Part shown: positions 1 through 64,000 of the stretch, one piece after another
Layout of the letters: each line of letters opens with the position of its first letter
How positions within the stretch are numbered: the first letter of the stretch is position 1
Assembly: GCA_020724845.1 (NCBI GenBank)
Contig: DYGE01000001.1
Span: forward strand, 58,218-122,217
DNA from: Candidatus Paceibacter sp.
GTDB taxonomy: Bacteria > Patescibacteriota > Minisyncoccia > UBA6257 > 02-FULL-45-10c
DNA: 64,000 nucleotides
Direction: 5' to 3'
Notes under the pieces: model-generated
Database searches by the model: none
Seen by the model: only the letters and a program-made list of their open reading frames with translations
Told to the model about the DNA's origin: nothing
Made by a program: the position numbers and the translations under genes

Positions 1-547
1 GTTCAATCGGTATGACTATCAATTTTGATTTTCGCCTGACGGTCAAAAAGATTTTACTACCGACAGGCCCTCTCAAAATATCCACGGCTTCCTCTAAGGG
101 AATGTCTTCCAAAGATATGCCTTTCTTACCATCCAAATGATTGGAAACTGCGACAAGCACATCGCCTTCCCGGATTCCCGCTTTTTCGGCCGAGTTTCCG
201 CTTGTGACCATTTCAACGGTAATTTGCCCGCCGGTTTTATTTTTTTGCCGTGTAATTCTTACACCTAGTCCGCCGAATTTCCCTTCGTTTTCGGCATTCT
301 CCTGCCTGGCTTCCATTGGCGGTAGGTATCTTGTGTACCGGTCTGTGCAGGCAGAGAGCCCGCGGGCCAGCGTCAGTTTCTGGCATTCTTCCATATCCAG
401 TTCGCGATAGTAGGCATTCTCCACGTAATAGAAAATCTCATCCATCAATGACATAGGCGAAAGCGTCCGCGCCAGCCAAGTAGAAATTGCCAAAGTCACC
501 AGTCCAAGCGTCGTCCATTGAAGAAGGCTTTTTAGTGTCTTCACTAG
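1..547 (-). CDS. S41 family C-terminal processing peptidase (partial; gene runs off the left edge)
   Basis: Minus-strand frame begins at a GTG at about 547, preceded by GGAGG 6 nt upstream. Translation gives an N-terminal TM helix then a PDZ-like segment (VTSGNSAEKAGIREGDVLVAV). Not in the ORF track because it is truncated by the window edge. Confidence 0.65.
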
Positions 548-617
548 CTCCTCCTATTTATTTGTCAAACGAGGATTTTGCTAGATTATGCCATAATTTT
601 TCCTCCGGAGCAAATTG

Positions 618-645
618 AAACCGCCCCGCAGTGCGGGGCGGTTTT
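618..645. terminator. Intrinsic terminator hairpin (aaaccgccccgcagtgcggggcggtttt)
   Basis: Perfect GC-rich stem followed by a T-run, immediately downstream of the minus-strand M50 protease stop. Confidence 0.6.
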
Positions 646-657
646 GTTGAGCGCCTC

Positions 658-1317
658 TTATGCTATGAAGCTATATAAGTTGTATATTATCGGGATAATC
701 AGTCCAAAGCCGAAGAATATAAAGAAGAGCAAGATGATCATTCCGTACTGCTCCAAAAATTGCTGGACTTTGTAGTAACTTGACGGAAGTATTGCAAACA
801 ACACTTTTGAGCCGTCCAGCGGCGGAATGGGAACTAAATTGAATACGCCAAGAAGGATGTTGATGAAAATTATCATCATAAAGGCGAAATAGAGCGCTTC
901 CATCGGAGAGCCGATTGCTTCCGCGTTTGCCAGCGGCGCTGATTGGGTTATGAAAAGTTTGGTCGCCTGGTCGAGAGGAATGAATCTTCCGAGCAATCCA
1001 AAGACCGCCGCTACAAAGAAATTGCTCAATGGCCCGGCGGCGCCAATCAAGGCGGCGCCTTTTTTAGGGTCGCGCAAATTGTAGGGGTTATAAGGCACCG
1101 GCTTAGCCCAGCCGAAAAGTATCGGGCTGCGGACCAGTATCAAGGTTAATGGCAGGAGCACCGAACCTACCGGGTCAATATGTTTTAAAGGGTTCAAATT
1201 CAACCGACCCATTACCTTTGCCGTGTCGTCCCCTAGCTTATAAGCGACTGCCCCGTGTGAGACTTCGTGAATCATCACGGAAAAAATAAGAACAATAAGA
1301 GAAAAAATTAAAATCAT
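658..1317 (-). CDS. Site-2 protease family (peptidase M50) membrane metalloprotease
   Basis: HEVSHG (HExxH) motif inside a polytopic membrane protein of 219 aa. Confidence 0.85.
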   Translation of the reverse strand: MILIFSLIVLIFSVMIHEVSHGAVAYKLGDDTAKVMGRLNLNPLKHIDPVGSVLLPLTLILVRSPILFGWAKPVPYNPYNLRDPKKGAALIGAAGPLSNFFVAAVFGLLGRFIPLDQATKLFITQSAPLANAEAIGSPMEALYFAFMMIIFINILLGVFNLVPIPPLDGSKVLFAILPSSYYKVQQFLEQYGMIILLFFIFFGFGLIIPIIYNLYSFIA

Positions 1318-1329
1318 GCCTTTAACTTA

Positions 1330-2274
1330 TTAAAGCAATGGCTTTCTATCCTCCAAATCGCGGTAAAGCTCCGGATCAATTATTCGCTGGAAGCAAGTTT
1401 CGCCGGCTTCGTGATCCCAGTTCTGCTGGTATTCGTAAAGCCTCTCCGGGTAAGGTATCGCCGCTTTGGGCCCGCCTAGCAGATCTTCTGAAGAGAGATC
1501 AAAGGTGGCGCAGAGTTCAAAAGCTAAATCTCCGTTTATAATGTATCTGTAAGGCAGGCCGGTGGCTGGATCGTTCGGTTGGGTGAATCCGGTGATGGTA
1601 TCTTCCAAATCAGAAAGTTCGCCGGGTAACTCATCTTTCTGTATCCAGTAGTTGACGATTCGGTCCTGCAGGGTTTGAAGGTCGCTGACGCGCCTTTGGT
1701 CAAATCTGTAAAGGCGAGCTTTGAGCGGAGATCCTGCGGTGAAGAACCCAAAAACGACGCTTACGAGCACGACCGCGCTGACCGCCCAAGTAAGATACTT
1801 TAATTTATTAGCTGGGAGCGTTTCTTTTAAATCTGACAGGTAGTACCAGAAAATCGTGCCAATGACTGCTAGGATAGATAAGACCTTGAGAAGAAACCTG
1901 GTCGTTAAATCTCCGCCCAGGAAATTAAATACTAAAGTAACTAAGTCGGTAATGATTATAATAGCCGCCAAGAAAAGAGTGAAATACAGCAGCCACTTTC
2001 TTATTTTTAAATTCCTTTTCTCGGGATTGCGCCGGTAATCCTGATTGAGCATCCGGGATACCAAGATGTAAACCGGGAAGATGATAATCAGCGAAGCCAT
2101 GGCCCAGCGGATTGATCCGGCAACGCTGTCATAATAAATCGGGCTTAATGGATCCGGGAAAAAGATATTGATGTACTGAAAAAGAAGGGCTAAAAGCCCG
2201 AAGGTGCTGATGTAAAGGGTAATAATGCCCAGTAAGTGAAGGAATACGTCCTTTGGCGCGTTATTTTGTTCCAT
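1330..2274 (-). CDS. DUF5671-like integral membrane protein
   Basis: Multi-TM N-terminal half with a charged C-terminal tail, an architecture typical of DUF5671 proteins in CPR genomes. The family name is from memory. Confidence 0.55.
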   Translation of the reverse strand: MEQNNAPKDVFLHLLGIITLYISTFGLLALLFQYINIFFPDPLSPIYYDSVAGSIRWAMASLIIIFPVYILVSRMLNQDYRRNPEKRNLKIRKWLLYFTLFLAAIIIITDLVTLVFNFLGGDLTTRFLLKVLSILAVIGTIFWYYLSDLKETLPANKLKYLTWAVSAVVLVSVVFGFFTAGSPLKARLYRFDQRRVSDLQTLQDRIVNYWIQKDELPGELSDLEDTITGFTQPNDPATGLPYRYIINGDLAFELCATFDLSSEDLLGGPKAAIPYPERLYEYQQNWDHEAGETCFQRIIDPELYRDLEDRKPLL

Positions 2275-2338
2275 ATATTTTAGTTCTGATTCTACCCTTC
2301 TAATAATAACATAAAATCCTCCGCAATTGGAGGATTAT

Positions 2339-2887
2339 TTAATCTTCTCTGATAACTTCCAGGCTTACTACAGGCTTGAACTCGGTAAAGTAATCCCTTT
2401 TCAAGAAAACAATCTCCACTTTATAAACCATCAGTTTTCCGCGAATCACTCTTTTCTGGTGGCGTATATCTTGCAGTTCATTTGGTCGCTTTATCCGCCA
2501 GTTGCTCTCATTCAGCCGTATCGCCGAAGCCAGGCGCGCCTTCCGGTCGTTGGTAGGCCACCATTCAAAATAAACTACCCCCTGGTCAAAAAAATCAATG
2601 GTAAATATGGATATTCCAAGCCCATCGTTTTCATATTCAGCGCCGGTGGCGATCTTCTTATCAAGCTCCGCGGTTCCAAAGGCGCAGCCGAAAAGCATTT
2701 GCTTCCCGGACTTCTTATCAACGTCAACGTACATATCCAGCTTGTTGGTTCTTATCCAGCCTTCCGTTTCGCATCTTTCTCTGCTGTCAAAATCAGGGAT
2801 TTTGAAATCTCTCCCCGGGACTAGCATCAGTCCTCGCAATGTGAAGGTTCTTATTTTTATAATGCTCCTTAAAAAAATCTCCGTCAA
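2339..2887 (-). CDS. Hypothetical protein
   Basis: 182-aa ORF in the same orientation as the flanking operon, starting (TTG) 3 nt after the upstream stop. The antisense 165-aa ORF on + has low-complexity composition. Confidence 0.45.
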   Translation of the reverse strand: MTEIFLRSIIKIRTFTLRGLMLVPGRDFKIPDFDSRERCETEGWIRTNKLDMYVDVDKKSGKQMLFGCAFGTAELDKKIATGAEYENDGLGISIFTIDFFDQGVVYFEWWPTNDRKARLASAIRLNESNWRIKRPNELQDIRHQKRVIRGKLMVYKVEIVFLKRDYFTEFKPVVSLEVIRED

Positions 2888-2889
2888 TG

Positions 2890-3351
2890 TTATTCAGCGG
2901 TTTTCTGGAACACTTTAAGCGCTTCAAGCTGCGCGTCTTGGAGGTGAGTGGCCGGCCGTTTTTCTTTTATTAGAGCGACGGCGCCTTCCACAGTTTTCCC
3001 CCGGCTGATTAAATACGCGGCAACCAACGTTGGCGCCCTGCCATGGCCGTGTTTACAATGCACGTACACTTTTTTATCCATCTTTATCAACTCTTCAATA
3101 AATCTAATGCCTAAACGCAATTGTTCCGGATTGGGTGGCGTGTGATCCTTAGTCGGCAGCCAAAGGTAAAATTTCACCCCAAACGGGGCATCCAGCTTTT
3201 CTTCTTCTAAAGATATGTCGGCGGTGATTCCTTGTTCCAGCAATTCTTCTTCAAAATGCGTCCGGCAGCACATATTGGTGCCAATGTAGATATTGGGAGT
3301 GATCTGGTTATATTCCAATTTGTTATGCTTTTTATCGTGATTGTTTTCCAT
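2890..3351 (-). CDS. Dual-specificity / protein-tyrosine phosphatase
   Basis: VHCKHGHGRAPT matches the CX5R P-loop signature. Confidence 0.8.
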   Translation of the reverse strand: MENNHDKKHNKLEYNQITPNIYIGTNMCCRTHFEEELLEQGITADISLEEEKLDAPFGVKFYLWLPTKDHTPPNPEQLRLGIRFIEELIKMDKKVYVHCKHGHGRAPTLVAAYLISRGKTVEGAVALIKEKRPATHLQDAQLEALKVFQKTAE

Positions 3352-3353
3352 AA

Positions 3354-4319
3354 CTATTTAATTAGTTTTTTAAACTCTTCTACCATTGGCACTTGCTCCG
3401 CCTCAACTCCGTATTCTTTGGCAGTATAATAAGCCGTCCAGTCCGCCAAAAGCAAGGAGGAAAAAATCTTATGGAAATGGTTTTTGCCATTTACGATTAC
3501 AACTTCGGACGGCAGACGCCTTTCGCGGTACAATCTTTCGGTGACGTTCATCCGTTTGGTTATCTTAGGCTGGTCGGCAACATCTTTTAGAAAAACGAAG
3601 TAAAAGTACTTGGAAAGCGCGCCAGTGGAATCTTTAACGTCAAAGCCGGTCATTTCGTTGTGGTTGAGTTCCGGGAAATAATTGATGAAAGCCGGTATCT
3701 TTCCGGTTTCATTGAATTTTATTTTCCAATTATAAGCTATTGGCATATTTCTTTCGGATGAATAAATTACCGGCACATGCCCTTTCAGTTTTCTGGCGAG
3801 GGCTTTGCCGATCCTTTCGGCTTCGTAAGATTTCATTAGTTTCGCCAGTTCGGTCAGCTCACTGCTGAATTTATTTTCTTTCATTACCGCCGCCAGTGAT
3901 TTTATTGAATATCCCAAGGCGGATCTCGGCTGGATTCCGGTAGCCGGCATTTGCACGTGCGGGACCTTGCTCTTCTTAGCGAGATCTAAGAGTTTCCCGC
4001 CGGTAGAAACAGCCGCTAAGGGATACTTCATTTTTGAGGCGAGCTTGAAGCCCTCAATAACTTCTTCGGTATTGCCCGAATACGAACTGGCGATAATTAA
4101 ACTTTGTTTTAAAACTGCGGGGCTAAGTTTCGGCAAGCCATAATTGCGGTGAGACATGACATCAAAATAGGGGTCGCGGATTTTGAATAGGTCCGCGGCC
4201 AGGTTGGAGCCGCCCATCCCAAGGACGATGAATTTCTTGAATTTTTTCAGCTTCCCGGCATTTTCAATAACCGGCTTGTATTCAAACTGTTTAGGAAAAT
4301 TTTTTATTGCTTCGTGCAT
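3354..4319 (-). CDS. Bifunctional phosphoglucose/phosphomannose isomerase (SIS-domain PGI/PMI family)
   Basis: GMGGSNLAADL SIS motif; the ~320-aa size fits archaeal-type bifunctional PGI/PMI. Confidence 0.75.
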   Translation of the reverse strand: MHEAIKNFPKQFEYKPVIENAGKLKKFKKFIVLGMGGSNLAADLFKIRDPYFDVMSHRNYGLPKLSPAVLKQSLIIASSYSGNTEEVIEGFKLASKMKYPLAAVSTGGKLLDLAKKSKVPHVQMPATGIQPRSALGYSIKSLAAVMKENKFSSELTELAKLMKSYEAERIGKALARKLKGHVPVIYSSERNMPIAYNWKIKFNETGKIPAFINYFPELNHNEMTGFDVKDSTGALSKYFYFVFLKDVADQPKITKRMNVTERLYRERRLPSEVVIVNGKNHFHKIFSSLLLADWTAYYTAKEYGVEAEQVPMVEEFKKLIK

Positions 4320-4323
4320 ATAA

Positions 4324-6678
4324 TTATTTTACCACATCGTGCCCGCCAAATTGATTGCGAAGCGCGGAAAGTATTTTGCCGACGTAACTCGGCGATTTCT
4401 CCGATTTTACTCGGAATCTGAAAGCGCCTTCAATGGCCGGAGTAGGAACTTTTAGTTTTTTCGCGGTTTTTACCGTCCATTCTCCTTCCCCGGTATGGCT
4501 CACTGAGCCGGATATCTTTTTCAAATTTTCCCCAAATTCTTCGTACGCGGATTTGATCCATCCTATTAGCCGTGACTCTATCACGCTTCCATGGTTGTAA
4601 ATCTCGGCGACTCTTTTAAGATCAAGCTTGAATGGCGATTTTTTCATCACGGCAAATCCTTCGGCAATTGCCTGCATCATTCCGTATTCAATTCCGTTAT
4701 GGACCATCTTCACAAAATGTCCGGCGCCGGATTTACCAATGTAGCCATACCCTCCTGGAGCGGCTAAGTCCTGGAATAGACCCTCCAAGGCGATAAATAT
4801 TTTTTTATCGCCGCCTATCATAAGCGAAGACCCGGCACGCGCTCCCTTTGGCCCGCCGGAAACTCCGACGTCCAGAAAATGGATGCCTCTTTTGTGAAAT
4901 TCTTTTGAACGCTTTATTGAGCTTTCGTAAAAGGAATTGCCTCCGTCAATTACTATATCTCCCTTGCTTAAAATTTTCAGTAAGCGCGCGGTTGTTTCTT
5001 CTATCGGTTTTCCGGCCGGTACCATTAACCACAACAACCTGGGCTGCCCCAGGTTCTTAGCCAATTCTTCTATCGCGTAAGCGCCGAGTAATCCTTCCCT
5101 TCCCAACTCTTTGGTTGCTTGCCCGTCCTTATTATACCCATGAACTTTCCATCCTTTTTCCATTAGCCTTCTCGCGAGGTTCCCTCCCATTTTCCCAAGG
5201 CCGATAATGCCGATCTCTTTTTTAATCGGCCTTGCCAAATGCGGCGCTTTTTCAACTGATTCTGATGATTTCCGGGCTTCGTCTGTGTTTGGCTGATAGC
5301 TTTTCAGCGGAACAAGATTTTTCTGCCAGGCATTTGTAATCGGATCAGTAAACCTCCACATCGCTTCAACTTCTTCGCTGCTTACGAAAAGCGTTTGGTC
5401 CCCGGCGATGCAATCCAGCAGTAATTTTTCATACTCTTCGGTGTATTGCGGCTTTCCGGATTTTTCGCGATAACTGAATTTAAAAATTCTCTCTTCAACT
5501 TCCATTTTTAGGCCGGGTTTTTTCGACCAAAAAGTCACAGTTATTTCTTCTTCCGGTTCCATTCGGATAAACAGCTTATTTTTTAGATGTTCCCCTGATG
5601 GGCAAAAGCATGGCGTAGGATGCTTGAAAGCGACCTCAATTTCTTTTCTTTGTTCTTTTAACTTCTTGCCGCTCTCTAAAATTATTGGCACTCCTTGCCA
5701 TTTAGGATCTTTCAAGAAAGCCTTAATTTTAAAGTAAGTTTCAGTGTCTGATTTTGGCCGGACGCCCTTTATGGTCTGGTAGCCGTCGTATTGAGCGCGG
5801 AAAGTGTTGCTTTTAACTTCTTTTAATTCTGGCAATTCCAGAGTCTTTAAAATTTTCGCCCGATTTTTTCTGATGGCGTCCGCTTCACCAAACTTTCCCG
5901 GATTTTCCATTGTGATCAGCGCGAGCATTTGCAGCAAATGATTCTGGCCGACATCGCGCAAAGCTCCGACCCCATCGTAAAAACTGCCTCGGTCTTCTAC
6001 CCCGATGTTTTCCAGTAATTTTATATGAACGCTTTCAATTAATTTGTTATCCCATCCCTTTTCCAAAAAATTATTCGCGAAACGAAAGGTCAAGATATTT
6101 TGAAGCATTTCCTTGGCAAGATAATGGTCTATGCGGTAAATTTGTATTTCTTGGAAGAGCTTGCTTAGCAGCCCATCAAGCTTTCTCGCGGTTTTCAAAT
6201 CTTTGCCGAATGGCTTTTCAACCAAAACCCTAGTCCATCCCTCTTCTTCGCTGCAGGGCCGGGTTAGCTTGGAGGCCGATAAATTTTTGAAAATAACCTC
6301 GTAAAATTGAGGAGGCACCGCGAGATAGAATAATTTATTGGCGCAAACTCCCCACTCGTCGTCAATTTTTTGCAATAATTCCGAGAGTGCCCGAAAATCT
6401 TTTAAACTTTGGAAACCTCCAGGCTGATAATCAAAAAGATCGCAAAAAGCCGAGCAGGTTTTTAAATCCCATCCTTTTTTAATCAAGTTGCTAAATACAT
6501 AGTCGTGGAACTCCTGCTTGGAATATTCCCTCCTGGAAAATCCGACTATTTTGAACTTTTTCGGCAGTTCTCCTTTTTGGAATAAATTAAAAAGCGCCGG
6601 CGTGATTTTTTTGGCCATTAAATCTCCAGTGGCTCCAAAAATAACAAAAATTGTTGGAATATTCGGATTTAGTTTCAT
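4324..6678 (-). CDS. Fused glucose-6-phosphate dehydrogenase / 6-phosphogluconate dehydrogenase (Gnd-like short form)
   Basis: N-terminal ~485 aa carry G6PD motifs (GATGDLAKKK, EKPFG, RIDHYLAKE). C-terminal ~285 aa carry the GLGKMGGNLARRL NAD(P)-binding motif and 6PGDH core, joined by a short linker in one uninterrupted 784-aa frame. Confidence 0.85.
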   Translation of the reverse strand: MKLNPNIPTIFVIFGATGDLMAKKITPALFNLFQKGELPKKFKIVGFSRREYSKQEFHDYVFSNLIKKGWDLKTCSAFCDLFDYQPGGFQSLKDFRALSELLQKIDDEWGVCANKLFYLAVPPQFYEVIFKNLSASKLTRPCSEEEGWTRVLVEKPFGKDLKTARKLDGLLSKLFQEIQIYRIDHYLAKEMLQNILTFRFANNFLEKGWDNKLIESVHIKLLENIGVEDRGSFYDGVGALRDVGQNHLLQMLALITMENPGKFGEADAIRKNRAKILKTLELPELKEVKSNTFRAQYDGYQTIKGVRPKSDTETYFKIKAFLKDPKWQGVPIILESGKKLKEQRKEIEVAFKHPTPCFCPSGEHLKNKLFIRMEPEEEITVTFWSKKPGLKMEVEERIFKFSYREKSGKPQYTEEYEKLLLDCIAGDQTLFVSSEEVEAMWRFTDPITNAWQKNLVPLKSYQPNTDEARKSSESVEKAPHLARPIKKEIGIIGLGKMGGNLARRLMEKGWKVHGYNKDGQATKELGREGLLGAYAIEELAKNLGQPRLLWLMVPAGKPIEETTARLLKILSKGDIVIDGGNSFYESSIKRSKEFHKRGIHFLDVGVSGGPKGARAGSSLMIGGDKKIFIALEGLFQDLAAPGGYGYIGKSGAGHFVKMVHNGIEYGMMQAIAEGFAVMKKSPFKLDLKRVAEIYNHGSVIESRLIGWIKSAYEEFGENLKKISGSVSHTGEGEWTVKTAKKLKVPTPAIEGAFRFRVKSEKSPSYVGKILSALRNQFGGHDVVK

Positions 6679-6710
6679 AAAATTTCTATCAATCCGCGCG
6701 CGGTATGCTT

Positions 6711-6920
6711 TTATAGCAATGAAGGCGCTTGCAACAAGTAGCCGAGAATAATGAGAGTGATGCCGGCTATGCCGATGTACCTTTCGCGCTTCATTTCGGT
6801 AAATACTTTTTCATCAACCTGATGTTCTTGCCAGAAGCGGTAATGAATCATAACGGCAGTGTAGGAAATCATAATTTTCCCTATAACGTCCAGCGTAAGC
6901 CCGATAAATTCTAAATTCAT
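6711..6920 (-). CDS. Small hypothetical membrane protein
   Basis: 69-aa ORF with two predicted TM helices; no clear Shine-Dalgarno. Confidence 0.3.
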   Translation of the reverse strand: MNLEFIGLTLDVIGKIMISYTAVMIHYRFWQEHQVDEKVFTEMKRERYIGIAGITLIILGYLLQAPSLL

Positions 6921-7042
6921 ACTGTTATAAAATTAAATTACAGGGCTTGTCGACTAAAGGCCCTTGATAATGCTTGGTTATATCTTGGATAAGATTATGC
7001 ATAGTTGTTAATTTTCTAACGGGATTCGCGCTTTTGGATTGA

Positions 7043-7807
7043 TTATAAATAATCTAATAATCTTTCGTATTCAATAAACCGGAAGATCTTGTATCCCCAG
7101 ATAATTAGCAAGTTCATATTATCGGTGAATAAAAGAATTCCTAAAAGAATTAAGAAAATCCCTCCGATAAAAGAAATAGCGTTAAGATATTTCGAAAATT
7201 TATTAATATACCCGCCGGCGGAACCAATGCCAACGGCGATGAGAAGAAATGGTATTGCCAATCCCAAGGAAAAGATTAGCAGCAGAGCTGCTCCTTGCAG
7301 GGCGGTAGCAGAAGTAGAGGCAAGGAAAAGTATGGACCCGAGAATCGGACCTACGCAGGGGGTCCAACCAAGGGCAAATGCTGATCCTAATATGAACGAA
7401 TTTAGCGTTTTGCCTCGTTGAAAAATTTGAGGGACTTTAAATTGTTTTTCTGATGTCAAAAAAGGAATCTTAATCGCGTTCATCATAAATAGCCCGAAGA
7501 TTACCACAAAAACTCCTCCGATTCTGGTCAGCCAGATTCGGTAAGGCACCAATCCCCTGCCAATGAATCCTGCCAAAGTCCCGAAGGCTATAAAAATTAC
7601 GCTAAACCCAATAACAAAGGCCAGGCCGTTCAATAATATCTTCCAGCGCGCAGCTTTTTTCTTCTCTGGATCTTTTAAGTCTTCTAATGAAACGCCACTG
7701 ATAAATCCTAAATACGCAGGAACCAGCGGCAAGGTGCAGGGAGCTAAGAATGTGAGTAGGCCGGCGATGAATGCCGGGATAGCTAATGAAAAAATTTGAG
7801 CCTCCAT
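7043..7807 (-). CDS. ccdA: Cytochrome c biogenesis / thiol-disulfide transporter CcdA (DsbD family)
   Basis: CTLPLVP motif in a polytopic membrane protein. Confidence 0.85.
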   Translation of the reverse strand: MEAQIFSLAIPAFIAGLLTFLAPCTLPLVPAYLGFISGVSLEDLKDPEKKKAARWKILLNGLAFVIGFSVIFIAFGTLAGFIGRGLVPYRIWLTRIGGVFVVIFGLFMMNAIKIPFLTSEKQFKVPQIFQRGKTLNSFILGSAFALGWTPCVGPILGSILFLASTSATALQGAALLLIFSLGLAIPFLLIAVGIGSAGGYINKFSKYLNAISFIGGIFLILLGILLFTDNMNLLIIWGYKIFRFIEYERLLDYL

Positions 7808-7837
7808 AGTCGTTGGTTGTTAGTCGTTGGTTGTTAG
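7808..7837. repeat. Tandem duplication (2 x 15 bp, agtcgttggttgtta) spanning the tlpA stop and ccdA start
   Basis: Direct tandem repeat read from the sequence; the first copy encodes the TlpA C-terminus and the second sits just before the ccdA ATG. Confidence 0.7.
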
Positions 7838-8356
7838 TTCTAAAATGCGTCTGCGAATCTCTTCTAAGTCCATCGGTCCGCGCTTGTGTTGTAGAATATT
7901 GCCAGCGGCATCCACAAAAATAGTTTCCGGCATTGAGAATCCGCCTATGGACCGATAAAAAGAGTCGTCCGGATCAAGAAGAAAAACTAAATCATTCGTT
8001 ACGTCCAATTCGTCAGTGTATTTTTTGGCGGTTTCCAGCGGTTCAGCGCGGTCGATGGCGATAATGATTACTTGATCGCCGAACTCTTTTTGCGCCGCGG
8101 CGAACGCGGGCAATTCTTCAACGCAAAAAGGGCACCAGGCGGCCCAAGAATTTATAACCAGCGGTTGGCCTTCAAAATCTGACAAGCGCACTATTTCCCC
8201 TTCATAATTTTGCAAGCTAAAAGCAGGCGCTTTATCAAGTCTGTCTTCTTCTGTAACAACGTTCGCGGCCTGCCTTTTAGCTACTCCTGAAGACAACAAA
8301 AAAACAACCGCGATAATTCCCAAAATTATGTATAATGATTTCTTCATATTACTCAA
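7820..8356 (-). CDS. TlpA/ResA-like thiol-disulfide oxidoreductase (thioredoxin fold, secreted)
   Basis: Signal/TM N-terminus and a WCPFC CxxC motif. Confidence 0.85.
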   Translation of the reverse strand: MSNMKKSLYIILGIIAVVFLLSSGVAKRQAANVVTEEDRLDKAPAFSLQNYEGEIVRLSDFEGQPLVINSWAAWCPFCVEELPAFAAAQKEFGDQVIIIAIDRAEPLETAKKYTDELDVTNDLVFLLDPDDSFYRSIGGFSMPETIFVDAAGNILQHKRGPMDLEEIRRRILELTTND

Positions 8357-8507
8357 AAAGACAATCTTATAATTCTCTTTTTGAGTAATGGCGAATTCTG
8401 AATTTCACGATTCGCCATTCTAGCTAGCGAGTTAGCACCCGCAAGGGGCTTTAGGGCCTTTCATAAATTTGTTGGTTATTAATTGGTAATGTGGATTTTC
8501 TTTGCAT

Positions 8508-8888
8508 TTATAATCCTATCGAGCCTCCTCCATTTAGAAGAATAGCAATGTTAGCTGCCAAGAGCGCTAGATCAAATTCCCAGCCGGTTTTATCGTGAGC
8601 CGCGAAGGCTACTCCCCATTTCATCGTCTTCATTCCGATCGCGCCAATCATCACTATTGCCAAAAGAAGGGCAGATAACTGCGCGTAAACCCCGAGTATC
8701 AATCCCGCGGAAGACAAAAGCTCTACTAGGCCGAGCATAAAGATCATTCCCGCTGGCATCGCCATCATCTGCGCCATACCGCCGGCGTTTTTTAACTTTG
8801 GCAGGGCGTGATAAGCGAAAATGACAGCCACAACTAGACGCAGAAGAAACAAACCTAAATCACTGTATTGCAGTAGTTGTTCAAACAT
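8508..8888 (-). CDS. DoxX family membrane protein
   Basis: Four-TM small protein of DoxX-like composition. Confidence 0.75.
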   Translation of the reverse strand: MFEQLLQYSDLGLFLLRLVVAVIFAYHALPKLKNAGGMAQMMAMPAGMIFMLGLVELLSSAGLILGVYAQLSALLLAIVMIGAIGMKTMKWGVAFAAHDKTGWEFDLALLAANIAILLNGGGSIGL

Positions 8889-8925
8889 TTGATTTTTTTA
8901 TTTTATTTTTCCGACCTTTTTAAAT

Positions 8926-9966
8926 CTATTTATATAATTCAGTATCGGGATGCGCCGAAGCCCAGCTGAACCAGAATCCGGAAACCGGATTGATTCTTTC
9001 TTCTGATCCGTCCGGAAGCCTTTTAAAAATCCTTACGACATCCAAATCTTTGTCGTGGCGTAAGATTATATTCTCCCCTTGAAATTCGTCCGTTACTTCC
9101 TCTTTTTCTTTAACCGCTTCAGTATGATACGCTTTTGCCTGTCCGTTGATTACGATTCCAAAAACAAACGCGTCGTTTGGCAATCTCGTGTCAGTAGGTT
9201 TGGCGAGCGAAAGCGCCAAATTAGTCGCCGAGAAATAATCTCCGTAGGGACTGTAGCCGTAAATCCTGGTAGCGCCAGTGTCACGAGAAAGCACCTCTCC
9301 ATTAGGAAATTGCTTTTTCCAATTTCCATATAATACCTGATCTGACGGCAGGACCGGCAATTTAGTTCCGGTCATTTCGCCCACTACGGCTTCTCCAAGG
9401 ACTTGCGGCCAAAGCGATTCGGTTTTACGGTCATACATCACTAAATTTGATTTCCAAAGCTTGCCGGAAGTTCCAAACTCTACGCGCTCTCCTTGTACGA
9501 TTGGGTCAAAGACGAAGCCGGTCAGGCAAAGCGGGCAGTATGTGACAAGTACTCGTCTTCCATCAATCTGGTCATTTACGATTTCATGCCATACCAAAAT
9601 TTGGTACGGGTAAAAGCGGTGCGCGCCAGCCAATGATAAGGCTACTCCCGGTTCGCTATCGTCAAGAAACTCATCCGCCTCTTGTATAGAAACGAACTTA
9701 GGATCATCAATCGGCGGAATGCCGTCTTTAGGCGGTCCGCCACTGATGATTTCTTCCAGCGGGATGCTGTGTTTTACGCCGCCAGTAACCATTATCTTTT
9801 TTTCTTCAATATTTCCGTTAGTTTCCACAATGATTGTTTTTTCGGTTGTTTCGCCACCGACCGGCAGTTCAATATCCGAAGCAAATCTCTGCCATAAAAG
9901 TAAACCGAGATATCCAACGGCTAAAACCAAAATTGTTGCATATACGATTTTTTTAGTCGCAAACAT
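8926..9966 (-). CDS. DUF3179-like secreted/anchored protein
   Basis: N-terminal anchor, then GGPPKDGIP and YCPLC motifs that I recall as DUF3179 features. Confidence 0.55.
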   Translation of the reverse strand: MFATKKIVYATILVLAVGYLGLLLWQRFASDIELPVGGETTEKTIIVETNGNIEEKKIMVTGGVKHSIPLEEIISGGPPKDGIPPIDDPKFVSIQEADEFLDDSEPGVALSLAGAHRFYPYQILVWHEIVNDQIDGRRVLVTYCPLCLTGFVFDPIVQGERVEFGTSGKLWKSNLVMYDRKTESLWPQVLGEAVVGEMTGTKLPVLPSDQVLYGNWKKQFPNGEVLSRDTGATRIYGYSPYGDYFSATNLALSLAKPTDTRLPNDAFVFGIVINGQAKAYHTEAVKEKEEVTDEFQGENIILRHDKDLDVVRIFKRLPDGSEERINPVSGFWFSWASAHPDTELYK

Positions 9967-10022
9967 GGACTAATATTTTAGATTAATGAATAATTAATCC
10001 CTTATTCTTAATTCCTGATTCT

Positions 10023-10286
10023 TTATTCTTTTGTTTTGATTGCCCATTCTTTTAATTCCTCGTAAGAGGCTTCTCCGCAAATATATTTTTCTGTATCGGT
10101 ATTAAAGAAAAATGGGACTCCTCCGCAGTATCCTTTATCGTATTCCCGCATCTTTTTGGCATTTTCTTCATTATGCCAAGTTTCGTATTGTTCAACCTTT
10201 ACCCCCTCTTCTTTTTCAAATTTTTCAACTAAGGGGCGCATTAGATTGCAATGGGGGCATTCTTCGCCATAGAACTCTAAAAGCAT
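10023..10286 (-). CDS. Thioredoxin-fold small protein (CPHC)
   Basis: 87 aa with a CPHC redox motif. Confidence 0.6.
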   Translation of the reverse strand: MLLEFYGEECPHCNLMRPLVEKFEKEEGVKVEQYETWHNEENAKKMREYDKGYCGGVPFFFNTDTEKYICGEASYEELKEWAIKTKE

Positions 10287-10289
10287 AAA

Positions 10290-10526
10290 TTATAGATTTA
10301 ATAAATCTGACAGTTTTTCTTTTTGGAAACCGACTACTAACTGGCCGTCAATGTCAATTACCGGCACCCCCATCTGCCCGGATTTTTGGATCATTTCGTT
10401 TCTCGCTCCCGCGTCTTCGGCTACATTTTTTTCCGAATAAGCGACATTGTGCTCCTTAAAAAATTCTTTAGTCATCTTGCAGTAGGCGCAAGTTGGCGTA
10501 GAATAAATTGTTACTTGGTTAGCCAT
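10290..10526 (-). CDS. Glutaredoxin (NrdH/GrxC-like)
   Basis: 78 aa; TCAYC CxxC motif and GVP sequence. Confidence 0.8.
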   Translation of the reverse strand: MANQVTIYSTPTCAYCKMTKEFFKEHNVAYSEKNVAEDAGARNEMIQKSGQMGVPVIDIDGQLVVGFQKEKLSDLLNL

Positions 10527-10545
10527 AGTTTTATTTTTTAATGAA

Positions 10546-10821
10546 TTATTCGACCATTTTAGTAATTAATTTTGTAAATCGATTTTGCGCGTTGACCTGA
10601 TAGCAGATCGATTGGCCTTTCCGTTCTCTGATAAGCAATTGCGCGTTTTCTAATATTTTTAAATGCTGGGATACAGCCGGCACAGATACTTTTAATATCG
10701 CCGCGATCTCGCTTACGCAGATATCTTTTTGCCTCAGTAGAATCTTAAATATCTTAAATCTTGTCTGGTCTCCCAAGGCATTGAAAATATTCGGCAGTGA
10801 TTTATTTTGCCTGAGATTCAT
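10546..10821 (-). CDS. ArsR/SmtB family transcriptional regulator
   Basis: Winged-HTH segment (ICVSEIAAILKVSVPAVSQHLKIL). Confidence 0.85.
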   Translation of the reverse strand: MNLRQNKSLPNIFNALGDQTRFKIFKILLRQKDICVSEIAAILKVSVPAVSQHLKILENAQLLIRERKGQSICYQVNAQNRFTKLITKMVE

Positions 10822-10836
10822 TTTATAAATTTTAAT

Positions 10837-11433
10837 TTAAATTCCCCCGCTTGCGCCTGGAACTCGTTCTGGGCCTTTGCCGAGGTATCTTTTGATGAAG
10901 TCGCTGATACGGTCAGTCGGTACTTGATCGTCTTCAATATTAAACGCATCCAAGCGTCCCCAAGCGGCAAGCGCGATATCAAATTCATTTGCTTCTCGGG
11001 GCGCGACAATGACTTTCGCGGCGCCGAATTTTTTCAGCTTATTCTTGACCTCGTCTGAAACCCGCGGATGGTATGATATCCAAACATCTCCATGCTCAAG
11101 ATTGTGAATAATGTATTGATCGGGAATTTCTTCATCACGGAATCCGGAACGCGCCGTTTGTCCGTAGTGCGGCCCTGATGTCGGCGGGTCTGAAGTATAT
11201 TCAGGCAGCCTGCTGCCCACCGGAATATGGCCTATATTTTCCATAATGGTAATCGCGCGGCTAAAATCTTCTCCCTGCGGACCAGAGATTTTGAGAGCAA
11301 AATAAGAGCCAAAAATTATTGCGCTTAATACGATGATTACAATTGAGTACTGGCGCAGCCCGCGCAAGAACCGCCTATTTTTTTGTTTTCGGAGCTCCGC
11401 TTCTTTTTTGATTTGATATAATTGTTTTTCCAT
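10837..11433 (-). CDS. DUF3105-like membrane-anchored protein
   Basis: N-terminal TM, then PTSGPH and NLEHG motifs. Confidence 0.55.
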   Translation of the reverse strand: MEKQLYQIKKEAELRKQKNRRFLRGLRQYSIVIIVLSAIIFGSYFALKISGPQGEDFSRAITIMENIGHIPVGSRLPEYTSDPPTSGPHYGQTARSGFRDEEIPDQYIIHNLEHGDVWISYHPRVSDEVKNKLKKFGAAKVIVAPREANEFDIALAAWGRLDAFNIEDDQVPTDRISDFIKRYLGKGPERVPGASGGI

Positions 11434-11536
11434 AAATAGTTAAGTATTTAAGCAATTACTTAAACTATATCACAACCTTGTGTAAGCGCAAGATGTAGTT
11501 ACTGTGGATAAGTTAGCATTCGCCTGTTTTATCCAG

Positions 11537-12142
11537 CTATGCAATCACTTTCTTTAATATTTTAAAATCTTTCTTCAGAACACTAATGTCTTGCCCATAA
11601 AGCGCGGTGGCCGGGTGGTATAAGGGAACTATTTGAACCTTTCCATAATCAGTGTCGGCTTCAAATGATTGGCCGTGCAATTGGCTGATGGATTTTAATT
11701 TATCCGCTAGCCCCAATCTTTCCATAATATATTGCATAGAAAACCGGCCAAGGGTCGCGATAACCTCCGGCTTGATAATGCTAATCTGCCTATCCAAAAA
11801 AGGCGCGTAAAATTCTATTTCTTCAGGAAGCGGGTCGCGGTTGTTCGGTGGGCGGTCTTTTACGATATTAGTGATATAAACATCCTTTCGATCTAATTTT
11901 ATAGAAGCTAGCAGCTTGTCCAAAACCTTTCCGGAAGCTCCGCAGAAAGGCCGGCCGGTCATTGCCTCATTTTTCCCTGGCGCTTCGCCGATGAACATGA
12001 TTTTGGCGTAATGATCTCCTTCCCCAATAACCGGGAAAACTTTGTTTTTCACCCTTTCTTTATATAAAGGAGATTTTTTAAGGTTAAGAACCTCCTCTTT
12101 GATTTTTCGCAATTCTTCAGTACGGTTATTGTCAGATGTCAT
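11537..12142 (-). CDS. Uracil-DNA glycosylase superfamily (family 4/5-type)
   Basis: GEAPG motif and a conserved C-terminal HPA segment. Confidence 0.8.
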   Translation of the reverse strand: MTSDNNRTEELRKIKEEVLNLKKSPLYKERVKNKVFPVIGEGDHYAKIMFIGEAPGKNEAMTGRPFCGASGKVLDKLLASIKLDRKDVYITNIVKDRPPNNRDPLPEEIEFYAPFLDRQISIIKPEVIATLGRFSMQYIMERLGLADKLKSISQLHGQSFEADTDYGKVQIVPLYHPATALYGQDISVLKKDFKILKKVIA

Positions 12143-12163
12143 ATTAAAAATACTTAAAGTATA

Positions 12164-12190
12164 ACAAAAACTGCCCCAGCTGGGCAGTTA
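12164..12190 (-). terminator. Intrinsic terminator (ctgccccagctgggcag + T-run on minus)
   Basis: Hairpin plus T-run immediately after the stop of the 106-aa Zn-ribbon gene. Confidence 0.6.
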
Positions 12191-12508
12191 CTTTGTATTG
12201 CGCTTTTCAAACTCATCCATTAATTTCTTTCTTGCCGCTTCCGAGGGCTTTCTACCGCGGAGTGTCAGGCCGGGATCTTCAATATCAGTTTCAATTCCGC
12301 ATTCGCAGCAGGTGAAAGTGGTATAATACTCGCTGCCGCCGGTATAGTCGTAGCTGGTAGTGCTATAGAGGTCAAACAGCGTGATTTCCAGCAGAGCTCC
12401 GCAGCCACCTCCGCCATTGCCGTTTCCACTACACTTTACTCTTTTAGTCCAGGCCAGCTTCTCACTCTTCTTGATGACTTTCATTCTGCGTCTCCTTTGG
12501 GATTTCAA
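12188..12508 (-). CDS. Small zinc-ribbon-like basic protein
   Basis: Paired Cys motifs (CSGNGNGGGGC ... CCECG) and a basic N-terminus. Confidence 0.5.
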   Translation of the reverse strand: MKSQRRRRMKVIKKSEKLAWTKRVKCSGNGNGGGGCGALLEITLFDLYSTTSYDYTGGSEYYTTFTCCECGIETDIEDPGLTLRGRKPSEAARKKLMDEFEKRNTK

Positions 12509-12559
12509 AGAACCACATCCTGATTCTAACTAAGGCGATAATTTCCGTCAGAAAATTAT

Positions 12560-12593
12560 ATAAATTTGTACCAAAAAAGGTACAAATATTTTT
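12560..12593. terminator. Bidirectional AT-rich hairpin terminator (ttgtacc aaaaaa ggtacaa)
   Basis: Hairpin flanked by A and T runs downstream of the rsuA-like gene. Confidence 0.5.
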
Positions 12594-12606
12594 AGCGCGA
12601 TAGCGT

Positions 12607-13323
12607 TTACTGAAATAACGCCCCAACTTCGTTTTGAGAAAGCTCACGAGTTTCGCCTGGTTTTAACTGGCCGAGCCGGATCGGCCCGATGCGTATTCGT
12701 TTCAATGCAGAAACTGTATAGCCAAGCTCTGCCAGCATCACCCGAATTTGATGGCGCTTTCCTTCCCGCAAGGAAACGGAAAGAGTGCGGTCGTCAATTA
12801 TTCTGGCTGCGGCGGGGAGCAATTTGCCGAGCGCCTCCGTATCCATGCCCTTTTGAAAGATTTTCACAATCCCCTCTTTTAATTTCTCTCTGGTTTTTAC
12901 CAGGTATTCTTTTTCAAATGTTTCTTTCCCGATGATTCTGTCGGGAGCCTCATCTTGCGTCGGAGCCTCAAGTAATCTAGTTGTCAATCTGCCATCATTA
13001 GTCAAAATGAGCAGGCCCTCTGATTCTTTATCTAACCGCCCTACCGGATATAGCCCCTTAGTTCTCCATTCATCAATGACGCTCGGAGACCCTTTTTGCG
13101 ACTGCGTTGCCAGTCCTCTGGGCTTGTAATAAGCAAGATACTTATATTCTTTTTCTCCGCCTTTCTTAATAGTTACTTTATCGCCTTTGTTTACTAACAT
13201 CCCCATTTGGGCCAGTTGGCCATTCACCAGAACTTTCCCGTCTTGTACAAGCTTATCCGCCTCTCTTCTCGAGGCAAGGCCGGAATCTCTTATGTATTTG
13301 TTAATGCGGATCGGATATTCCAT
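12607..13323 (-). CDS. RsuA/RluB-family pseudouridine synthase with S4 domain
   Basis: S4 RNA-binding N-terminus and GRLD catalytic motif. Confidence 0.85.
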   Translation of the reverse strand: MEYPIRINKYIRDSGLASRREADKLVQDGKVLVNGQLAQMGMLVNKGDKVTIKKGGEKEYKYLAYYKPRGLATQSQKGSPSVIDEWRTKGLYPVGRLDKESEGLLILTNDGRLTTRLLEAPTQDEAPDRIIGKETFEKEYLVKTREKLKEGIVKIFQKGMDTEALGKLLPAAARIIDDRTLSVSLREGKRHQIRVMLAELGYTVSALKRIRIGPIRLGQLKPGETRELSQNEVGALFQ

Positions 13324-13393
13324 TCATTTAATATAGCATCTGCGCGAAATTAACTAAAAGTAGATAAAAGACGACATAATAGAGATCATTGCA

Positions 13394-13428
13394 ATAAAAA
13401 ATCACCCCTTGCGGGGTGATTTTTTATT
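13394..13428 (-). terminator. Intrinsic terminator after the cold-shock gene (atcaccccttgcggggtgat + T-run)
   Basis: Perfect hairpin flanked by A-run and T-run. Confidence 0.7.
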
Positions 13429-13436
13429 GCTCGGCT

Positions 13437-13634
13437 TTACGCGCGAGAGACGTTAGTGGCCGCTGGGCCCTTATCGCTCTGAACAACTTCAAAGGTGACA
13501 TTATCGCCAACTTTCAAATCGTCAAATGCAACGCCGTTCAATTCCTTAGAGTGAAAGAAAAGGTCCTTCTCCTCGCCTTCGCGAGTGATGAACCCAAATC
13601 CTCTGTCTGTAAGAGTTTTGATTGTTCCGTTCAT
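13437..13634 (-). CDS. Cold-shock protein (CspA family)
   Basis: GFGFI RNP1 motif; 65 aa. Confidence 0.9.
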   Translation of the reverse strand: MNGTIKTLTDRGFGFITREGEEKDLFFHSKELNGVAFDDLKVGDNVTFEVVQSDKGPAATNVSRA

Positions 13635-13703
13635 AGTGATTCTGTTAATTATTTTACTCCGATAAACTCGACATGTTTTCGTCCATTCTCATTAACTTCT
13701 GTT

Positions 13704-13732
13704 AAGTATACACCATAAGCAAGGTTTTGTCA
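13704..13732 (-). promoter_or_regulatory. Sigma70-type promoter for csp (TTGACA-17-TATACT) with a ~75-nt 5'UTR
   Basis: Read on the minus strand: TTGACA, a 17-bp spacer, then TATACT upstream of the csp ATG. Confidence 0.55.
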
Positions 13733-13818
13733 ACCCCACTCAACGCATGTATTATGTTGCAAGTCCATCTTCATTTTGCTATCTTACATTGAGAACTCGT
13801 AAACCAGAGACGAAGCAT

Positions 13819-14529
13819 ATGGTCAAGGCGGTGCTGTTTGATTTGGGGAATACTCTTATTGAATACCCGACACCGGAAGCGTTGAGGGAAAACTACAAAA
13901 GATTCGCCCGCGGCGAGGCGCGCCTTGATGAGGTGTTACTTGACCGGATGCACAAACTTTTGATGGAAGAGAGACGCGTCGGCTTCAAAACTTTTGAAGA
14001 GGCTACGATCGTTCGGGCGCTTTCGCGCGCGTTACGGGAGCGAGGAATGTATACCAACACAGTAGAATTGTATAGGCAAGTGGGGGAAATTTACCATTAC
14101 GGATTCAGTAAGTCCGCTACGCTGATTGATGGCGCTCAAGAGCTGTTGGAATGTCTTGACATACTTGGAATAAAGTATCGCCCTAGAATAAAGATGGGCA
14201 TTGTGTCTAACACGCCATTTCCCGGCTACCTCTTCCAAGAGGAAATGGAACGATTTGGTATTGCAAAGTACTTCCGTACTTTTGTCTGGAGTTCCGAATT
14301 CGGAAAGCGAAAGCCTAGCCCTGACATTTTTCTTAAAGCGCTATGTAATCTAGGAGTAGCTCCAAACGAGGCCGCTTTTGTCGGCGACAAGCTGGATCGC
14401 GATGTTGCCGGTTCCCGCGGAGTCGGAATGACTTCTATCTGGTTTGACCGGAAAGGAACCGGACATGATCACGACGGTTACCGCGTGACCTCGCTGAAAG
14501 AAATTCCCGAGCTTCCAGGATTATTCTAA
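13819..14529 (+). CDS. HAD-superfamily hydrolase
   Basis: FDLGNTL (motif I DxG) and GDKLDRDV (motif IV). Start placed at the internal Met that immediately precedes motif I. Confidence 0.8.
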   Translation: MVKAVLFDLGNTLIEYPTPEALRENYKRFARGEARLDEVLLDRMHKLLMEERRVGFKTFEEATIVRALSRALRERGMYTNTVELYRQVGEIYHYGFSKSATLIDGAQELLECLDILGIKYRPRIKMGIVSNTPFPGYLFQEEMERFGIAKYFRTFVWSSEFGKRKPSPDIFLKALCNLGVAPNEAAFVGDKLDRDVAGSRGVGMTSIWFDRKGTGHDHDGYRVTSLKEIPELPGLF

Positions 14530-14554
14530 AACGACCGAAGGGTCGTTTTTAAAA
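14528..14554 (+). terminator. Intrinsic terminator (aacgaccgaagggtcgtt + TTTTT)
   Basis: Hairpin plus T-run 1 nt after the HAD stop. Confidence 0.7.
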
Positions 14555-14589
14555 TGGAGAAGCGTATCCATTTCCTGTATCATTAAGAA

Positions 14590-15840
14590 ATGGCTCCCAC
14601 TCCGACGAAAGTTAAGCTTACTTATTATCTTTTGACTCTTTTTTCCACGCTGTCCGCTTCTTTCATCTGGGGAATCAATACGCTGTTTCTTTTAGACGCG
14701 GGGCTTTCAAACACTGCGGCGTTTACCGCGAACGCTTTTTTTACCGGCGGCATGGTGCTTTTTGAAATACCCACTGGCGTGGTCGCGGATACGAAAGGAC
14801 GAAGCGTGTCTTACGCGCTTGGATCTGCCACTCTTCTGGTCGGTACGCTAGCTTATTGGTGGCTCTGGCAAATCCACGGGCCGCTCTGGTCATGGGCAGT
14901 TGTTTCTATAATTCTAGGGCTAGGGTTTACCTTGCTTTCCGGCGCGATGGAAGCCTGGCTTGTGGATGCTCTGAATGCCGTTCATTATGATGGCGCGTTG
15001 GAATCCGTGCTCGCGCGCGGAGAAGCTCTCGGCGGGGCAGCTATGCTTGCGGGTTCAGTCGCTGGGGGATACATTGCCCAACTAACTAATTTAGGAGTCC
15101 CCTATCTTTTTCGGGTAGGTTTTCTTGGCGCGACTCTTTTTATTAGCATTTTTATGATGCACGATCTCGGGTTCGCGCCGCAGAAAGGGCTTAGTTTTAA
15201 AAATCAAATAAAATCCGTGCTTACTGCCGCGGTAAAGGGCGGTTGGCAAAATCGCTCGGTGAAATTCATGATGCTGTCCGCGCCTTTCGCCGGCATTGGC
15301 ATTTACGTATTCTACGCTATGCAACCATATCTGCTGGAGCTCTATGGCAATCCGGAAGCGTACGGCATTGCCGGACTTGCCGCCGCCATCGTAGCTGGCG
15401 CTCAAATTGTCGGAGGGCTTTCGGTTGATTATGCCAGGAGTTTTTTCCGCACTCGAACAGATTTATTGATTATGGGCGAGGTCGCGGGAGTCGCGGTGAT
15501 CGCGCTTTTGGGACTTATTGCGAATTTTTGGGTAGCTATTGCCCTACTCACGCTTTGGGGGCTTATCTTTGCCATCACTGGACCGGTGCGAGAAGCGTAT
15601 TTAAACGGGCTTATTGACTCGCATCATCGGGCGACAGTACTCTCTTTTGACGCTTTGTTGGATAGCGCCGGAGGCGCTGTAACCCAGCCGGTGCTGGGCC
15701 GCTCCGCTGACGTGTTCAGCTATCCAATTTCATTTGTAATAAGTGCGGGGATACAATTAGGCGCGCTTCCGTTTCTTATCGCCGCAAAACGCACCCGCGC
15801 GCTGTCTGATCCGATTAAGAGAGTAGCATCCAAACACTAG
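14590..15840 (+). CDS. MFS transporter
   Basis: 12-TM protein of 416 aa with MFS-like loop motifs. Confidence 0.8.
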   Translation: MAPTPTKVKLTYYLLTLFSTLSASFIWGINTLFLLDAGLSNTAAFTANAFFTGGMVLFEIPTGVVADTKGRSVSYALGSATLLVGTLAYWWLWQIHGPLWSWAVVSIILGLGFTLLSGAMEAWLVDALNAVHYDGALESVLARGEALGGAAMLAGSVAGGYIAQLTNLGVPYLFRVGFLGATLFISIFMMHDLGFAPQKGLSFKNQIKSVLTAAVKGGWQNRSVKFMMLSAPFAGIGIYVFYAMQPYLLELYGNPEAYGIAGLAAAIVAGAQIVGGLSVDYARSFFRTRTDLLIMGEVAGVAVIALLGLIANFWVAIALLTLWGLIFAITGPVREAYLNGLIDSHHRATVLSFDALLDSAGGAVTQPVLGRSADVFSYPISFVISAGIQLGALPFLIAAKRTRALSDPIKRVASKH

Positions 15841-15870
15841 CATTCTTAATGTCTGATTTTTGTCTGAATA

Positions 15871-15918
15871 AAAAAAGAAGCCCCACACCGAAGCGCAAAG
15901 CTTCTTTGTGCGGGGCTA
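15871..15918 (-). terminator. Two-tier hairpin terminator immediately after the 32-codon small ORF
   Basis: The gccccacac/gtgcggggc stem with an inner gaagc/gcttc stem, followed by a T-run on the minus strand. Confidence 0.55.
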
Positions 15919-16014
15919 TGCGAGCAGGAAGGCGGCGATGACCGCAGCGGTTATGACATACGGATAGAAAGGCAGGTACAGATCGTAATACAGCTTATAG
16001 AGCAGGTTGTTCAT
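15916..16014 (-). CDS. Small ORF (32 aa): Tyr-rich N-terminus then hydrophobic tail; GC-rich
   Basis: GGAGGAAGT Shine-Dalgarno 0 nt upstream of ATG; its own TTGACA-17-TAAAAT promoter at 16062..16090 (minus); terminator directly after the stop. Sequence MNNLLYKLYYDLYLPFYPYVITAAVIAAFLLA. Below the 60-codon cutoff of the ORF track. Confidence 0.4.
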   Translation of the reverse strand: MNNLLYKLYYDLYLPFYPYVITAAVIAAFLLA

Positions 16015-16095
16015 ACTTCCTCCTTTACAGATTGGAATGCGCAGCTTTTCAGCTTGTATGCATTTTATCATATTTATGAGTTTATGTCAAGTGAA

Positions 16096-16126
16096 ATAAA
16101 AAACCCAAAATTTGGTGATTTTGGGC
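16096..16126 (-). terminator. Intrinsic terminator after the 160-aa gene (cccaaaatttggtgattttggg + T-run)
   Basis: Hairpin plus T-run directly after the stop at 16127. Confidence 0.6.
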
Positions 16127-16609
16127 TCATGGTTTGCTGTTCAATGCGTCCTTATATCTTTCCGCTGTTTTTCTGACGATATCCAGAATCTTCTCAACGC
16201 TCCACATTGGCGGCTGATATTTGCCGTGGCCGTCCGAAAGGGCCAGAGTCGGGCTTGGAAATTGAAGGTACGGAATACCTAATTTCAAAATCTCTATGCA
16301 AACCGCGTGAGCATCCTCGCTTCCGTCATGGTAAAGAAACAAGATAGGATTCCACTTGAGCCACGTAAGCGGCGTCTTCCCCTCTCCTTTCAGGCCGAGG
16401 CCGTAGGCCAGTTTGGCGGCGCTTTCGTAAGGGACGTTCCTGATTTCAAAAAGATTCTCCCCTCCTCGGCCATGATTGGCAGTCAGCGTCAGCTTTTCTT
16501 TCTCCGGATCGTAGGTTAGGAAATAATATGACTTACGAAGTTGTTGCTTAATTACTTCCGGGTAAAGTGTAACGTTGCCGATCAAGACCTTGTTCTGGAA
16601 GTCGTTCAT
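16127..16609 (-). CDS. Hypothetical protein
   Basis: 160-aa ORF with an AAGGAG Shine-Dalgarno; no recognisable motif. Confidence 0.5.
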   Translation of the reverse strand: MNDFQNKVLIGNVTLYPEVIKQQLRKSYYFLTYDPEKEKLTLTANHGRGGENLFEIRNVPYESAAKLAYGLGLKGEGKTPLTWLKWNPILFLYHDGSEDAHAVCIEILKLGIPYLQFPSPTLALSDGHGKYQPPMWSVEKILDIVRKTAERYKDALNSKP

Positions 16610-16690
16610 AATCGCTCCTTACTGCCTTTTTTGGATTATGCTGACTATATTCTAATAAATATTAGGAGTTTTAGCAAGATGATTGACGCC

Positions 16691-16732
16691 CCACAACATT
16701 CTAACATTCTGCAGAATGTTAGAATGTTGTGG
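16691..16732. repeat. 42-bp perfect palindrome (ccacaacattctaacattctgc | gcagaatgttagaatgttgtgg)
   Basis: Read directly; two 21-bp arms with no spacer, intergenic. Confidence 0.9.
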
Positions 16733-16751
16733 TAAAAGAAAAACCGCTCGG

Positions 16752-17708
16752 TTAAGAGCGGAGTGAAGGCAAAGCCAAGTCTGACTTAGCAAGGCCTTTT
16801 CGAACATTGTGCCTGGCAAGAAATCCAGATTTTTGAAGATATCTGCATTTGTGACAATCCTTGAAATTTTTACCAGTATGCGCAACTGCTAATATTGATG
16901 CAATCGTCGTAATACAGCCAATGGGGACCCCTATCCCGCCAAGAAAGAGACAGGGCACAAGAGCGCATAGAGAGCTTATAGACGCCGAGTAAAATGCAAC
17001 AACGCATTCAGCGATGAAGACACCGTATTTTCTTTCTACGCTATCCTCATCCCTTTTGATTCTTCCGAAGACGTTGGTCCAAAACCTATAAGACAAACAT
17101 GCTAACCCATGCCCCAACCCAATCTTTCTCTTAATCTGGGCATCCAGATATTGATACTCCTCCTCATCAGCTGTAACCAGATCCTTGGGTTTAAGGTGAA
17201 GCAGTTCTTGGGAGAGCCGTGGCACCAGGGAGGCATAGGCCTCTCTGGCTTCAGCTATTTCCCTATCCAGCTTCTCTCGGGTCTCTCTTTCCCAAGCTAG
17301 AAAAAGCTGTCTATTCTGTTCCATCTTTTCTTCTTTCCGCCTCTCCTCTGCCTTCCGAATCTTCTCCATCATCCTTTCCTGGCCGGTTTGGCGGATCAAA
17401 GCTGTTTCATTAACGTATCCACGACCCCAAATGGAAGCGGAAAAATTCCGAATATCGTTGGGTAAGGCTTTCTGTTTGGAGGTACGGAAGGTTAGACCAG
17501 GCGTGACCATCTCTGTAGCATATACTAAAGATACGGATATCAGCGCTATTGGTGATATTATGCCAGTAAGTATACACAAATCTTCGTCAGAGCGGTCGTA
17601 CTCCCAGCCCCTTCTCTTACACAACTCTATCCGGAGATTTTTCGAGAAACCGTAAGTAAACACCGCAGAAGCCAAGTAACCGCCGCCAATCATAAGCAGT
17701 TCCACCAT
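16752..17708 (-). CDS. Hypothetical membrane / coiled-coil protein
   Basis: Start moved to the ATG preceded by AAGGAGGA. N-terminal TM, central charged coiled coil, Cys-rich hydrophobic C-terminal region. Confidence 0.5.
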   Translation of the reverse strand: MVELLMIGGGYLASAVFTYGFSKNLRIELCKRRGWEYDRSDEDLCILTGIISPIALISVSLVYATEMVTPGLTFRTSKQKALPNDIRNFSASIWGRGYVNETALIRQTGQERMMEKIRKAEERRKEEKMEQNRQLFLAWERETREKLDREIAEAREAYASLVPRLSQELLHLKPKDLVTADEEEYQYLDAQIKRKIGLGHGLACLSYRFWTNVFGRIKRDEDSVERKYGVFIAECVVAFYSASISSLCALVPCLFLGGIGVPIGCITTIASILAVAHTGKNFKDCHKCRYLQKSGFLARHNVRKGLAKSDLALPSLRS

Positions 17709-17764
17709 AACTTTTCCTCCTTTCAAGGTTCTTTTGACTGCCTATATATTACCCTACAGGCGCT

Positions 17765-17810
17765 TAAAAGTCAAATGAAACTCCACGGCCTTACGGCCGT
17801 GGAGTTTCAT
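17765..17810 (-). terminator. Hairpin terminator with 15-bp perfect stem (tgaaactccacggcc ttac ggccgtggagtttca)
   Basis: Follows the stop of the 80-aa gene; T-rich on the minus strand. Confidence 0.55.
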
Positions 17811-17861
17811 TGTGTGTTTAAATAATATGTCAACCTATGCTGTACAAAAAGATTTGAATTC

Positions 17862-18104
17862 TTAGTACAAATCTACATCCAGAATACTCCCCTTTTCTTT
17901 ATCTGATTTATCTTCGCCCTTCTCCCCTCGCCTTTCCAATTCTTCATCAATCCTTTTTACTTGTTCTCTATGAAAAACTTTAGCATCAGTCACGTCGCTC
18001 AAACGCTTTTCTTGCTCGCGAAGCTCTTTCAGTTTTGCGGTATTCATCCCTTTATATTTCTTTTCAGGGCCTTCGATTTTAAATTCAAATCCAAAAAACT
18101 TCAT
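17862..18104 (-). CDS. Small highly charged hypothetical protein
   Basis: 80-aa K/E-rich ORF; weak Shine-Dalgarno. Confidence 0.4.
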   Translation of the reverse strand: MKFFGFEFKIEGPEKKYKGMNTAKLKELREQEKRLSDVTDAKVFHREQVKRIDEELERRGEKGEDKSDKEKGSILDVDLY

Positions 18105-18126
18105 ATTACTAATAATATCAGATATT

Positions 18127-18215
18127 GGCGGAAGGGGAGAGAATTACGAAGCTCGGAAACCCTCGGTTTTCCGACGTCCGCCAGCTGGCGGACTGCCTTC
18201 CTACACGGGAAACTC
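18127..18215 (-). other. Degenerate tRNA-like fragment, a partial copy of the tRNA-Ser 3' half
   Basis: ggcggaaggggagagaattacgaagctc resembles the tRNA acceptor/T-arm gcggagggggagagattcgaactctc at about 80% identity. It cannot fold into a full cloverleaf. Confidence 0.45.
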
Positions 18216-18294
18216 CCGTTTCCCGACCCCTTCCCTATCAAATCTCTCAACCAAAAATTTTAAAAATAGAATAGACTTCTATTTTTTAAATTTG

Positions 18295-18381
18295 CGGAGG
18301 GGGAGAGATTCGAACTCTCGATGCCCTTTCGGACATGCCGCCTTTCCAAGGCGGTGCACTAGACCACTATGCGACCCCTCC
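18295..18381 (-). tRNA. tRNA-Ser (anticodon GGA), type II with long variable arm
   Basis: Manual fold: 7-bp acceptor GGAGGGG/CCCCTCC, anticodon stem CCGCC/GGCGG with loop TTGGAAA, long variable arm, T-loop GTTCGAATC. Confidence 0.8.
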
Positions 18382-18460
18382 TCATGGTCATTTTAACTGA
18401 TATTATATTACAACAAAAAATATAACGATTACAACGTTTATAACATTTAGAACGCTTACC

Positions 18461-19354
18461 CTACATCTCTCGCAATGCCCTAACCCTCTCCTCTATCGGC
18501 GGATGGGTCATAAATAGTTTGTGCAGCCAAGAAGTTTTAGCCTTGCCTTTAAATGGGTCGGCAAGCCACAGGTGCGCGGTAGTGTTGTTGGCAACCCGAA
18601 GCGGAGTCGGATCGGAGGAAATTTTCTCCAGCGCTCTCGCAAGCCCTTCGGGGTAGCGGGTTAACAAAGCCCCGGACGCGTCTGCCAGATATTCCCTCTT
18701 CCGGGAAATAGCTAATTGCATCAAAGCGGCTCCAATCGGCGCGAGGATGGCGAAAGCCACCCCGATTAAAATCATTACCGGATGTAGATTGTCCCGATCG
18801 CGGCCGCCCATCCCCCGCCAAAAAAGAGATCTTAGAAAAAAATCAGAGGCAATAGAGATAAACCCCACTAAAATAACCGCCATAGTAGAGATGAGCATAT
18901 CCCGATTGCCAACGTGGGAGAGTTCGTGCGCCAAGACTCCTTCCAGCTCGGATCTGTCTAATCTCTGTAAAATTCCGGTGGTAACGGCTACGACCGCGTG
19001 CTTCGGATCCCGGCCTGTCGCGAAGGCATTCGGAGCCGGTTCGTTGATGATATAGATTTTCGGTACTGGCAGGCCGGCGGTAATCGCCAGATTTTCCACT
19101 ATATTATAAAGTTCGCGGGCATTTTCTCTGGTAACCGGCTGGGCATGGGCCATCTTCAAAACAATTTTATCAGAGAACCAATAACTAGTTATAGACATGC
19201 CAATACTAAAGATAACCGCAATATAAAGGATTGAGGGGTCGCCGAAAACTTGGGTAAACACCCAGCCGAGGCCGATGACTACAATTAGGAAGATAGTGAA
19301 CAGCGCCCACGTTTTACGAATGTTAGTGTCTTTGTGAGTATATAAATTGGCCAT
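18461..19354 (-). CDS. htpX: HtpX-family M48 zinc metalloprotease
   Basis: HELSH zinc motif and two N-terminal TM helices. Start set at the Met of MANLYTHK. Confidence 0.85.
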   Translation of the reverse strand: MANLYTHKDTNIRKTWALFTIFLIVVIGLGWVFTQVFGDPSILYIAVIFSIGMSITSYWFSDKIVLKMAHAQPVTRENARELYNIVENLAITAGLPVPKIYIINEPAPNAFATGRDPKHAVVAVTTGILQRLDRSELEGVLAHELSHVGNRDMLISTMAVILVGFISIASDFFLRSLFWRGMGGRDRDNLHPVMILIGVAFAILAPIGAALMQLAISRKREYLADASGALLTRYPEGLARALEKISSDPTPLRVANNTTAHLWLADPFKGKAKTSWLHKLFMTHPPIEERVRALREM

Positions 19355-19443
19355 ATTACAATGAATTATGAATAAGGAATTAAGAATTAGGAATGAATTC
19401 AAAAACCATGATTCATGATCCTTGATTCATAACTCGTGAAGTC

Positions 19444-20001
19444 CTAAAATTTCACCGCTACAAGTTCTCTCTCCGCCGCAGTCTCCACTTCAAAGAATTT
19501 TTCTTCGTGGAATCCGAAGGGTTTGGCAATTAAGTTGGTTGGAAAGCTTTGGATTTTGGTATTTAAGGACATAACCATCGTGTTGTAAAAGCGGCGAGAT
19601 GCCTGGATTTTATTTTCCGTATCGGAAAGCTCGCGCTGCAAATCTAAAAAGTTGGCGTTGGCTTTCAGATCCGGATAATTTTCCGAGACCGCGAAAAGAG
19701 TTTTGAGGGTGTTGGAAAGCTGGCTTTCCGCCTCTTCCCTATTGATCGGGTTGCCTCCAGCGCCAGCTACTGCCGCGCGCGCCTTGGTTACATTTTCCAG
19801 CACGGATTTTTCATGCTGCATATAGCCCTTGACCGTTTCTACTAAATTAGGGATTAGGTTAAAGCGCCGCTTTAGTTGCACGTCAATGTCGGAAAGGGCT
19901 TCTTTTGCCCGATTTCTCAATCGAACTAAGCTGTTAAATGTAAAAACTAGCCATAAGGCCGCGACCGCTAAAACTATTAATAAAATTGTGAGTGTATTCA
20001 T
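19444..20001 (-). CDS. lemA: LemA family protein
   Basis: N-terminal TM plus LemA-like conserved core; the usual partner directly upstream of htpX. Confidence 0.85.
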   Translation of the reverse strand: MNTLTILLIVLAVAALWLVFTFNSLVRLRNRAKEALSDIDVQLKRRFNLIPNLVETVKGYMQHEKSVLENVTKARAAVAGAGGNPINREEAESQLSNTLKTLFAVSENYPDLKANANFLDLQRELSDTENKIQASRRFYNTMVMSLNTKIQSFPTNLIAKPFGFHEEKFFEVETAAERELVAVKF

Positions 20002-20025
20002 ATGAATTTATTATAGTATTTTTCA

Positions 20026-20056
20026 GAAAAAATAAAAACCCTGACTATGTCAGGGC
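20026..20056 (-). terminator. Intrinsic terminator (ccctgactatgtcaggg + T-run)
   Basis: Hairpin with a long T-run on the minus strand after the stop at 20061. Confidence 0.65.
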
Positions 20057-20060
20057 TGGT

Positions 20061-20507
20061 TCACAGATCCTCCGGCGGCAGCACCCTCCGCGGCCTAAGC
20101 CGCTCTTTTCTCTCTTGTTCCTGTTTTTTCTTTAGCTTTTCAAGGAATTTTTGCCAGAGCCGGACGTCTTCCTTGCTGCGCACAACGACGATGGCTTTTT
20201 CGGCCATCAGCCAAATACTGATTGGCGGCTTGTCGTCGGCATTGGTAATGTCAAGGGTAGTATAGTTTTTCTCGCCATCTACCAGAATGACTTCAACGGC
20301 CTCTAGTGGAACGGATATGTTCAGCAGCCGACCGTCAACCAGGGCGTCTTTAAAGGTAACTGAAATTTTATCCAATCCAAGGTAGTCGGCGGAACGGAAG
20401 GTGATGCTGGAGTAGGAAACTTTTGCGGCATACGAGGGCGATGAAAGAGCAATCAGGCAAGCCATAAAAAGAGTTTTCAGCGGGATCCGGAGATGTTTTG
20501 CCATCAT
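20061..20507 (-). CDS. Secreted hypothetical protein
   Basis: Signal peptide (MAKHLRIPLKTLFMACLIALSSPSYA) and a K/E-rich C-terminal tail. Confidence 0.5.
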   Translation of the reverse strand: MMAKHLRIPLKTLFMACLIALSSPSYAAKVSYSSITFRSADYLGLDKISVTFKDALVDGRLLNISVPLEAVEVILVDGEKNYTTLDITNADDKPPISIWLMAEKAIVVVRSKEDVRLWQKFLEKLKKKQEQERKERLRPRRVLPPEDL

Positions 20508-20577
20508 TCGCCTCCTCTGGTCCGAACTAAGCAGTAGCTTATCTTAAAAATTCCGAACAGTCAACAAAAAACCCGCG

Positions 20578-21147
20578 TTACCGCGGGGATTTTTCTTCCT
20601 CAACTTCTGCTTTCTCCTCTTTCTTTTTTCCAGCAACTTTCCCATTCTTCTTTTTCCTGTAAGTCATAAATACGCATCTGACCTTTTTATCCTTCCCCTC
20701 CTTGCAATCTACCGCATCGCTTCTGATTTCTTCCCATTCGTCGCCGAATTCCGGGAAGTAAGCGTCTCCTTCGCATTCTCGGTCAACTAAAGTAAGAAAC
20801 ATCACATCCGCGGCTTCCATAGCTTGCTTGTAAATTTCCGCTCCGCCGATAACGTAAACGTTCCTATGCTGGGCGAATTCCAGGGCTCCGGCAAGAGTGC
20901 TGACCACAATACAGCTTTGTGGAACGCGATCCCGATAATCCAACTGCTTAGTCACGATAATGTTGACGCGGTTTGGCAATGGCTGGCCGATTGATTCATA
21001 AGTTTTCCGGCCCATAATCACGAATTTTCCATCTGTCAGCTGCCTGAAACGCTTCATGTCCTTGGCAATTTTGCCCCACGGAAGCTTGTTATCTTTGCCG
21101 ATAACTCTGTTTTTGGACATCGCGGCAACGATAAAGATTTTTTTCAT
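20578..21147 (-). CDS. folA: Dihydrofolate reductase with Lys-rich C-terminal extension
   Basis: IVAAMSKNRVIG...LPW and GGAEIY motifs. Confidence 0.9.
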   Translation of the reverse strand: MKKIFIVAAMSKNRVIGKDNKLPWGKIAKDMKRFRQLTDGKFVIMGRKTYESIGQPLPNRVNIIVTKQLDYRDRVPQSCIVVSTLAGALEFAQHRNVYVIGGAEIYKQAMEAADVMFLTLVDRECEGDAYFPEFGDEWEEIRSDAVDCKEGKDKKVRCVFMTYRKKKNGKVAGKKKEEKAEVEEEKSPR

Positions 21148-21941
21148 TAGACTGACACCTTCCCTTTAATGGCCGGGTGCGGGTCGTAGCCAATCAACTC
21201 AAAATCTTCGTAGCGGAAGTCAAAAATGGAATCTACTTTCCGTTTGATCAACATCCTCGGAAGAGGCCGCGGCTCTCTGGAGAGCTGCAGCTTAACCTGC
21301 TCAAAGTGATTTCGATAAATATGCGCGTCGCCGAGAGTGTGTACGAACTCTCCGAGTTCCAGATTAGTTACGTGCGCGACCATTTGAGTTAGAAGCGCGT
21401 AGGACGCGATATTAAACGGCACGCCCAGGAACATGTCGCAGCTTCTCTGATAAAGCAGGCAAGAAAGCCGGCCATTGGCTACGAAAAATTGGAAAAGGCA
21501 GTGGCATGGCGGAAGCGCCATCTGGTCAACGTCCGCGGGATTCCAAGCGCTGACGATAATTCGGCGGCTGTTAGGATTATTCTTAATCGTTTCAACCGCG
21601 TTAGCTATCTGGTCAATGCTTCTGCCGTCGGGCGCGGGCCAGGATCTCCACTGGTATCCATAAACCGGACCTAGGTTGCCGTTCTCGTCCGCCCATTCGT
21701 CCCAAATAGTAACTTTGTTCTCTTTAAGATATCTGATGTTAGTGTCCCCTTTCAGGAACCATAGAAGTTCGTGAACAATGCTTCGCAGATGGCATTTCTT
21801 GGTAGTAACAAGCGGGAAACCTTGTGAAAGGTCAAATCTCATTTGTCTTCCGAAAACTCCTCGGGTGCCGGTGCCGGTTCGGTCCGGCCGATCCACGCCG
21901 TTTTTCAGGATGTCATCCAACACTTCTAGGTATTGCTTCAT
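21147..21941 (-). CDS. thyA: Thymidylate synthase
   Basis: PPCHCLFQF active-site Cys, [16 protein letters not shown]. Confidence 0.95.
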
Positions 21942-22008
21942 TGCCTAGCCTCGTTTCTAGTTTTGTAGAGCTGTTAATTATTTTAAACTGGTCAAAAAAT
22001 AATGCAAA

Positions 22009-22054
22009 TTTACCTTATATTATCCCAGCCATGGCTGGGATAATATAAGGTAAA
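22009..22054. repeat. 46-bp perfect palindrome (tttaccttatattatcccagcc | ggctgggataatataaggtaaa)
   Basis: Read directly; 23-bp arms with no spacer, between thyA and the dCMP deaminase. Confidence 0.9.
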
Positions 22055-22074
22055 ACCCGCGTTTGGACGCGGGT
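22050..22074 (-). terminator. Intrinsic terminator after the dCMP deaminase (cccgcgtttggacgcggg)
   Basis: Hairpin followed by TTTTACC on the minus strand. Confidence 0.5.
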
Positions 22075-22080
22075 AATTAT

Positions 22081-22641
22081 TTACTCATTCCAGTCAGTCG
22101 GGAATTGCTCTTCAATTCGGAGAGGATGCTTCATGGTGAGGAGGCCGCCGGGGCCTTGGTGGAATTTAATTGCTTTCTGCATGATTTCCACTATGTTAGT
22201 ATCAAGCTTCTCCAAGGTTATCTCTTTCTCGGCGCAAATCCTCCGCTGCTCTCTATCAAATTCCTCGCTGCGGTATTCTTCAAGGTAATAAATATGCTTT
22301 ATTTCTTTGCTGACCAAAATATCAAAACATCTCTGGCATGGCCTGGTAGTGGCGAAAGCATAGCCGCCTCTTTTAGGGCAGCGCTTGCCGGCGAAAAGAA
22401 CCGCGTTTTTTTCCGCGTGAGTGATTCTCTCGCAGTGGCCGTTAACCATCAAGCATTCGTCTTCGTCGCATTGCGGCGCACCGGCTGGAGCCCCATTGTA
22501 TCCGGTAGAGACAATGACCTTGTGAATGTTAAACAATACGCAGCCAACGATTTTTCTACGACAAGTAGCGCGACAAGAAGCCGCGAAAGCCATGAACGCG
22601 CCGTACTCCAAAAAACTCAACCGCGGCGGATTTTCTGCCAT
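22081..22641 (-). CDS. Deoxycytidylate (dCMP) deaminase
   Basis: HAEKNA and PCQRC zinc-binding motifs. Start set at the Met of MAENPP. Confidence 0.85.
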   Translation of the reverse strand: MAENPPRLSFLEYGAFMAFAASCRATCRRKIVGCVLFNIHKVIVSTGYNGAPAGAPQCDEDECLMVNGHCERITHAEKNAVLFAGKRCPKRGGYAFATTRPCQRCFDILVSKEIKHIYYLEEYRSEEFDREQRRICAEKEITLEKLDTNIVEIMQKAIKFHQGPGGLLTMKHPLRIEEQFPTDWNE

Positions 22642-22722
22642 TATTATTCTCCTGAAGGAAGCTAGTAACACCATAAACTAAAAACCCGCCTGATTCAACA
22701 GGCGGGTTTTTATCAGAACGCC

Positions 22723-24384
22723 CTACATCCCCATCATTCCTCCTGGCGGCATAGCTGGTCCGGCATTCTTATCTTTCGGTTCCGGTTTGTCGGTTAGAGC
22801 CACGCCAGCTACAAGATAGTTTGTTGCAACCGAAAGTGCATTTAAGAATGCAGTCTTGGTAACTTTCAGCGGGTCAATAATTCCTGCTTTTTTGAGGTCG
22901 TCAATTTTATTCGTTCCGGCATTGAATCCAAGCCACAATTTTTCTTCACCTTCAGACTCTTCTTTCCGTTTTTTTAGTTCCGTAATGATTGTTGAGGTGG
23001 GTTCCCCACTGTTTTCGATGATGGAGGTTAATGGAGCCTCTAAAGCTCTGCGCATTATCCTCTTTACGGAATCTACCAATTCTTCAGTTTCTACAGAAGT
23101 ATTTAGGACTTCTGGTTTAATATTGAATAAAGCACTGCCTCCGCCTGGAACAATGCCCTCTTCCATAGCTGCTCGGGTCGCGTGAACCGCGTCCTCTACC
23201 CTTTGTTTTAATTCTTTTTGAGCGGATTCAGTGGGAGCGCCGACCTTGATGACAGCTACTCCGCCGGACAATTTGCCGATTCTTTCCTGTAGTTTTTCTT
23301 TGTCAAAATCGGAATCAGTTTTTTTCAGCTGCTGTTTGAGCTGTTCAACTCTTTTTTCAATATCTTCTTTAGAGCCCTTGCCGTCAACGATGGTGGTGTC
23401 GTCTTTAGTAGAAACCACTCGGTGAGCTTGCCCTAAATCGGCCAACTCAACGGAATCAAGTTTCTTATCGAGCTCTTTGGAGATGAAATTCGCTCCGGTG
23501 ACGGTGCAGATGTCTTGGAGCATCTCTTTTCGGCGATCGCCGAATCCCGGCGCCTTAACCGCCAAAACTGTAAAGATTCCGCGCAATCTGTTTACCACTA
23601 AAGTCGCGAGGGCTTCTCCCTCCACGTCTTCAGCCACTACCACCAGCTCTTTCCTCCCGGCTTGCACTAATTTTTCCAAAAGCGGCAGAAATTCCTGGAC
23701 AGAAGAGATTTTTTCATCAGTTACTAAAATATAAGGATTATCCAGAGCGGCCTCCATCCTTTCCGGATTAGTAACCATATATTGTGAGATGTAACCGCGG
23801 TCAAATCGCATACCTTCCACGAATTCGTAGGAATTGGAAATGGTGTTGGAATCTTCAACGGTCACTACTCCGTCTCCGCCTACTTTAGTCATAACTTCGG
23901 CGATCAGTTTGCCGATTTCTTTGTTTTTGGCGGAAAGAGTGGCGACTTCCTCAATTTTTTTGCTATCGTTGATAGTCTCTTTCTGTTTTTCTAATCCTTC
24001 AGTTACAGCTTTACTAGCCGCTTTTAGTTCTACAGCTAGCTGTATGACATTTAACCCCTTTTTTGCAATTTCCTTCTCTGCCTCATCAATCATGGCGTGC
24101 GCTAAAACTACCGAGGTGGTAGTTCCGTCGCCTACGTTATCATTGGTTTTATCGGCGGCCTGCTTAATAAGCTCGGCGCCAAGATTTTCGAATTTATCTT
24201 CCAGCTCAATTTCTTTAGCAACGGTTACACCGTCAAAAGTAACTTGCGGGGCTCCGTAGCCTTTTTCCATTACTGCCGCGCGCCCTCTTGGGCCGAGGGT
24301 CATTTTGACCGCGCTGGCCAGAGTATCTATTCCTTTTTTAAGCGCCGCTCGCGCTTCTTCGTTAAATAAAATTTGTTTTGCCAT
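22723..24384 (-). CDS. groL: Chaperonin GroEL
   Basis: 553 aa with GDGTTT motif and a GGM-type C-terminal tail. Confidence 0.97.
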   Translation of the reverse strand: MAKQILFNEEARAALKKGIDTLASAVKMTLGPRGRAAVMEKGYGAPQVTFDGVTVAKEIELEDKFENLGAELIKQAADKTNDNVGDGTTTSVVLAHAMIDEAEKEIAKKGLNVIQLAVELKAASKAVTEGLEKQKETINDSKKIEEVATLSAKNKEIGKLIAEVMTKVGGDGVVTVEDSNTISNSYEFVEGMRFDRGYISQYMVTNPERMEAALDNPYILVTDEKISSVQEFLPLLEKLVQAGRKELVVVAEDVEGEALATLVVNRLRGIFTVLAVKAPGFGDRRKEMLQDICTVTGANFISKELDKKLDSVELADLGQAHRVVSTKDDTTIVDGKGSKEDIEKRVEQLKQQLKKTDSDFDKEKLQERIGKLSGGVAVIKVGAPTESAQKELKQRVEDAVHATRAAMEEGIVPGGGSALFNIKPEVLNTSVETEELVDSVKRIMRRALEAPLTSIIENSGEPTSTIITELKKRKEESEGEEKLWLGFNAGTNKIDDLKKAGIIDPLKVTKTAFLNALSVATNYLVAGVALTDKPEPKDKNAGPAMPPGGMMGM

Positions 24385-24397
24385 TCTTTGGAGCGTA

Positions 24398-24470
24398 TAG
24401 CGGTTAGCGTATAGCGGTTAGGTTTTTTAAAAAACAGGTAATTTCCCAAACGCTTAACGCTTTACGCTGA
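24398..24470. repeat. groES-groEL spacer with tandem 15-mer (agcgtatagcggtta x2) and acgct-containing repeats
   Basis: Read directly; the 89-nt spacer is longer and more repetitive than typical. Confidence 0.6.
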
Positions 24471-24473
24471 ACG

Positions 24474-24764
24474 CTATTCTATTATTGCTAAAATGTCCGC
24501 TTCCTCCCCGACTAAATATTTTTTGCCGTCGACTTCCAGCTCATCGGGGCCGTATTTTTTAAATAAAACTAAATCTCCGACTTTCACTGACATTGGGACC
24601 CGTTTGCCATTTTCGTCCAGCTTGCCGGGACCAACAGCGACCACCTTGCCTTTAATCGGCTTTTCTTTTTCAGCTGTTTCAGGCAAGACGATGCCGGATT
24701 TAGTTGTTTTTTCTTCTTCGACTGATTCTATAAAAACGTGATCGTTTAATGGTTTTAGGTTCAT
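24474..24764 (-). CDS. groS: Co-chaperonin GroES
   Basis: 96 aa with mobile-loop region. Confidence 0.95.
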
Positions 24765-24808
24765 CTTTTTATATATTTTATTTTTACGACTAAGATAAAT
24801 TATAGCAA

Positions 24809-24835
24809 TTAGCAGTCAAGCGTCAAGAGTGCTAA
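24809..24835 (-). promoter_or_regulatory. CIRCE operator (TTAGCAGTC-N9-GAGTGCTAA)
   Basis: Inverted repeat one mismatch from the CIRCE consensus TTAGCACTC-N9-GAGTGCTAA, about 45 nt upstream of the groES ATG and directly downstream of a TATAAT -10. Confidence 0.8.
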
Positions 24836-24868
24836 TTTCTACGCATTATAAAACCCTCGCTTGAGGGT

Positions 24869-25555
24869 TTAGGTTGCTTGGGCGGATAGGGCCTTTTTAA
24901 TCAGCTGCGACCACTGCTCTCTTAGTTTTTTTACCTGTTTTTTCTGTTGAAAGAAGCTGCGCATGTCAACAATGCCGTCTCTGGTCATATTTACTACGAA
25001 AAACAACCTAACTTTAGGATATTTCTCTTCATGCACTACGGCCTTTTCAAAATAATCCAGATAATGCTCTAGCTCTTCATAGAGGTCCAGCAGAGTTTCA
25101 GGATTCTTGGCTGAATTTAACCTATAAAAAAAATTAGTGGAGTTTGCATGTTTATTGAATTCTTCCCATATGCAAGAATCGTTTTTCAGCAAATTTGACC
25201 TTCTGAAGTGATAAAGCAGGGTTCGGATATATTTTTTTATGAAATTAACGTGCAAAATGTTTTTTCGTTCTTTTGTCTTCAATTTGATCTTTTGCTTGCC
25301 GCTTTTGATTCTGCTCCGCTTCTCTTGCAGAGTTTTCTGGTCAAGTTTGCGGAAAACTTTGATTTGAATCGGCAGCGCCTTCCCGCCTTTTTGGGGAACT
25401 ACGAAAAAATCTTTGCCTTGTTTGTCTCTGGCGCTATTTGGTTCGGTATGGGTTACCAGCCAATAATTTTCTTTCTTAGCGATCCACTTAAGGATTTCGT
25501 GAGCTATCCTTTCAGCGGGCCGGTCGTGTGTTCTGCAAACCTGGCACTGGACCAA
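24869..25555 (-). CDS. Hypothetical basic protein
   Basis: 228-aa K/R-rich ORF with N-terminal CQVC. Preferred over the antisense low-complexity ORF. Confidence 0.45.
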   Translation of the reverse strand: MVQCQVCRTHDRPAERIAHEILKWIAKKENYWLVTHTEPNSARDKQGKDFFVVPQKGGKALPIQIKVFRKLDQKTLQEKRSRIKSGKQKIKLKTKERKNILHVNFIKKYIRTLLYHFRRSNLLKNDSCIWEEFNKHANSTNFFYRLNSAKNPETLLDLYEELEHYLDYFEKAVVHEEKYPKVRLFFVVNMTRDGIVDMRSFFQQKKQVKKLREQWSQLIKKALSAQAT

Positions 25556-25674
25556 GGCGAGCTCCTATGCGGTTTTCGAGGAAGAATAACTTTATCTTAT
25601 AGTCTTTCTGGTATTATTTCAATGCGGGGTAGCTCTCTCTTGGTCATTCGGGCTTCGCGGTGGGGACAAAGTGT

Positions 25675-25820
25675 CATAACCAGAAAGTATCCTCTTACCG
25701 GCACCAGCGTTCGCTGATTCCTGCGATCAGCGCCGCTTACGTCTCATCCTGATTTTCGCAAGCGAACCGAGCAAATCAGGATTCCGTCAGTTGCCGCACA
25801 GAGGATACTTTCTGGTTATG
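25675..25820. mobile_element. 146-bp element bounded by 21-bp perfect inverted repeats (cataaccagaaagtatcctct ... agaggatactttctggttatg) with two internal hairpins: MITE-like or structured RNA
   Basis: Read directly. Internal stems cgctgat/atcagcg and atcctgattt/aaatcaggat. Sits in a 300-bp intergenic gap. Confidence 0.5.
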
Positions 25821-25856
25821 CTTATCAGGTGGAGGTGTTATCCAAAAGAGAGCGCG

Positions 25857-26549
25857 CTACTCCAGGGTTCGCTTCAGGTATTCTTGTATTCTTTTAGTGT
25901 CAGGATGAAATTCTAATTCTTCGTCACTGATGATGATTCTGGGTTTGTATACGCTTGCCCGATTCGCAGCGATTTCTATTTTTTTAATTTGGATTTTCTT
26001 TAGTATTTTTTCCAGCCAGTCTCCAAGTGTCTCTTCTAAAAGCCATTCCAGCATTTTTTTTATTCGGCCGTCTTTTTTATACTTGTGCCGAGGATTTTCC
26101 TGATAAAGCCGGGCTTCGCCGATCCAATCTTCATTAGCGCGATAAAAGCGCTGAATTAGTGTAGTGTTGCCTAAAATTGGGATTACAGAGAGATATAGCT
26201 TTTTCCAATACTCATTATATGGAGGCGACAGCCGGTAAGATCGCGGCGAAACAAAGTGGCTGAAACACAGTTTGTCTTTAAAGTTGTCGGTTGTCGGTTG
26301 TCGGTTGTTAGCCGGATGTTTCGCCCACCAACCGAGCGGCTTGAAGATTAGAAAGCAGAAAAACCGCACCGTAAAAATCCTTTCCTCCCTGGCACCGACG
26401 ATTACATCAAAATCTGAATCTTCGCGCATATTTCCGGTTGCCAGCGATCCGGCAGCAAAGACAAAATCAATGAAAGGGATGTATTGAAGCGGCCAGCAGC
26501 GTTTTAGGAATTTATGCCACTTTTGTTCATGTAGGTTTTGTCTTGACAT
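25857..26549 (-). CDS. Nucleotidyltransferase-fold protein (Pol-beta-like NTase)
   Basis: GSLATGNMREDSDFDVIV matches the GS...D.D NTase signature. 230 aa with an internal in-frame triplicated heptamer. Confidence 0.65.
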   Translation of the reverse strand: MSRQNLHEQKWHKFLKRCWPLQYIPFIDFVFAAGSLATGNMREDSDFDVIVGAREERIFTVRFFCFLIFKPLGWWAKHPANNRQPTTDNFKDKLCFSHFVSPRSYRLSPPYNEYWKKLYLSVIPILGNTTLIQRFYRANEDWIGEARLYQENPRHKYKKDGRIKKMLEWLLEETLGDWLEKILKKIQIKKIEIAANRASVYKPRIIISDEELEFHPDTKRIQEYLKRTLE

Positions 26550-26688
26550 ATCCAGCTAGTATTGGTATCATGTGCTCGAGGTTAACAACGCTTGGTCATG
26601 TACCTTGCTTGGGTGCCCCATGTAAAGTGGGCGCTGTCCTCTCCGGTCCCCCCTGCACAAGCGCGCTTGTGCAGGGGGCATTTTTATT
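26543..26688 (+). ncRNA. Candidate small RNA (~110 nt): promoter TTGACA-17-TATCAT, then intrinsic terminator
   Basis: -35 TTGACA at 26543-26548, 17-bp spacer, -10 TATCAT at 26566-26571. Hairpin ccccctgcacaagc/gcttgtgcaggggg at 26649-26680 followed by TTTTTATT. No plus-strand ORF or downstream plus-strand gene. Confidence 0.4.
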
Positions 26689-27730
26689 CTTCTTGTAATA
26701 TTTCGGGGCGCCCTAAGAGTTCCGGCTCTATACCTACGGCCTGGTCGGTAATCTTTAGCACGTCTTTATCAATTTTGCCGAGTTCCTTATAGGCGCTGTT
26801 GTACATATTTACTGAAGTTCCCAGATGCGTTCCCAATTTTTGCATATATGATTCGTAGCTGGACAGATGTTTGCCAAGCGCTTCAACTCTCTTTCGGATT
26901 TCTTTTGCCGATTCTTCAATCTGCAAAGCTTTAAGGCCTTGAAGCACGGTCTGCAAATAAGCGAGGAAGGAAGTCGGAGAAACGATGATGACATGCCTAT
27001 CCTTAAAGGCGTATTGGATAAGATCCTGCGTATTTGCTTTAACCGCGCCTACTTTGTTGATCAGCAGATCGTAGTAAATCGCTTCGGCGGGAATAAACAT
27101 AAAAGCGAATTCCATCGTCCCCTCCTCCGGCTTTACATATTTAGCGGTTTCATCGATGCGGTTTTTTAAATCCTGCCGGAAAGCTTTTTCCAGCTCTTCT
27201 CGAGTTTCTTGGTCGCGCGCCTCTAAAATTCGGTTGTAATTTTCCAAACTGAATTTGGAGTCAATAGGGATTATTTTGTCCTGAACGAAAATAACCGCAT
27301 CCACGATAGTCCCATCCTTGAATGGATATTGCATCTGATATCGCCCCGGGGGAAGGACATTTTTAAGGAGCGTTTCCAGATAATATTCACCCAGCACTCC
27401 GCGCTGTTTCGGATTTTTGAGGATATCCTGCAAGTTCTGCAGCTGGTCGGCAAAGCTGACGACTTGCTTGTTGGTTTCATCCAATTTGGCGAGGCGTTCG
27501 GTAACATCCCGGATAATCCGGGCGCTTTCTGAAAATTGCCTCTGCATTGAACGGGTTGACTCGCCTATTTTGGAATCCAAAGTATTCCTAATTTCGTGAA
27601 GCTGGCTTTGGAGCATGACCAGAGACTGCTCATCTCTTCTTGTCTCCGGTTTTTGGCTGCGCAAAGCCCAAAATACAGTGGCGAATCCGAGCACTACAAC
27701 TATTAAAATTAATATTGAAAAAATATCCAC
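26684..27730 (-). CDS. rmuC: DNA recombination protein RmuC
   Basis: N-terminal TM, long coiled coil and RmuC core; GTG start. Confidence 0.85.
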   Translation of the reverse strand: MDIFSILILIVVVLGFATVFWALRSQKPETRRDEQSLVMLQSQLHEIRNTLDSKIGESTRSMQRQFSESARIIRDVTERLAKLDETNKQVVSFADQLQNLQDILKNPKQRGVLGEYYLETLLKNVLPPGRYQMQYPFKDGTIVDAVIFVQDKIIPIDSKFSLENYNRILEARDQETREELEKAFRQDLKNRIDETAKYVKPEEGTMEFAFMFIPAEAIYYDLLINKVGAVKANTQDLIQYAFKDRHVIIVSPTSFLAYLQTVLQGLKALQIEESAKEIRKRVEALGKHLSSYESYMQKLGTHLGTSVNMYNSAYKELGKIDKDVLKITDQAVGIEPELLGRPEILQEE

Positions 27731-27855
27731 CCCGTTAGAGCCAGGTCGTCTTTAGACGACCGTAACTCGGGCGGCTAAATTGTTTCTGGCGATTAATTAT
27801 GATTCTTAAAATAAAATATAGTTTAGCAGACATAGCTTGATTGGCTCTAACGGGG
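27730..27855 (-). promoter_or_regulatory. Structured rmuC 5' leader: 14-bp inverted repeat (ccccgttagagcca / tggctctaacgggg) spanning ~125 nt, with inner hairpin ggtcgtctttagacgacc
   Basis: Read directly; the proximal arm abuts the GTG start codon. Confidence 0.5.
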
Positions 27856-27885
27856 TCCATAGTCTTAATCTTTGAATTTTACCAT

Positions 27886-27912
27886 AAAAAAACCGCATGT
27901 AGAATGCGGCTA
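27886..27912 (-). terminator. Intrinsic terminator (ccgcatgtagaatgcgg + 7-T run on minus)
   Basis: Directly after the stop of the 54-aa ORF. Confidence 0.65.
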
Positions 27913-27916
27913 GGCT

Positions 27917-28081
27917 TTAAGCCCCGAAAAATCTCATCAGCAGCTTGGTCAATTCAACGGCGATATCTCTTATAACGTCAATCAATGCCGCATGAACAAG
28001 ATGCAAGATTGCGACTACTGGAAGAAGAAGGATTGCTAAAAGCACAATCTGCGCCCAACCGTTCTTTGATTCCATTATCAT
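27917..28081 (-). CDS. Small membrane protein (54 aa)
   Basis: Below the 60-codon ORF-track cutoff. MIMESKNGWAQIVLLAILLLPVVAILHLVHAALIDVIRDIAVELTKLLMRFFGA. Sits 41 nt downstream of the peptidase gene and is followed by a terminator. Confidence 0.4.
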   Translation of the reverse strand: MIMESKNGWAQIVLLAILLLPVVAILHLVHAALIDVIRDIAVELTKLLMRFFGA

Positions 28082-28122
28082 GACCCCGAGAAGAACTTAT
28101 TTAGAGGATAATACTAAATCAT

Positions 28123-28776
28123 TTATGAAACAAGGGTCGCGCCGATCATTAGGTAGTCCAGATCGGTGCCAGCACGTAAATCCAGAAAATGTCCTTCCGG
28201 GAAAAGCGGGTAAGAATGAACAACATTGTCGTAAAGGCCGAATCTCTCTTCCACGTAAGAAGGAGAGACGAATGCCTTTGGCTCGTATTTTCTGCCATTT
28301 TTCCAAGCGAGCAGCATATTCGGAATTATATCAATTACGGCAACTTTATTTTCCGGAGACGCGGTTATCAGCAGGCTGTCCGCAGCATGGAATTCAAGCG
28401 CTTTTTCCGCCAGGCCCGCGTAACAGCAATCATTAACGAAGATCAACCGACTTCCATGATGTGCAAGCGCCAGAGCCAATTCGGAGTAGAAGAGAATATC
28501 GTCGCAAGTGCCCTGAACCGCCCATCCTCCACCATCTTTTTTACTGCCGTGTCCTATGTAAAACAGGCACACATCCTCTTTTGAGCTTTCTATAAATACT
28601 TCTTCCAGTTTTTCAAAAATTTCAGCGCTGTCCGCGTTTCTAATAATCAGCAGATTCTGCAAGGGAACTTTGAAGTCAGTAGTAAGGCTACTAGTTAATT
28701 GTTTAGCAACTTTTTCAAATCTCTGGCCGTCAGTATCCTTGGAGTTGGTTTTTCCAAGCACTATTATGGCTTGCAT
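28123..28776 (-). CDS. Clan CD cysteine peptidase, C13 (legumain)-like core
   Basis: His-Gly (LFYIGHGSKKDGG) and Cys (LIFVNDCCYAGLA) dyad in the spacing and context of legumain (IYFTDHGAPG / FYIEACESGS). Confidence 0.55.
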   Translation of the reverse strand: MQAIIVLGKTNSKDTDGQRFEKVAKQLTSSLTTDFKVPLQNLLIIRNADSAEIFEKLEEVFIESSKEDVCLFYIGHGSKKDGGGWAVQGTCDDILFYSELALALAHHGSRLIFVNDCCYAGLAEKALEFHAADSLLITASPENKVAVIDIIPNMLLAWKNGRKYEPKAFVSPSYVEERFGLYDNVVHSYPLFPEGHFLDLRAGTDLDYLMIGATLVS

Positions 28777-28859
28777 CGGATCCCATTTTCAAAGAATGCA
28801 GTGATTATAAAACTTTCCTGACAAAAGTAAAGGAAAAAATTATAACATGGCAGCCTCGC

Positions 28860-29432
28860 TTAGCGCACCAACACTTCTATGCCGCTTAGAAGCAGAAATA
28901 TTCCTATAGAATTCAGAATGAATGAGAGGGCCGCGAATTGCTTATCCCCCAGTTTGTAAATGCCAAGCAATCCTACGCCCATCTCATCCGGAAACGGAGA
29001 CGCGATTAAAATAGCTCCCAATACCGGCCCGAGCCAGACGAAATATTTTGTGTGAATAACCCAATGGAATCTTAATAAGTTTTCTCCTCCGACTTTTCGG
29101 AATACGCTCTTTAATTCATCGGATAGGTCATCCTTCACAAATTTAAAGATAGTATAGTCGCCGATTACGGCTCCCAGGCCGGCAAGTACCGCGACTGCCG
29201 GGATATTCAAGCTCTCTCCTAATAAAAACAGCAAAGCTGTGGCGGGAACTACCGTAAAAGTGGAGACGAAGAAAATTCCTACCACAAAGGCGCTGAAATA
29301 CCCGAAAACCCCCAGAGATTCAATTATCTGATCAAAAAAACCAGTCTGGGAAAATAGGTAGGTTAAGATCAGGACGGAGAAGAATATCGCTAGGTTTGGA
29401 TATTGCAAGCTGTCTCTATGGCTCATAGTCAT
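28860..29432 (-). CDS. Hypothetical polytopic membrane protein
   Basis: 190 aa with 5-6 TM helices. Confidence 0.5.
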   Translation of the reverse strand: MTMSHRDSLQYPNLAIFFSVLILTYLFSQTGFFDQIIESLGVFGYFSAFVVGIFFVSTFTVVPATALLFLLGESLNIPAVAVLAGLGAVIGDYTIFKFVKDDLSDELKSVFRKVGGENLLRFHWVIHTKYFVWLGPVLGAILIASPFPDEMGVGLLGIYKLGDKQFAALSFILNSIGIFLLLSGIEVLVR

Positions 29433-30625
29433 ATTTCATTAAGCTGTTGCCGGTATTTTTCTTTCATCGCGTTAAATGCCGCCAAATCTGCTTCATTAAT
29501 CGGATCGCCTGGCGGGATGGTTTCGGTAAATGGATTCACTAGAGAGCCGAAGCGGTGCATTTCATAATGAAGATGCGGGCCGGTTGAAAGTCCGGTTGAG
29601 CCGACGTAACCTACTATCTGCCCCTGCCTCACCCGCGTGCCTACTTTAATTCCCTTGGCGATGCTGGAGAAATGCCCATAAACAGTGCTGTACATCTCGT
29701 TGTGCCGAACTTTGACCATTATTCCGTAATAACCGTTCCAGCCGGCCTGAACTACTGTGCCGTCGCCGACGGTAACTACCGGCGTCCCGGATGGCGCGGC
29801 GTAGTCAATTCCGCGATGCCTGGTAAATTTTTTGAGAATCGGATTAAAGCGATTTAAGCTGTAGCCGGAGCTAATGTACTTATATTGAAGCGGCGCCTTT
29901 AAAAATACTTTTTGAACTGAATTTCCCTCTTCATCGTAATGACCAGCTTTGGTTTCAGGGCTTTCAAAGTAATATCCTTGAAACTTTTCTCCGGCGTTAA
30001 TGAATTCTACCGCCAAGATTTTTCCAGGGTGATCGTAAACGCCTTCCCGATACCTTTTTTCATAAATTACCTTAAAACTGTCTCCTTTCTGGACTTGGGC
30101 AGCAAAATCAACCTGCCAAGCCAAAGTTTCAGCTATCGCGAGCGCCAAGCGCTCGTCCAAACCTTGGCTGGTTATCGTTTCGTACAACGAACTCTCGATC
30201 ACCCCCATAGCTTTGCTGATTTCCGTAGTGTACTCAATCGGTATTAATTTTGCTTCCCAGTTCTCAATACTGGTCGTGGAAGTGTTGGTGACCAGCAGTT
30301 TTTCTTCTTTGTTGATCTCATATTGCAATTCTTTTAAAGCGCCGGTAGTTTTGTCGTACGCGAAAGCAATCTGCTTACCGGCGACAATTTTAGCAAGGTC
30401 GTAAACCTCCTTCGCTTCCGCGAGGATGGCGCTGGCGGTGGAAGTCGCGACGCCCGCTTCGCTAGCAATAACGCTGAAGGTAGAGCCGGTCAGGATGTCT
30501 TTCCGGATTATATCCAACGATTCTTCCTGCTCTAAGCTAAAATGGTTATTCCCGCCAAGAAATAACAGGGATAAACCCAGCATTCCGGCAATTAAAAAAT
30601 TCCTTCTATTAAGAAATTTAGGCAT
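29429..30625 (-). CDS. M23 family peptidase (LytM-like)
   Basis: HRGIDYAAPSGTPV and GSTGLSTGPHLHYE zinc-ligand motifs; N-terminal anchor. Confidence 0.85.
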   Translation of the reverse strand: MPKFLNRRNFLIAGMLGLSLLFLGGNNHFSLEQEESLDIIRKDILTGSTFSVIASEAGVATSTASAILAEAKEVYDLAKIVAGKQIAFAYDKTTGALKELQYEINKEEKLLVTNTSTTSIENWEAKLIPIEYTTEISKAMGVIESSLYETITSQGLDERLALAIAETLAWQVDFAAQVQKGDSFKVIYEKRYREGVYDHPGKILAVEFINAGEKFQGYYFESPETKAGHYDEEGNSVQKVFLKAPLQYKYISSGYSLNRFNPILKKFTRHRGIDYAAPSGTPVVTVGDGTVVQAGWNGYYGIMVKVRHNEMYSTVYGHFSSIAKGIKVGTRVRQGQIVGYVGSTGLSTGPHLHYEMHRFGSLVNPFTETIPPGDPINEADLAAFNAMKEKYRQQLNEI

Positions 30626-30671
30626 AACTTAGTTATTTTATTCTATCAATATTTGTCCTGAATCCACAAAT

Positions 30672-30699
30672 CAAAAATCCGCCAGTTTGGCGGATTTTG
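30672..30699. terminator. Hairpin terminator (atccgccagtttggcggat + T-run)
   Basis: After the stop of the 65-aa gene. Confidence 0.6.
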
Positions 30700-30702
30700 A
30701 AT

Positions 30703-30900
30703 CTATCTTCCGAAACCTCCTCGGAAAGCCGGTCGGCGCTTTTTATTGCAATCGTAGCAATATAAGCGTCCGTAGGTGCCGTCTTGCCTTTTATTCGGCT
30801 CAAACGGTAATTCCTTGATCTGCGTGCCGCACTCGGTGCAAGTGATGTTCATGGCGGACACATCATGCATTTGGCGCTGGGGCCTGTTTTGCATCTCCAT
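30703..30900 (-). CDS. Small zinc-ribbon protein with RGG tail
   Basis: CTECG...CYDC four-Cys ribbon; C-terminal RPAFRGGFGR. Confidence 0.55.
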   Translation of the reverse strand: MEMQNRPQRQMHDVSAMNITCTECGTQIKELPFEPNKRQDGTYGRLYCYDCNKKRRPAFRGGFGR

Positions 30901-31032
30901 CGTTCGTTCCTAATTAATTTTTATTGTATTTAGGCGAACGACTAATAATATAATTAAACGCTAATTACTATCGCCTATTATTTAACTACAATAGTTAATA
31001 TTGTAGCAGATATTTTCTGATCTGGTCAATTA

Positions 31033-31061
31033 ATAAAAAAAGCGGCTTTATGATAGCCGCC
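31033..31061 (-). terminator. Terminator hairpin overlapping the stop codon (gcggctttatgatagccgc + 8-T run)
   Basis: Read directly. Confidence 0.6.
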
Positions 31062-31638
31062 GCGCTATTTCCAGAAACATTGTGTCTCGATCCTGGTGTT
31101 TAGAAATGAGTTTGTAGGATTGCCAGCATATTTGCTCGGGGGTATTGGAGAGCTTAGACGGTAAGGATCCAAGAAAGGAAACTATCCGTCTATTTGTTAA
31201 CTCTTCTATAATCATTACCAGTAAGCCAGAAATGAGACAAGTCGCCATGGTTATTAGCACAGAGAAAGTCATGGTTACCATAAACCGCTCAATGAGCGAA
31301 AGTGCTTGCGGAGCACTCTGCCAAAGAACTGCATTTACGAAGGCGAAGAGAGAAAACGGCAAAAGCCAAAGAGAGTGGAAAGCTGCCCGCTGAAGTAGGC
31401 CAGTTATTCTGGATCTCCTGGCTACCAAACCAACTAATTTCAAGAGAGCTTCCTTGCTAAGATCCTGCAAATTCCCCTTTTGTAAACCATATCGGGCGTA
31501 GCAGATCTTAGGGAAGTAAATGTCAAAGTCTCGGTAGGTTTCGTGAAGTTTTTCCTTAAGCTGCCGCGCTTTTGCTTCATTTAGCGCGCAAGCCAGCTCA
31601 TCTTGAGGCGTTTTCTTGACCAGGTTGTTTTCGACCAT
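31048..31638 (-). CDS. Hypothetical membrane protein
   Basis: 196 aa; soluble N-terminal domain then three TM helices. Confidence 0.5.
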   Translation of the reverse strand: MVENNLVKKTPQDELACALNEAKARQLKEKLHETYRDFDIYFPKICYARYGLQKGNLQDLSKEALLKLVGLVARRSRITGLLQRAAFHSLWLLPFSLFAFVNAVLWQSAPQALSLIERFMVTMTFSVLITMATCLISGLLVMIIEELTNRRIVSFLGSLPSKLSNTPEQICWQSYKLISKHQDRDTMFLEIARRLS

Positions 31639-31713
31639 CTTTATTCTCCTTTCAAGGATCGTTCTTGAACAGATGTTACTATAAAATCATCTTTTAGTCA
31701 ACAAAAATGCCGC

Positions 31714-32316
31714 TCATGGAGCGGCCTTAGATCGCGGAGTTACGGTAATCTTTCCTTTCATCCAAGGGTGCGGGCGGCAGTTATAAGGGTAAGCGCCCGT
31801 CTCAACAAATTGGATCGGCTTGGATTGCTTCCCTTTGGTAATGCCTCCGGTGTCAAAAAAATTCTTGGCGCCATCTTCCGCCGTTGCGGTATGGTACATC
31901 GCGGCGCTGCGGAAATCTTGATTGGTCCAGATTACTTTGTCGCAAGATTTAATTTTCAGATTTTTTGGTTCGTAGGCTTTATCTCTTAAATTCAGTTCCG
32001 GCGGAGACATGCCATACTTGGTGATTGTGACAGTATGCACGTTATAACTGACATCCTGACATTCCGGATTTTCGACTTTTGGCCGGCATTCGCCTCGGGA
32101 TTTGACTTCTACTTTAGCGACTGACGCCTTGCATTCGTTTGGATACGTCTTCCCATCCGCGCCGCAGACCGGAGCGTAATGTTCGGTGCAGATAGTTTTT
32201 CCATCGGGCGGTTTCGTTTCCGGCTGGCTGTTTTTAGCGCAACCGCTTAAAAGCCAGAGTAGGAGGAGCAAGATCGCGGCCATAATGAACGGCTTGGCGA
32301 TGATTAGCTTGTTCAT
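31714..32316 (-). CDS. Lipoprotein with Kazal-type inhibitor domain and cupredoxin-like (type-1 copper) domain
   Basis: Lipobox LLSGC. Kazal motif CTEHYAPVCGADGKTYPNECKA. C-terminal YPYNCRPHPWMKGKITV with Cys-His-Met ligands. Start at internal ATG. Confidence 0.6.
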   Translation of the reverse strand: MNKLIIAKPFIMAAILLLLLWLLSGCAKNSQPETKPPDGKTICTEHYAPVCGADGKTYPNECKASVAKVEVKSRGECRPKVENPECQDVSYNVHTVTITKYGMSPPELNLRDKAYEPKNLKIKSCDKVIWTNQDFRSAAMYHTATAEDGAKNFFDTGGITKGKQSKPIQFVETGAYPYNCRPHPWMKGKITVTPRSKAAP

Positions 32317-32380
32317 GTTATCCGCTGATTTCAAAGTTCAGATAAGTTCATCTTGGAAAATTTGGAACAGAAAGTCAAAT

Positions 32381-32407
32381 AAAAAAATCCCACCTATCAC
32401 AGGTGGG
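32381..32407 (-). terminator. Terminator hairpin overlapping the stop (cccacctatcacaggtggg + T-run)
   Basis: Read directly. Confidence 0.6.
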
Positions 32408-33110
32408 TGTTATAAGAGGCTAATTCCTGGGTCAGTTGCTTAATCCTTTCTCTGGAGAGGTACGCTTTCCCGCGATGCTTTTCAAGTGTCCTGGACAAAA
32501 CAAGATACAGGCACTCATCGCAATGGTTCGGAAGTTCTTCATTTGGTTTAGGATTGCAATGGGATTTTTCAAGCAAATAAGATCCAAAGACTACTAGGAA
32601 TGTTGCTATGCAGATCCAGTGGCTTTGAGTAAGGACAGTAAGCAAGGTAGTAATTCCTCCCGTAACTGCTAACCAAGAAAAAAAGGCGGTCATCTCGGAT
32701 TTATCATGGGGACCGCATCCTTCGTTCTCACGAATTTTTTTAGCCGGAACAAAAATGAAGCTTTCCCAAAATTTGTAGCAGAGCAGCGCCATCCGGTGCC
32801 TGATTCCGATTCTTCTGCCAAGAAGCTTTTCAAGGCATTGCAGCCCGTCATGGTCCAATTGCAAAACATCCGATCTGGTTAGAGGGAAATGTTTAACTGC
32901 TAGGTTTGAAAACAAATCAAAGGCCTTGCTAGATTTCCTATCCAGGCCAGCGTTAAAGCTCTCTTGCTCGGCGATGGCTCGTTCTTTGCTTCTAGTGTCC
33001 AGTAGAACCATCAGTTTCTCATTGCCCTTCATCTGTACCAGATTCTTGTTCTCACCCATCTCGCGCTCCTTTTTTGAATCAAAGTTCTGACTCTGCGCAT
33101 ATATTACCAA
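32397..33110 (-). CDS. Hypothetical membrane protein
   Basis: 237-aa ORF; the real start is possibly the internal Met of MGENKN; two TM helices; CxxC pairs. Confidence 0.45.
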   Translation of the reverse strand: MVIYAQSQNFDSKKEREMGENKNLVQMKGNEKLMVLLDTRSKERAIAEQESFNAGLDRKSSKAFDLFSNLAVKHFPLTRSDVLQLDHDGLQCLEKLLGRRIGIRHRMALLCYKFWESFIFVPAKKIRENEGCGPHDKSEMTAFFSWLAVTGGITTLLTVLTQSHWICIATFLVVFGSYLLEKSHCNPKPNEELPNHCDECLYLVLSRTLEKHRGKAYLSRERIKQLTQELASYNTHL

Positions 33111-33133
33111 ATAATATCGCTAGAGTCAAACAC

Positions 33134-33613
33134 CTATTTGGGCGGCGCAGACTTAATCTCTTCCCGCAATTTCATCCAGACTTTACCAAGTTCGTTTCTC
33201 CCCTTTTTGTCCGGTCCCCAGCCCCAGAAGCTGTCAACCGGAGAATCCTCAACCATAGGCCGGTCGCCTGTCTGGAGAAGCTTTCTTTTTACGTAGGGGT
33301 GCTGTTCTAGTTTAAGTCGGCAGATTTCTTCCATAACCTTAACTTTCTTGGCGTCCCAGTCGGATCGGACATACTCCCGATACTTTTCCGCGATTTTCTT
33401 GGATTCATAAGCGGAGCGGGCATAGAAAATTTCTTCGGCAATTTCCGGATGGTTATGCATAAACTTTGCCGCTTGGTAAGCATGTTCGGATGTCTGCCAC
33501 AGCCGGCCCATCCATTCAACCGCAAAGCTGGAAAAGTTAGAAAAGCAGAAGAATCTTCTCTCGTAAAATCCGATGGCCTCACTTGATTCCGGAATGCGCT
33601 GCTGGTCGTTCAT
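33134..33613 (-). CDS. NADAR (YbiA-like, DUF1768) domain protein
   Basis: FYERRFFCFSNFS...WQTSEHAYQAAKF matches the NADAR signature. Start at the Met of MNDQQ. Confidence 0.7.
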   Translation of the reverse strand: MNDQQRIPESSEAIGFYERRFFCFSNFSSFAVEWMGRLWQTSEHAYQAAKFMHNHPEIAEEIFYARSAYESKKIAEKYREYVRSDWDAKKVKVMEEICRLKLEQHPYVKRKLLQTGDRPMVEDSPVDSFWGWGPDKKGRNELGKVWMKLREEIKSAPPK

Positions 33614-33701
33614 ACTCCTCCTTTGTTGAACCTGCTGGAGGTGATGATAGCAGACAGGCAAGAAAAAGAAAAGGAGGCAACATTGCCTCCTTTAGTAAAG
33701 C

Positions 33702-34886
33702 TTAGTCATCAAGCTTGATAAGGGTGTTCGTTGGTAGATGTATCACCGCCGTCAACACCATCCATCCGAATGCCGCCCAGAAACTCATAGCTTGCAGTAT
33801 GCATACCGCAATGTACATTCCCGGCAAACCGCACCAAAACGTCCTTGACACGGCGCTGCCGCTTGCCCCTTTTTGCAAGAAAGTAAACAGAATGGCCAGC
33901 ACTAGTACTCGGTAGGACACGCTAGCAACGAAAATTCCCAGGAAATAATACACTCCGTAAAGAAGCCAGATTGCTAACGGGATGCCGATTAGATAGCCAA
34001 GCGGCCCTGGCTCATGCTCCGGATTTTTCCCGGCATTTCCTCGGTCGTAAAGCAGCGCTCCAAAAATTACACTCAGACATGCGGGTATGAATATAGAAAG
34101 CTTGAGATAATCCCAGAATCCCCAACCCGGCAAAACAAATGTCGGATTTTCCACAAACCACAGCATAGCGTCAGAAAGCGGCTTGGTCATCAGCGCGTAG
34201 CTGACTAAGGCGCATAGGCCGTCATAGCCTATGATCAAACCGTCAATCGCGTTGAATCTTTGGATTTTATGCATTGAAAATATCACCGCGTTTGAAGCAA
34301 AGTGCGCTAGAACAGAGGCCAGTAGACCGTACTTCACAAAGATGTAGGTAAAAAAGATTCCAGCCACGAATTGCGGGAGCACTCGCAGAATATTGCGATC
34401 CTCTTCTCTTTGGAAATTTTTCAGATGGACCAGTGCCCAAAAGCTGTTCCCTATCAGAAATAACAGATAAAACGCTATTGTCCCGGATATAAAGGGAATC
34501 TTAACTAATAAACCTAGGAAAAACCATCGCGCCAGAATTTCTTCCAAAAGAACCATAATGAAGAAAGTGCGGAAGTGATTTCCTTCCTGCATACTCCTAA
34601 AGAGTTCATTAATAGAATGCTTACCGCTCTGGCCAAGTATCGCGCCTTGCGCTAGTCCGGCGAAAATCGTGCACGGCAATTCTATCACCACCGTGGCGAG
34701 AATAACCAAAAACATCGTTAAGAAATTTTCCTGGCCGACAGCGATTTCGCTTACTTTGCCGGCCAGGAGCAGAATCAAGTCACTGCCTACTAGTCCGAAC
34801 AGCTGCGATTTCCAAGCTATCAGCCAAAGCAGACAAAACGTTCCGAGCATAGAAAATGCCCCAAGGCGGCCTTCTTTGCTTTCCAC
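33702..34886 (-). CDS. CPBP (CAAX protease / Abi) family intramembrane metalloprotease
   Basis: EEILARWF (EExxxR), FWALVHL (FxxxH) and HFASNAV (HxxxN) motifs within a polytopic protein. Confidence 0.8.
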   Translation of the reverse strand: MESKEGRLGAFSMLGTFCLLWLIAWKSQLFGLVGSDLILLLAGKVSEIAVGQENFLTMFLVILATVVIELPCTIFAGLAQGAILGQSGKHSINELFRSMQEGNHFRTFFIMVLLEEILARWFFLGLLVKIPFISGTIAFYLLFLIGNSFWALVHLKNFQREEDRNILRVLPQFVAGIFFTYIFVKYGLLASVLAHFASNAVIFSMHKIQRFNAIDGLIIGYDGLCALVSYALMTKPLSDAMLWFVENPTFVLPGWGFWDYLKLSIFIPACLSVIFGALLYDRGNAGKNPEHEPGPLGYLIGIPLAIWLLYGVYYFLGIFVASVSYRVLVLAILFTFLQKGASGSAVSRTFWCGLPGMYIAVCILQAMSFWAAFGWMVLTAVIHLPTNTLIKLDD

Positions 34887-34991
34887 CCATCATCTCCTTT
34901 GTGAAAGTGCTTATGTGCCTGGAGATATAATACAGGAAATTATTTACGTTGTCAAGAAAGCTGCGCGGCTGACAATTAGCCGCGTTTTTGA

Positions 34992-36629
34992 TTATTTAGC
35001 GGATTTTATCAGGTGTTCAAAGGCATAATCCATTTTAGCCCCTACTTTCTTGCCGGGGTTAAAAATATTATTAGGATCAAATATTTTCTTAGTTTTCTCA
35101 AAAAGTCCGTAGATTTTTTCCCCATACATTTTTTCCAAGTACGGGCTGCGTATCAGGCCGTCGTTGTGTTCGGCAGTAATTGAGCCGTCATACTTCAAAA
35201 CCAAATCATAAACCTTTTCTGAAAGGCTTTTAATGATTTCGTGGTTTTTGGGATCAGAAAGATCCATCAGCGGAATAATATGAAAGTTGCCGTCACCGAC
35301 ATGGCCGGCGATCGTGTAAATAATTTTATATTGGCCCAAAATCTTATACAGCTCCGGCAGAAATTCCGGAAGATCCTCAACTTTTACTATGAAATCGTCT
35401 ATAAATGGCGCGGTTCTTTTCCCTTTAATATGATGCCGGAGCAGATTAAAGCTTTCTCTTCTGATAACCCAGTATTTCCGCGCTTCTTCTTCGCTGGCAA
35501 GAACGCGGAAATTGGCGCTGCTTTTTTCCAGCTCTTTTTCCAAATCACCCAGTTTACTTTGTAATCTCTCCTCGCTGTCGTCAGTGAATTCAGCCAACAA
35601 TATCAATTTTGGCACTCCCCCGCTCAAAAGCATCCAAAATTCCGGCAGAAAATTCCACGCCAAGCTAAAAATATTCTTTTTGAGCAGCTTAACTAAGCTT
35701 GGCAAATAACGGAGGGCGATTTTCAGCGTGTTGTCATCAAAAGATTCAAAGCTCTCTGGCCGGAATTTCATTACGGCCTGCGCGATATTCGCTAACGGAT
35801 TCAGATCTTTCAGAAAAATTACTGCCATGCGCGAATGTTTCTTCGGCTTTATCAATTTGAATTTAATCTCAGTAATAATGCCTAAAGTTCCCTGTGAACC
35901 GACGAATAGTTTGGTTAAATCAAAGACTTTACCATTCCACACGTTCCACAAGTAATAACCGGCCGAATTTTTGGAAACTTGCGGCTTAGCCGCGTCCAAA
36001 TCTTCCTTGTGTTCCGTAACCAGGCTGTAAATTTCCTTATATAGCTTCCCCTCAAAGTCGTTTTGGGATAACTTACTGTCCAATTCTTGGCGATTTAACG
36101 GCTTAAAAGAATACTCAATGCCGTCAGCCAGTATGGCCTTAAGCCCCATTACGTAGTTCTCCGTCTTTCCGTAGGCCAGAGTTTTCTCTCCTCCGGCGTT
36201 GTTGGCGACCATTCCGCCAAGCGCGCAAATTTCCCGCGAAGCCGGATAAGATGGCAGAAGCAATCCCTTTTTCAAAGTTTCTTTTTCAAAATCGCGATAG
36301 AAAACTCCGGGTTCAGCTATCGCGTAATCTTCGCCGATTTCCAAAACGCGATTGAGATGTTTAGTGACATCAACTATCACTGACTCGGTAAGCGCCCCGC
36401 CGGTCATATCTGTTCCTCCGGAACGGGCAGTCAGAGTTAACATTTGATCCTTGCCTGGCTTTTGGCTAGCGAATTTAACTAAATTTTTGATGTCTTCCGC
36501 GTCTTTCGGACACACGACCACCTGCGGCCTAATTTCAAACAAACTAGCGTCGCGGCTGTATTTTTTTAGCGTATTCTCGTCAGCCAGCACATCCCCCTTA
36601 ATTATTTTTTTTAATTCTTCGAACAACAT
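34992..36629 (-). CDS. FAD-linked oxidase (GlcD/D-lactate dehydrogenase family)
   Basis: FAD-binding PCMH-type N-terminus (RSGGTDMTGGA) and a C-terminal FAD-oxidase domain; 545 aa. Confidence 0.85.
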   Translation of the reverse strand: MLFEELKKIIKGDVLADENTLKKYSRDASLFEIRPQVVVCPKDAEDIKNLVKFASQKPGKDQMLTLTARSGGTDMTGGALTESVIVDVTKHLNRVLEIGEDYAIAEPGVFYRDFEKETLKKGLLLPSYPASREICALGGMVANNAGGEKTLAYGKTENYVMGLKAILADGIEYSFKPLNRQELDSKLSQNDFEGKLYKEIYSLVTEHKEDLDAAKPQVSKNSAGYYLWNVWNGKVFDLTKLFVGSQGTLGIITEIKFKLIKPKKHSRMAVIFLKDLNPLANIAQAVMKFRPESFESFDDNTLKIALRYLPSLVKLLKKNIFSLAWNFLPEFWMLLSGGVPKLILLAEFTDDSEERLQSKLGDLEKELEKSSANFRVLASEEEARKYWVIRRESFNLLRHHIKGKRTAPFIDDFIVKVEDLPEFLPELYKILGQYKIIYTIAGHVGDGNFHIIPLMDLSDPKNHEIIKSLSEKVYDLVLKYDGSITAEHNDGLIRSPYLEKMYGEKIYGLFEKTKKIFDPNNIFNPGKKVGAKMDYAFEHLIKSAK

Positions 36630-36636
36630 ATTTCGT

Positions 36637-37356
36637 TTACCCTAAATTTTTATAGTAACGCGGCGCTACTTTAATTGCCAGAATCAACCCGAAAAGCAGC
36701 GCAAAGCCGCACATGATTGACGGGATAGCGTCTCTAGCCGGCGGAGATATCAGGTAAACGATACCCATTGGAAGCATAAAGGAAAGATAGCCGATAATCA
36801 GCCAAACGAGAGCTTTTCGTTCGCCTTTATTTTCCAGCAACCCTTCCAGCGCCTCCCAAATTCCCAATAAGAGAAATAGGAAGTAGTATCCCGCGTATAA
36901 CCAAGCCAGCTCTGTTTGGCTGTAGAAAACGATGTAATTCCCAGTGCAGACAGCGCTTGAAGTTACGGCATTTTCCGCGAAAGCGTAAATCAGAATGAAA
37001 GCGAACATCAGCACATACCCTAATTTCAGAAAATGGCGGCTTCCGGTAATCGTGTAAGTTAAATGCAGGGCAAGAACAGGCAAGATCGTGATGAATACAA
37101 ACCCAAGTCGTGTCAGGATCAAGCTATCTCCTATTTCGCAGATCTGATATTCAATGAATTGGAATCCGGCTAAAAGCAGCAGAATTGAAATCACAATCCT
37201 GCTAAACACGGTAGTTTTATATCGGAAAAAGACATAAATCGCGGCGGCTACCTCAATTAAAAAAGTCGCCAGCATAACTTCCGGCGAAAAACAGAAAAAA
37301 AGATTTTGGTTATTTTTATCGCAAAGAAAAAATATGCTCTTGCCCTGCTTATTCAT
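36637..37356 (-). CDS. Hypothetical polytopic membrane protein
   Basis: 239 aa with about 7 TM helices. Confidence 0.5.
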   Translation of the reverse strand: MNKQGKSIFFLCDKNNQNLFFCFSPEVMLATFLIEVAAAIYVFFRYKTTVFSRIVISILLLLAGFQFIEYQICEIGDSLILTRLGFVFITILPVLALHLTYTITGSRHFLKLGYVLMFAFILIYAFAENAVTSSAVCTGNYIVFYSQTELAWLYAGYYFLFLLLGIWEALEGLLENKGERKALVWLIIGYLSFMLPMGIVYLISPPARDAIPSIMCGFALLFGLILAIKVAPRYYKNLG

Positions 37357-37360
37357 TCCT

Positions 37361-38623
37361 TTATTCCGCGATGACTTCGATATTCGCTTTTAAGACGCCG
37401 GATGCCGGCCAATAAGAAGAAATAGTGAATGACTCATCGGCAACGAATTCTACCGTAGTTGAGCCGCCTGGTTTAACCGGATCCGTCTGAAATTTAGAAC
37501 TGCGAAAATCCAACCCCCCGAAATAAACATTAGCTTGCCTAACAACAAAAGTGAGCATAACTTTGGCGCCTTTTGGCACCTCTATGTTACCGGCCGGGTA
37601 AAAACCGCTATCATCCGCCTCTAACGTTAATTCTCGCGCGACTCCCTGCATTTCCGGAGTTCTTGATTCTGCCGGAGCTGGCGTTGTTGCGGCTTCCCGC
37701 TCCTTTTCTGGAATCGGGCATTCTCCTTTTGATTGAATTTCCACGCCGGCTACGCCAGCAGTACAGGAATTTGAATAGGTCTTACCGTCTTTGCCGCAAA
37801 CCGGCTCGTAGACCTGGATGCAAAGCACCTGATCTTCCTCCGGAGCCGGTTCCGGCATTTTTTCCGTTTCAGGAACAATAACAGGCGGGGCAGTCCTAGT
37901 TTCCGGAAATGCCGGCGCTTGGGCAGGCGCTATTTCCGTCTTGAGTTTTTCTATAACTTCGCTGACTCTGGAGGCAGCTTCTTCCGGCAGTTGTTCCACT
38001 AATGACTCAAGAACCTCTATGGATTGCAGTTCCGTTGCCGCTTTTACCGCTGTATCGGAAAATATAGCCGGATCGCTTTTTCTGGAAACATCTGCCAGCA
38101 TTTCTCCGAAACGGTTTTTGGAAAGTTTAATGGAATCTTGCAGTGGCTCATTCTCCACGAACTTGTCTTCCAGCTCTGCAAATAACCTGGCATGTCTTAG
38201 CGTTCTGTCAGTTATATTCTCCAGCAAAATGCTGACATTGGGATTTTCCGAGTGATCAGGCAGTGAAGCAATCCTATCTTTTAGGCGTTCTTGCGATGCT
38301 TGGTAGTTGGTTATAGCTTCATTAATCGCCTCGTAATTTTCTGGGAAGGTTTCAGCCACGGCATCAAGTTCAGCCGCCTTTTCATTATTAAAATTGGATT
38401 CCAATTCCGCTTTTTTAACTCTGTCAAAAGTCAGTAACAGCCGGAGGCTCCTCCTCCATTCTTTTAAGAAATAGAATGGGTTAGTTGGCAGAAGGCCGGG
38501 CTCTTCAATGCCCAAATTTACTGTTGCCGCCTGAATAGGCAGATTTTCTTCTTCATGAGCCAAGGCGGGATTTGTAGTTGATAGAACTGCTAGAGTTAAA
38601 AAAATAATGGAAAATTTGTTCAT
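37361..38623 (-). CDS. Secreted DUF5667-like helical protein with Kazal domain and C-terminal beta domain
   Basis: Signal peptide; NPFYFLKEWRRSL resembles the DUF5667 motif. Kazal motif CIQVYEPVCGKDGKTYSNSC. Pro/Thr/Ala linker. Confidence 0.6.
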   Translation of the reverse strand: MNKFSIIFLTLAVLSTTNPALAHEEENLPIQAATVNLGIEEPGLLPTNPFYFLKEWRRSLRLLLTFDRVKKAELESNFNNEKAAELDAVAETFPENYEAINEAITNYQASQERLKDRIASLPDHSENPNVSILLENITDRTLRHARLFAELEDKFVENEPLQDSIKLSKNRFGEMLADVSRKSDPAIFSDTAVKAATELQSIEVLESLVEQLPEEAASRVSEVIEKLKTEIAPAQAPAFPETRTAPPVIVPETEKMPEPAPEEDQVLCIQVYEPVCGKDGKTYSNSCTAGVAGVEIQSKGECPIPEKEREAATTPAPAESRTPEMQGVARELTLEADDSGFYPAGNIEVPKGAKVMLTFVVRQANVYFGGLDFRSSKFQTDPVKPGGSTTVEFVADESFTISSYWPASGVLKANIEVIAE

Positions 38624-38667
38624 ATAGTGATTATAACAGACAATACTTCAGTATCTTAATCCACCCA

Positions 38668-39429
38668 TTATTGCGCCAGCCAGCCGCCGTCCGCGTAGAA
38701 AGTTGAGCCAGTGATATAGCTTGATTCCTCGGAGGCAAGATAGACAACCAAAGAAGAGATCTCTTCTGGTCTGCCGATTCTTTTTAGCGGAACCCTGACA
38801 GATATTTCTTTGCTTACTTCCGGATTTAATTCCCCAACCCTTACCATTGGCGTGTCTATAGCTCCAGGCCCGATCACGTTAACCAAGATTCCATACTCCG
38901 CCCATTCGGACGCGAGAGTTTCGGTCATCCCGATTATACCTCCTTTAGAAGCCGCGTAAGCTGTGCCGCCGGCAAAACCTATCCCCGTCCCGCCGGAAGC
39001 GATGGAAGCAATATTAATGATCCTCCCCCACTTATTTTTCATCATCTCTTTAGCAGCTCGTTGGGCGCAAAGAAACTGGCCTTTAAGGTTTACGTTTAAA
39101 ACTTTATCCCAATCTTCTTCGGACATCTCAAGAGCCGGTTTCAAGTTGAGTACGCCGGCATTGTTAACTAAAATATCCAAGCTGCCGAAACGTCCTGCGA
39201 CTTCTCCAATCACTTTATCAACCTCCGCGGCGCTGGAAACATCTAATTTCCAGGCCGCCGCTTCTCCGCCGGCGGATTTTATTTCTTCAACTACTTTTTC
39301 GCATTCAGCGAGATCAATGTCCGTTACCGCCACTTTTGCTCCTTGTTTTGCCAAAGCCAACGCGTGGGTTCTCCCCATTCCCCGCCTTGCTCCGGTTACT
39401 AACGATATTTTACCGTCTAACTTAAACAT
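38668..39429 (-). CDS. SDR family oxidoreductase (FabG-like)
   Basis: TGARRGMG Rossmann motif, NNAG, YAASKGG catalytic motif. Confidence 0.85.
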   Translation of the reverse strand: MFKLDGKISLVTGARRGMGRTHALALAKQGAKVAVTDIDLAECEKVVEEIKSAGGEAAAWKLDVSSAAEVDKVIGEVAGRFGSLDILVNNAGVLNLKPALEMSEEDWDKVLNVNLKGQFLCAQRAAKEMMKNKWGRIINIASIASGGTGIGFAGGTAYAASKGGIIGMTETLASEWAEYGILVNVIGPGAIDTPMVRVGELNPEVSKEISVRVPLKRIGRPEEISSLVVYLASEESSYITGSTFYADGGWLAQ

Positions 39430-39514
39430 ATTTTTATTTTACCACAATCGCTGGAAAAACTTTCCCAAAACATATATTCTATAATTAGAATAGCTAAAAT
39501 CTGACGAAGCGCAG

Positions 39515-40000
39515 ATGCCCGACAGGCCCGTTAAGAAAGTTTCAGAGTCCTCCCTGGATAACCAGCAGTATATGATTTTCCCGGATGACTTAAATCCAAA
39601 CGGTACGGTATTCGGCGGGACAGTTATGGCAGAAGGCGATAAAATTGCCGCGTTGGTGGCTCGCCGGCATAGCGAACAGAACTGCGTCACTGCCTGCGTG
39701 GATTCCTGCCGATTCCTAGCTCCAGGCAGGCAAGGAGAAGTATTGGTTTTCAACGCTTCCGTGAATCGGGTCTGGAATTCCTCAATGGAAATCGGCGTCA
39801 AAGTTTTTTCAGAAAACTACAAGACTGGAGAGAAGCGGCACATAGTATCGGCCTACTACACTTTCGTTCCTATTAACGAGCAAGAGCGGCCGGTGCCGGT
39901 AAAATATGGTCTGCAACCGGAAACCGAAGATGCGAAGCGCCGTTACCGCCAAGCTGAAAGCCGCCGACAAAGGCGCCTGGCTGAAAGAGAGCAAAATTAA
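39515..40000 (+). CDS. Acyl-CoA thioesterase (hotdog fold)
   Basis: YciA-like: PDDLNPNGTVFGG motif. Confidence 0.8.
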   Translation: MPDRPVKKVSESSLDNQQYMIFPDDLNPNGTVFGGTVMAEGDKIAALVARRHSEQNCVTACVDSCRFLAPGRQGEVLVFNASVNRVWNSSMEIGVKVFSENYKTGEKRHIVSAYYTFVPINEQERPVPVKYGLQPETEDAKRRYRQAESRRQRRLAEREQN

Positions 40001-40027
40001 CAATCCCGCTAAGCGGGATTTTTTATT
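40001..40027. terminator. Bidirectional terminator (atcccgctaagcgggat + TTTTTATT)
   Basis: Between the convergent thioesterase and MFS genes. Confidence 0.7.
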
Positions 40028-41195
40028 AAGACATTCTTTCTTTCAGCCGCGAACTTAAGAAGGCAAAAAATAACATACTCAAAGAAAGTCCCAAAAAAGC
40101 GAATTTAAAAGGCAGAAATAATAAGATAAGGGCCGTGGCAAAATTTCCGGCGGCGCTTAAAACCGGGTGGCAAGTCAGGTAAGCCGGATAAAATCTTTCT
40201 TCATCCGCTTCGGATATTATCCTGAAGAAATAGGATTCCCGCGTTGATTCTATGCAAGCAGCGCCGAAGCTTGCCAAAACGAATGCCAACAGAATGGCAT
40301 ATACATTCTCAAGCGCGAAAGCCAGCAAACTAAAAATAGCCAATAGAGAAAATCCCGCTGTTAGGAAAATCTTAAAACCGGTTTTATCGGCTGTTTTTCC
40401 TATCAAATATTCTAAAAGCAGCGGAGTAGACACCAAGAACAAGAAAATCCCGACTGCCGCCTCATCTAAATTATTTTTTAAAATAAATAACGGCAAGTAA
40501 ATAAAGATTACCGACCACCACCAACCAATTCCTCCGCTGACAAGATAAATTTTCACAAGCTCCCTGTTCTCAAAATAGGCCTTAACATTCTTCCAAAAAT
40601 CAGGATGAATTTCTTTTGCGTGTATTAAATCCTTTAAGCCGGCAATGTATCTGAAAACAACCAAAGCTATAATCAATAATATCGCGGCCATTAGAAAAAC
40701 CGGCGAAAATCCGTAATATCTCAAAAGAAACCCCGCTAGCAGCGGACCAAAAATCCAACCCAAATTTTCCAGAGCGTACCTAAGGCCTTCCGCCTTGCCT
40801 ATCTCTCGGATGTCGGATTGATCCCTTAGAATGATACCGAAGGAGATGAAATAAAGCATTCGGGCAATGGCAAACGGAATTGCTACCGCAAGAAACACGT
40901 AGAAACTGCCGATAAAAGCAAAAGCTAAATATCCCAACGCAATTCCTGCAGCGGAATAGGAATAAACTTTAATCTTGGAGTGTTTCTCAAGCAGGGGAAT
41001 CAACAAAAAAGCTGAAAGAATGGAAATAACAATCAACCCGGCTGTGATAAAACCGACAGCTGCTTCGCTGCGCAAAAAACTATTCAAATAAATAGCCCAG
41101 ATAGCTTCAACTCCGGAAAACGCGATGCCGGATATGGAAGCGATAACGGCAAGCTGCCAGACTATATTAAAATACCCGCTTCTTTTGATCAGCAT
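40026..41195 (-). CDS. MFS transporter
   Basis: 389 aa, 12 TM helices. Confidence 0.8.
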   Translation of the reverse strand: MLIKRSGYFNIVWQLAVIASISGIAFSGVEAIWAIYLNSFLRSEAAVGFITAGLIVISILSAFLLIPLLEKHSKIKVYSYSAAGIALGYLAFAFIGSFYVFLAVAIPFAIARMLYFISFGIILRDQSDIREIGKAEGLRYALENLGWIFGPLLAGFLLRYYGFSPVFLMAAILLIIALVVFRYIAGLKDLIHAKEIHPDFWKNVKAYFENRELVKIYLVSGGIGWWWSVIFIYLPLFILKNNLDEAAVGIFLFLVSTPLLLEYLIGKTADKTGFKIFLTAGFSLLAIFSLLAFALENVYAILLAFVLASFGAACIESTRESYFFRIISEADEERFYPAYLTCHPVLSAAGNFATALILLFLPFKFAFLGLSLSMLFFAFLSSRLKERMS

Positions 41196-41210
41196 GCGCT
41201 TCTTTCACGG

Positions 41211-41630
41211 TTATTCTGTCTCCTTTTCGAGATCTAAGGCGGCAGAATTAATGCAGAATCTTTTTCCAGATGCCGGCCTGCCGTCAGGCATAGTGGTTGG
41301 GCCGTCATCAAAAACATGGCCGAGGTGCGAGCCGCACTTTTTACAAATCACTTCAGTTCTCCGCATTCCATAACTATCGTCCGGACGGAGCTCAACATTT
41401 TCCGTATTCGCTGGTTCGCAAAAGCTTGGCCAACCAGTCTTGGAATCAAACTTAGTATCCGAAGAAAATAACTCCGCCCCGCAAGCTGCGCATTTATACA
41501 TACCTTTAGAATGCTCGTCCCAATATTTTCCAGAAAATGGCGCTTCCGTACCTTTTTCCCTTAGGACTTTATACTGCTCCGGGGTAAGTTCTTCTTTCCA
41601 TTCCTCTTCGGTTTTGTCTAACTTCGTCAT
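41211..41630 (-). CDS. msrB: Peptide-methionine (R)-S-oxide reductase MsrB
   Basis: CxxC...CxxC zinc site and [21 protein letters not shown] catalytic motif. Start at the Met of MTKLD. Confidence 0.9.
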
Positions 41631-41650
41631 ATAAATTATGATAACACCCA

Positions 41651-41718
41651 TTGACAAATTGTACAATCTATGCTATAGTTCTCTGGTAAAGTAGCCGTCC
41701 CCTGTGAGGGGCGTTTTT
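41651..41718 (+). promoter_or_regulatory. Promoter TTGACA-17-TATAGT followed ~15 nt later by an intrinsic terminator hairpin (cgtcccctgtgaggggcg + TTTTT) in the 3D-domain gene leader
   Basis: -35 at 41651-41656, -10 at 41674-41679, hairpin at 41696-41713 then T-run; the ATG of the next gene is at 41731. Confidence 0.5.
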
Positions 41719-41730
41719 ATTAGCAAATTA

Positions 41731-42186
41731 ATGCAAAATATCAAAAAACAACTCTTAAAAGGACTCAACTATACCTTAGCCCTGGGAATCGCGGCTAACT
41801 TTGGTTCGCTCGCCCTTCCTGAAATGCCGAGTATTTTAGCCGAGCCGGCATTTTTTGAATCAGTGGCAACCACCTCTCTGGAAGCCCATTCGGCGACTAC
41901 TAGGGCGCTGGAAGTAACTTTAACGGGTTATTCTTCTACGCCGGATCAGACAGATGATACGCCCTTTATCGCGGCGTCCGGCAAGCACGTTTACGACGGA
42001 ATGATTGCGGCTAATTTCCTGCCTTTCGGAACCAAAGTGCAAATACCGGAACATTTCGGCGATAAGATTTTTGTGGTGGATGACAGGATGAATCGCCGAT
42101 ATTCCGACCGGGTAGATGTCTGGTTCCCGGATAGAAATTCCGCCATCAAATTTGGCATAAAAAAATCAACAATTATAATTCTTTAG
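41731..42186 (+). CDS. 3D-domain protein (MltA-like DPBB fold; cell-wall-associated)
   Basis: Signal/TM, then TGYSSTPDQTDDTPFIAASG ... VVDDRMNRRYSDRVDVWF with three conserved Asp. Confidence 0.7.
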   Translation: MQNIKKQLLKGLNYTLALGIAANFGSLALPEMPSILAEPAFFESVATTSLEAHSATTRALEVTLTGYSSTPDQTDDTPFIAASGKHVYDGMIAANFLPFGTKVQIPEHFGDKIFVVDDRMNRRYSDRVDVWFPDRNSAIKFGIKKSTIIIL

Positions 42187-42187
42187 A

Positions 42188-42214
42188 AAACCTCCGCTTA
42201 CGCGGGGTTTTTAA
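42188..42214. terminator. Bidirectional terminator (cctccgcttacgcgggg + TTTTT)
   Basis: Between the convergent 3D-domain gene and the small minus-strand ORF. Confidence 0.6.
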
Positions 42215-42239
42215 TTTGTCGGTTATTCCGTTAATGGGT

Positions 42240-42506
42240 TTATTCTTTTATATCTGACGCGTTAAGGTAGCCGGAGCTAAAATTATATTTTAAATTTTCA
42301 AGAAATTTTCTCCCGTCTTTGAAAAACAGCCGCCCTCGCCTCCCGGGAACTTCTCCGCTCAAATAATCAAGAATCCCTTCCGACTTTAAATTAGCGGTTA
42401 AATTTTCATCTCCCCCGCAAACAATTTCTCCATTTGCTAACTCGCACTTGGCAATCACCTCCTGCGAGCCGTCATTATTCAATTTGTAGAATTCTACGTA
42501 TGGCAT
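42240..42506 (-). CDS. Small hypothetical protein (88 aa) translationally coupled to the upstream kinase-like gene
   Basis: ATG 2 nt after the kinase stop codon; the TTG-extended version would overlap by 16 nt. Confidence 0.45.
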   Translation of the reverse strand: MPYVEFYKLNNDGSQEVIAKCELANGEIVCGGDENLTANLKSEGILDYLSGEVPGRRGRLFFKDGRKFLENLKYNFSSGYLNASDIKE

Positions 42507-42508
42507 TG

Positions 42509-43279
42509 TTATCTCGGCGCCCACATTAAGATATCTAATGACGATTCAGGGATAGCGCCGTATTGATTTATAACAGATCGAATCGCTTTTAACCGCGCGA
42601 AAACCTGGTTAACCGCTCCTCTTTCTAAAAGCTCCGTGAGTAATTCGTCTAACAGGTCTCGCATCTTCTGATCCAGCGCTAACCCGTTTATCTTCTCTTT
42701 CAGATCTTCTGGGACAGGTAGGTCAAGCACGCCTTTATATTCAAATTCCCTTGGAACATAGTCCCAGACAAAACTATGCCCGTGATCAATCGCGTAAATT
42801 TGGTTGCCTTTAAGCAGGTAGTTATTAAAACCCCGATCCGTATTGCCGATTATGTAGTCAAATATGCAAAGCTTCAGTATTTCTTCTTTCGGTATATTTT
42901 CGCGACCTTTGCGGCCAAGCTGCATAGGCAGCAAAGAGTTTTCAACAAATTGCTGTAAGCTTCCAAGCTTTCCGGATATTGACCTTATAATAGTCGGCGG
43001 CACGAAATTGAAACCAAGAAAGCGATCTACCAGATAAGCCGCCCGCTCGTTGCCAATGAATTTAATCCTGTCTCCGTAGTCCTGGTGAGTGTGCGGCTTA
43101 AATACCCCTAGGCCATCGTTCTTCAATTTCACTAATTCCGCGTCGCCGGTAAATCCGCCAAGCAATTCAACGGTTCTTTCTACTTCTCTGCTTTGCAAAA
43201 TTTCTTCCTCCGGAGACGCGAATTGAGTCGGGGTTTCCCGATGATATGACTCTTTTTTTGAAGCAGTTTCAAATGCCAT
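42509..43279 (-). CDS. PI3K/PI4K-like kinase-fold protein
   Basis: Catalytic-loop-like IGNTDRGFNNYLL and activation-loop-like AIDHGHSF (compare PI3K GDRHxxN / IDFGH); upstream Lys region VFKPHT. Confidence 0.55.
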   Translation of the reverse strand: MAFETASKKESYHRETPTQFASPEEEILQSREVERTVELLGGFTGDAELVKLKNDGLGVFKPHTHQDYGDRIKFIGNERAAYLVDRFLGFNFVPPTIIRSISGKLGSLQQFVENSLLPMQLGRKGRENIPKEEILKLCIFDYIIGNTDRGFNNYLLKGNQIYAIDHGHSFVWDYVPREFEYKGVLDLPVPEDLKEKINGLALDQKMRDLLDELLTELLERGAVNQVFARLKAIRSVINQYGAIPESSLDILMWAPR

Positions 43280-43351
43280 GATTTCATCATACTATACCGA
43301 ATTCCCACTGGAAAGATGCCGCAAAATATTATAAACTGACGCAAATACCGT

Positions 43352-44509
43352 ATGATAGAATTTGAAATTCTCAAAAAATCCAAAAAGAGCCGCGCCCGAT
43401 TAGGGCTTTTAAAAACCCCGCACGGGACCGTAGAAACTCCCGCTTTAGTGCCAGTGGCCACGCAGGCGGCAGTCAAAGCTTTAACCACTGAAGAAGTCCT
43501 TAAAACTAAGAGCCAGATTTTGATTTCCAACACTTTTCATCTTCATCTGAAACCAGGCGAGAAGTATCTCAAAGCCAATGGCGGAATACACAAGTTCATG
43601 AATTGGCCAAGGCCAGTGATGACCGATTCCGGCGGATTCCAAGTATTCAGTTTAGGGTTCGGCCATGATCTGAATGTAGGAAAAATCCTAAAATACTTCC
43701 CTAGCCAGAATGGCGAAGAAAGGCGTGAATTATTAGATAAAAACATCCAGCCAAAAAAGGTTAAGATTACCGACGACGGAGTTTACTTCCGTTCTCCATT
43801 AGACGGGAAAGAATTATTCATAGGTCCGAGGGAATCAATCAAAATACAAGAGAAAATAGGGGCTGATATGATTTTTGCTTTTGACGAATGCACTTCGCCA
43901 CTCTCAACTTATGAATATGTGAAGAACTCGCTGGAACGCACGCATAGATGGGCGAAAGTATGCCTGAAGGCTCTAAAAACGGATCAGGCGCTTTTTGGCA
44001 TCGTTCAAGGTTCGCGTTTTAAGGATTTGCGGGAAGAAAGCGCTAAGCTCATAAATTCCCTTGATTTCCCAGGTTACGGCATCGGCGGAGATCTCGGACA
44101 AGATAAGCAAACAATGTCTAAAATCCTGAATTGGGTAATGCCCTTATTAGATGAAGGCAAACCCAGGCACCTTTTAGGAATCGGCTATTTGGAAGATATG
44201 GAATCAATTATCAAAAGCGGCGTAGATACTTTTGACTGCACCGTTCCCACTCATTATGGAAGGCGAGGCATCGCCTTCACTAGCCAAGGGAAATTGGATT
44301 TAAGAAAATCACAATTCTTAACCGATAAAAAACCGCTTGATAAAAATTGCGGCTGCTATGTCTGCGAAAACTATAAGAGAAATTACATCTGCCACCTATT
44401 CAAGGCCAAAGAAATTACTCCGCTTAGCTTACTGACTTTTCATAATCTCTACTTCTTTAATACCTACGTAGAAAAAATAAGGGAAAAGATAAAAGAAGGG
44501 AAAATTTAA
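43352..44509 (+). CDS. tgt: Queuine tRNA-ribosyltransferase
   Basis: TIM-barrel TGT motifs and C-terminal zinc site CGCYVCENYKRNYICHL. Confidence 0.9.
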   Translation: MIEFEILKKSKKSRARLGLLKTPHGTVETPALVPVATQAAVKALTTEEVLKTKSQILISNTFHLHLKPGEKYLKANGGIHKFMNWPRPVMTDSGGFQVFSLGFGHDLNVGKILKYFPSQNGEERRELLDKNIQPKKVKITDDGVYFRSPLDGKELFIGPRESIKIQEKIGADMIFAFDECTSPLSTYEYVKNSLERTHRWAKVCLKALKTDQALFGIVQGSRFKDLREESAKLINSLDFPGYGIGGDLGQDKQTMSKILNWVMPLLDEGKPRHLLGIGYLEDMESIIKSGVDTFDCTVPTHYGRRGIAFTSQGKLDLRKSQFLTDKKPLDKNCGCYVCENYKRNYICHLFKAKEITPLSLLTFHNLYFFNTYVEKIREKIKEGKI

Positions 44510-44582
44510 CGTATTAAGCCTAGTCCCTTGCTATTGTTTACTATTGGCTGTTTTTTTAATATACTCCCAGTAGCAAATCGAC

Positions 44583-45566
44583 ATGGCAACTGGAATGTTA
44601 TCGGAAAATCCAGTAAGGGAAACTACGCTGGCGGTTCTCAAGCGGGCAAGGAACGTAAAAATTAGGAAGAGGCCTATTAAAGAATTGGCCGCTAGCTGGG
44701 CGCAGAGATCCCTGCGCCTGCCTGCTTGGCGGAGCGACATGCACTTCAGCGCGCCCCACGACGAAGAAGCGATGTTGGATTATCTGATCATACTTGATTC
44801 TTTAAACTTCTGTTTTTGGAACCCGGAAGGCAAACGGTGGCAAATCCTCTACAACGGCAAGCTTTACGACGGTTATTTCGCTCTTTCTCTCGCCTTAAAA
44901 GATTTTTTTGAAGCATATCCCGACAAAGCTAACCTTAAGTATTTTTCAAATATTTCCTTTAAAAAATTCCGCGAACTTCTTCAAGGAGGCAAAAACCTCC
45001 TGCTACTAAAAAAGCGCTGGGAAATCGTAAAAAAAGTAAGCCGACACTTGGTTGAAAACTACAAGGCAAGCTCCAAGCAATTCGTGCTTTCCGGCAACCG
45101 GCAATTCTCTATTTTAATTCCTAAAATCGCGGCTGAACTCTTCGCTTTTGACGATCAGGCTATCTATCAAGAAAGCAATGTCTATCTTTGGAAACGAGCG
45201 CAGATTCTGGCAGTGGACATCTGCGCGGCCCTAGGCGGGCGCGGAACCTATAAGTTCAAGGACCCCGGATATCCAACCACTTTCCCTGATTATCGCATTC
45301 CTCAAATCCTGGAACACCTGGATATTATTGAGTATTCGCCAAAGCTGAAAGGGTTAATAAAGAATCGCAGCCTTCTTCCGAAGGCTTCGCGAGAAGAGAT
45401 TGAGATTCGCGCCGCCACTGTTTGGGCGATAGAATATCTGAAAGAAGCGCTGAAAAGGAAAGGCAAAGAACTGCGATCTTTTGAAATAGATTGGCTGCTT
45501 TGGAATGAAAGCAAACTTGGGAAACTGCGGCTCCCTCATCATAGAACAGAAACTTGGTTTTACTGA
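44583..45566 (+). CDS. DUF2419-like queuosine salvage protein (Qng1 homologue)
   Basis: 327 aa with FCFWN and C-terminal LW/HHRT segments, immediately downstream of tgt. Family assignment is from memory. Confidence 0.55.
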   Translation: MATGMLSENPVRETTLAVLKRARNVKIRKRPIKELAASWAQRSLRLPAWRSDMHFSAPHDEEAMLDYLIILDSLNFCFWNPEGKRWQILYNGKLYDGYFALSLALKDFFEAYPDKANLKYFSNISFKKFRELLQGGKNLLLLKKRWEIVKKVSRHLVENYKASSKQFVLSGNRQFSILIPKIAAELFAFDDQAIYQESNVYLWKRAQILAVDICAALGGRGTYKFKDPGYPTTFPDYRIPQILEHLDIIEYSPKLKGLIKNRSLLPKASREEIEIRAATVWAIEYLKEALKRKGKELRSFEIDWLLWNESKLGKLRLPHHRTETWFY

Positions 45567-45596
45567 AAATCCCCCGTTCGGGGGATTTTATATTTC
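45566..45596. terminator. Bidirectional terminator (atcccccgttcgggggat + T-run)
   Basis: Read directly. Confidence 0.7.
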
Positions 45597-45809
45597 CAAA
45601 ACTTTCTCCCTGGCAGAGCTGCCCTTGATAATTTTTATGCTTGACTGCGGAACACCAAAGTATTCGGCCAAAGCCTCAATCAACGCCTTATTGGCCTTCC
45701 CCTTCTCCGGCGCGGCTTGAACGCGCACTTTATAAGTGCCTTCTTTGATTTTCTCTACCTTTGTGTTTTTAGATTTAGGATAAACTCTAGCAAAAATCTT
45801 ACGATTCAT
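45588..45809 (-). CDS. DUF167 (YggU/UPF0235) family protein
   Basis: YKVRVQAAPEKGKANKALIEALAEYFGV...SAREKV is a close match to the YggU consensus. Confidence 0.75.
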   Translation of the reverse strand: MNRKIFARVYPKSKNTKVEKIKEGTYKVRVQAAPEKGKANKALIEALAEYFGVPQSSIKIIKGSSAREKVLEI

Positions 45810-45821
45810 TATTTAATGATA

Positions 45822-45858
45822 ACAAAAATAAAACGCCCCGAGTTAATGGGGCGTTTTA
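45822..45858 (-). terminator. Terminator after DoxX gene (aacgccccgagttaatggggcgtt)
   Basis: Hairpin with T-run on the minus strand. Confidence 0.65.
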
Positions 45859-45869
45859 TATCCTCTTGT

Positions 45870-46334
45870 TTACCCAAGCCACTTCTTGTACCACTCAGAT
45901 TGGCCCATTGCCAGCCAGCCGTCCAGCCCCCAGACCCTGCCAGCCCGCAGTGATGCGAAAACAGCTAAAACCAGCGCGTAGACGATGTGTTCGTCCACTA
46001 AGTAAGAATGCGTGCTAATATACGGGAACTCTAGAACCGGGAAATAATAAAGAATCATCAGCAGGGCTCCTAATGAAGACCCTAATCGAACAGAAAAACC
46101 GAGCAATAATAAAACTCCCAATAGAGTCAATCCCCATTCATTTAGGAAATTTACTGCCGGCAATAAGTTGGATTGAGCCAGCCAACCGTAAAATCCTGAA
46201 AATGTTTTGGCAGCGTTTAGATAGCCAGCCGCGGACCACTCCGGATTCAAGACCTTGGTAATGCCGGCGTAGAACATCAACCAGCCCATAGCCAGCCGCA
46301 AGAGAACCCAGGATAATTTTTGCGCTTTAGTCAT
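45870..46334 (-). CDS. DoxX family membrane protein
   Basis: 154 aa, 4 TM helices. Confidence 0.75.
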   Translation of the reverse strand: MTKAQKLSWVLLRLAMGWLMFYAGITKVLNPEWSAAGYLNAAKTFSGFYGWLAQSNLLPAVNFLNEWGLTLLGVLLLLGFSVRLGSSLGALLMILYYFPVLEFPYISTHSYLVDEHIVYALVLAVFASLRAGRVWGLDGWLAMGQSEWYKKWLG

Positions 46335-46411
46335 TGTTATTTCAGTAAAAAACTAAAAAACGACCTTTGTATGTATTATAACAAATAGCCAGATTATAGT
46401 CGGAGTAAGAC

Positions 46412-47563
46412 TTAAGTTTGCTTATTGAGTAACTCTAGAATTAGCTTTGCTGTATAATGGCCATTGATAAAGGCGTCTTCCGTACTCGGTACGTCATGGT
46501 CGTTGGCTAAAAACACATTTGGCAAGGGGTTCGAATCAATATATTGATCTCCGTAGAAAAACAAAGCCGGCTCCCATTTATCGTGCGCAATTACTTCCCA
46601 GTTATCAAAATATTTCGAGACGTTGTCCCGTTCGCCGTAAAAATACAAGTAGCTGCCATCCCTTTCCCTGGAAATTACTGCCCCTTCTTCAATAGGGAAA
46701 AAGTTATACCATGAGACATCGTAAGGCTTCTTAAGCTTCCCCTGTAAGTGATAATAATTCACGTTTATCCCGCCTTTTATTTTTTGAGGTTTCACCACAT
46801 GGGACAAAAGATTGTTAGCAACGTCCATTGGAGTAGCTAAGACTAGGATATCGCACTGATAGACCTCCCCAGACTTTGATTCTAATCGGAATTTCTTTTC
46901 TGAACGGGTAATTTTAATAATTGAACCAAGAATGATATCACCTTTGAAGGGAGAGGTTAATTTTTCAAAATTGAACTTAAACGAATAGCTGGGGACTATA
47001 ACAGTGAGAAGCACTCCCAAGAAAACTGTTGCGGAGACATTTCTTGGATCGGTGAAAAAAGCGGCCCACAAAAACTGCTCTAAATATTCCCTAGTAAGTT
47101 TTTCCAAGCCGTGTTTTTTAATATAATCGCCCGCCTTTTGGTGATAAAGCTCTTTCAAATACGGATCGGCTTCTATAAGTTCTTGATAAGAAATATCTTT
47201 GGCCGATTTCCTGACTCGCTGGACATGCCGGCGAAATTTGAATAGCTCTATTAGCAGTCGTATACCCGCGGGTATATGCTTTACCATTCGCAGAGAGTAC
47301 GCGTGGTAATGCTTGCCGTCTTTATGAAAATGCGCCTTTCCAAAATGGACCAAATCAATCTTTTCAACATAAGAGAGAACATTATGGCAATCGGCGGTTA
47401 TATAATAAGCGCCATAATTAATCTCTCCATCCGGCGACGTCTTAACCCTGCCGCCTATATTTTCGGTGATAATTTTAAATGGTATTTTATTTTCCGAAAG
47501 CCGCTTCGCGCACCCTAAGCCGCTCAATCCCGCGCCAACTATAATAATATCCTGCTTCTTCAT
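46412..47563 (-). CDS. NAD(P)/FAD-dependent oxidoreductase (amine-oxidase/PPO-like Rossmann family)
   Basis: IIVGAGLSGLGCA dinucleotide-binding motif; 383 aa. Confidence 0.7.
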   Translation of the reverse strand: MKKQDIIIVGAGLSGLGCAKRLSENKIPFKIITENIGGRVKTSPDGEINYGAYYITADCHNVLSYVEKIDLVHFGKAHFHKDGKHYHAYSLRMVKHIPAGIRLLIELFKFRRHVQRVRKSAKDISYQELIEADPYLKELYHQKAGDYIKKHGLEKLTREYLEQFLWAAFFTDPRNVSATVFLGVLLTVIVPSYSFKFNFEKLTSPFKGDIILGSIIKITRSEKKFRLESKSGEVYQCDILVLATPMDVANNLLSHVVKPQKIKGGINVNYYHLQGKLKKPYDVSWYNFFPIEEGAVISRERDGSYLYFYGERDNVSKYFDNWEVIAHDKWEPALFFYGDQYIDSNPLPNVFLANDHDVPSTEDAFINGHYTAKLILELLNKQT

Positions 47564-47602
47564 GATTATATATTCATTGTAATATTACTCCGATTACATT
47601 TC

Positions 47603-47645
47603 AAAAATAAAATAACCGTCATCTGGAAGGTTATTTTATTTATTA
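47603..47645. terminator. AT-rich hairpin terminator (ataacc...ggttat)
   Basis: Flanked by A and T runs. Confidence 0.45.
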
Positions 47646-47656
47646 CTGGCGTTTGC

Positions 47657-48037
47657 TTATTTAAACCACTCCCTCCAATTCTGGGGCCATCCCCGCATCA
47701 AAAGGAGGGCTAAGGGCGCTCCCCAATTAGCAAATCTTTCAACGAAATCCCAGATCGGCTCCCCCGCGATCGGCCTAAGCAAGGCCGTCCATATCCCCCA
47801 GAAAGTCATCCAGAGAAGAGCTATGTTCACTGGGCGTACTAAAACTAAAACCGCGAGTAAAACATCCATCGCCCCGATTAATGGGAGCAGTGTCATGGCG
47901 GATTCCGGAGATAATCCTACGGCCGTAAAATAAGGTATCCAACCTTGTTTAGCTTGAAGAGCGAAAACACCGTGACCGAGAAATTCTCCAGCCACCGCTA
48001 TCCTCAACACCCACTCCGCTTTTTTTATCGAATCCAT
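47657..48037 (-). CDS. Small DoxX/MauE-like membrane protein
   Basis: 126 aa, 4 TM helices. Confidence 0.45.
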   Translation of the reverse strand: MDSIKKAEWVLRIAVAGEFLGHGVFALQAKQGWIPYFTAVGLSPESAMTLLPLIGAMDVLLAVLVLVRPVNIALLWMTFWGIWTALLRPIAGEPIWDFVERFANWGAPLALLLMRGWPQNWREWFK

Positions 48038-48049
48038 AATATAGTGCTT

Positions 48050-48550
48050 TTAATTATGCGACCTTTGTAAAGATTCCGGCTTGTTGAGTAGGTATAATAC
48101 CCCCATACCTAACAAAAATAGTAAAGTAGATGTAATAGCAGATAATATACAGTACAGACAGATAGCTTTAATAACAAAAATTTGAAGATAAACAAACCAG
48201 GCCGAGGCTAAAATTCCAAAAATTGTAAGGTGTGACGCGACTTTCAAAAATTTTATATCCCGAGTTTCCGCGTAGGCAATGCTAAGCAAGAAAATAGTTC
48301 CATAGTAAATCGCACCCGCTAAAGCTACCGGAATTCCAAAAACAACCGCGTACTCGCTGGTAGTAACCAATTCACATCCATTAAGTATCGAACATTGAAG
48401 CGGTACGCCAAAGTAGTGGGCTGCCGTCAAATAAGAAGCGTCTAAAAATCCTAAGAAACTTAAAATCAAAAAAGCATAACCAGGCCAGGCTGGAATTTTG
48501 AATACGCCGCTATTGGGTGGCGTTGATAATAATGTTTCTGAACTCATCAT
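48050..48550 (-). CDS. Vitamin K epoxide reductase (VKOR) family protein
   Basis: Polytopic with the CLYC active-site CxxC in the last TM helix and loop Cys pair; overlaps the DsbA gene by 41 nt. Confidence 0.8.
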   Translation of the reverse strand: MMSSETLLSTPPNSGVFKIPAWPGYAFLILSFLGFLDASYLTAAHYFGVPLQCSILNGCELVTTSEYAVVFGIPVALAGAIYYGTIFLLSIAYAETRDIKFLKVASHLTIFGILASAWFVYLQIFVIKAICLYCILSAITSTLLFLLGMGVLYLLNKPESLQRSHN

Positions 48551-49232
48551 AGCTTCTTGGGTTTTGAATTTGGACGCCGTTTAAAAAGAAGGTTGGCGTG
48601 CTATTAACCCCGCTCTTCAAGCCGCCCAGATAGTCCTCTCTCACCTTTTCCTTCACTTCCTTTGAATCAGTATCAATCCTGTACTGTTCCAAATTCAAAC
48701 CAAGCGATACGGCATATCCCTCAAATACCGATTCCGCATTTCGCAAGTTTGACCAACTGCTTTGGTTCTCAAAAATTAGATCGTGCATTTCCCAAAATTG
48801 CCCCTGCTTGCCGGCAGCCTCCGCGGCCCGCGCGGCTAATTCGGCATGAGGATGCTGCTGCAGCGGAAAATGGCGATAGATTAACCGAAGTTGAGCGCCA
48901 AATTCTTCAGAAAGCTGTTTTACTAACGGGAAATAAGCTCCGCATGCCGGGCATTGAAAATCACTGTACTCAACAAGTGTTAGCCGCGCTTCTGGGTTGC
49001 CTTTCAGTTGATCGTTGGAAGAAATCACTGAACCGAGCATTAGTGCCGGATCAGTGTTTTGGGTAAGCCGAACCATAAGAAAAAATACTCCGGCCAAAGC
49101 CCCGACAGCCAAAACTCCGACACTGGCGCGCCTTAAAAAGCGCTTTCTATGCCTCTGCTTATGCTCCGCTTCTTTTTCTTTTTGGCGAAGCTCCCGCTTC
49201 TCCTGTTTTGTAAGTTGCTCGTTATTATTCAT
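48510..49232 (-). CDS. DsbA-family thiol:disulfide oxidoreductase
   Basis: FQCPACGAYFP CxxC thioredoxin fold; N-terminal anchor. Confidence 0.85.
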   Translation of the reverse strand: MNNNEQLTKQEKRELRQKEKEAEHKQRHRKRFLRRASVGVLAVGALAGVFFLMVRLTQNTDPALMLGSVISSNDQLKGNPEARLTLVEYSDFQCPACGAYFPLVKQLSEEFGAQLRLIYRHFPLQQHPHAELAARAAEAAGKQGQFWEMHDLIFENQSSWSNLRNAESVFEGYAVSLGLNLEQYRIDTDSKEVKEKVREDYLGGLKSGVNSTPTFFLNGVQIQNPRSYDEFRNIIINATQ

Positions 49233-49257
49233 CGCGTAACTATATTAACATATATTT

Positions 49258-50454
49258 TTATAGTCTAACAACTTTATAAATCACCCCGGCTTTGTCATCC
49301 GATATGTATAACGAACCATCCGGCTGAACCAAAATATCGACTGGGCGCCCCAAAGCAGTGCCATCTTCTTGAAGCCACCCGCTTATAAAATCTTCCACCC
49401 CGATATAAGTACCGTCTTTGTCCAATTTGTATCTGACAATTTTGTATCCGGTAGGTTCGGTACGATTCCAAGAGCCGTGGAAAGCCACTAGAAGATCATG
49501 CCAATAATCCTCCGGCCAACCGTCGCTCTCCGGAATAAAAGCCAGCCCGAGAGGCGCTGAATGAGCCGGTATGTCTATATACGAAGGAGTCTCAAACGGC
49601 TCGGAGCAGGGATTGCGGATATAAGTATTTTTATCAAATTCAGCATCGTGAATGTTGTTGCCGTAACAAATGGGCCAACCATAATTCTCCCCTTCTTTAA
49701 TGACATTAATTTCGTCCGGGGGCAAATCATCGCCCAGTAAATCCCGGCCCATTTCTGTAGCCCATATTTCTTTAGTGACCGGGTGGATCGCCATGAAAAC
49801 CGAATTCCGCAAACCTCTGGCGAAAACGTCTAGATTGGTTCCGTCAGGACTGGCAGAAAGTATTTTTGCTCTCCTCCAGTCGGCTTCTTCGCAAACGTTG
49901 CAGCTGGAACCGACCGAGATAAGCAGCCGGCTATTGTCCGGAGTAAACAAAATAGTCCGCGTAAAATGATTGCCTCCGCCCGGCAGATTTACAATCGTCT
50001 TCTTGCCGGAGGCCTTAGAGTCGGCGTAAAGATACTCCGCCACCCGGTCTGCTTCAGCTATGTATAGTTTGCAGCCATTTACGCATCTGAATGCAAAACC
50101 ATGCGGACGGTTCAGTCCTTCGGCAATGGTTAGAATTTCATCAGCGGATCCGTCTTGGTCGCGATCCGGTAACGCCACTACCTTATTCTCCGAAAGCAGA
50201 CTGGCCACTAAATTTCCGTCCGGATCAAGCTGCAAAACTCGCGGCCTGCCTAAATTTTCAGCGTAAATAGAAATCCCAAATCCCCTAGCCAATTCAAGCG
50301 GCATATCAGTGGTATTAATAACTCTGCTGATATCCTCCGATGGAGGCCTGATCGCCGGGGCAATGCCGCGCAAATTATTCCAGGCAAAATAAGCTGCCCA
50401 AAGAATAGCCGCCATTAATGCCAGTAAAATTACAGACTTGAAGTATGGCCGCAT
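49258..50454 (-). CDS. PQQ-dependent sugar dehydrogenase (soluble aldose/sorbosone DH beta-propeller)
   Basis: GLRNSVFMAIHP, EMGRD, GENYGWP motifs. Confidence 0.85.
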   Translation of the reverse strand: MRPYFKSVILLALMAAILWAAYFAWNNLRGIAPAIRPPSEDISRVINTTDMPLELARGFGISIYAENLGRPRVLQLDPDGNLVASLLSENKVVALPDRDQDGSADEILTIAEGLNRPHGFAFRCVNGCKLYIAEADRVAEYLYADSKASGKKTIVNLPGGGNHFTRTILFTPDNSRLLISVGSSCNVCEEADWRRAKILSASPDGTNLDVFARGLRNSVFMAIHPVTKEIWATEMGRDLLGDDLPPDEINVIKEGENYGWPICYGNNIHDAEFDKNTYIRNPCSEPFETPSYIDIPAHSAPLGLAFIPESDGWPEDYWHDLLVAFHGSWNRTEPTGYKIVRYKLDKDGTYIGVEDFISGWLQEDGTALGRPVDILVQPDGSLYISDDKAGVIYKVVRL

Positions 50455-50532
50455 TTTAACTTAATAATACCACGCAAAACGTAATTTGCAGATTCAGCGA
50501 AATCGTGATATCTTATAGCAATTACTAAGCAT

Positions 50533-51777
50533 ATGGCTAAACTCTTTTATCACCGGATAGAAAACTTCAACCGGCTGGATGCTATCAAAGGCATCGAAGG
50601 CTACTGCAAGCGGGTGCTTACGATGACTTCTTCTTTGGAGGACATTGTTCTTCTGGATTGGTATGAAGACATTGTCTTCCCTCCGCCGGAACTTGCTTTG
50701 CTCAACAAGATGGGACTGGGAGTAAAAGAAGAAAATCTCTTTGTTGTAAAATTTGATCACCGGAAAAGTTGGCACGATAACCATTTGAATAACAAAGATG
50801 TCATTGAGGCGCTGAAGAAAAAGGATCTGGAAAAACTTCTTCCTTTTACCGGTAAATCAACAATCGCGCATCTGCTCGCGCAAGAGCTAGGCATCCCGAT
50901 AGCAAGCTGTCCGGCGGACATTGCCGTTTGGGCCGAAGACAAATCAACTCTGCCGCTTCTCACCGATCAAGACACAGTAACCAGGCGGTTTCTTTGCAGA
51001 AACAAGCAAGGGGTATTGGCTAAGTGGGAGAAATTGCAAAAACTCCCAGGCTTCCCGGGAATGGGCGTCATTAAAAATTGTCAAAGCGCTTCTGGCTTAG
51101 GCAGTTCAGTGGTGCGTGACAAAGAAGATATTGAATTGTTTCTAGGAACTTACGATTTCGGCGAGCTTGGCGAAGCAGTTATAGAAGAGTGGTATCACGA
51201 TGCCGACACCCGCGCTCCGAGCATCAACGCCTTCATAAAAAAGGACGGGGCCGCTAAAGAATTGTTTATTTCTGATCAGATCCTTGAGGAAAAAGTAGAT
51301 TTCGGGAAAGAAGGCACTAGGGTTCATATGGGAAACTTAAAGCCATCTACCTACCCAGAGGATGTTCAGGGGAAAATCCGAACTATAACGCTCGAATTAA
51401 TTGAAAAATTAAAGCAAAACGGATATTGGGGCCCGGTTGGTTTTGATACTATCGTGCTGCCGGATAATAGCGTTAGAGTGGTAGAAATTAACCCCAGAGT
51501 CACCGGGCCTCATTACGGCTTCCGTCCGGCAGAACGCTTTGGTTGCGGATATTTCAGGCTGCGAAACGAAGAGAATTTGAAAAAAGAAATCGATATCCAT
51601 AGGCTAGAAACCGCTCTTGGCGGCTTGATCTTTTCTCCAGGCAAAAGCGCCGGATATATTCCTTTTAACTTCTATTCGGGTAAAAAATTTACCGGCGTAG
51701 CAATCGCTAAAACTTTTGAAGAGCGAAATGAGCTTTGTAAAGAACTGGACGCGGTTCTTGAGAAAATCAAGCGGTAA
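50533..51777 (+). CDS. ATP-grasp fold protein with unknown N-terminal domain
   Basis: C-terminal VVEINPRVTGP (ExN loop) and an upstream GLGSSVV glycine-rich loop. Confidence 0.6.
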   Translation: MAKLFYHRIENFNRLDAIKGIEGYCKRVLTMTSSLEDIVLLDWYEDIVFPPPELALLNKMGLGVKEENLFVVKFDHRKSWHDNHLNNKDVIEALKKKDLEKLLPFTGKSTIAHLLAQELGIPIASCPADIAVWAEDKSTLPLLTDQDTVTRRFLCRNKQGVLAKWEKLQKLPGFPGMGVIKNCQSASGLGSSVVRDKEDIELFLGTYDFGELGEAVIEEWYHDADTRAPSINAFIKKDGAAKELFISDQILEEKVDFGKEGTRVHMGNLKPSTYPEDVQGKIRTITLELIEKLKQNGYWGPVGFDTIVLPDNSVRVVEINPRVTGPHYGFRPAERFGCGYFRLRNEENLKKEIDIHRLETALGGLIFSPGKSAGYIPFNFYSGKKFTGVAIAKTFEERNELCKELDAVLEKIKR

Positions 51778-51787
51778 CCAGCACGGA

Positions 51788-52639
51788 CTACACGGCGGAA
51801 TAAGAGGTTATCAGCAAGTAGGTTGCTATGGTAGTAATGACGTATAAAACCAGGCCGGTTGCCAAATCTGAGCGCAAAAATTTCCCGGCAAAGAGATAAA
51901 CAGCAATTGTACTGAAAGCAAAAGGGATAAACCCCAAATAACCGAAAACTGGCATTTCAAATAAACGCGGCATATCCGGCCAGATTATATACCGCCACTT
52001 GCCGCCGGCCCAAAAGTTCAAAAATTCCCACAAGAACCCGCTGACCAGCCCGCTCACAACTAAAGACAGCCAAAAGCTCGCTTTTTTCGAATCGGCGGAG
52101 GTAATTACAAACGGTAAAAGAATGAAAAAAGGGCCGGCCCACATAAAATTATTCAGCCAAACCGATCCGGTGAAAAATATAGGTACCATGCAAAAAGCTC
52201 CAAATAGTATGAAAATAACTCTGTATTTTAATACGAAATTTTTCCCGGCACCTGAAACCGGAAAAGCGCTGAATGGTCCGGTAAAAAACCAAACTATTTC
52301 CGCGATGATCGGGATCACGGTCCCAAATGACAGAAAGCTAAGCAGCAGCCTGTTAGCAACTCCCGGAACAATCCCCTCGTAAACCCACTGTGGGGTTATC
52401 AAATTTACAAATTCGTAATAAACCCAAAAAAGAGTAGAAAGGGGTATGATCACCAATAAAAATTTTTTAAAGTCACTGATAAGGAGTGACTTTTTCCAGC
52501 GCCAGAGATTAATCTCGTCCGCTATCAATATCAAACCCCACCAAATAATTGGATAAACTACCAGCGACAGGTTTTCAAAACTGCCAAATAATACAGACGC
52601 GCCAAAAACAGCAAGTATGGTGCTAATTAGAAGCCGCAT
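51788..52639 (-). CDS. Hypothetical polytopic membrane protein
   Basis: 283 aa, 8 or more TM helices. Confidence 0.5.
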   Translation of the reverse strand: MRLLISTILAVFGASVLFGSFENLSLVVYPIIWWGLILIADEINLWRWKKSLLISDFKKFLLVIIPLSTLFWVYYEFVNLITPQWVYEGIVPGVANRLLLSFLSFGTVIPIIAEIVWFFTGPFSAFPVSGAGKNFVLKYRVIFILFGAFCMVPIFFTGSVWLNNFMWAGPFFILLPFVITSADSKKASFWLSLVVSGLVSGFLWEFLNFWAGGKWRYIIWPDMPRLFEMPVFGYLGFIPFAFSTIAVYLFAGKFLRSDLATGLVLYVITTIATYLLITSYSAV

Positions 52640-52913
52640 CGCTCTTTTGCAATAAGCGCATAATATAAATGGTAACCACCACTACTACGATAGTAATGCC
52701 AATGGCATATATGAATTTGGCCAACAGAGTGTTCTTTTCAATCGGGAAGAGGTAGTTGATTAAGGAGATCACCGCGTCATTCCAGGCCAAGCCGGCAACC
52801 AGACCAAGTCCTCCGGCTAAGTAGCCGGCTACTTTCTGTCGCACCTCCTTAGCTACCCTCTCACTGTCCTGCTTCATATCAAAAATAGATGTTTTAGGAT
52901 CCTTTATTGCCAT
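52623..52913 (-). CDS. Small membrane protein
   Basis: 96 aa, two TM helices. Confidence 0.45.
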   Translation of the reverse strand: MAIKDPKTSIFDMKQDSERVAKEVRQKVAGYLAGGLGLVAGLAWNDAVISLINYLFPIEKNTLLAKFIYAIGITIVVVVVTIYIMRLLQKSDAASN

Positions 52914-52926
52914 ATTGTTTTTCTAT

Positions 52927-53649
52927 TTATTTTTCTTTCTCTTTTTCCTTTTGCTCCTCTTTGGCTGCCTTTTCTTGTTCTTTTTCGATCTCTTTTCCCT
53001 TGGCCAGAACCTTGCTTTCCGCTTTATAAAACTTTAAAAGAGAAAATACTACAAAGCTGCCGAGAATGATCCCAACCAGGTTGGAAAAGAAGACCAGGAA
53101 ATAAAACCGCGCGGTGGCGAGATCTAATGTGCTTAACCAAATCCCCACCAAGCTAAGCGGCGGCACTAAAGAGACGGCAATCGCTATGCCAGGAAGCACA
53201 TCCGCTATTTCCTTTCTTATCCAGGCGAAAGTAGCCGCCGCGCCGGAGGCTGCCGCTATAATGAAATATAAAACTGCCGCTCGGAAAGTATTCTCTAAAA
53301 TCTGCGAACTTTCAGCAGTGCCAAAAAGAAGAGCCAATATAGCTGAAATTGCGATTACTAAGGCAAAGGACTTGCCCATTAAAGCTGCCACGCTTCTTAT
53401 CGCCCCAACCTCTCCGACAACCAGGCCTAGCGCTACAACCAAAATCGGCGTAAGTACTGGCGTGACCAACATGCCGCCAATAACAATTGAGGCATTATTA
53501 ATTAAAAGACCGGAGGCGATAATAATGATTGAAAGAATAAGCAGCGTGTAATAAACCGTATTGGACTGGCTTCTCTTAAAAAGCTCGTCAATAGTTTTAT
53601 ATTGTTCTGTCCTGCTTATTTCCAGAATTTTCCCTTCGGTTTTCTCCAT
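52927..53649 (-). CDS. DUF389-like hydrophobic-domain protein with KE-rich tail
   Basis: IGGMLVTPVLTPILVVALG pattern; C-terminal EKEQEKAAKEEQKEKEKEK. Confidence 0.5.
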   Translation of the reverse strand: MEKTEGKILEISRTEQYKTIDELFKRSQSNTVYYTLLILSIIIIASGLLINNASIVIGGMLVTPVLTPILVVALGLVVGEVGAIRSVAALMGKSFALVIAISAILALLFGTAESSQILENTFRAAVLYFIIAAASGAAATFAWIRKEIADVLPGIAIAVSLVPPLSLVGIWLSTLDLATARFYFLVFFSNLVGIILGSFVVFSLLKFYKAESKVLAKGKEIEKEQEKAAKEEQKEKEKEK

Positions 53650-53668
53650 AAATTTAATAATACAACAT

Positions 53669-54832
53669 TTAAGCCACTATTTCACTCTCGCCCCTGTTGA
53701 AATAAGCGATAAGGACCGGAGCAAAAAATACTGTAGCGACGCTTAGTATCACCATAGCCGTGATCAATTCGGGACCCAAAATTCCTAGTTTTACCCCGGT
53801 AAATACCACGGCTAGGGTAGTTGAAAGTTGCGGCATGGTAGCCGCGCCCACTAAGGCGCTTTGTAAGGAAGTGAGGCCGATTATTCTGCCGCCGATCCAG
53901 CCGCTGATGAATTTAGATAGCATCGATCCTAGAAGGATAACCGCAGTAATTACAACTGCGTTACCGCCAAAATTCTCGAAGACGCTAAGATCAGTTTCGG
54001 TGCCGATAATAATGAAAAAGGTCGGAATAAAAACTCCGTAACTTATAGTTCGCAGCTTATCTTCCAACGATTCACTAGTGAGGCTTCCAGAAAGAACTAG
54101 TCCGGAGAAGAACCCGGCAATAATCGGATGCAGTCCTAATAGTTCAAAAACTATGACCGTACCTACTAAAATTGCAATAGTCGCTCTTAGGTTCTGCTGA
54201 AAAATATCCTTTTCGTTCCCATGCAATGAGAGTATCCAATGGAGTTTCGGCAAAACCCAGCGAAGCGCATAAAGGGCGATAAAAAGTAGAAGATAAAAAA
54301 TAGGCAAAGGCAGCTTTGTTATCGGGTCAATGGTTTGAAGCAAAATGGAAAAGGCGATCAAACTTGCTGTGTCTTCGAGGATAGTTGCCGCAACTATGGA
54401 TTTGCCTATCCGAGTCTCAATGAGACCTCGCGCTTCTAAAGACGGTATGATAACAGCAATAGAAGAAGAAATAAAAATGATGCCGAGGAGCAGCGCCGGA
54501 ACCCAACCATAACCAAAATAAAATCCAATTCCCAGGCCGATAAGAAAAGGAATCAGACCATTGATAAATGACAAGGCATAAATATCCTTCCCTAATTCCC
54601 GGAAGCTGCTTAACTTCGTTTCCAGCCCTGCCATGAACATCAAAAATACCAGGCCAATGCTTCCGATAAAGGTTATCGTTGAGTTTGGCTCAAAAAGATC
54701 AAGCCCATGCGGACCGATTATTATGCCGCCTAATATCAACGCAATAACCCAAGGAAAGTGGAGGCGGCGAAACACGGTAGAAAAAAATACGGCCGCAAAG
54801 ACTACCAAAAAGAAAGGGTAAAATTCCGCCAT
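53669..54832 (-). CDS. Cation:proton antiporter (CPA family, Kef/NhaP-like)
   Basis: 387 aa, 11-12 TM helices, GxxIIGPxGL motif. Confidence 0.8.
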   Translation of the reverse strand: MAEFYPFFLVVFAAVFFSTVFRRLHFPWVIALILGGIIIGPHGLDLFEPNSTITFIGSIGLVFLMFMAGLETKLSSFRELGKDIYALSFINGLIPFLIGLGIGFYFGYGWVPALLLGIIFISSSIAVIIPSLEARGLIETRIGKSIVAATILEDTASLIAFSILLQTIDPITKLPLPIFYLLLFIALYALRWVLPKLHWILSLHGNEKDIFQQNLRATIAILVGTVIVFELLGLHPIIAGFFSGLVLSGSLTSESLEDKLRTISYGVFIPTFFIIIGTETDLSVFENFGGNAVVITAVILLGSMLSKFISGWIGGRIIGLTSLQSALVGAATMPQLSTTLAVVFTGVKLGILGPELITAMVILSVATVFFAPVLIAYFNRGESEIVA

Positions 54833-54861
54833 AACTTTTATTATAGCAGACGAATCTTGAA

Positions 54862-57800
54862 TTACCTGGCTAACGGGCTTAATAGGCGAATTATATCTTC
54901 GCGCCTTTGGGAAAGCGCCTTCTTCAAATAAGGCGCTTCCCCGCCTGACTTTATCGCCGCTGAATAAGTTTCAACAGCATCTAGAAGCTTTGCTCTATCT
55001 CGGTAACTAGCTTCTCCGATTGATAATATGGCTCTCAATTCGGAAATCCTTTCTGTCAAATCGCGTGTTGAATCTTCACCGTCCTTGAAGCCGGCAGATG
55101 TAATAATCTCATCAATAAAAGCGTCATCAATATCTTCCAATTTTTTAAGCATTTTTTGGAGAAGAATCTGGTTTTTAACTATTACCCTCCCCTCTCTAAC
55201 TTCCAAAAGATTATGATAGGCCTCATTGACCGGCTTCCCGGCGAATTGAGGGTTAGCCAAAACCTCTTGCAGTTGAGAAATTCCAAAATGCTCCGGGAAA
55301 CCCTTATATCCGCCCCTTGCTCTGGAAAATAAACTAGCTCCATTATCAATAAAAGCAACTTTGTCTCCTTTAAACATCAAATTCCAAGCCGTTCGGTCAT
55401 ATTGGCCAAGTAGGGCGTCTACCAAAAGGCCTTCCTGAATTTTTTGATTCTGGTGATGTTCTTCCGGCAATGTCAGGCCGCCTTCCTTCCAGCCCTCCAA
55501 AAGCTCCATTTTTAATTTCGGCACCCTTTCAATGGCCACTAAGTCAGTTTTGGGAGTAAGAAGTCCGGCTCTTTCAAGAAATTTCTGCCCGACAAAATCA
55601 GCTTGTACGGTATGGCGCGGACCGCCTTTCAACAAGAATTTTTTGCCTTTCTTATCTTCCCAAAGCTGAAGACGATGAGTGCCAATATAATTACCCCGGA
55701 ATTCCTGAATAAATTTCAATCCCTCAAGCGGATTTTGACTATTAATTCTTATCCGCTGTTCCGGGTCAAGTTTGGGGGAGAAATTTCGCATAACCGCGTG
55801 CTCTACCGTCCAGGCAAGCAGTTGTTGATCTATAGATTTTGGTTTACTTTCCGGTTTTAATTTGCCTTTTTCGTCTAGAATAAAAAGTGCGGGCTTATAG
55901 ATACTCTTTGGACGACCCTCTAAGAAATCCAATTCTCTTGATGGCCCTGAATCTCTAAGCCGACGGGACAATTCTTTTCGGGTCGGATTGCTGGAAGAAA
56001 ATAACATGATTTTTTCATCAACCTCTTGCGAGGATATCCCAATGCCTCCAGTCTCTGCCAAAGATCTTATAGCGAACTCCGGTATTGAGCCAGCATATCC
56101 GGTATCAATAAAAGCAAATTCCAAACCGACTCCATTTTCCTTGAGATACCGGGCTACCTTACTTTGATTCTTTTGGGACGCCATAGATCTAGTCACTACT
56201 ACATATTTTAACTCTTTTCTTTTTAACCCGATTTCATTGGCTTTGATGGCTGTAAAGAAATACCGGCCATCGCGTCCAAAAACCGCCAACTTTTCTGCTC
56301 CGAAATCTTCCAACTTTTCTTTGGCTTCCCAATAAAGCGGCACGTCCTTCTCCTCCACACTTTTATACATTTGCAAATTCTCCTGGTAATGACCAATAAT
56401 TTCTTGTAATTTTTCAAAATACGAATCAGGATACGATTTATCATCACGATTAGCCAGATCTTGGGCAAGGTAATAGCGGATTTTTTCCGCTAAAAGAGTG
56501 CGGAAATCCGGGATCTGCCTACTTCTTTTAAGGGTTGGATGATAAAGCAAAAAAGGATTAGCGCTTTCTGGCATATCTAGAGGCGTTTCCCACCGTACTC
56601 TTTCAATGAAATCTACAAGCTTATCTAGATTTAAGGCGAGATGGGCGATTGATTGCCCGTCTGGAGTCTCTGAATCTACTGACCTACCTAGGAAATACTG
56701 CAGAGCCCTAATTTCACTTATGGCGTTTTCCGGGCGATTTTCCAGAGACGCCAGCGACAACGCTCTCGCGTATGATAGAGCAGCCATGCCGTACGCTTCT
56801 TCATAATTCACCTCTTCCGGAAGATTAGATTCTAAATCCTTCTCCTCCATTACCCCGAAAAGAAAATTTAAATAACTGTCAACATTTTCAAATCCGGCGT
56901 TACGCCTAGAGATAATTCCAAAAAGACCGGCTAAATAATTTTCCGGGGTCAATACTACCCCTTTTTCAAGCTTCGGAGTAAAGCGTCCATAGAAATTTAT
57001 TAACTTCCCAGCTTCCCAGGCGCTTGACGACGGTTGGGGTATAGGAGGTAAAATGGGACCTTCGTCAAAATCGTCATAGTCACCGTCATAGTTAAAGCCA
57101 TAGCCATCGTCATAGACATCATCTTCGCCCATGTCTTCAGCAGGCATATTTTCTACTTCTTTTCTCAACTCCTCCAACCTATTTTTTTCAACGGATTCCT
57201 CAAATTCCTCAAATTCTGGTTTTTCTTCGCTTAAAGTTTCGTTCCAGGAAGATATCGTTTTTGACAGTATTGCAAGCCATCCAGAAAATTCCGGATTATT
57301 TTCAGCCGTCTCCACTAAAACTTTTTTTGCTTCTTCTGTCCCTAATATGCCCGCAAGCGCGGAGGCTGCCACGCGTAAATCGCTATCTAGGTGCATCTTA
57401 CGCGCGTAGTCTTCGGTAACCGCATTATTAATAAACTGGACTATAGCCGGAGCCAAGCTCGGATCTTTTGATCTTCTTAATAATTCTAAAATTTGATGTA
57501 GATTGCTGCCATCAACGTTATCCAAAATAGCTGGTTTTTCTAGAATAGTTGCCGCAAATTTTGCTGAATCTTTGTAGCCGAGGCTAAGGTAGAGGTTAAT
57601 ATACCAATAAATCCCCTCGCCCCTTGATGATGCTGCTGAGTTAATTTTCTTCTCAAAAAACTGCTTAAACGCTGGCCCTGCCTTTTTCATATCAAACCAA
57701 TACTCTCGCTCGACCAAATAAAGGTTCTTACCGCCTTGCGCTCTAGAAAATTTATTTAAAAAAGCTCTATAACTTGTGTAATCTTCCCAAGCAAATCCAG

Positions 57801-57930
57801 TTCCGGAAGAGGAGAGTAGAATCTCAATCCTTCCCTGTAGCAAATCCTCAAACTTCTGCTTTTCTTCCGGAGAAAGCCCCAGTTCAGATTCCCGCTTAGG
57901 CGCTTTATCAAATTTTTCCCTGACCTCCAT
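54862..57930 (-). CDS. Large multidomain protein: N-terminal HEAT-like repeats, acidic linker, C-terminal PI3K/PI4K-like kinase-fold domain
   Basis: 1022 aa. C-terminus LLGQYDRTAWNLMF and AFIDNGASLF align with the 256-aa protein at 42509..43279 and resemble the PI3K catalytic DRHxxN and DFG loops. N-terminal helical repeats are HEAT-like. Confidence 0.6.
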   Translation of the reverse strand: MEVREKFDKAPKRESELGLSPEEKQKFEDLLQGRIEILLSSSGTGFAWEDYTSYRAFLNKFSRAQGGKNLYLVEREYWFDMKKAGPAFKQFFEKKINSAASSRGEGIYWYINLYLSLGYKDSAKFAATILEKPAILDNVDGSNLHQILELLRRSKDPSLAPAIVQFINNAVTEDYARKMHLDSDLRVAASALAGILGTEEAKKVLVETAENNPEFSGWLAILSKTISSWNETLSEEKPEFEEFEESVEKNRLEELRKEVENMPAEDMGEDDVYDDGYGFNYDGDYDDFDEGPILPPIPQPSSSAWEAGKLINFYGRFTPKLEKGVVLTPENYLAGLFGIISRRNAGFENVDSYLNFLFGVMEEKDLESNLPEEVNYEEAYGMAALSYARALSLASLENRPENAISEIRALQYFLGRSVDSETPDGQSIAHLALNLDKLVDFIERVRWETPLDMPESANPFLLYHPTLKRSRQIPDFRTLLAEKIRYYLAQDLANRDDKSYPDSYFEKLQEIIGHYQENLQMYKSVEEKDVPLYWEAKEKLEDFGAEKLAVFGRDGRYFFTAIKANEIGLKRKELKYVVVTRSMASQKNQSKVARYLKENGVGLEFAFIDTGYAGSIPEFAIRSLAETGGIGISSQEVDEKIMLFSSSNPTRKELSRRLRDSGPSRELDFLEGRPKSIYKPALFILDEKGKLKPESKPKSIDQQLLAWTVEHAVMRNFSPKLDPEQRIRINSQNPLEGLKFIQEFRGNYIGTHRLQLWEDKKGKKFLLKGGPRHTVQADFVGQKFLERAGLLTPKTDLVAIERVPKLKMELLEGWKEGGLTLPEEHHQNQKIQEGLLVDALLGQYDRTAWNLMFKGDKVAFIDNGASLFSRARGGYKGFPEHFGISQLQEVLANPQFAGKPVNEAYHNLLEVREGRVIVKNQILLQKMLKKLEDIDDAFIDEIITSAGFKDGEDSTRDLTERISELRAILSIGEASYRDRAKLLDAVETYSAAIKSGGEAPYLKKALSQRREDIIRLLSPLAR

Positions 57931-57937
57931 AAGCCGA

Positions 57938-58302
57938 TTACTTTAAATAAGATTTTATCTTGCTGATAACCTGTTTCATGGAAAAATTCGCTTTTACCAT
58001 GTAGTCGTCAGCCCCCAAGTCCATCGCTCTTTTAACGTCGGCATCCTGGCCGAGATTGGATAAAACAAGTACCGGAATATTTTTCCATGCCTCACCGGCT
58101 TTTATTTCCTTCAAGAAATCAAAACCGTTTTTTGATGGAAGCATTAAATCAAGTAAAATAAGATCGAAGGAATCGCCCATCACCTTTCCCGTCATAAGCA
58201 ATATCAACCTCAAAACCCTCCCGCTCCAAGGCGGTTTTATAAACCATCACCAAATATTTATCATCTTCCACCAAGAGAATCCTCTTTTTTTCTTTTGCCA
58301 TA
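57938..58302 (-). pseudogene. CheY-like receiver domain gene interrupted by a frameshift
   Basis: Frame A MAKEKKRILLVEDDKYLVMVYKTALEREGFEVDIAYDGK then stops. Frame +1 continues SFDLILLDLMLP...DYMVK through the rest of the receiver. The switch is at a GGGAAAGG run near 58190. Confidence 0.5.
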
Positions 58303-58377
58303 GTATCTATATACTAACTCCAATAAATCCTATTTTCCAGGGGCCTCACTTCACATTATATTCTTCAAGTTTATATC

Positions 58378-58785
58378 TTAGCCCATGGCAATTTTTTGAA
58401 AATCTCCATTCAATACTGCCGGGTTCATTGCCTCGATCTCGTCTTTATAGCTCATTTCCGGAACCGGATTCAGTAAATAGATCTTCTTATCGAGAACATG
58501 CGCGTACGCCATTTCTATCAATGCGTTGCCTCCAACATAATTTGGAATTCCATTCTTCGCAATATTGACTATCAATACCGCATCCGAGGACTTTATTTCA
58601 TTCCAGTAGTTTTTTAATAGATCGCCTTCCTGTTTTTCCCACTTGTCCTCAACGCTTTTCTCTCCCGCTGCGTACTTCTCCGCATCTTTTGGCAACGCTA
58701 CCTCATAGCCAAGAACCTCAAGTTTTGACTTGATTTCCAGCATTTCCTTCCCGAATTGCATACTTCCGCAAATTGCTATTTTCAT
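58378..58785 (-). CDS. Rossmann-like small protein (nucleoside 2-deoxyribosyltransferase-like fold?)
   Basis: MKIAICGSMQF...DAVLIVNIAKNGIPNYVGGNALIEMAYA pattern. Start set at the internal Met to avoid overlap with secA. Confidence 0.35.
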   Translation of the reverse strand: MKIAICGSMQFGKEMLEIKSKLEVLGYEVALPKDAEKYAAGEKSVEDKWEKQEGDLLKNYWNEIKSSDAVLIVNIAKNGIPNYVGGNALIEMAYAHVLDKKIYLLNPVPEMSYKDEIEAMNPAVLNGDFQKIAMG

Positions 58786-58807
58786 ATTTCTTAGTTGTAT
58801 CCCATTC

Positions 58808-61159
58808 TCATTGCCCATGGCACTTTTTATATTTTTTACCGCTGCCGCACGGGCAGGGGTCATTACGGCCAACTTTTTCGAAATTGTTGTTTTTCCCGGT
58901 ATCATAGATCCCGCCTGGATGCTTGGCTTCCAAGTTAACGCCGTTGCCTAATTCTTTCTGCTCATTTCGGGCCTGCTTTAATTTCTCCGAATTTTCGCTC
59001 ATCCACTTTTCAAAATCCTCAAGCATTCTCTGAAACAGTATCCGGCTTTCGCGCTTGTATTCCACTAAAGGATCATGCTGGCCGTAAGCTCTAAGGCGCA
59101 CCGATTCGCGGAGCGCTTCCATGTCTTCCAGGTGATTCATCCAGAAGCTGTCCAGTACCATCAAAATCTGCGGATGAGCCTTTTCCTTCATTAGCGTCTC
59201 CCTCTTTTCGTAAATGGACAGTCTATGCTTGTTCAAGATATCGTCATAATCCAAAAGATGCTTTCGCCCGTCAAAACTGAAGCCTTCTACCCGCGATTGC
59301 GCTTGGGAAACCGCCTTGGAAACCATTCCCGACTCTATAGGCGTGTCTTCCGGAACATCCAGAGTTTCCATTAAACTTTTTATTCTCCCGCCGCCGAAGA
59401 TGCGCATCAAGTCATCTTCCAGAGACAGGTAAAATTGAGATGAACCGGGATCCCCTTGCCTTCCGGAACGTCCGCGAAGCTGGTTATCAATTCTCCGGGC
59501 ATCGTGTCTTTCAGTGCCAATCACGTGCAGGCCGCCCAGATCTTTCACTTTTTCGCTCTGCAGTATATCCGGAGGATTTCCGCCAAGCACGATATCCACT
59601 CCCCGGCCGGCCATATTGGTGGCGACCGTCACCGCGCCCACCTTTCCCGCTTGAGCGATGATGGAAGCCTCTCGTTCATTATTTTTAGCATTCAAAACCT
59701 CGTGCCTCACTCCGGCGCGATTCAAATATTGGGACAGCAATTCGTTTTTTTCTATGGAGATCGTGCCAATCAGCACCGGCTGCCCTTTCTGCTGGCGCCT
59801 TTTAACCTCTTCCGCTACTGCTCGGAATTTCGCGTCAGCTGTTTTGTAGATTACATCCGGCAAATCCTGCCGCTGCACCGGCCTATTGGTCGGGATGCCG
59901 ACCACCTGTAATTTATAGACCTTATCAAATTCCTCCGCGGAAGTTTGGGCCGTGCCGGTCATACCGGCTAGTTTTTTATAAAGACGGAAATAATTCTGAA
60001 TGGTAATTTGGGCGTAAGTCCGAGACTCCTGCTGTATTGGCACGCCTTCTTTCGCCTCCAACGCTTGATGCAGCCCTCCAGAATATCGTCGCCCCGGCAT
60101 CAGCCTGCCGGTATTTTGGTCCACGATAATGACTTCGCTATTTTTTACCACGTAATCTTTGTCGCGCTTAAAAAGGGCTTTTGCTTTCAAGCTTTCTTCC
60201 AAATAATGGGTTAGCCGCAGATTTTCTGGGTCGTAGATATTTTTAATCTTTAAAGACTTTTCCACTTTATCAATCCCGGATTCCAGAATCTGAACAGACC
60301 GGAATTTTTCATCTACCAGATAGTCTTCATCTTGATTTAAAATAGCGGCTACCTGCTTGAATATTTTATAAAAATTGCTGGACTCGGCATCCGGAGCAGA
60401 AATGATGAGCGGCGTTCTCGCTTCATCTATTAAAACGCTGTCAATTTCATCAATAATGGCAAAATTGTGCCCGCGCGATTGGACTTGTTTATCTTCAGAG
60501 TGAGCCAGGTTATCCCGTAGATAATCAAAGCCAAACTCATGGTTGGTTCCGTAAGTGACATCCGCTTCATAGGCCTCCTTTCTGGAAATCGGCCGCAGAT
60601 ATTCTTCCTGAATCCTAAAACTTCCAGTCGAGTCCCTTTCTTTGTCTAATAAATCGTCAGCTTGTTTTGATATGTACGCCGGATCGTACATCAGCGCCCC
60701 TTGATGCACTAAACAAGCGACTCTCAATCCTAATAGGTGATAAATTTGACCCATCCAAACAGCGTCTCTTTTTGCCAAGTATTCATTGACCGTAACCACA
60801 TGCACCCCCTCGCCTGCCAAGGCATTTAAATAAATCGGCGAAGTGGACGATAAAGTTTTACCTTCTCCGGTAGCCATCTCCGCTATTTTACCTTCATGCA
60901 AAGCCATGCCGCCCATCAACTGTACGTCAAAGTGCCGCTGTTTCAAGGTTCTTTTAGCGGCCTCCCTTACCAGAGCAAACGCTTCCGGAAGCGCCATATC
61001 CAAAGAAAGTCCGTCCGCTACCCTACTCCGCAAGTCCCGGCTTTTTTCCTGAAGTTCCGCGTCGCTTAACTCCCCAATCTCTTTTTCCAGATTGTTTATT
61101 TCCTCAACTCGTTTTTTCAATTTTTTGGTCTGATCAAATAAGAAATTAAAAAACTTCAT
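58808..61159 (-). CDS. secA: Preprotein translocase ATPase SecA
   Basis: Walker A MATGEGKTL, DEAD-like motor domain, C-terminal zinc finger CPCGSGKKYKKCHG. Confidence 0.97.
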   Translation of the reverse strand: MKFFNFLFDQTKKLKKRVEEINNLEKEIGELSDAELQEKSRDLRSRVADGLSLDMALPEAFALVREAAKRTLKQRHFDVQLMGGMALHEGKIAEMATGEGKTLSSTSPIYLNALAGEGVHVVTVNEYLAKRDAVWMGQIYHLLGLRVACLVHQGALMYDPAYISKQADDLLDKERDSTGSFRIQEEYLRPISRKEAYEADVTYGTNHEFGFDYLRDNLAHSEDKQVQSRGHNFAIIDEIDSVLIDEARTPLIISAPDAESSNFYKIFKQVAAILNQDEDYLVDEKFRSVQILESGIDKVEKSLKIKNIYDPENLRLTHYLEESLKAKALFKRDKDYVVKNSEVIIVDQNTGRLMPGRRYSGGLHQALEAKEGVPIQQESRTYAQITIQNYFRLYKKLAGMTGTAQTSAEEFDKVYKLQVVGIPTNRPVQRQDLPDVIYKTADAKFRAVAEEVKRRQQKGQPVLIGTISIEKNELLSQYLNRAGVRHEVLNAKNNEREASIIAQAGKVGAVTVATNMAGRGVDIVLGGNPPDILQSEKVKDLGGLHVIGTERHDARRIDNQLRGRSGRQGDPGSSQFYLSLEDDLMRIFGGGRIKSLMETLDVPEDTPIESGMVSKAVSQAQSRVEGFSFDGRKHLLDYDDILNKHRLSIYEKRETLMKEKAHPQILMVLDSFWMNHLEDMEALRESVRLRAYGQHDPLVEYKRESRILFQRMLEDFEKWMSENSEKLKQARNEQKELGNGVNLEAKHPGGIYDTGKNNNFEKVGRNDPCPCGSGKKYKKCHGQ

Positions 61160-61181
61160 ACAATTTAAAAAGGGCTGATCT

Positions 61182-61505
61182 TTAGTGATCAGCCAATTTG
61201 TCTTTCAGCCGCAAAAGGTCTTTTTTTAGGCGGTCTTTTACCCTATCAATCGCCGCGTGCATATCTTCGTTTGTTTCTTCAATCCTAAGCAGCGGATTGC
61301 CAGGCAATTGCAAATTCGCCTCGGCATAAAAAACATCTCCTTTATTGTGATGATTGGTAGTCCTGGAAACTTCTACGTCCAAAACAACCGCGTCATCCTT
61401 GTCCCATCGCCCTAAAAATTTCTCCAAGCCGCCCATTTTCTCTTCAACGAATTGGGTCAAGGCCGGAGTTAATTCAAAATTCTTTGCCTTAATTTGTAAT
61501 CTCAT
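61182..61505 (-). CDS. hpf: Ribosome hibernation-promoting factor / RaiA family
   Basis: 107 aa with YfiA/HPF fold signature; the usual hpf-secA arrangement. Confidence 0.9.
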   Translation of the reverse strand: MRLQIKAKNFELTPALTQFVEEKMGGLEKFLGRWDKDDAVVLDVEVSRTTNHHNKGDVFYAEANLQLPGNPLLRIEETNEDMHAAIDRVKDRLKKDLLRLKDKLADH

Positions 61506-61522
61506 AATAATAATCTATTAAT

Positions 61523-61575
61523 TTACCACCCGTTAAGAACACAACATTTTTAGTTATATGCTTAACGGGTGGTAA
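61523..61575 (-). promoter_or_regulatory. hpf 5' leader hairpin: 15-bp inverted repeat (ttaccacccgttaag / cttaacgggtggtaa) with 23-nt loop
   Basis: Read directly; starts 18 nt upstream of the hpf ATG. Confidence 0.5.
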
Positions 61576-61645
61576 TGGTGACCTCCAAATGCTATTTGTA
61601 TTTAGTGAGTGCTCTCTTACCACCCAAGTCAAGTATAAAACATTC

Positions 61646-61692
61646 CTAAAAAAATAAAAGAGCCCTGATCCTTAACAAGGAAAAGGGCTCTG
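61646..61692 (-). terminator. Terminator (agagccctgatccttaacaaggaaaagggctct + long T-run on minus)
   Basis: About 20 nt after the stop of the 48-codon ORF. Confidence 0.6.
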
Positions 61693-61709
61693 GGTAGGGC
61701 GCTGGAGTT

Positions 61710-61856
61710 TTACGGCGCCTGCGGTGGCTTAGCTACCTCGCTGCCTCTCCGCAGTTCCGCGAGTTGCAAGCACTCCTTCAGCTCATGCAGGCTGTAACCT
61801 TTGCCGAGGTAATAGCTGAACTGCTCCACGACTTCCTGCTTATCCGGCTTAGCCAT
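61710..61856 (-). CDS. Small ORF (48 aa), GC-rich, soluble
   Basis: GGAGGG Shine-Dalgarno 4 nt upstream of ATG. Own promoter TTGACA-17-TAACAT (TG-extended) at 61893..61921 (minus). Terminator downstream. Sequence MAKPDKQEVVEQFSYYLGKGYSLHELKECLQLAELRRGSEVAKPPQAP. Confidence 0.4.
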   Translation of the reverse strand: MAKPDKQEVVEQFSYYLGKGYSLHELKECLQLAELRRGSEVAKPPQAP

Positions 61857-61932
61857 CGATCCCTCCATACTCCTAAGATGTACTTACGGTAAATGTTATC
61901 ATATTTTTAACATTTTGTCAATATGAAAACCT

Positions 61933-61960
61933 AAGAGCCCCCGAAGGGGCTCTTAGGCTA
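61933..61960 (-). terminator. Hairpin (cctaagagcccc cgaa ggggctcttagg) with T-run on minus
   Basis: 12-bp perfect stem, immediately upstream of the small-ORF promoter. Confidence 0.45.
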
Positions 61961-62092
61961 CAAATAGCGGAGTAACATTCCTTTGTCGATATCATCGCAA
62001 AGGAATACTTACACTCACTATGCGTAGTATAGCATACTTCTCTCAATAAAGCAAGGGTCTCATAGACAATGTAATAGAGCGACGTTAAAATC

Positions 62093-62698
62093 TCACTTCT
62101 TAAACACAATAAACTTCATACCGATAAAGTTCCAGAAAAGGGCCACAATAGCCGCAGTAGCTGCGCCGGCATTAGCCCACAATTCGCCGGACACGCCAAC
62201 CGGAGCCCCAACCGTATTGACCACAAAAGAAGCGGTACTCACATTGATGCCGAATCCGATTAAATTGACTGTGAAAAATTTTATAAATTCCACTGTCCTT
62301 GGCCCATTGCCGGCATGAAAAGTCCAGTACTTGTTCCAAAAATAACTGTTAATTACAGCCACAATAAAAGAACTGGCTTTAAAAACCGAATAGTAAAAGC
62401 CGGCAGTTATGCCAGTTAAAAAAATCAGCAGATTTAAAATACCGAGGTCAACCAAAAAATTAAGTCCGCCGACTATGCCGAATTTAACGAATTGAAGCAT
62501 CACCGGCCACCGGCGGCTAAGCCAGTATCCGACCAAATAACCTAACGGGGTTATAACAGCCAGCGACAAGACCGCCGCGGCCCCGGCCGCGCTTCCGGTA
62601 AGAAGCCCTATATTTTTAAGAACCAGCCAAAAGAGAAAGCCGGCAACAATGCCCACCAAAAAACTTATTTTCAGATCTTGCTTGAAGAAATTATCCAT
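62093..62698 (-). CDS. GtrA-family membrane protein
   Basis: FVKFGIVGGLNFLVD ... NSYFWNKYWTF GtrA signature, plus extra N-terminal TM helices. Confidence 0.7.
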   Translation of the reverse strand: MDNFFKQDLKISFLVGIVAGFLFWLVLKNIGLLTGSAAGAAAVLSLAVITPLGYLVGYWLSRRWPVMLQFVKFGIVGGLNFLVDLGILNLLIFLTGITAGFYYSVFKASSFIVAVINSYFWNKYWTFHAGNGPRTVEFIKFFTVNLIGFGINVSTASFVVNTVGAPVGVSGELWANAGAATAAIVALFWNFIGMKFIVFKK

Positions 62699-63359
62699 TT
62701 AAGAATTCTTTTATTGTTTGGGTCAAGTCGGGACCATCAGAAAAACTTAGAAAATCAGTTCCGTGTCCGGCTGGCTCATAAACAACCAGCTTCTTGTTTT
62801 GAGAAGGCGCCAGATTATAATACTGGCGGTTCTGGTCCGCGTTGTTCCCTGCCGCCCTTTCGTCTTTCTTGCTAGCAGCTAAAAGAAGTTTCTGGCCCGG
62901 CGAGAGCTGGCGAACCAAGAGCGCGCTGTCCAGGCCTTTATAATCTCCGGGAGATAATAAAATTCCTCCCCGAATTTCCTGGTTCTTAGTCAGAAAAAGA
63001 AGACTTAGATTCGCCCCGATAGATGCCCCCACTAAAACGGTCTTTTCCGGCACGGCGCCGCGGGATTTTAAAAATTCCCAGCCGGCGGCAATATCTTGGA
63101 TGCTAGCTTGATGTTCTGCGTCGCCAAAATTTTTAAATCCACCAGGACCGCCTTCGGATTCGCCATGTCCCCTTAAATCAATAGCTAGACCCTCGTACCC
63201 ATAGGACTGCAATTCAATAGCAAGATTCCGCCAAGATTCTTTCGTAGCGGGCATCATATGTGAAAATAGCAGCCACCCTTCCGGTTTTTCAACCGGATAC
63301 AAATCTGCTGCTATTTTCTTATTATCAGAAGTTATCAGTTCAACCCTATCTGATTTCAT
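62691..63359 (-). CDS. Alpha/beta hydrolase
   Basis: GASIGA nucleophile elbow and HGESEG motif. Confidence 0.8.
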   Translation of the reverse strand: MKSDRVELITSDNKKIAADLYPVEKPEGWLLFSHMMPATKESWRNLAIELQSYGYEGLAIDLRGHGESEGGPGGFKNFGDAEHQASIQDIAAGWEFLKSRGAVPEKTVLVGASIGANLSLLFLTKNQEIRGGILLSPGDYKGLDSALLVRQLSPGQKLLLAASKKDERAAGNNADQNRQYYNLAPSQNKKLVVYEPAGHGTDFLSFSDGPDLTQTIKEFLNG

Positions 63360-64000
63360 AGGTAACACTCACGTTCACAGTCAATTCCTGGCTTCCCGGC
63401 TCCACGCTCGGGGCAGGAGCTGTCGCGAAATCTCCACCCATTCCAAATGCCGCCTCTCGATAAACCGGAATCGGAGGATATCCTCCTTGACTCTCAAAGA
63501 AAGTCACTACTCTTTTAATCTTGACCCCGTTCTGTTCGGCCATCGTTTCCGCTTTTTCCCTGGCCTTATTAAAGGCCTCTTCCCTGGCTTCATTCAACAG
63601 CTTATCAGGATCATCAATATCAAAGCTTAAAGAGCTGACTTGGTTAATTCCAAAACCAGGCAATGCTCCGAGTATCTCGCCTATCTTGGCAAAATCTCTA
63701 ATCTTAACCGAAACTGTCTGGGTGAGAGTGTATCCAGTGATAAAACTTTGCCTCCTATTCCTGTCATATTCGTACCTTGGAGCCAGATTGTAGCCGGAAG
63801 TTTTTATGTCCTCGTCCTCTACTCCCTGTTTTTTTACGAAATCAATCGCCGCGTTCATGATCAGCGTATTTTCCCTTGCCACATCTTCCGGGCTCTCGCC
63901 TTCGGTCACGACCGAAAATGAAAATTGCGCTATGTCCGGAACGGCCACCGCTTCACCTGTCGCGCTCACATTGATCGTTCTAGATGGATACGAAGAACCC
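63346..64000 (-). CDS. SIMPL (DUF541) domain protein, 5' end beyond the window
   Basis: VSATGEAVAVPDIAQFSFSV is the typical SIMPL N-terminal motif. The frame stays open to the right edge of the window. Confidence 0.7.
   Translation of the reverse strand, partial: GSSYPSRTINVSATGEAVAVPDIAQFSFSVVTEGESPEDVARENTLIMNAAIDFVKKQGVEDEDIKTSGYNLAPRYEYDRNRRQSFITGYTLTQTVSVKIRDFAKIGEILGALPGFGINQVSSLSFDIDDPDKLLNEAREEAFNKAREKAETMAEQNGVKIKRVVTFFESQGGYPPIPVYREAAFGMGGDFATAPAPSVEPGSQELTVNVSVTYEIR

Follow-up and report, generated by a model that had tools for sequence, protein, structure and literature searches.

The window analysed here, a 64,000-nt stretch of DNA, carries a gene for a 217-aa caspase-like protein, a small gene for a membrane microprotein and, beyond a terminator, rmuC, whose ancestral start is interrupted by a short MITE-like element. 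The features are listed below; coordinates are positions in the window, and every listed feature lies on the minus strand.

28804..28831, minus strand: promoter-like site TTTACT-16-TATAAT, a consensus match only, inside the 83-nt gap 5' of the peptidase gene
28123..28776, minus strand: peptidase gene, 217 aa, a predicted single-domain clan-CD cysteine peptidase (ORF, fold model and family alignment)
27917..28081, minus strand: microprotein gene, 54 codons (ORF, and conservation beside peptidase homologues)
27884..27911, minus strand: intrinsic terminator, 8-bp stem AGCCGCAT/ATGCGGTT with a 5-nt loop, then T7
27735..27860, minus strand: 41-codon ORF produced by the insertion, beginning at the ancestral rmuC ATG
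27730..27855, minus strand: MITE-like element, 126 nt, with 14-bp terminal inverted repeats, inside the ancestral rmuC start codon
27744..27761, minus strand: GC-rich hairpin GGTCGTCT-AA-AGACGACC, internal to the element and abutting its start-proximal terminal repeat
26684..27730, minus strand: rmuC, 348 aa, intact (Pfam RmuC, E 1.1e-57), with its GTG start at the element/flank junction

An earlier reading of the letters, made without database searches (the sequence-only reading), had described a 54-codon ORF 41 nt downstream of the peptidase gene and then a terminator. This arrangement is confirmed: in the window the microprotein ATG comes exactly 41 nt past the peptidase stop codon, and orthologous loci have a hairpin and T-run at the position matching the terminator. 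The peptidase and microprotein genes would form a bicistronic unit with its own promoter-like site and a single terminator, and rmuC is a transcription unit separate from this operon. A second copy of the module was rejected on the tblastn result.

Fold and family of the peptidase

The 217-aa sequence contains the motifs ...VCLFYIGHGSKKDGGGW... and ...RLIFVNDCCYAGLAEKA..., in which the predicted catalytic dyad consists of His76 (codon 28551-28549) and Cys118 (codon 28425-28423). Cys118 would be the nucleophile and His76 the general base. No signal peptide, TM helix or extra domain was found in the 217 residues. Structure prediction was run on the peptidase alone, and an AF2 model built from 6 sequences (pLDDT 60.3) was discarded for one built on a 34-sequence alignment, which has a pLDDT of 93.6 and a pTM of 0.91. 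Proteins of clan CD have a central six-stranded sheet with five helices flanking it, and a small three-stranded sheet after b3 (PMC4357240). The model contains all of these, in the order b1-a1-b2-a2-b3-(three short strands)-a3-b4-a4-b5-a5-b6. His76 stands right behind b3 (strand 69-74) and Cys118 right behind b4 (strand 111-116), on the loops where clan CD has its conserved His and then its conserved Cys. The compact clan-CD core claimed in the sequence-only reading is borne out by this model and by the alignments, and the His-Gly and Cys motifs that it singled out are the predicted dyad positions: in the family profile, GHG aligns to the YSGHG of AtMC4 (His86) and the second Cys to its DSC(139)HSG, and the motifs of GSU0716 align to the peptidase His and Cys likewise. 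The same profile recovers bona fide Pfam C14 and C13 proteins. G75, H76, G77 and C118 do not vary in either alignment, of 34 or of 43 sequences, and W158 is likewise invariant in the former. Because the His and Cys are invariant, catalysis in the family can be argued for, and the peptidase would be proteolytically active. It is a predicted cytoplasmic, single-domain enzyme with a minimal version of the caspase/hemoglobinase fold.

To which family does this enzyme belong? No Pfam or NCBIfam model reaches threshold with the window peptidase, and sequence searches of Pfam, NCBIfam, PADLOC, PHROGs and the PDB returned sub-threshold clan-CD matches at most. The best Pfam match is C14 (PF00656), with 17.2 bits and E 0.0042 against a cut-off of 21.4 bits. 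There is a partial match to the NCBIfam model 'caspase, EACC1-associated type' (NF047832; E 4e-7, 29.7 bits, cut-off 140) and a weak partial one to the PADLOC caspase model (E 0.0017). When the 43 family members are considered, the Pfam families touched are Raptor_N (10 members), C14 (7, at E <= 0.01), C25 (4) and C13 (1). The enzyme had at first been called a C13 legumain-like peptidase. Clan CD and the catalytic His and Cys survive from that description, but the C13 label was rejected: Pfam C13 (PF01650) has no match to the window peptidase at E <= 1, the sole C13 match among the 43 relatives is weak (E 1.8e-4), and the closest structural neighbours, like the best sub-threshold Pfam match, are C14 and not C13 enzymes. 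The peptidase is best described as a member of a separate, unannotated clan-CD family, with metacaspases (C14) and legumain/GPI8 (C13) at about equal distance from it. All its named relatives belong to Patescibacteria; a search for related loci with one of the alignments brought up one genome locus, in a Harrisonbacteria genome. Literature searches on caspases or metacaspases in Patescibacteria or CPR, and on a caspase-like protein paired with a small membrane protein, gave nothing relevant.

The membrane microprotein and its coupling to the peptidase

The microprotein (54 aa) has a short polar N-tail, a TM helix at about residues 9-33 and an amphipathic C-tail. Of the two hydrophobic helices formerly assigned to it, one is upheld as a strong TM segment, with a 19-residue Kyte-Doolittle mean of 2.4-3.1 across nine homologues; over the C-terminal ~20 residues, which are amphipathic, the mean is about 1. 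The TM helix is also the most conserved part of the protein. A C-terminal Cys pair (C-x7-C or C-x4-C) is present in L001, L002, L003, L005 and L006, five of the nine homologues that have a gene of their own, and absent from the window, L010, L012 and L013. No family of Pfam, NCBIfam, PADLOC or PHROGs matches the microprotein, except for a non-significant hit to DUF6480 (E 0.65).

This short ORF is a real gene, under purifying selection. Conservation beside peptidase homologues, which the sequence-only reading had put forward as a check, was found: a homologous ORF of 46-58 codons immediately follows the peptidase at nine further distinct loci (L001, L002, L003, L005, L006, L010, L012, L013 and the L018 fusion described below), and in most of these its start abuts or overlaps the peptidase stop codon. 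Within the window's clade, divergence of the microprotein gene is 0.46-0.82 at synonymous and 0.09-0.20 at non-synonymous sites, and dN/dS, where computable, is 0.11-0.16.

What, then, is the microprotein to the protease? In locus L018 (1143-1913) a single protein, P0015, consists of a peptidase fused in frame to a microprotein homologue. The fusion comes from one assembly, and one might suspect a frameshift artefact. We judge this unlikely: P0015 also lacks about 15 residues from the C-terminal end of the peptidase, and a single-base frameshift of the overlapping gene arrangement would not yield such a protein. The in-frame fusion argues that the microprotein is a physical partner of the protease, most probably a membrane anchor or regulatory subunit. 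Its N-terminus would lie in the cytoplasm, and the working enzyme would be a caspase-like protease held on the cytoplasmic face of the membrane. The fusion is equally compatible with an effector that the protease releases, a matter taken up below. Relatives outside the window's subfamily are without the microprotein: Harrisonbacteria locus L007 has a peptidase relative and no microprotein, and in the GroESL-LemA clade (L008, L014, L015) tandem peptidase paralogs take its place. The microprotein is therefore not essential to the function of the fold.

Rapid divergence of the pair

The two genes change quickly in a setting that does not. Between L010 and L013 the peptidases are 44% and the microproteins 49% identical, whereas four flanking genes are 89-97% identical (S41 89, L27 97, a 255-aa gene 93 and RmuC 95); among the other neighbours, a 98-aa ORF is at 90% and the less conserved LigT at 73%. 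Nucleotide identity falls from about 80-90% to about 50-60% over the two genes and is restored within about 100 nt on either side of them. The tree topology of the pair conflicts with that of S41 and RmuC. The two genes would have been passed on and exchanged as one cassette, diverging far faster than the adjacent housekeeping genes. Such evolution suits a role in which targets change fast, conflict or envelope remodelling for example, more than a role in core metabolism. Alternatively, the pair could diverge so fast simply because constraint on it is relaxed, as often happens in these genomes with genes confined to one lineage; for another hypothetical protein of the neighbourhood, identity between the same genomes is only 36-42%.

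Among loci sampled by the presence of the peptidase, the module lies just upstream of rmuC in 10 of the 10 genomes in which rmuC was located (directly so in all but L018, where one gene intervenes). In the window, L001, L002, L008, L010, L014 and L015 the family is found near groESL, and in the distant clade it adjoins genes for LemA and an HtpX-like M48 protein.

A MITE-like element in the rmuC start codon

The sequence-only reading had also noted a 14-bp inverted repeat spanning ~125 nt at the rmuC GTG and had seen in it a structured leader with a possible regulatory role. The repeat is present and perfect, with arms CCCCGTTAGAGCCA (27855-27842) and TGGCTCTAACGGGG (27743-27730), 98 nt between them and a total span of 126 nt; the proximal arm reaches into the GTG, sharing its first G at 27730. 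Even with 2 mismatches allowed, 0.33 matches of the 14-mer are expected in the window, which puts the perfect repeat beyond chance. The regulatory leader did not stand, as the orthologous sites are empty: seven distinct orthologous rmuC loci are without the element, and in them only 36-74 nt separate terminator and start. A direct repeat, TGGA, flanks the element on both sides. When orthologs are aligned, the rmuC ATG falls at the window's ACTATGGA, 27860, and deletion of the element together with one TGGA gives ATG GAT ATT TTT TCA, as in the orthologs. The 126-nt element entered the rmuC start codon and duplicated TGGA, splitting the ancestral ATG and leaving a GTG start. Translation of rmuC through the element was considered and rejected. 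The ancestral ATG lies 130 nt upstream, so that read-through into rmuC would be out of frame; the 41-codon ORF that begins there reads the element in that other frame and ends at a TAA 4 nt before the present GTG.

Two further copies of the element (L016 and L017, from one other metagenome) have 13 nt of their termini identical to those in the window, and beside one terminus each has a hairpin of other sequence but the same pairing. They adjoin an RNase III gene and a membrane-protein gene and are in opposite orientation relative to the adjacent gene. The target duplication varies by copy: 4 bp in the window (TGGA), 6 bp in L016 (ATGAAT), and none recognisable in L017. The 64-kb window has one copy, and 16 related loci (about 120 kb) have none. 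No transposase is encoded in the 126 nt, and neither the element nor the peptidase was found in viral contigs. Correia, ERIC and RUP elements are bacterial MITEs, and the present element resembles them: it is non-coding, about 120 nt long, bounded by terminal inverted repeats and a direct repeat, and missing from the matching sites of relatives, and it sits at a gene boundary, where it alters a 5' region. It differs from them in having no Rfam similarity, only three copies found, an inconsistent target duplication and no known partner transposase. A search for literature on MITEs in CPR gave nothing relevant.

What had looked like a structured rmuC leader is a lineage-specific MITE-like insertion and not a conserved regulatory leader. 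Might the hairpin all the same be a dedicated translational or riboregulatory control of rmuC, and no mobile element at all? The structure invites the thought: the perfect 14-bp stem sequesters -13 to +1 of the GTG start, the leader is predicted to fold at -58.7 kcal/mol (z = -4.2, with 0 of 200 shuffles as stable), and an upstream ORF that stops so close to the GTG could couple translation. We hold this to be very improbable, given that the element is missing from the orthologous rmuC loci, that it occurs beside the unrelated RNase III and membrane-protein genes in opposite orientation, and that the flanking direct repeat reconstitutes the ancestral start; Rfam has nothing on the leader, its sole match being a chance-level one to RAGATH-19 (E 0.29) elsewhere. 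On the insertion reading, the element may occlude the rmuC start codon as a by-product of its arrival.

Discussion

How does the pair compare with known caspase-fold systems? Metacaspases and orthocaspases (MEROPS C14B; Arabidopsis metacaspase-4/9, yeast Yca1, GSU0716 of Geobacter) share with the peptidase a His in a (Y/S)GHG context and a Cys after a hydrophobic strand, in an alignment that agrees residue for residue. Identity to them is only 8-16%, however, the Cys motif is NDCC in the peptidase versus DSCHSG in metacaspase, and the 217-aa peptidase is without a prodomain, a p20/p10 linker, evident extra strands or a calcium-site region. The N-terminal caspase-like domain of Raptor (PF14538) is the Pfam family most often touched by the relatives (10 of 43). 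Raptor is a eukaryotic scaffold not known to be catalytic, whereas the His and Cys of the peptidase family are invariant. In the GPI8 (PIG-K) transamidase, a caspase-fold subunit is kept at the membrane by partner subunits; the peptidase's partner is, by comparison, a single 54-aa protein. Legumain and GPI8 (MEROPS C13) have the same six-stranded core with five helices as the peptidase (PMC4357240), but the peptidase is without their signal peptide, prodomain and LSAM domain, and it is predicted to be cytoplasmic where they are lumenal or vacuolar. The bacterial gasdermin-protease and EACC1/EACC2 systems likewise set a caspase-fold protease beside, or fuse it to, a membrane-active partner, and evolve in a fast, cassette-like manner. 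The microprotein, with 54 residues and one TM helix, falls far below the size of a gasdermin, as the sequence-only reading had said; the gasdermin fold, of roughly 240 aa or more with a cleavable inhibitory tail, is absent. The peptidase locus also differs from these systems in its syntenic genomic position and in its lack of a sensor, an NTPase or an adaptor; nor was a gene resembling EACC1 found in it.

These likenesses, and the cell-death and defence modules mentioned in the sequence-only reading, raise the question of whether the microprotein might be a latent membrane-disrupting effector or toxin, cleaved or released by the caspase-fold protease on a trigger such as infection, so that the membrane collapses as it does with gasdermin-protease or effector-associated caspase systems. 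The protease would be co-transcribed with an adjacent hydrophobic peptide, the pair evolves very fast, as a cassette and in discord with the phylogeny, as conflict systems typically do, and P0015 recalls the architecture of caspases with a C-terminal effector, proteins for which release by autoproteolysis was proposed (PMC8195603). The matches to the EACC1-associated caspase and PADLOC caspase models point in the same direction, but their scores are far under the family thresholds (29.7 vs 140 bits for the former); PHROGs has no match and PADLOC its weak partial caspase match only. No sensor, NTPase, other defence gene or defence island lies nearby, viral contigs hold no copies, and the place upstream of rmuC, common to the ten genomes, looks vertically inherited rather than patchy. 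Selection on the microprotein is of the ordinary purifying kind and, if its N-terminus is inside, only about 8-10 of its residues could be reached by a cytoplasmic protease. We regard release of an effector as unlikely. The fuller proposal, that the pair is a miniature Patescibacteria protease-gated effector system, in which the minimal caspase cleaves or frees its own 50-residue membrane partner and so permeabilises the cell under attack by phage or under stress coming from a host, with rapid cassette exchange at one fixed locus as the mark of an arms race, is quite unlikely in our estimation.

The small ORF might instead encode the precursor of a membrane-active or exported peptide, bacteriocin-like or signal-like, whose tail is matured by the protease, fast evolution then being diversification of the product. 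The tight coupling and co-divergence of the two genes would suit such a role, as would the two C-terminal cysteines of five of the nine homologues, a feature of many secreted peptides. The cysteines are not conserved, however, conservation is highest in the TM helix and not in a mature-peptide region, a protease without a signal peptide could reach the short N-tail only, and no exporter, immunity gene or modification enzyme was found in any locus; this role appears highly doubtful. A plainer possibility is that the two genes have nothing to do with one another, the protease being a soluble housekeeping or proteostasis enzyme of Patescibacteria, as the invariable siting of its family no more than a few kb from groES-groEL would suggest, and the microprotein an unrelated neighbour kept adjacent by inherited synteny. 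Several family members do lie near groESL, and many are without the microprotein. Yet in most loci the microprotein start touches or overlaps the peptidase stop, the two genes have a common discordant history and a single terminator, and in L018 they are fused in frame, all of which makes mere adjacency decidedly improbable. The best explanation, an operon of a protease and its membrane partner that diverges quickly as a cassette, with an element inserted at the neighbouring rmuC start, has in our judgement about an even chance of being right when taken whole.

Cell death and immunity depend centrally on caspase-fold proteases, whose simplest bacterial forms are poorly mapped. The family described here is an unannotated version of about 200 residues with the dyad intact, and its named relatives come from the ultra-small, host-dependent Patescibacteria. 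The microprotein is a reminder that small ORFs overlooked by some annotation sources can be genuine subunits. For rmuC, we have a clean natural case of a small element lodged in a start codon with the gene keeping a usable start, and a caution for start-codon annotation. One subfamily of the peptidases has a dedicated membrane microprotein, fused to it in L018, and so offers a testable minimal system for the localisation or gating of a caspase fold at the membrane. Its fast, cassette-like evolution makes the pair a candidate for a module of conflict or of envelope remodelling. If the protease does gate an effector, the functional counterpart of the pair would be gasdermin-caspase pyroptosis, with the pair about one fifth the size.

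Gene layout

Every gene considered here lies on the minus strand, in the following order (window positions).

28123-28776 (-): ORF of the 217-aa peptidase; a promoter-like sequence match, TTTACT-16-TATAAT, lies in the 83-nt gap upstream
27917-28081 (-): 54-codon microprotein ORF, starting 41 nt past the peptidase stop
27911-27884 (-): intrinsic terminator, seen in the sequence as an 8-bp stem plus T7
27855-27842 and 27743-27730 (-): perfect 14-bp terminal inverted repeat of a 126-nt element, arms 98 nt apart
27730 to 26684 (-): rmuC, 348 aa, GTG start at 27730 (Pfam RmuC, E 1.1e-57)

Because of the gene spacing, the promoter-like site upstream and the terminator before rmuC, the peptidase and microprotein genes look like one bicistronic unit, apart from rmuC; the small ORF and terminator lie where the sequence-only reading had put them. 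Directly upstream of the operon, 28860-29432 (-) encodes a 190-aa multi-pass membrane protein without Pfam or NCBIfam matches, which is kept in the related loci L003 (83%) and L005 (62%). In L001 and L002 a Na/Ca exchanger gene stands in its place, so that the module's upstream boundary is variable too. A 65-aa zinc-ribbon-like ORF with two CxxC pairs, 30703-30900 (-), has a 67-aa gene at the same position in L001. A weak RAGATH-19 match covering the 5' end of the peptidase gene and the gap before it, 28760-28855 (+), was judged to be chance (26.3 bits against a gathering threshold of 85.6, E 0.29).

The peptidase

Is the peptidase a legumain? Its best direct matches in Pfam and NCBIfam are all to caspase-fold families and all sub-threshold: C14, the best in Pfam (17.2 bits against a cut-off of 21.4), Raptor_N, and 'caspase, EACC1-associated' in NCBIfam (29.7 bits, cut-off 140). 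Of 5.8 billion protein clusters only six are close relatives, none of them with Pfam annotation. Searched with the family profile, 1.84 billion representatives gave 122 proteins with E <= 1e-3, almost all of them 100-300 aa in length; the few long ones are genuine members of C14 or C13. Named relatives are Patescibacteria, and the only match among reference genomes is in a Candidatus Harrisonbacteria genome. When 43 family members were scanned with Pfam, 10 touched Raptor_N, 7 C14, 4 C25 and just one C13, and with the best direct match being to C14 the C13 legumain/GPI8 label first given to the protein falls away. The family is a distinct unannotated branch, about equidistant from C14 and C13.

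The AF2 model (pLDDT 93.6, built on 34 sequences) reproduces the clan-CD layout (PMC4357240), with six core strands, five helices and a small three-stranded sheet following b3; His76 lies on the loop past b3 and Cys118 on the loop past b4. Two alignments, of 43 and of 34 members, keep G75-H76-G77 and C118 without exception; W158 is invariant in the smaller and nearly so in the larger. Against AtMC4, an Arabidopsis metacaspase, the GHG of the family profile aligns with His86 and the second Cys of NDCC with Cys139, and GSU0716, a Geobacter metacaspase/orthocaspase-type protein, aligns in the same pattern. The His-Gly and Cys motifs picked out from the sequence are thus the catalytic dyad, given their invariance, their loop positions and their alignment with clan-CD residues. 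Model, alignments and sub-threshold matches together support the clan-CD placement already proposed, and indicate a clan-CD enzyme that is not specifically a legumain. Since the 217-aa sequence lacks a signal peptide and TM helix, and likewise a prodomain and inter-subunit linker, it is a minimal cytoplasmic caspase fold.

The microprotein

The 54-codon ORF, predicted by some gene callers and missed by others, is evidently a real partner gene. Nine other distinct loci (L001, L002, L003, L005, L006, L010, L012, L013 and, as a fusion, L018) have a homologue of 46-58 codons 3' of the peptidase gene, which bears out the expected conservation. In most of them the peptidase stop touches or overlaps the start of the small ORF, which is kept even where peptidase identity to the window's is 28-31%. 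Synonymous divergence is near saturation (0.46-0.82) and non-synonymous divergence is 0.09-0.20, with dN/dS of 0.11-0.16 where computable. Each version begins with a short polar N-tail that leads into one strongly hydrophobic helix (mean Kyte-Doolittle value over 19 residues 2.4-3.1); a helix breaker follows, and then an amphipathic tail of ~20 residues. Where two hydrophobic helices had been read, we predict a single TM helix. Some versions end in a two-cysteine motif:

L001 6655-6828: C-x7-C-P
L002 6652-6825: C-x7-C-P
L003 1886-2059: C-x7-C-P
L006 493-666: C-x7-C-P
L005 3775-3915: C-x4-C-N

The motif is absent from the microproteins of the window, L010, L012 and L013; some lineages have lost what may be an extracytoplasmic disulfide.

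The most telling link between the two comes from L018 (GCA_964388125.1, contig CAYLXW010000058.1, 1143-1913), where the peptidase runs in frame into a clear microprotein homologue (...KLFINLRENNEVKSGAEEILGLAAIAAAFAVAAYPLIQLSGIHDLLTQVSIYCAKAIFSLFGVQS), giving a 256-aa fusion protein, P0015. Since ~15 peptidase tail residues are also gone, the fusion is not accounted for by a one-base frameshift. It argues for physical coupling of protease and microprotein, and would make the N-terminus of the microprotein cytoplasmic, like the protease. In L018 a gene for a 238-aa HExxH lipoprotein-like protein lies between the fusion and rmuC.

The element at the rmuC start

Does the inverted repeat form part of a structured rmuC leader, as had been suggested? 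The 14-bp repeat is there, and the leader is predicted to fold far better than shuffles (z = -4.2), but the arms are the ends of an inserted element. In orthologous loci rmuC starts 36-74 nt past the terminator, and the ortholog ATG GAT... aligns with the window ACTATGGA at 27860. The window reads ATGGA, then the element, then TGGATATTTTTTCA; removing the element and one TGGA leaves ATG GAT ATT TTT TCA, which reads M D I F S and matches the orthologs. Because orthologs lack the element and its removal restores their start, we conclude that a short element ending in 14-bp inverted repeats inserted in the rmuC start-codon region, duplicating TGGA. The present GTG is made of the element's last G and the duplicated TG, and from the ancestral ATG there now runs an ORF of 41 codons, out of frame, that ends 4 nt before the GTG. 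The stem could hinder initiation at the GTG, and ribosomes translating the upstream ORF could conceivably relieve this by passing through the stem. The insertion has evidently led gene callers to a different start, since the exact RmuC protein from the GTG is absent from a 15-billion-protein collection that holds the neighbouring proteins.

Metagenome contigs searched for the two-arm pattern gave two further copies (metagenome Ga0172380); no other copy was found in the window, 16 related loci or viral contigs.

L016 769-891: 123-nt copy
L017 1627-1745: 119-nt copy

All three share termini of 13 nt and a GC-rich hairpin beside one terminus; in the two further copies the hairpin pairs as in the window but differs in sequence. 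Both further copies abut the ATG of unrelated genes, for RNase III and a 376-aa membrane protein, in an orientation relative to the gene opposite to that in the window. With these copies and the element-free orthologs, we set aside a conserved regulatory leader. In L016 ATGAAT is duplicated at the RNase III gene, and in L017 no duplication is recognisable at the gene for the membrane protein. That all three copies sit at an [A/G]TG[A/G]A start hints at a preference for start codons, as target or by selection. A MITE-like element fits better than a dedicated regulator, the label being provisional because the duplication is inconsistent and copy number low.

Divergence and possible function

The pair forms a sharp island of divergence. 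In the comparison of L010 with L013 the flanking proteins are 89% (S41), 97% (L27), 93% (255-aa gene), 95% (RmuC) and 90% (98-aa ORF) identical, with the less conserved LigT at 73%; the peptidases are 44% and the microproteins 49% identical. Nucleotide identity of ~80-90% in the flanks falls to ~50-60% across the two genes, recovering within ~100 nt on each side (L010 5001-5802 against L013 4001-4796; L012 was also compared). The L013 pair is nearest that of L012, and the L013 S41 and RmuC are nearest those of L010, so the tree of the pair conflicts with those of its flanking genes. The identity drop and discordant nearest relatives show that the two genes have co-evolved with a history unlike their neighbours', through cassette exchange or very fast co-divergence.

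What does such a pair do? We give about even odds to a membrane-held protease. The operon would make a Cys118/His76 protease, which a co-translated single-pass partner, as anchor or regulatory subunit, would hold at the cytoplasmic face of the membrane, there to act on fast-changing membrane-proximal targets. It is also conceivable, at rather long odds, that the protease gates a membrane effector in a miniature gasdermin-like system. Fast divergence is suggestive of a conflict-type role and is not proof, because other lineage-specific proteins nearby also evolve fast. Against the effector reading, the only defence-system model matched is the PADLOC caspase (weak and partial, E 0.0017), phage-family models do not match, and the peptidase gene was not found on viral contigs.

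Slightly less probable is mere synteny, the enzyme being a soluble housekeeping protease near groESL. Another, more distant Patescibacteria clade has the peptidase as two tandem paralogs, with groES-groEL on one side and, on the other, lemA and then M48 or TPM genes:

L008 3952-5615: tandem paralogs
L014 4001-5563: tandem paralogs
L015 4001-5575: tandem paralogs

No small TM ORF is found at these loci, and the microprotein is absent from more distant family members, the Harrisonbacteria locus included. The second L015 paralog has a hydrophobic or amphipathic C-terminal tail, ending …QLILKIMQLVVELLRIFWCILKPS. Synteny would have to accommodate the in-frame fusion and the shared history of the pair. 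Least probable of all is a precursor and its maturase, to which we give very little weight. The caspase/hemoglobinase-type fold itself is known; what appears new is a clan-CD family that is minimal and unannotated and has a microprotein as its partner.

What the first reader, a model, noticed from the sequence alone, without database searches (positions are those of the whole stretch)
61646..61925. Second self-contained GC-rich small ORF (48 aa) sharing an 11-nt promoter-spacer motif with the 32-codon ORF
The architecture matches the previous finding: a promoter TTGACA-17-TAACAT with TG extension, a ~35-nt leader, GGAGGG four nucleotides upstream of ATG, a 48-codon ORF (MAKPDKQEVVEQFSYYLGKGYSLHELKECLQLAELRRGSEVAKPPQAP), then a strong terminator. 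The two promoters share the exact 11-mer ttatcatattt (plus strand) at the same position relative to the -10 and -35 hexamers (16062-16090 and 61893-61921). Both ORFs are GC-rich islands in an AT-richer genome. This suggests a co-regulated or horizontally acquired pair of small-protein genes. The shared spacer element could be a regulator-binding site. A related tatgataaca also sits just upstream of the -35 of the 3D-domain gene promoter (about 41641).
Basis: seen in the sequence. Interest (0 to 1): 0.6.

Follow-up and report, generated by a model that had tools for sequence, protein, structure and literature searches.

The report
Orphan micro-gene inserted between paired RNAs
A real but lineage-specific 48-amino-acid gene, with its own promoter and terminator, has been inserted between a conserved small-RNA gene and the RNA leader it base-pairs with, upstream of the ribosome-hibernation gene of an uncultured CPR bacterium; the "shared promoter motif" is mostly ordinary promoter consensus.

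Summary
ORF48 looks protein-coding. Codon-position GC periodicity has p=1e-4, and its in-frame codon score sits at the median of this genome's real genes. It is an orphan: the only hit among ~15 billion proteins is itself, and no family or fold matches. Orthologous loci in relatives show the whole cassette (~61925..61646) is a lineage-specific insertion. It sits between two conserved non-coding elements that lie only ~25-80 nt apart in most relatives. Its GC3 (0.71) is foreign to this genome. The 11-mer (AAATATGATAA on the transcribed strand) overlaps the TRTGn extended -10 and the first three bases of the -10 hexamer. It is still rarer than consensus alone predicts (~0.02 expected), but the downstream leaders are unrelated and neither ORF is conserved. 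Co-regulation is therefore unsupported. The more interesting result is the flanks: an apparently undescribed sRNA-like gene (A) and an hpf leader (B). They pair at two sites, with compensatory changes in the second site across lineages and no Rfam match.

The parts
61893..61921 (-). ORF48 promoter: -35 TTGACA (61921..61916), 17-nt spacer, TG extension (61901..61900), -10 TAACAT (61898..61893). Contains the shared 11-mer (61896..61906).
   Evidence: Promoter scan, 10/12 match with TG; exact 11-mer hits; promoter-context statistics.
61857..61886 (-). About 30-nt 5' leader with the SD GGAGGG (61866..61861), 4 nt before the ATG.
   Evidence: Read directly from the sequence. SD use is a minority pattern in this genome.
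61710..61856 (-). ORF48, 48 aa plus stop: MAKPDKQEVVEQFSYYLGKGYSLHELKECLQLAELRRGSEVAKPPQAP. Orphan gene; predicted two-helix hairpin with a disordered Pro-rich tail.
   Evidence: ORF list; coding periodicity p=1e-4 and in-frame codon score 0.184 against 0.179+-0.074 for real genes; only self-hits; no Pfam, PHROG, NCBIfam, PADLOC or PDB match; AF2 pLDDT 78.6 with helices at 6-18 and 23-38.
61646..61691 (-). ORF48 intrinsic terminator: stem arms 61691..61677 and 61673..61659, then a T-run to 61646. It abuts the -10 box of block B's promoter.
   Evidence: Inverted repeat I2; terminator scan.
61925..62054 (-). Block A, a conserved sRNA-like gene. Promoter TTGCTT-17-TGcTATACT (62054..62026). RNA about 62020..61925: arm a1 UAGUGAGUG (62020..62012), hairpin (62006..61977), arm a2 GCUAUUUGUA (61968..61959), intrinsic terminator (61957..61930).
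   Evidence: blastn and nhmmer conservation across relatives; invariant promoter columns; terminator with 14 pairs; hairpin and arm covariation; inverted orientation in L007 and L142 shows it is its own unit; no Rfam match.
61523..61637 (-). Block B, the conserved hpf leader. -10 TATACT (61637..61632). P1 stem GGGUGGUAA (61625..61617) with UUACCACCC (61575..61567). Loop with b1 CACUCACUA (61611..61603), b2 UACAAAUAGC (61600..61591) and GGAGGUCACCA (61586..61576). Alternative hairpin 61575..61553 with 61545..61523, which re-uses the P1 3' strand.
   Evidence: P1 has 9/10 pairs with compensatory changes and none broken, and 9/9; alternative hairpin I1 and P1 I6; the downstream copy of the P1 5' strand changes with it in relatives and is followed by U-runs; 130 copies in 185 loci, upstream of hpf, murB, secA or rplC.
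61182..61505 (-). hpf (ribosome hibernation factor, S30AE family), the gene downstream of block B. Its ATG is 17 nt after the alternative hairpin and has no SD.
   Evidence: Pfam PF02482, E=1.3e-19; sequence.
62093..62698 (-). GtrA-family membrane protein gene, the conserved upstream neighbour of block A.
   Evidence: Pfam PF04138, E=1e-20; synteny in L003, L004, L011 and others.

Best explanation
ORF48 is a genuine, independently expressed orphan micro-protein gene.

Shown from sequence: a near-consensus sigma-70 extended -10 promoter would drive a short mRNA of about 240 nt. An SD-led 48-codon ORF on it would be translated into a soluble two-helix hairpin with a Pro-rich tail. A strong intrinsic terminator ends the transcript.

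Shown by comparison: the whole promoter-to-terminator unit (~275 nt, 61925..61646) is a lineage-specific insertion. It lies in a short, permissive spacer between the terminator of a conserved sRNA-like gene (A) and the promoter of the conserved hpf leader (B) that A base-pairs with.

Inferred: its foreign third-position GC and its leader-plus-SD design, in a genome where few genes have a recognisable SD and several look leaderless, suggest it came from outside or arose recently. It is probably not ancestral.

Inferred: the 11-mer shared with the ORF32 promoter is mainly the TRTGnTAA extended -10 core plus an A-rich spacer. It shows that both cassettes use the same strong promoter type, and perhaps share a source. 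It is not evidence for a dedicated operator.

The biochemical role of the 48-aa product is not determined. The most likely class is a small accessory or adaptor protein.
For: - Architecture verified.
- Coding signal: GC by codon position 0.67/0.35/0.73, permutation p=1e-4. The in-frame codon log-likelihood of 0.184 equals the median for real genes, and only 0.2% of off-frame chunks score higher.
- AF2 gives a confident helical hairpin from the single sequence.
- Orphan status: only self-hits in the word-indexed search of 5.8e9 clusters and in the exhaustive HMMER search of 1.84e9 representatives. It is a singleton cluster. There is no tblastn hit in 185 related loci or in phage genomes.
- Insertion: A and B are 24-82 nt apart in 34 of the 59 A-B spacings measured (all loci, including near-identical contigs), against 299 nt here. 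The closest relative by HPF identity (L088, 77%) has 42 nt.
- Foreign composition: GC 57.1% (top 0.9% of windows), and GC3 0.71 against 0.48+-0.08 for 48-codon stretches of real genes, none of which reaches 0.71.
- Other lineages carry unrelated promoter+SD+ORF+terminator cassettes, or larger genes, at the same slot.
- 11-mer: 5 of 16 promoter-like sites in the window have TATGnTA, and block A promoters in all relatives read TATGCTATAAT-like.
Against: - There are no homologues, so purifying selection cannot be shown.
- There are no expression or translation data.
- The second assembly is 100% identical, so it gives no population variation.
- A 48-codon open frame at this GC content is not rare by chance (about 0.17 by my own estimate).
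- The exact 11-position promoter match is still about 50-fold rarer than the window's promoter model predicts (0.02 expected). Some common origin or constraint is therefore not excluded.
- No donor lineage was identified for the proposed acquisition.
- No insertion scars (target duplications or terminal repeats) were found.
Confidence: 0.65

Rival explanations
1. ORF48 and ORF32 are a co-regulated pair, and the shared 11-mer in the promoter spacer is the binding site of a common regulator.
For: - The 11-mer is an exact match in the same register at two perfect TTGACA-17 promoters.
- Only about 0.02 such identical pairs are expected, even given promoter context.
- Both cassettes share atypical traits: a leader of 30-45 nt, a strong SD, GC3 of about 0.71-0.72, and a strong terminator.
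Against: - Eight of the 11 bases are the extended -10 itself (TATG-n-TAA); the rest is AAA in an AT-rich spacer.
- The motif has no dyad or repeat structure beyond this.
- The third, 1-mismatch copy at 41634 is in a different register.
- Sequences outside the promoter are unrelated.
- Neither ORF is conserved.
- Cassettes at the same slot in relatives use similar strong promoters, none carrying the 11-mer in this register.
Confidence: 0.1
2. ORF48 is not translated. The insert is a non-coding element (an sRNA gene, or a remnant of mobile or foreign DNA), and the ORF is incidental.
For: - It is a GC-rich island with its own promoter and terminator, as many sRNA genes are.
- It has no homologues.
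- A 48-codon frame is not improbable by chance at 57% GC (my estimate).
Against: - Strong codon-position periodicity and a gene-like in-frame codon score.
- GGAGGG at ideal spacing from the ATG.
- The stop codon lies just before the terminator.
- The predicted RNA fold is not unusually stable (z = -1.45).
- No Rfam match even at E<=10.
Confidence: 0.12
3. The A-B spacer is an active integration site. The complementary A/B arms, or the terminator hairpins, act as DNA recombination sites that capture small promoter-ORF-terminator cassettes, in an integron-like way. ORF48 would be one such mobile cassette.
For: - At least seven lineages have unrelated ORFs (35-180 aa) at exactly this slot. Five of the seven have an SD, and at least four have a near-consensus TTGAC[AT]-17 promoter and a terminator.
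- The flanks carry covarying inverted complementarity.
Against: - No integrase, attC-like site, target duplication or terminal repeat at the boundaries.
- The cassettes are not found elsewhere.
- The order of the A/B arms (a1..a2 / b1-b2) is not that of a simple DNA inverted repeat.
- A terminator-promoter gap is in any case a place where insertions are tolerated.
Confidence: 0.06

Closest known systems
Lineage-specific (orphan) bacterial small-protein genes / microproteins
   Same: A very short ORF with its own promoter, SD and terminator; no detectable homologues; a simple helical fold; located in an intergenic gap.
   Different: Here the insertion can be dated by synteny: it is absent from all relatives at a precisely conserved site. 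The gene's GC3 and leader-plus-SD design differ from most of the host genome's genes.
Extended -10 (TRTGn / TGn) sigma-70 promoters (established knowledge from Gram-positive bacteria)
   Same: TTGACA, a 17-nt spacer, TATGnTAnnnT. The shared 11-mer spans exactly this element.
   Different: The two cassette promoters are identical at 3 further spacer bases and at the non-consensus third -10 base (TAA). That is a little more than consensus alone predicts.
T-box riboswitch (works-like comparison for the flanking A/B module only)
   Same: A leader whose terminator/antiterminator choice could be set by a second RNA that contacts it at two separate sites. The antiterminator-type stem (P1) closes the region that is contacted.
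   Different: The partner is a dedicated, adjacent ~95-nt sRNA, not a tRNA. There is no Stem I, specifier or T-box sequence, and no Rfam T-box hit. In this window the hairpin is not followed by a clean U-run.
Antisense-RNA-mediated transcription attenuation (pT181 RNAI/II, pIP501 RNAIII; recalled from memory)
   Same: A small RNA pairs with a nascent leader that has mutually exclusive hairpins, one of them a terminator.
   Different: A is encoded in tandem on the same strand, upstream of its target. In two lineages it is inverted. It is not a countertranscript overlapping the target. The setting is chromosomal, upstream of hpf, murB, secA or rplC.
raiA-motif RNA (Rfam; found upstream of raiA/hpf in Firmicutes and Actinobacteria)
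   Same: A conserved non-coding RNA next to a ribosome-hibernation-factor gene.
   Different: No Rfam family, raiA included, was reported over block A or B at E<=10 here or E<=0.05 in relatives. The size and architecture differ, and block B also precedes murB, secA and rplC.

Membership tests
Sigma-70 extended -10 promoter | -35 TTGACA-like hexamer, 16-18 nt spacer, TGn, -10 TAnnnT | tested here: met
   TTGACA-17-TG-a-TAACAT, 10/12 match plus TG. This is a sequence match only; no transcription data.
Intrinsic (Rho-independent) terminator | GC-rich hairpin followed by a U-run | tested here: met
   15-nt arms, 87% complementary, followed by TTTTATTTTTTT.
Protein-coding gene (generic) | Codon periodicity and codon usage in frame; SD and start codon | tested here: met
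   Periodicity p=1e-4; in-frame LLR 0.184 against 0.179+-0.074 for real genes; GGAGGG-4-ATG.
Protein-coding gene (generic) | Conservation of the ORF, or evidence of purifying selection | tested here: not met
   Only self-hits; absent from 185 related loci.
Any curated protein family (Pfam, NCBIfam, PHROGs, PADLOC) or solved structure | Significant profile, sequence or fold match | tested here: not met
   No hit in Pfam or PHROGs. NCBIfam best E=0.11, far below its cutoff. PADLOC none. PDB by sequence E>=0.79. Foldseek against PDB E=7.6.
Type I toxin-antitoxin (small toxin plus antisense RNA) | Hydrophobic, membrane-spanning small peptide | tested here: not met
   ORF48 is charged and hydrophilic, with two amphipathic helices. 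ORF32 is hydrophobic, but it is a separate locus.
Type I toxin-antitoxin (small toxin plus antisense RNA) | Overlapping or adjacent antisense RNA gene | tested here: inconclusive
   No plus-strand promoter-like site within 61646-61925. The neighbouring sRNA A does not pair with the ORF48 leader (rank 1268 of 12792).
Known structured RNA (Rfam 15) for the GC-rich island or its flanks | Covariance-model match | tested here: not met
   The only gathering-score hit in the window is a tRNA. Nothing meaningful at E<=10 in 61450-62150, nor at E<=0.05 in four relatives.
Slot-peptide family of relatives (L005/L041, motif L-x-GYF-[ED]-[IF]-PK-x-K) | Shared C-terminal motif or detectable similarity | tested here: not met
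   L005 and L041 align at 36% identity with the motif. ORF48 lacks the motif and gives no tblastn hit to those loci. A profile search with the L005/L041 alignment finds only L041's own protein.
Integron-type gene cassette | attC-like recombination site, linked integrase, flanking repeats | tested here: not met
   No boundary repeats beyond chance-level 9-15-mers. The neighbouring genes are GtrA, HPF, SecA, a hydrolase and SIMPL.
sRNA-leader pairing module (flanking elements A/B) | Complementarity maintained by compensatory changes across lineages | tested here: met
   a2:b2 is 98.9% paired, and 4/10 pairs have double changes. The whole structure is 91.9% paired against 34-44% when slid, and 0/500 shuffles reach it. 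Cognate duplexes average -13.2 against -8.3 kcal/mol for non-cognate, 0/10000 permutations.
sRNA-leader pairing module (flanking elements A/B) | Physical RNA-RNA interaction and a regulatory effect on hpf | not testable with these tools
   Needs transcript mapping, in vitro binding, and termination or reporter assays.

The most novel reading that the evidence does not exclude
The ORF48 cassette has landed inside a previously undescribed riboregulatory module of Paceibacteria-type CPR bacteria. A dedicated ~95-nt sRNA (A) docks with two arms into the loop of the adjacent leader (B). That loop is closed by an antiterminator-type stem that competes with a terminator hairpin. The module would work like a T-box but use a private sRNA in place of tRNA, and would control hpf, murB, secA or rplC operons. 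The A-B gap would be a recurrent landing pad for strongly expressed orphan micro-genes such as ORF48.
Probability: 0.45. Interest if true: 0.7.

Novelty: new member of a known kind. Interest (0 to 1): 0.42.

Why it matters
ORF48 on its own is one more orphan micro-protein, useful mainly as a cleanly dated example of gene gain in a reduced CPR genome. It has foreign codon composition, and its leader-plus-SD design contrasts with a genome where few genes have a recognisable SD. The context matters more. The cassette led to a conserved pair of RNA elements that co-evolve by compensatory base changes and sit upstream of the ribosome-hibernation, cell-wall, secretion or ribosomal-protein genes of many uncultured Patescibacteria. 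No regulatory RNA of this kind turned up for this group in Rfam or in my literature searches. If confirmed, the pair would be a testable handle on how these ultra-small symbionts regulate translation shutdown.

Tried and rejected
1. The GC-rich island as a structured ncRNA: no Rfam hit at gathering score or at E<=10, and fold z = -1.45. Rejected in favour of a coding gene.
2. ORF48 homology: word-indexed search, exhaustive HMMER, Pfam, PHROGs, NCBIfam, PADLOC, PDB by sequence, Foldseek, tblastn against phages and against 185 loci. All negative.
3. ORF48 as a divergent member of the L005/L041 slot-peptide family: no motif and no similarity. The family itself has no further members.
4. A whole-sequence A-versus-B duplex-energy test did not discriminate (cognate -25.2, non-cognate -24.0). 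I replaced it with arm-restricted and alignment-based tests.
5. sRNA A targeting the ORF48 or ORF32 leaders: not supported (ranks 1268 and 2907 of 12792).
6. Insertion scars or mobile-element ends: only chance-level short repeats. The weak similarity between the A terminator and the ORF48 terminator (AGAGCCC..GGGCTCT) was judged not significant.
7. Block B as an rRNA-operon leader, prompted by boxA-like CCTTTGAAAATTCTAGC in the long forms: no rRNA gene nearby.
8. Block B encoding a conserved peptide: 1-2-nt indels between b2 and GGAGG across species break any frame.
9. ORF32 synteny through its 160-aa neighbour: the homologues lie in different contexts with no ORF32-like ORF. ORF32 was too short for the homology tool.
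10. My first claim that the genome is nearly SD-free (8/91) was softened. When any in-frame start is allowed, about ten long ORFs can have a GGAGG-type SD.
11. Literature searches for a described CPR sRNA or hpf leader found nothing relevant.

Full report
**1. What is in the sequence**

- The promoter is TTGACA (61921..61916), a 17-nt spacer, a TG extension and TAACAT (61898..61893).
- A leader of about 30 nt carries GGAGGG (61866..61861), four nt before the ATG at 61856.
- The ORF runs to the stop at 61710 and encodes the stated 48 residues. An in-frame upstream ATG without an SD gives a 52-aa alternative.
- A hairpin with 15-nt arms (61691..61659) and a T-run to 61646 follow.
- The plus-strand 11-mer TTATCATATTT occurs exactly twice in the 64 kb, at 16065 and 61896, in the same register in the two promoters.

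**2. Source organism**

SecA, HPF, GtrA and the other neighbours place the window in a CPR/Patescibacteria genome.
- The best SecA relatives are 74% identical. Many of the top hits are annotated Harrisonbacteria, Paceibacterota or Parcubacteria.
- Window GC is 44.5%.
- The same contig was assembled independently from SRR5011275 and is 100% identical.

**3. Is ORF48 a gene?**

My first suspicion was that a GC-rich island with its own promoter and terminator is a structured RNA.
- Rfam finds nothing, even at E<=10.
- The transcript is not unusually stable (z = -1.45).

The frame looks coding.
- GC by codon position is 0.67/0.35/0.73 (permutation p = 1e-4).
- Under a codon model trained on the window's long ORFs, the ORF48 frame scores 0.184 per codon. 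Real genes in-frame score 0.179+-0.074. Only 0.2% of off-frame chunks score as high.
- AlphaFold2 on the single sequence gives two helices (6-18 and 23-38) at mean pLDDT 78.6, then a disordered Pro-rich tail.

I therefore treat it as a real small-protein gene. No expression data exist.

**4. It is an orphan**

- The word-indexed search of 5.8 billion clusters and the exhaustive HMMER scan of 1.84 billion representatives both return only the protein itself.
- Its 90% cluster holds only the 48-aa and 52-aa versions of the same gene.
- Pfam, PHROGs, NCBIfam, PADLOC, PDB sequences, Foldseek against PDB and tblastn against phage genomes are all negative.

**5. It is an insertion**

I fetched 80 SecA loci from species-representative genomes and 103 metagenome loci carrying the block B core.
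- ORF48 is in none of them, as protein or as DNA.
- Two non-coding blocks that flank it are conserved: block A (~62054..61925) and block B (~61637..61523).
- The A-B spacer is 24-82 nt in 34 of the 59 A-B spacings measured (all loci, including near-identical contigs). It is 299 nt here.
- The closest relative by HPF identity (L088, 77%) has a 42-nt spacer.
- No target duplications or terminal repeats mark the boundaries.

**6. Composition and design are atypical**

- ORF48 has 57.1% GC, in the top 0.9% of 147-nt windows.
- Its GC3 is 0.71. No 48-codon stretch of the 59 long ORFs reaches that (mean 0.48, sd 0.08).
- ORF32 is unremarkable in total GC (50%) but has GC3 of 0.72.
- Few of the window's genes have a recognisable SD. 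Counting from the first start codon, 8 of 91 ORFs of at least 100 aa have one. Roughly ten long ORFs can have a GGAGG-type SD if any in-frame start is allowed.
- Several genes have a TATAAT box directly before the ATG, about 7-10 nt upstream where I counted by eye, which suggests leaderless mRNAs.

Both cassettes combine a leader of 30-45 nt with a strong SD, so they stand out from most of the window's genes. I infer acquisition or recent origin. No donor was identified.

**7. The 11-mer**

On the transcribed strand it reads AAA-TATG-A-TAA. That is three spacer A's, the TRTG/TGn extended -10, and the first half of the -10 hexamer.
- Of 16 sites in the window with a -35 and TGnTAnnnT, five have TATGnTA.
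- Block A's promoter reads TATGCTATAAT-like in the window and in all six relatives aligned.
- Using the column frequencies of those 16 sites, about 0.02 identical pairs are expected. The match is somewhat more than consensus, but it was noticed post hoc.
- Sequences downstream of the promoters are unrelated.
- The 1-mismatch copy at 41634 lies upstream of a -35 hexamer, so it is in a different register.
- ORF32 is also a singleton cluster. It is not found next to homologues of its 160-aa neighbour.

The co-regulation idea remains unsupported, though it is not formally excluded.

**8. What the cassette was inserted into**

Block A looks like a gene for an sRNA of about 95 nt.
- Its promoter is conserved: the invariant alignment columns spell TTG...T.TG.TA...T.
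- The RNA has a 5' arm a1 (UAGUGAGUG) and a hairpin with a conserved GCGAUGAUAUCGAC loop region.
- A variable linker then ends in arm a2 (GCUAUUUGUA), followed by a 14-bp terminator.
- In L007 and L142 it is inverted relative to B, so it is its own transcription unit.

Block B is a leader.
- Its P1 stem is supported by compensatory changes: 9 of 10 pairs with none broken, and 9 of 9.
- P1 closes a highly conserved loop: GAGAGCACUCACU-AAA-UACAAAUAG-...-UUGGAGGUCACCA.
- In the window's clade, a downstream copy of the P1 5' strand changes along with it. It can pair with the P1 3' strand to form a longer hairpin.
- In relatives that hairpin is followed by U-runs, which is a terminator/antiterminator layout.
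- In this window the U-run is degenerate (AAUUAAUAGAUUAUUAUU). The hpf ATG follows 17 nt later with no SD.

**9. A and B co-evolve**

a1 is complementary to b1 (CACUCACUA). a2 is complementary to b2 (UACAAAUAGC), and the pairing can extend into the GGAG. Natural variants change both partners together:

| Locus | A arm | B arm |
|---|---|---|
| L003 | CGAUUUGUA | UACAAAUCG |
| L004 | CUACUUGUA | UACAAGUAG |
| L007, L025, L091 | CAAAUUGUG | CACAAUUUG |
| L014 | UUCUUCUGUG | CACAGAAGAA |
| L043 | CUCUAAUU | AAUUAGAG |

Quantitative tests:
- Restricted to the A linker and the B loop, cognate duplexes average -13.2 kcal/mol and non-cognate duplexes -8.3. None of 10,000 permutations reached the observed value.
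- On a 19-sequence alignment, the a2:b2 helix is 98.9% paired, and 4 of 10 pairs show double changes.
- The full five-element model (six helices in the tool's count) is 91.9% paired, against 34-44% when partners are slid by 1-3 columns. None of 500 shuffles reached any observed measure.
- The a1:b1 arm is nearly invariant, so the covariation support comes almost entirely from a2:b2.
- Scanning the whole window with A's two arms, B is the best site apart from A's own antisense strand (-33.0 against a background of -14.8+-4.0).
- The ORF48 and ORF32 leaders are unremarkable in that scan.

The arm order (a1:b1 and a2:b2) is not that of a simple DNA inverted repeat. It fits an RNA junction better. 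The physical interaction and any effect on hpf are inferred, not shown.

**10. Wider picture of B and the slot**

- The 130 B hits lie mainly upstream of hpf, murB (followed by hpf-secA in the examples I checked), secA or rplC.
- In the rplC-linked lineages, b2 has a different sequence and the A linker matches it.
- In some genomes B is split after CACUCACUA by a structured insert of 240-450 nt that contains a second complete B.
- No Rfam family matches any form of A or B. Literature searches found nothing comparable.
- In at least seven other lineages the A-B gap holds other genes.
- L005 (35 aa) and L041 (48 aa) share L-x-GYF-[ED]-[IF]-PK-x-K. The L041 peptide is a singleton cluster, and the L005 peptide is not in the protein collection at all.
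- L018, L135, L179 and L150 hold ORFs of 96-115 aa, and L101 holds one of 180 aa.
- Five of the seven have an SD, and at least four have a near-consensus TTGAC[AT]-17 promoter and a terminator.

The gap between A's terminator and B's promoter is therefore a recurrent place for new small genes. I think this is because insertions there are tolerated. An active capture mechanism is not excluded.

**11. Verdict**

The cassette is self-contained, atypical and lineage-specific. There is no evidence for a shared operator or for co-regulation.
- ORF48 is a new orphan micro-gene of ordinary kind, and its function remains unknown.
- The flanking A/B RNA pair is the part that deserves follow-up.

Noticed in passing
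window 62054..61925 (block A) and 61637..61523 (block B), minus strand: A conserved sRNA-like gene and the adjacent hpf leader are complementary at two sites (a1:b1 and a2:b2). The second site shows compensatory changes across lineages. B has a covarying P1 stem that competes with a downstream hairpin. No Rfam match.
   Followed up: yes
L108 ~7630-8130; L123 11980-12760 (minus); L150; L101: Block B is modular. In some genomes it is split right after CACUCACUA by a structured insert of 240-450 nt. The insert contains a second complete B copy, a boxA-like CCTTTGAAAATTCTAGC, and a long-range closing stem. No rRNA gene is nearby.
   Followed up: partly
L005 2884-3265; L041 1065-1405; L018 427-969; L135; L179; L150; L101: The A-B spacer of other lineages holds unrelated ORFs of 35-180 aa; several are full promoter+SD+ORF+terminator cassettes. 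The L005 and L041 peptides share L-x-GYF-[ED]-[IF]-PK-x-K but have no other relatives.
   Followed up: partly
L114 6180-6640; L089 1480-1860; L123: In another set of contigs the A-B module sits upstream of ribosomal protein L3 (rplC). There b2 reads AAGUxAAAAAACUGGAGG, and the A linker (for example CCUUCUGGUU) is complementary to it, including the GGAGG.
   Followed up: partly
L007 2230-2700; L142: Block A is inverted relative to block B and remains linked to it (about 180-190 nt away). This argues that A is a separate transcription unit acting in trans.
   Followed up: no
window-wide, for example the starts at minus-strand script coordinates 9168, 25377 and 43999: Many genes have a TATAAT box directly before the ATG (about 7-10 nt upstream where counted by eye) and no SD, which suggests leaderless mRNAs. 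Recognisable SDs are a minority. hpf itself has no SD, while block B contains a perfectly conserved GGAGGUCACCA that is not followed by a conserved start codon.
   Followed up: partly
window 41634-41680, plus strand: TATGATAACAT, the same extended -10 variant as the ORF48 promoter, lies immediately upstream of the TTGACA at 41651 of another perfect TTGACA-17-TATAGT promoter. This may be a tandem promoter arrangement.
   Followed up: no
window 15919..16090, minus strand (ORF32 cassette): ORF32 (MNNLLYKLYYDLYLPFYPYVITAAVIAAFLLA) is hydrophobic and scores as coding (0.223 per codon). It is a singleton cluster and is not found beside homologues of its 160-aa neighbour. A type I toxin-like membrane peptide is possible but was not tested.
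   Followed up: partly
window 61918..62109 (minus, 63 aa) and 61489..61632 (minus, 47 aa): The mechanical ORFs overlapping blocks A and B are artefacts. The 1-2-nt indels between species in these blocks break any reading frame.
   Followed up: partly
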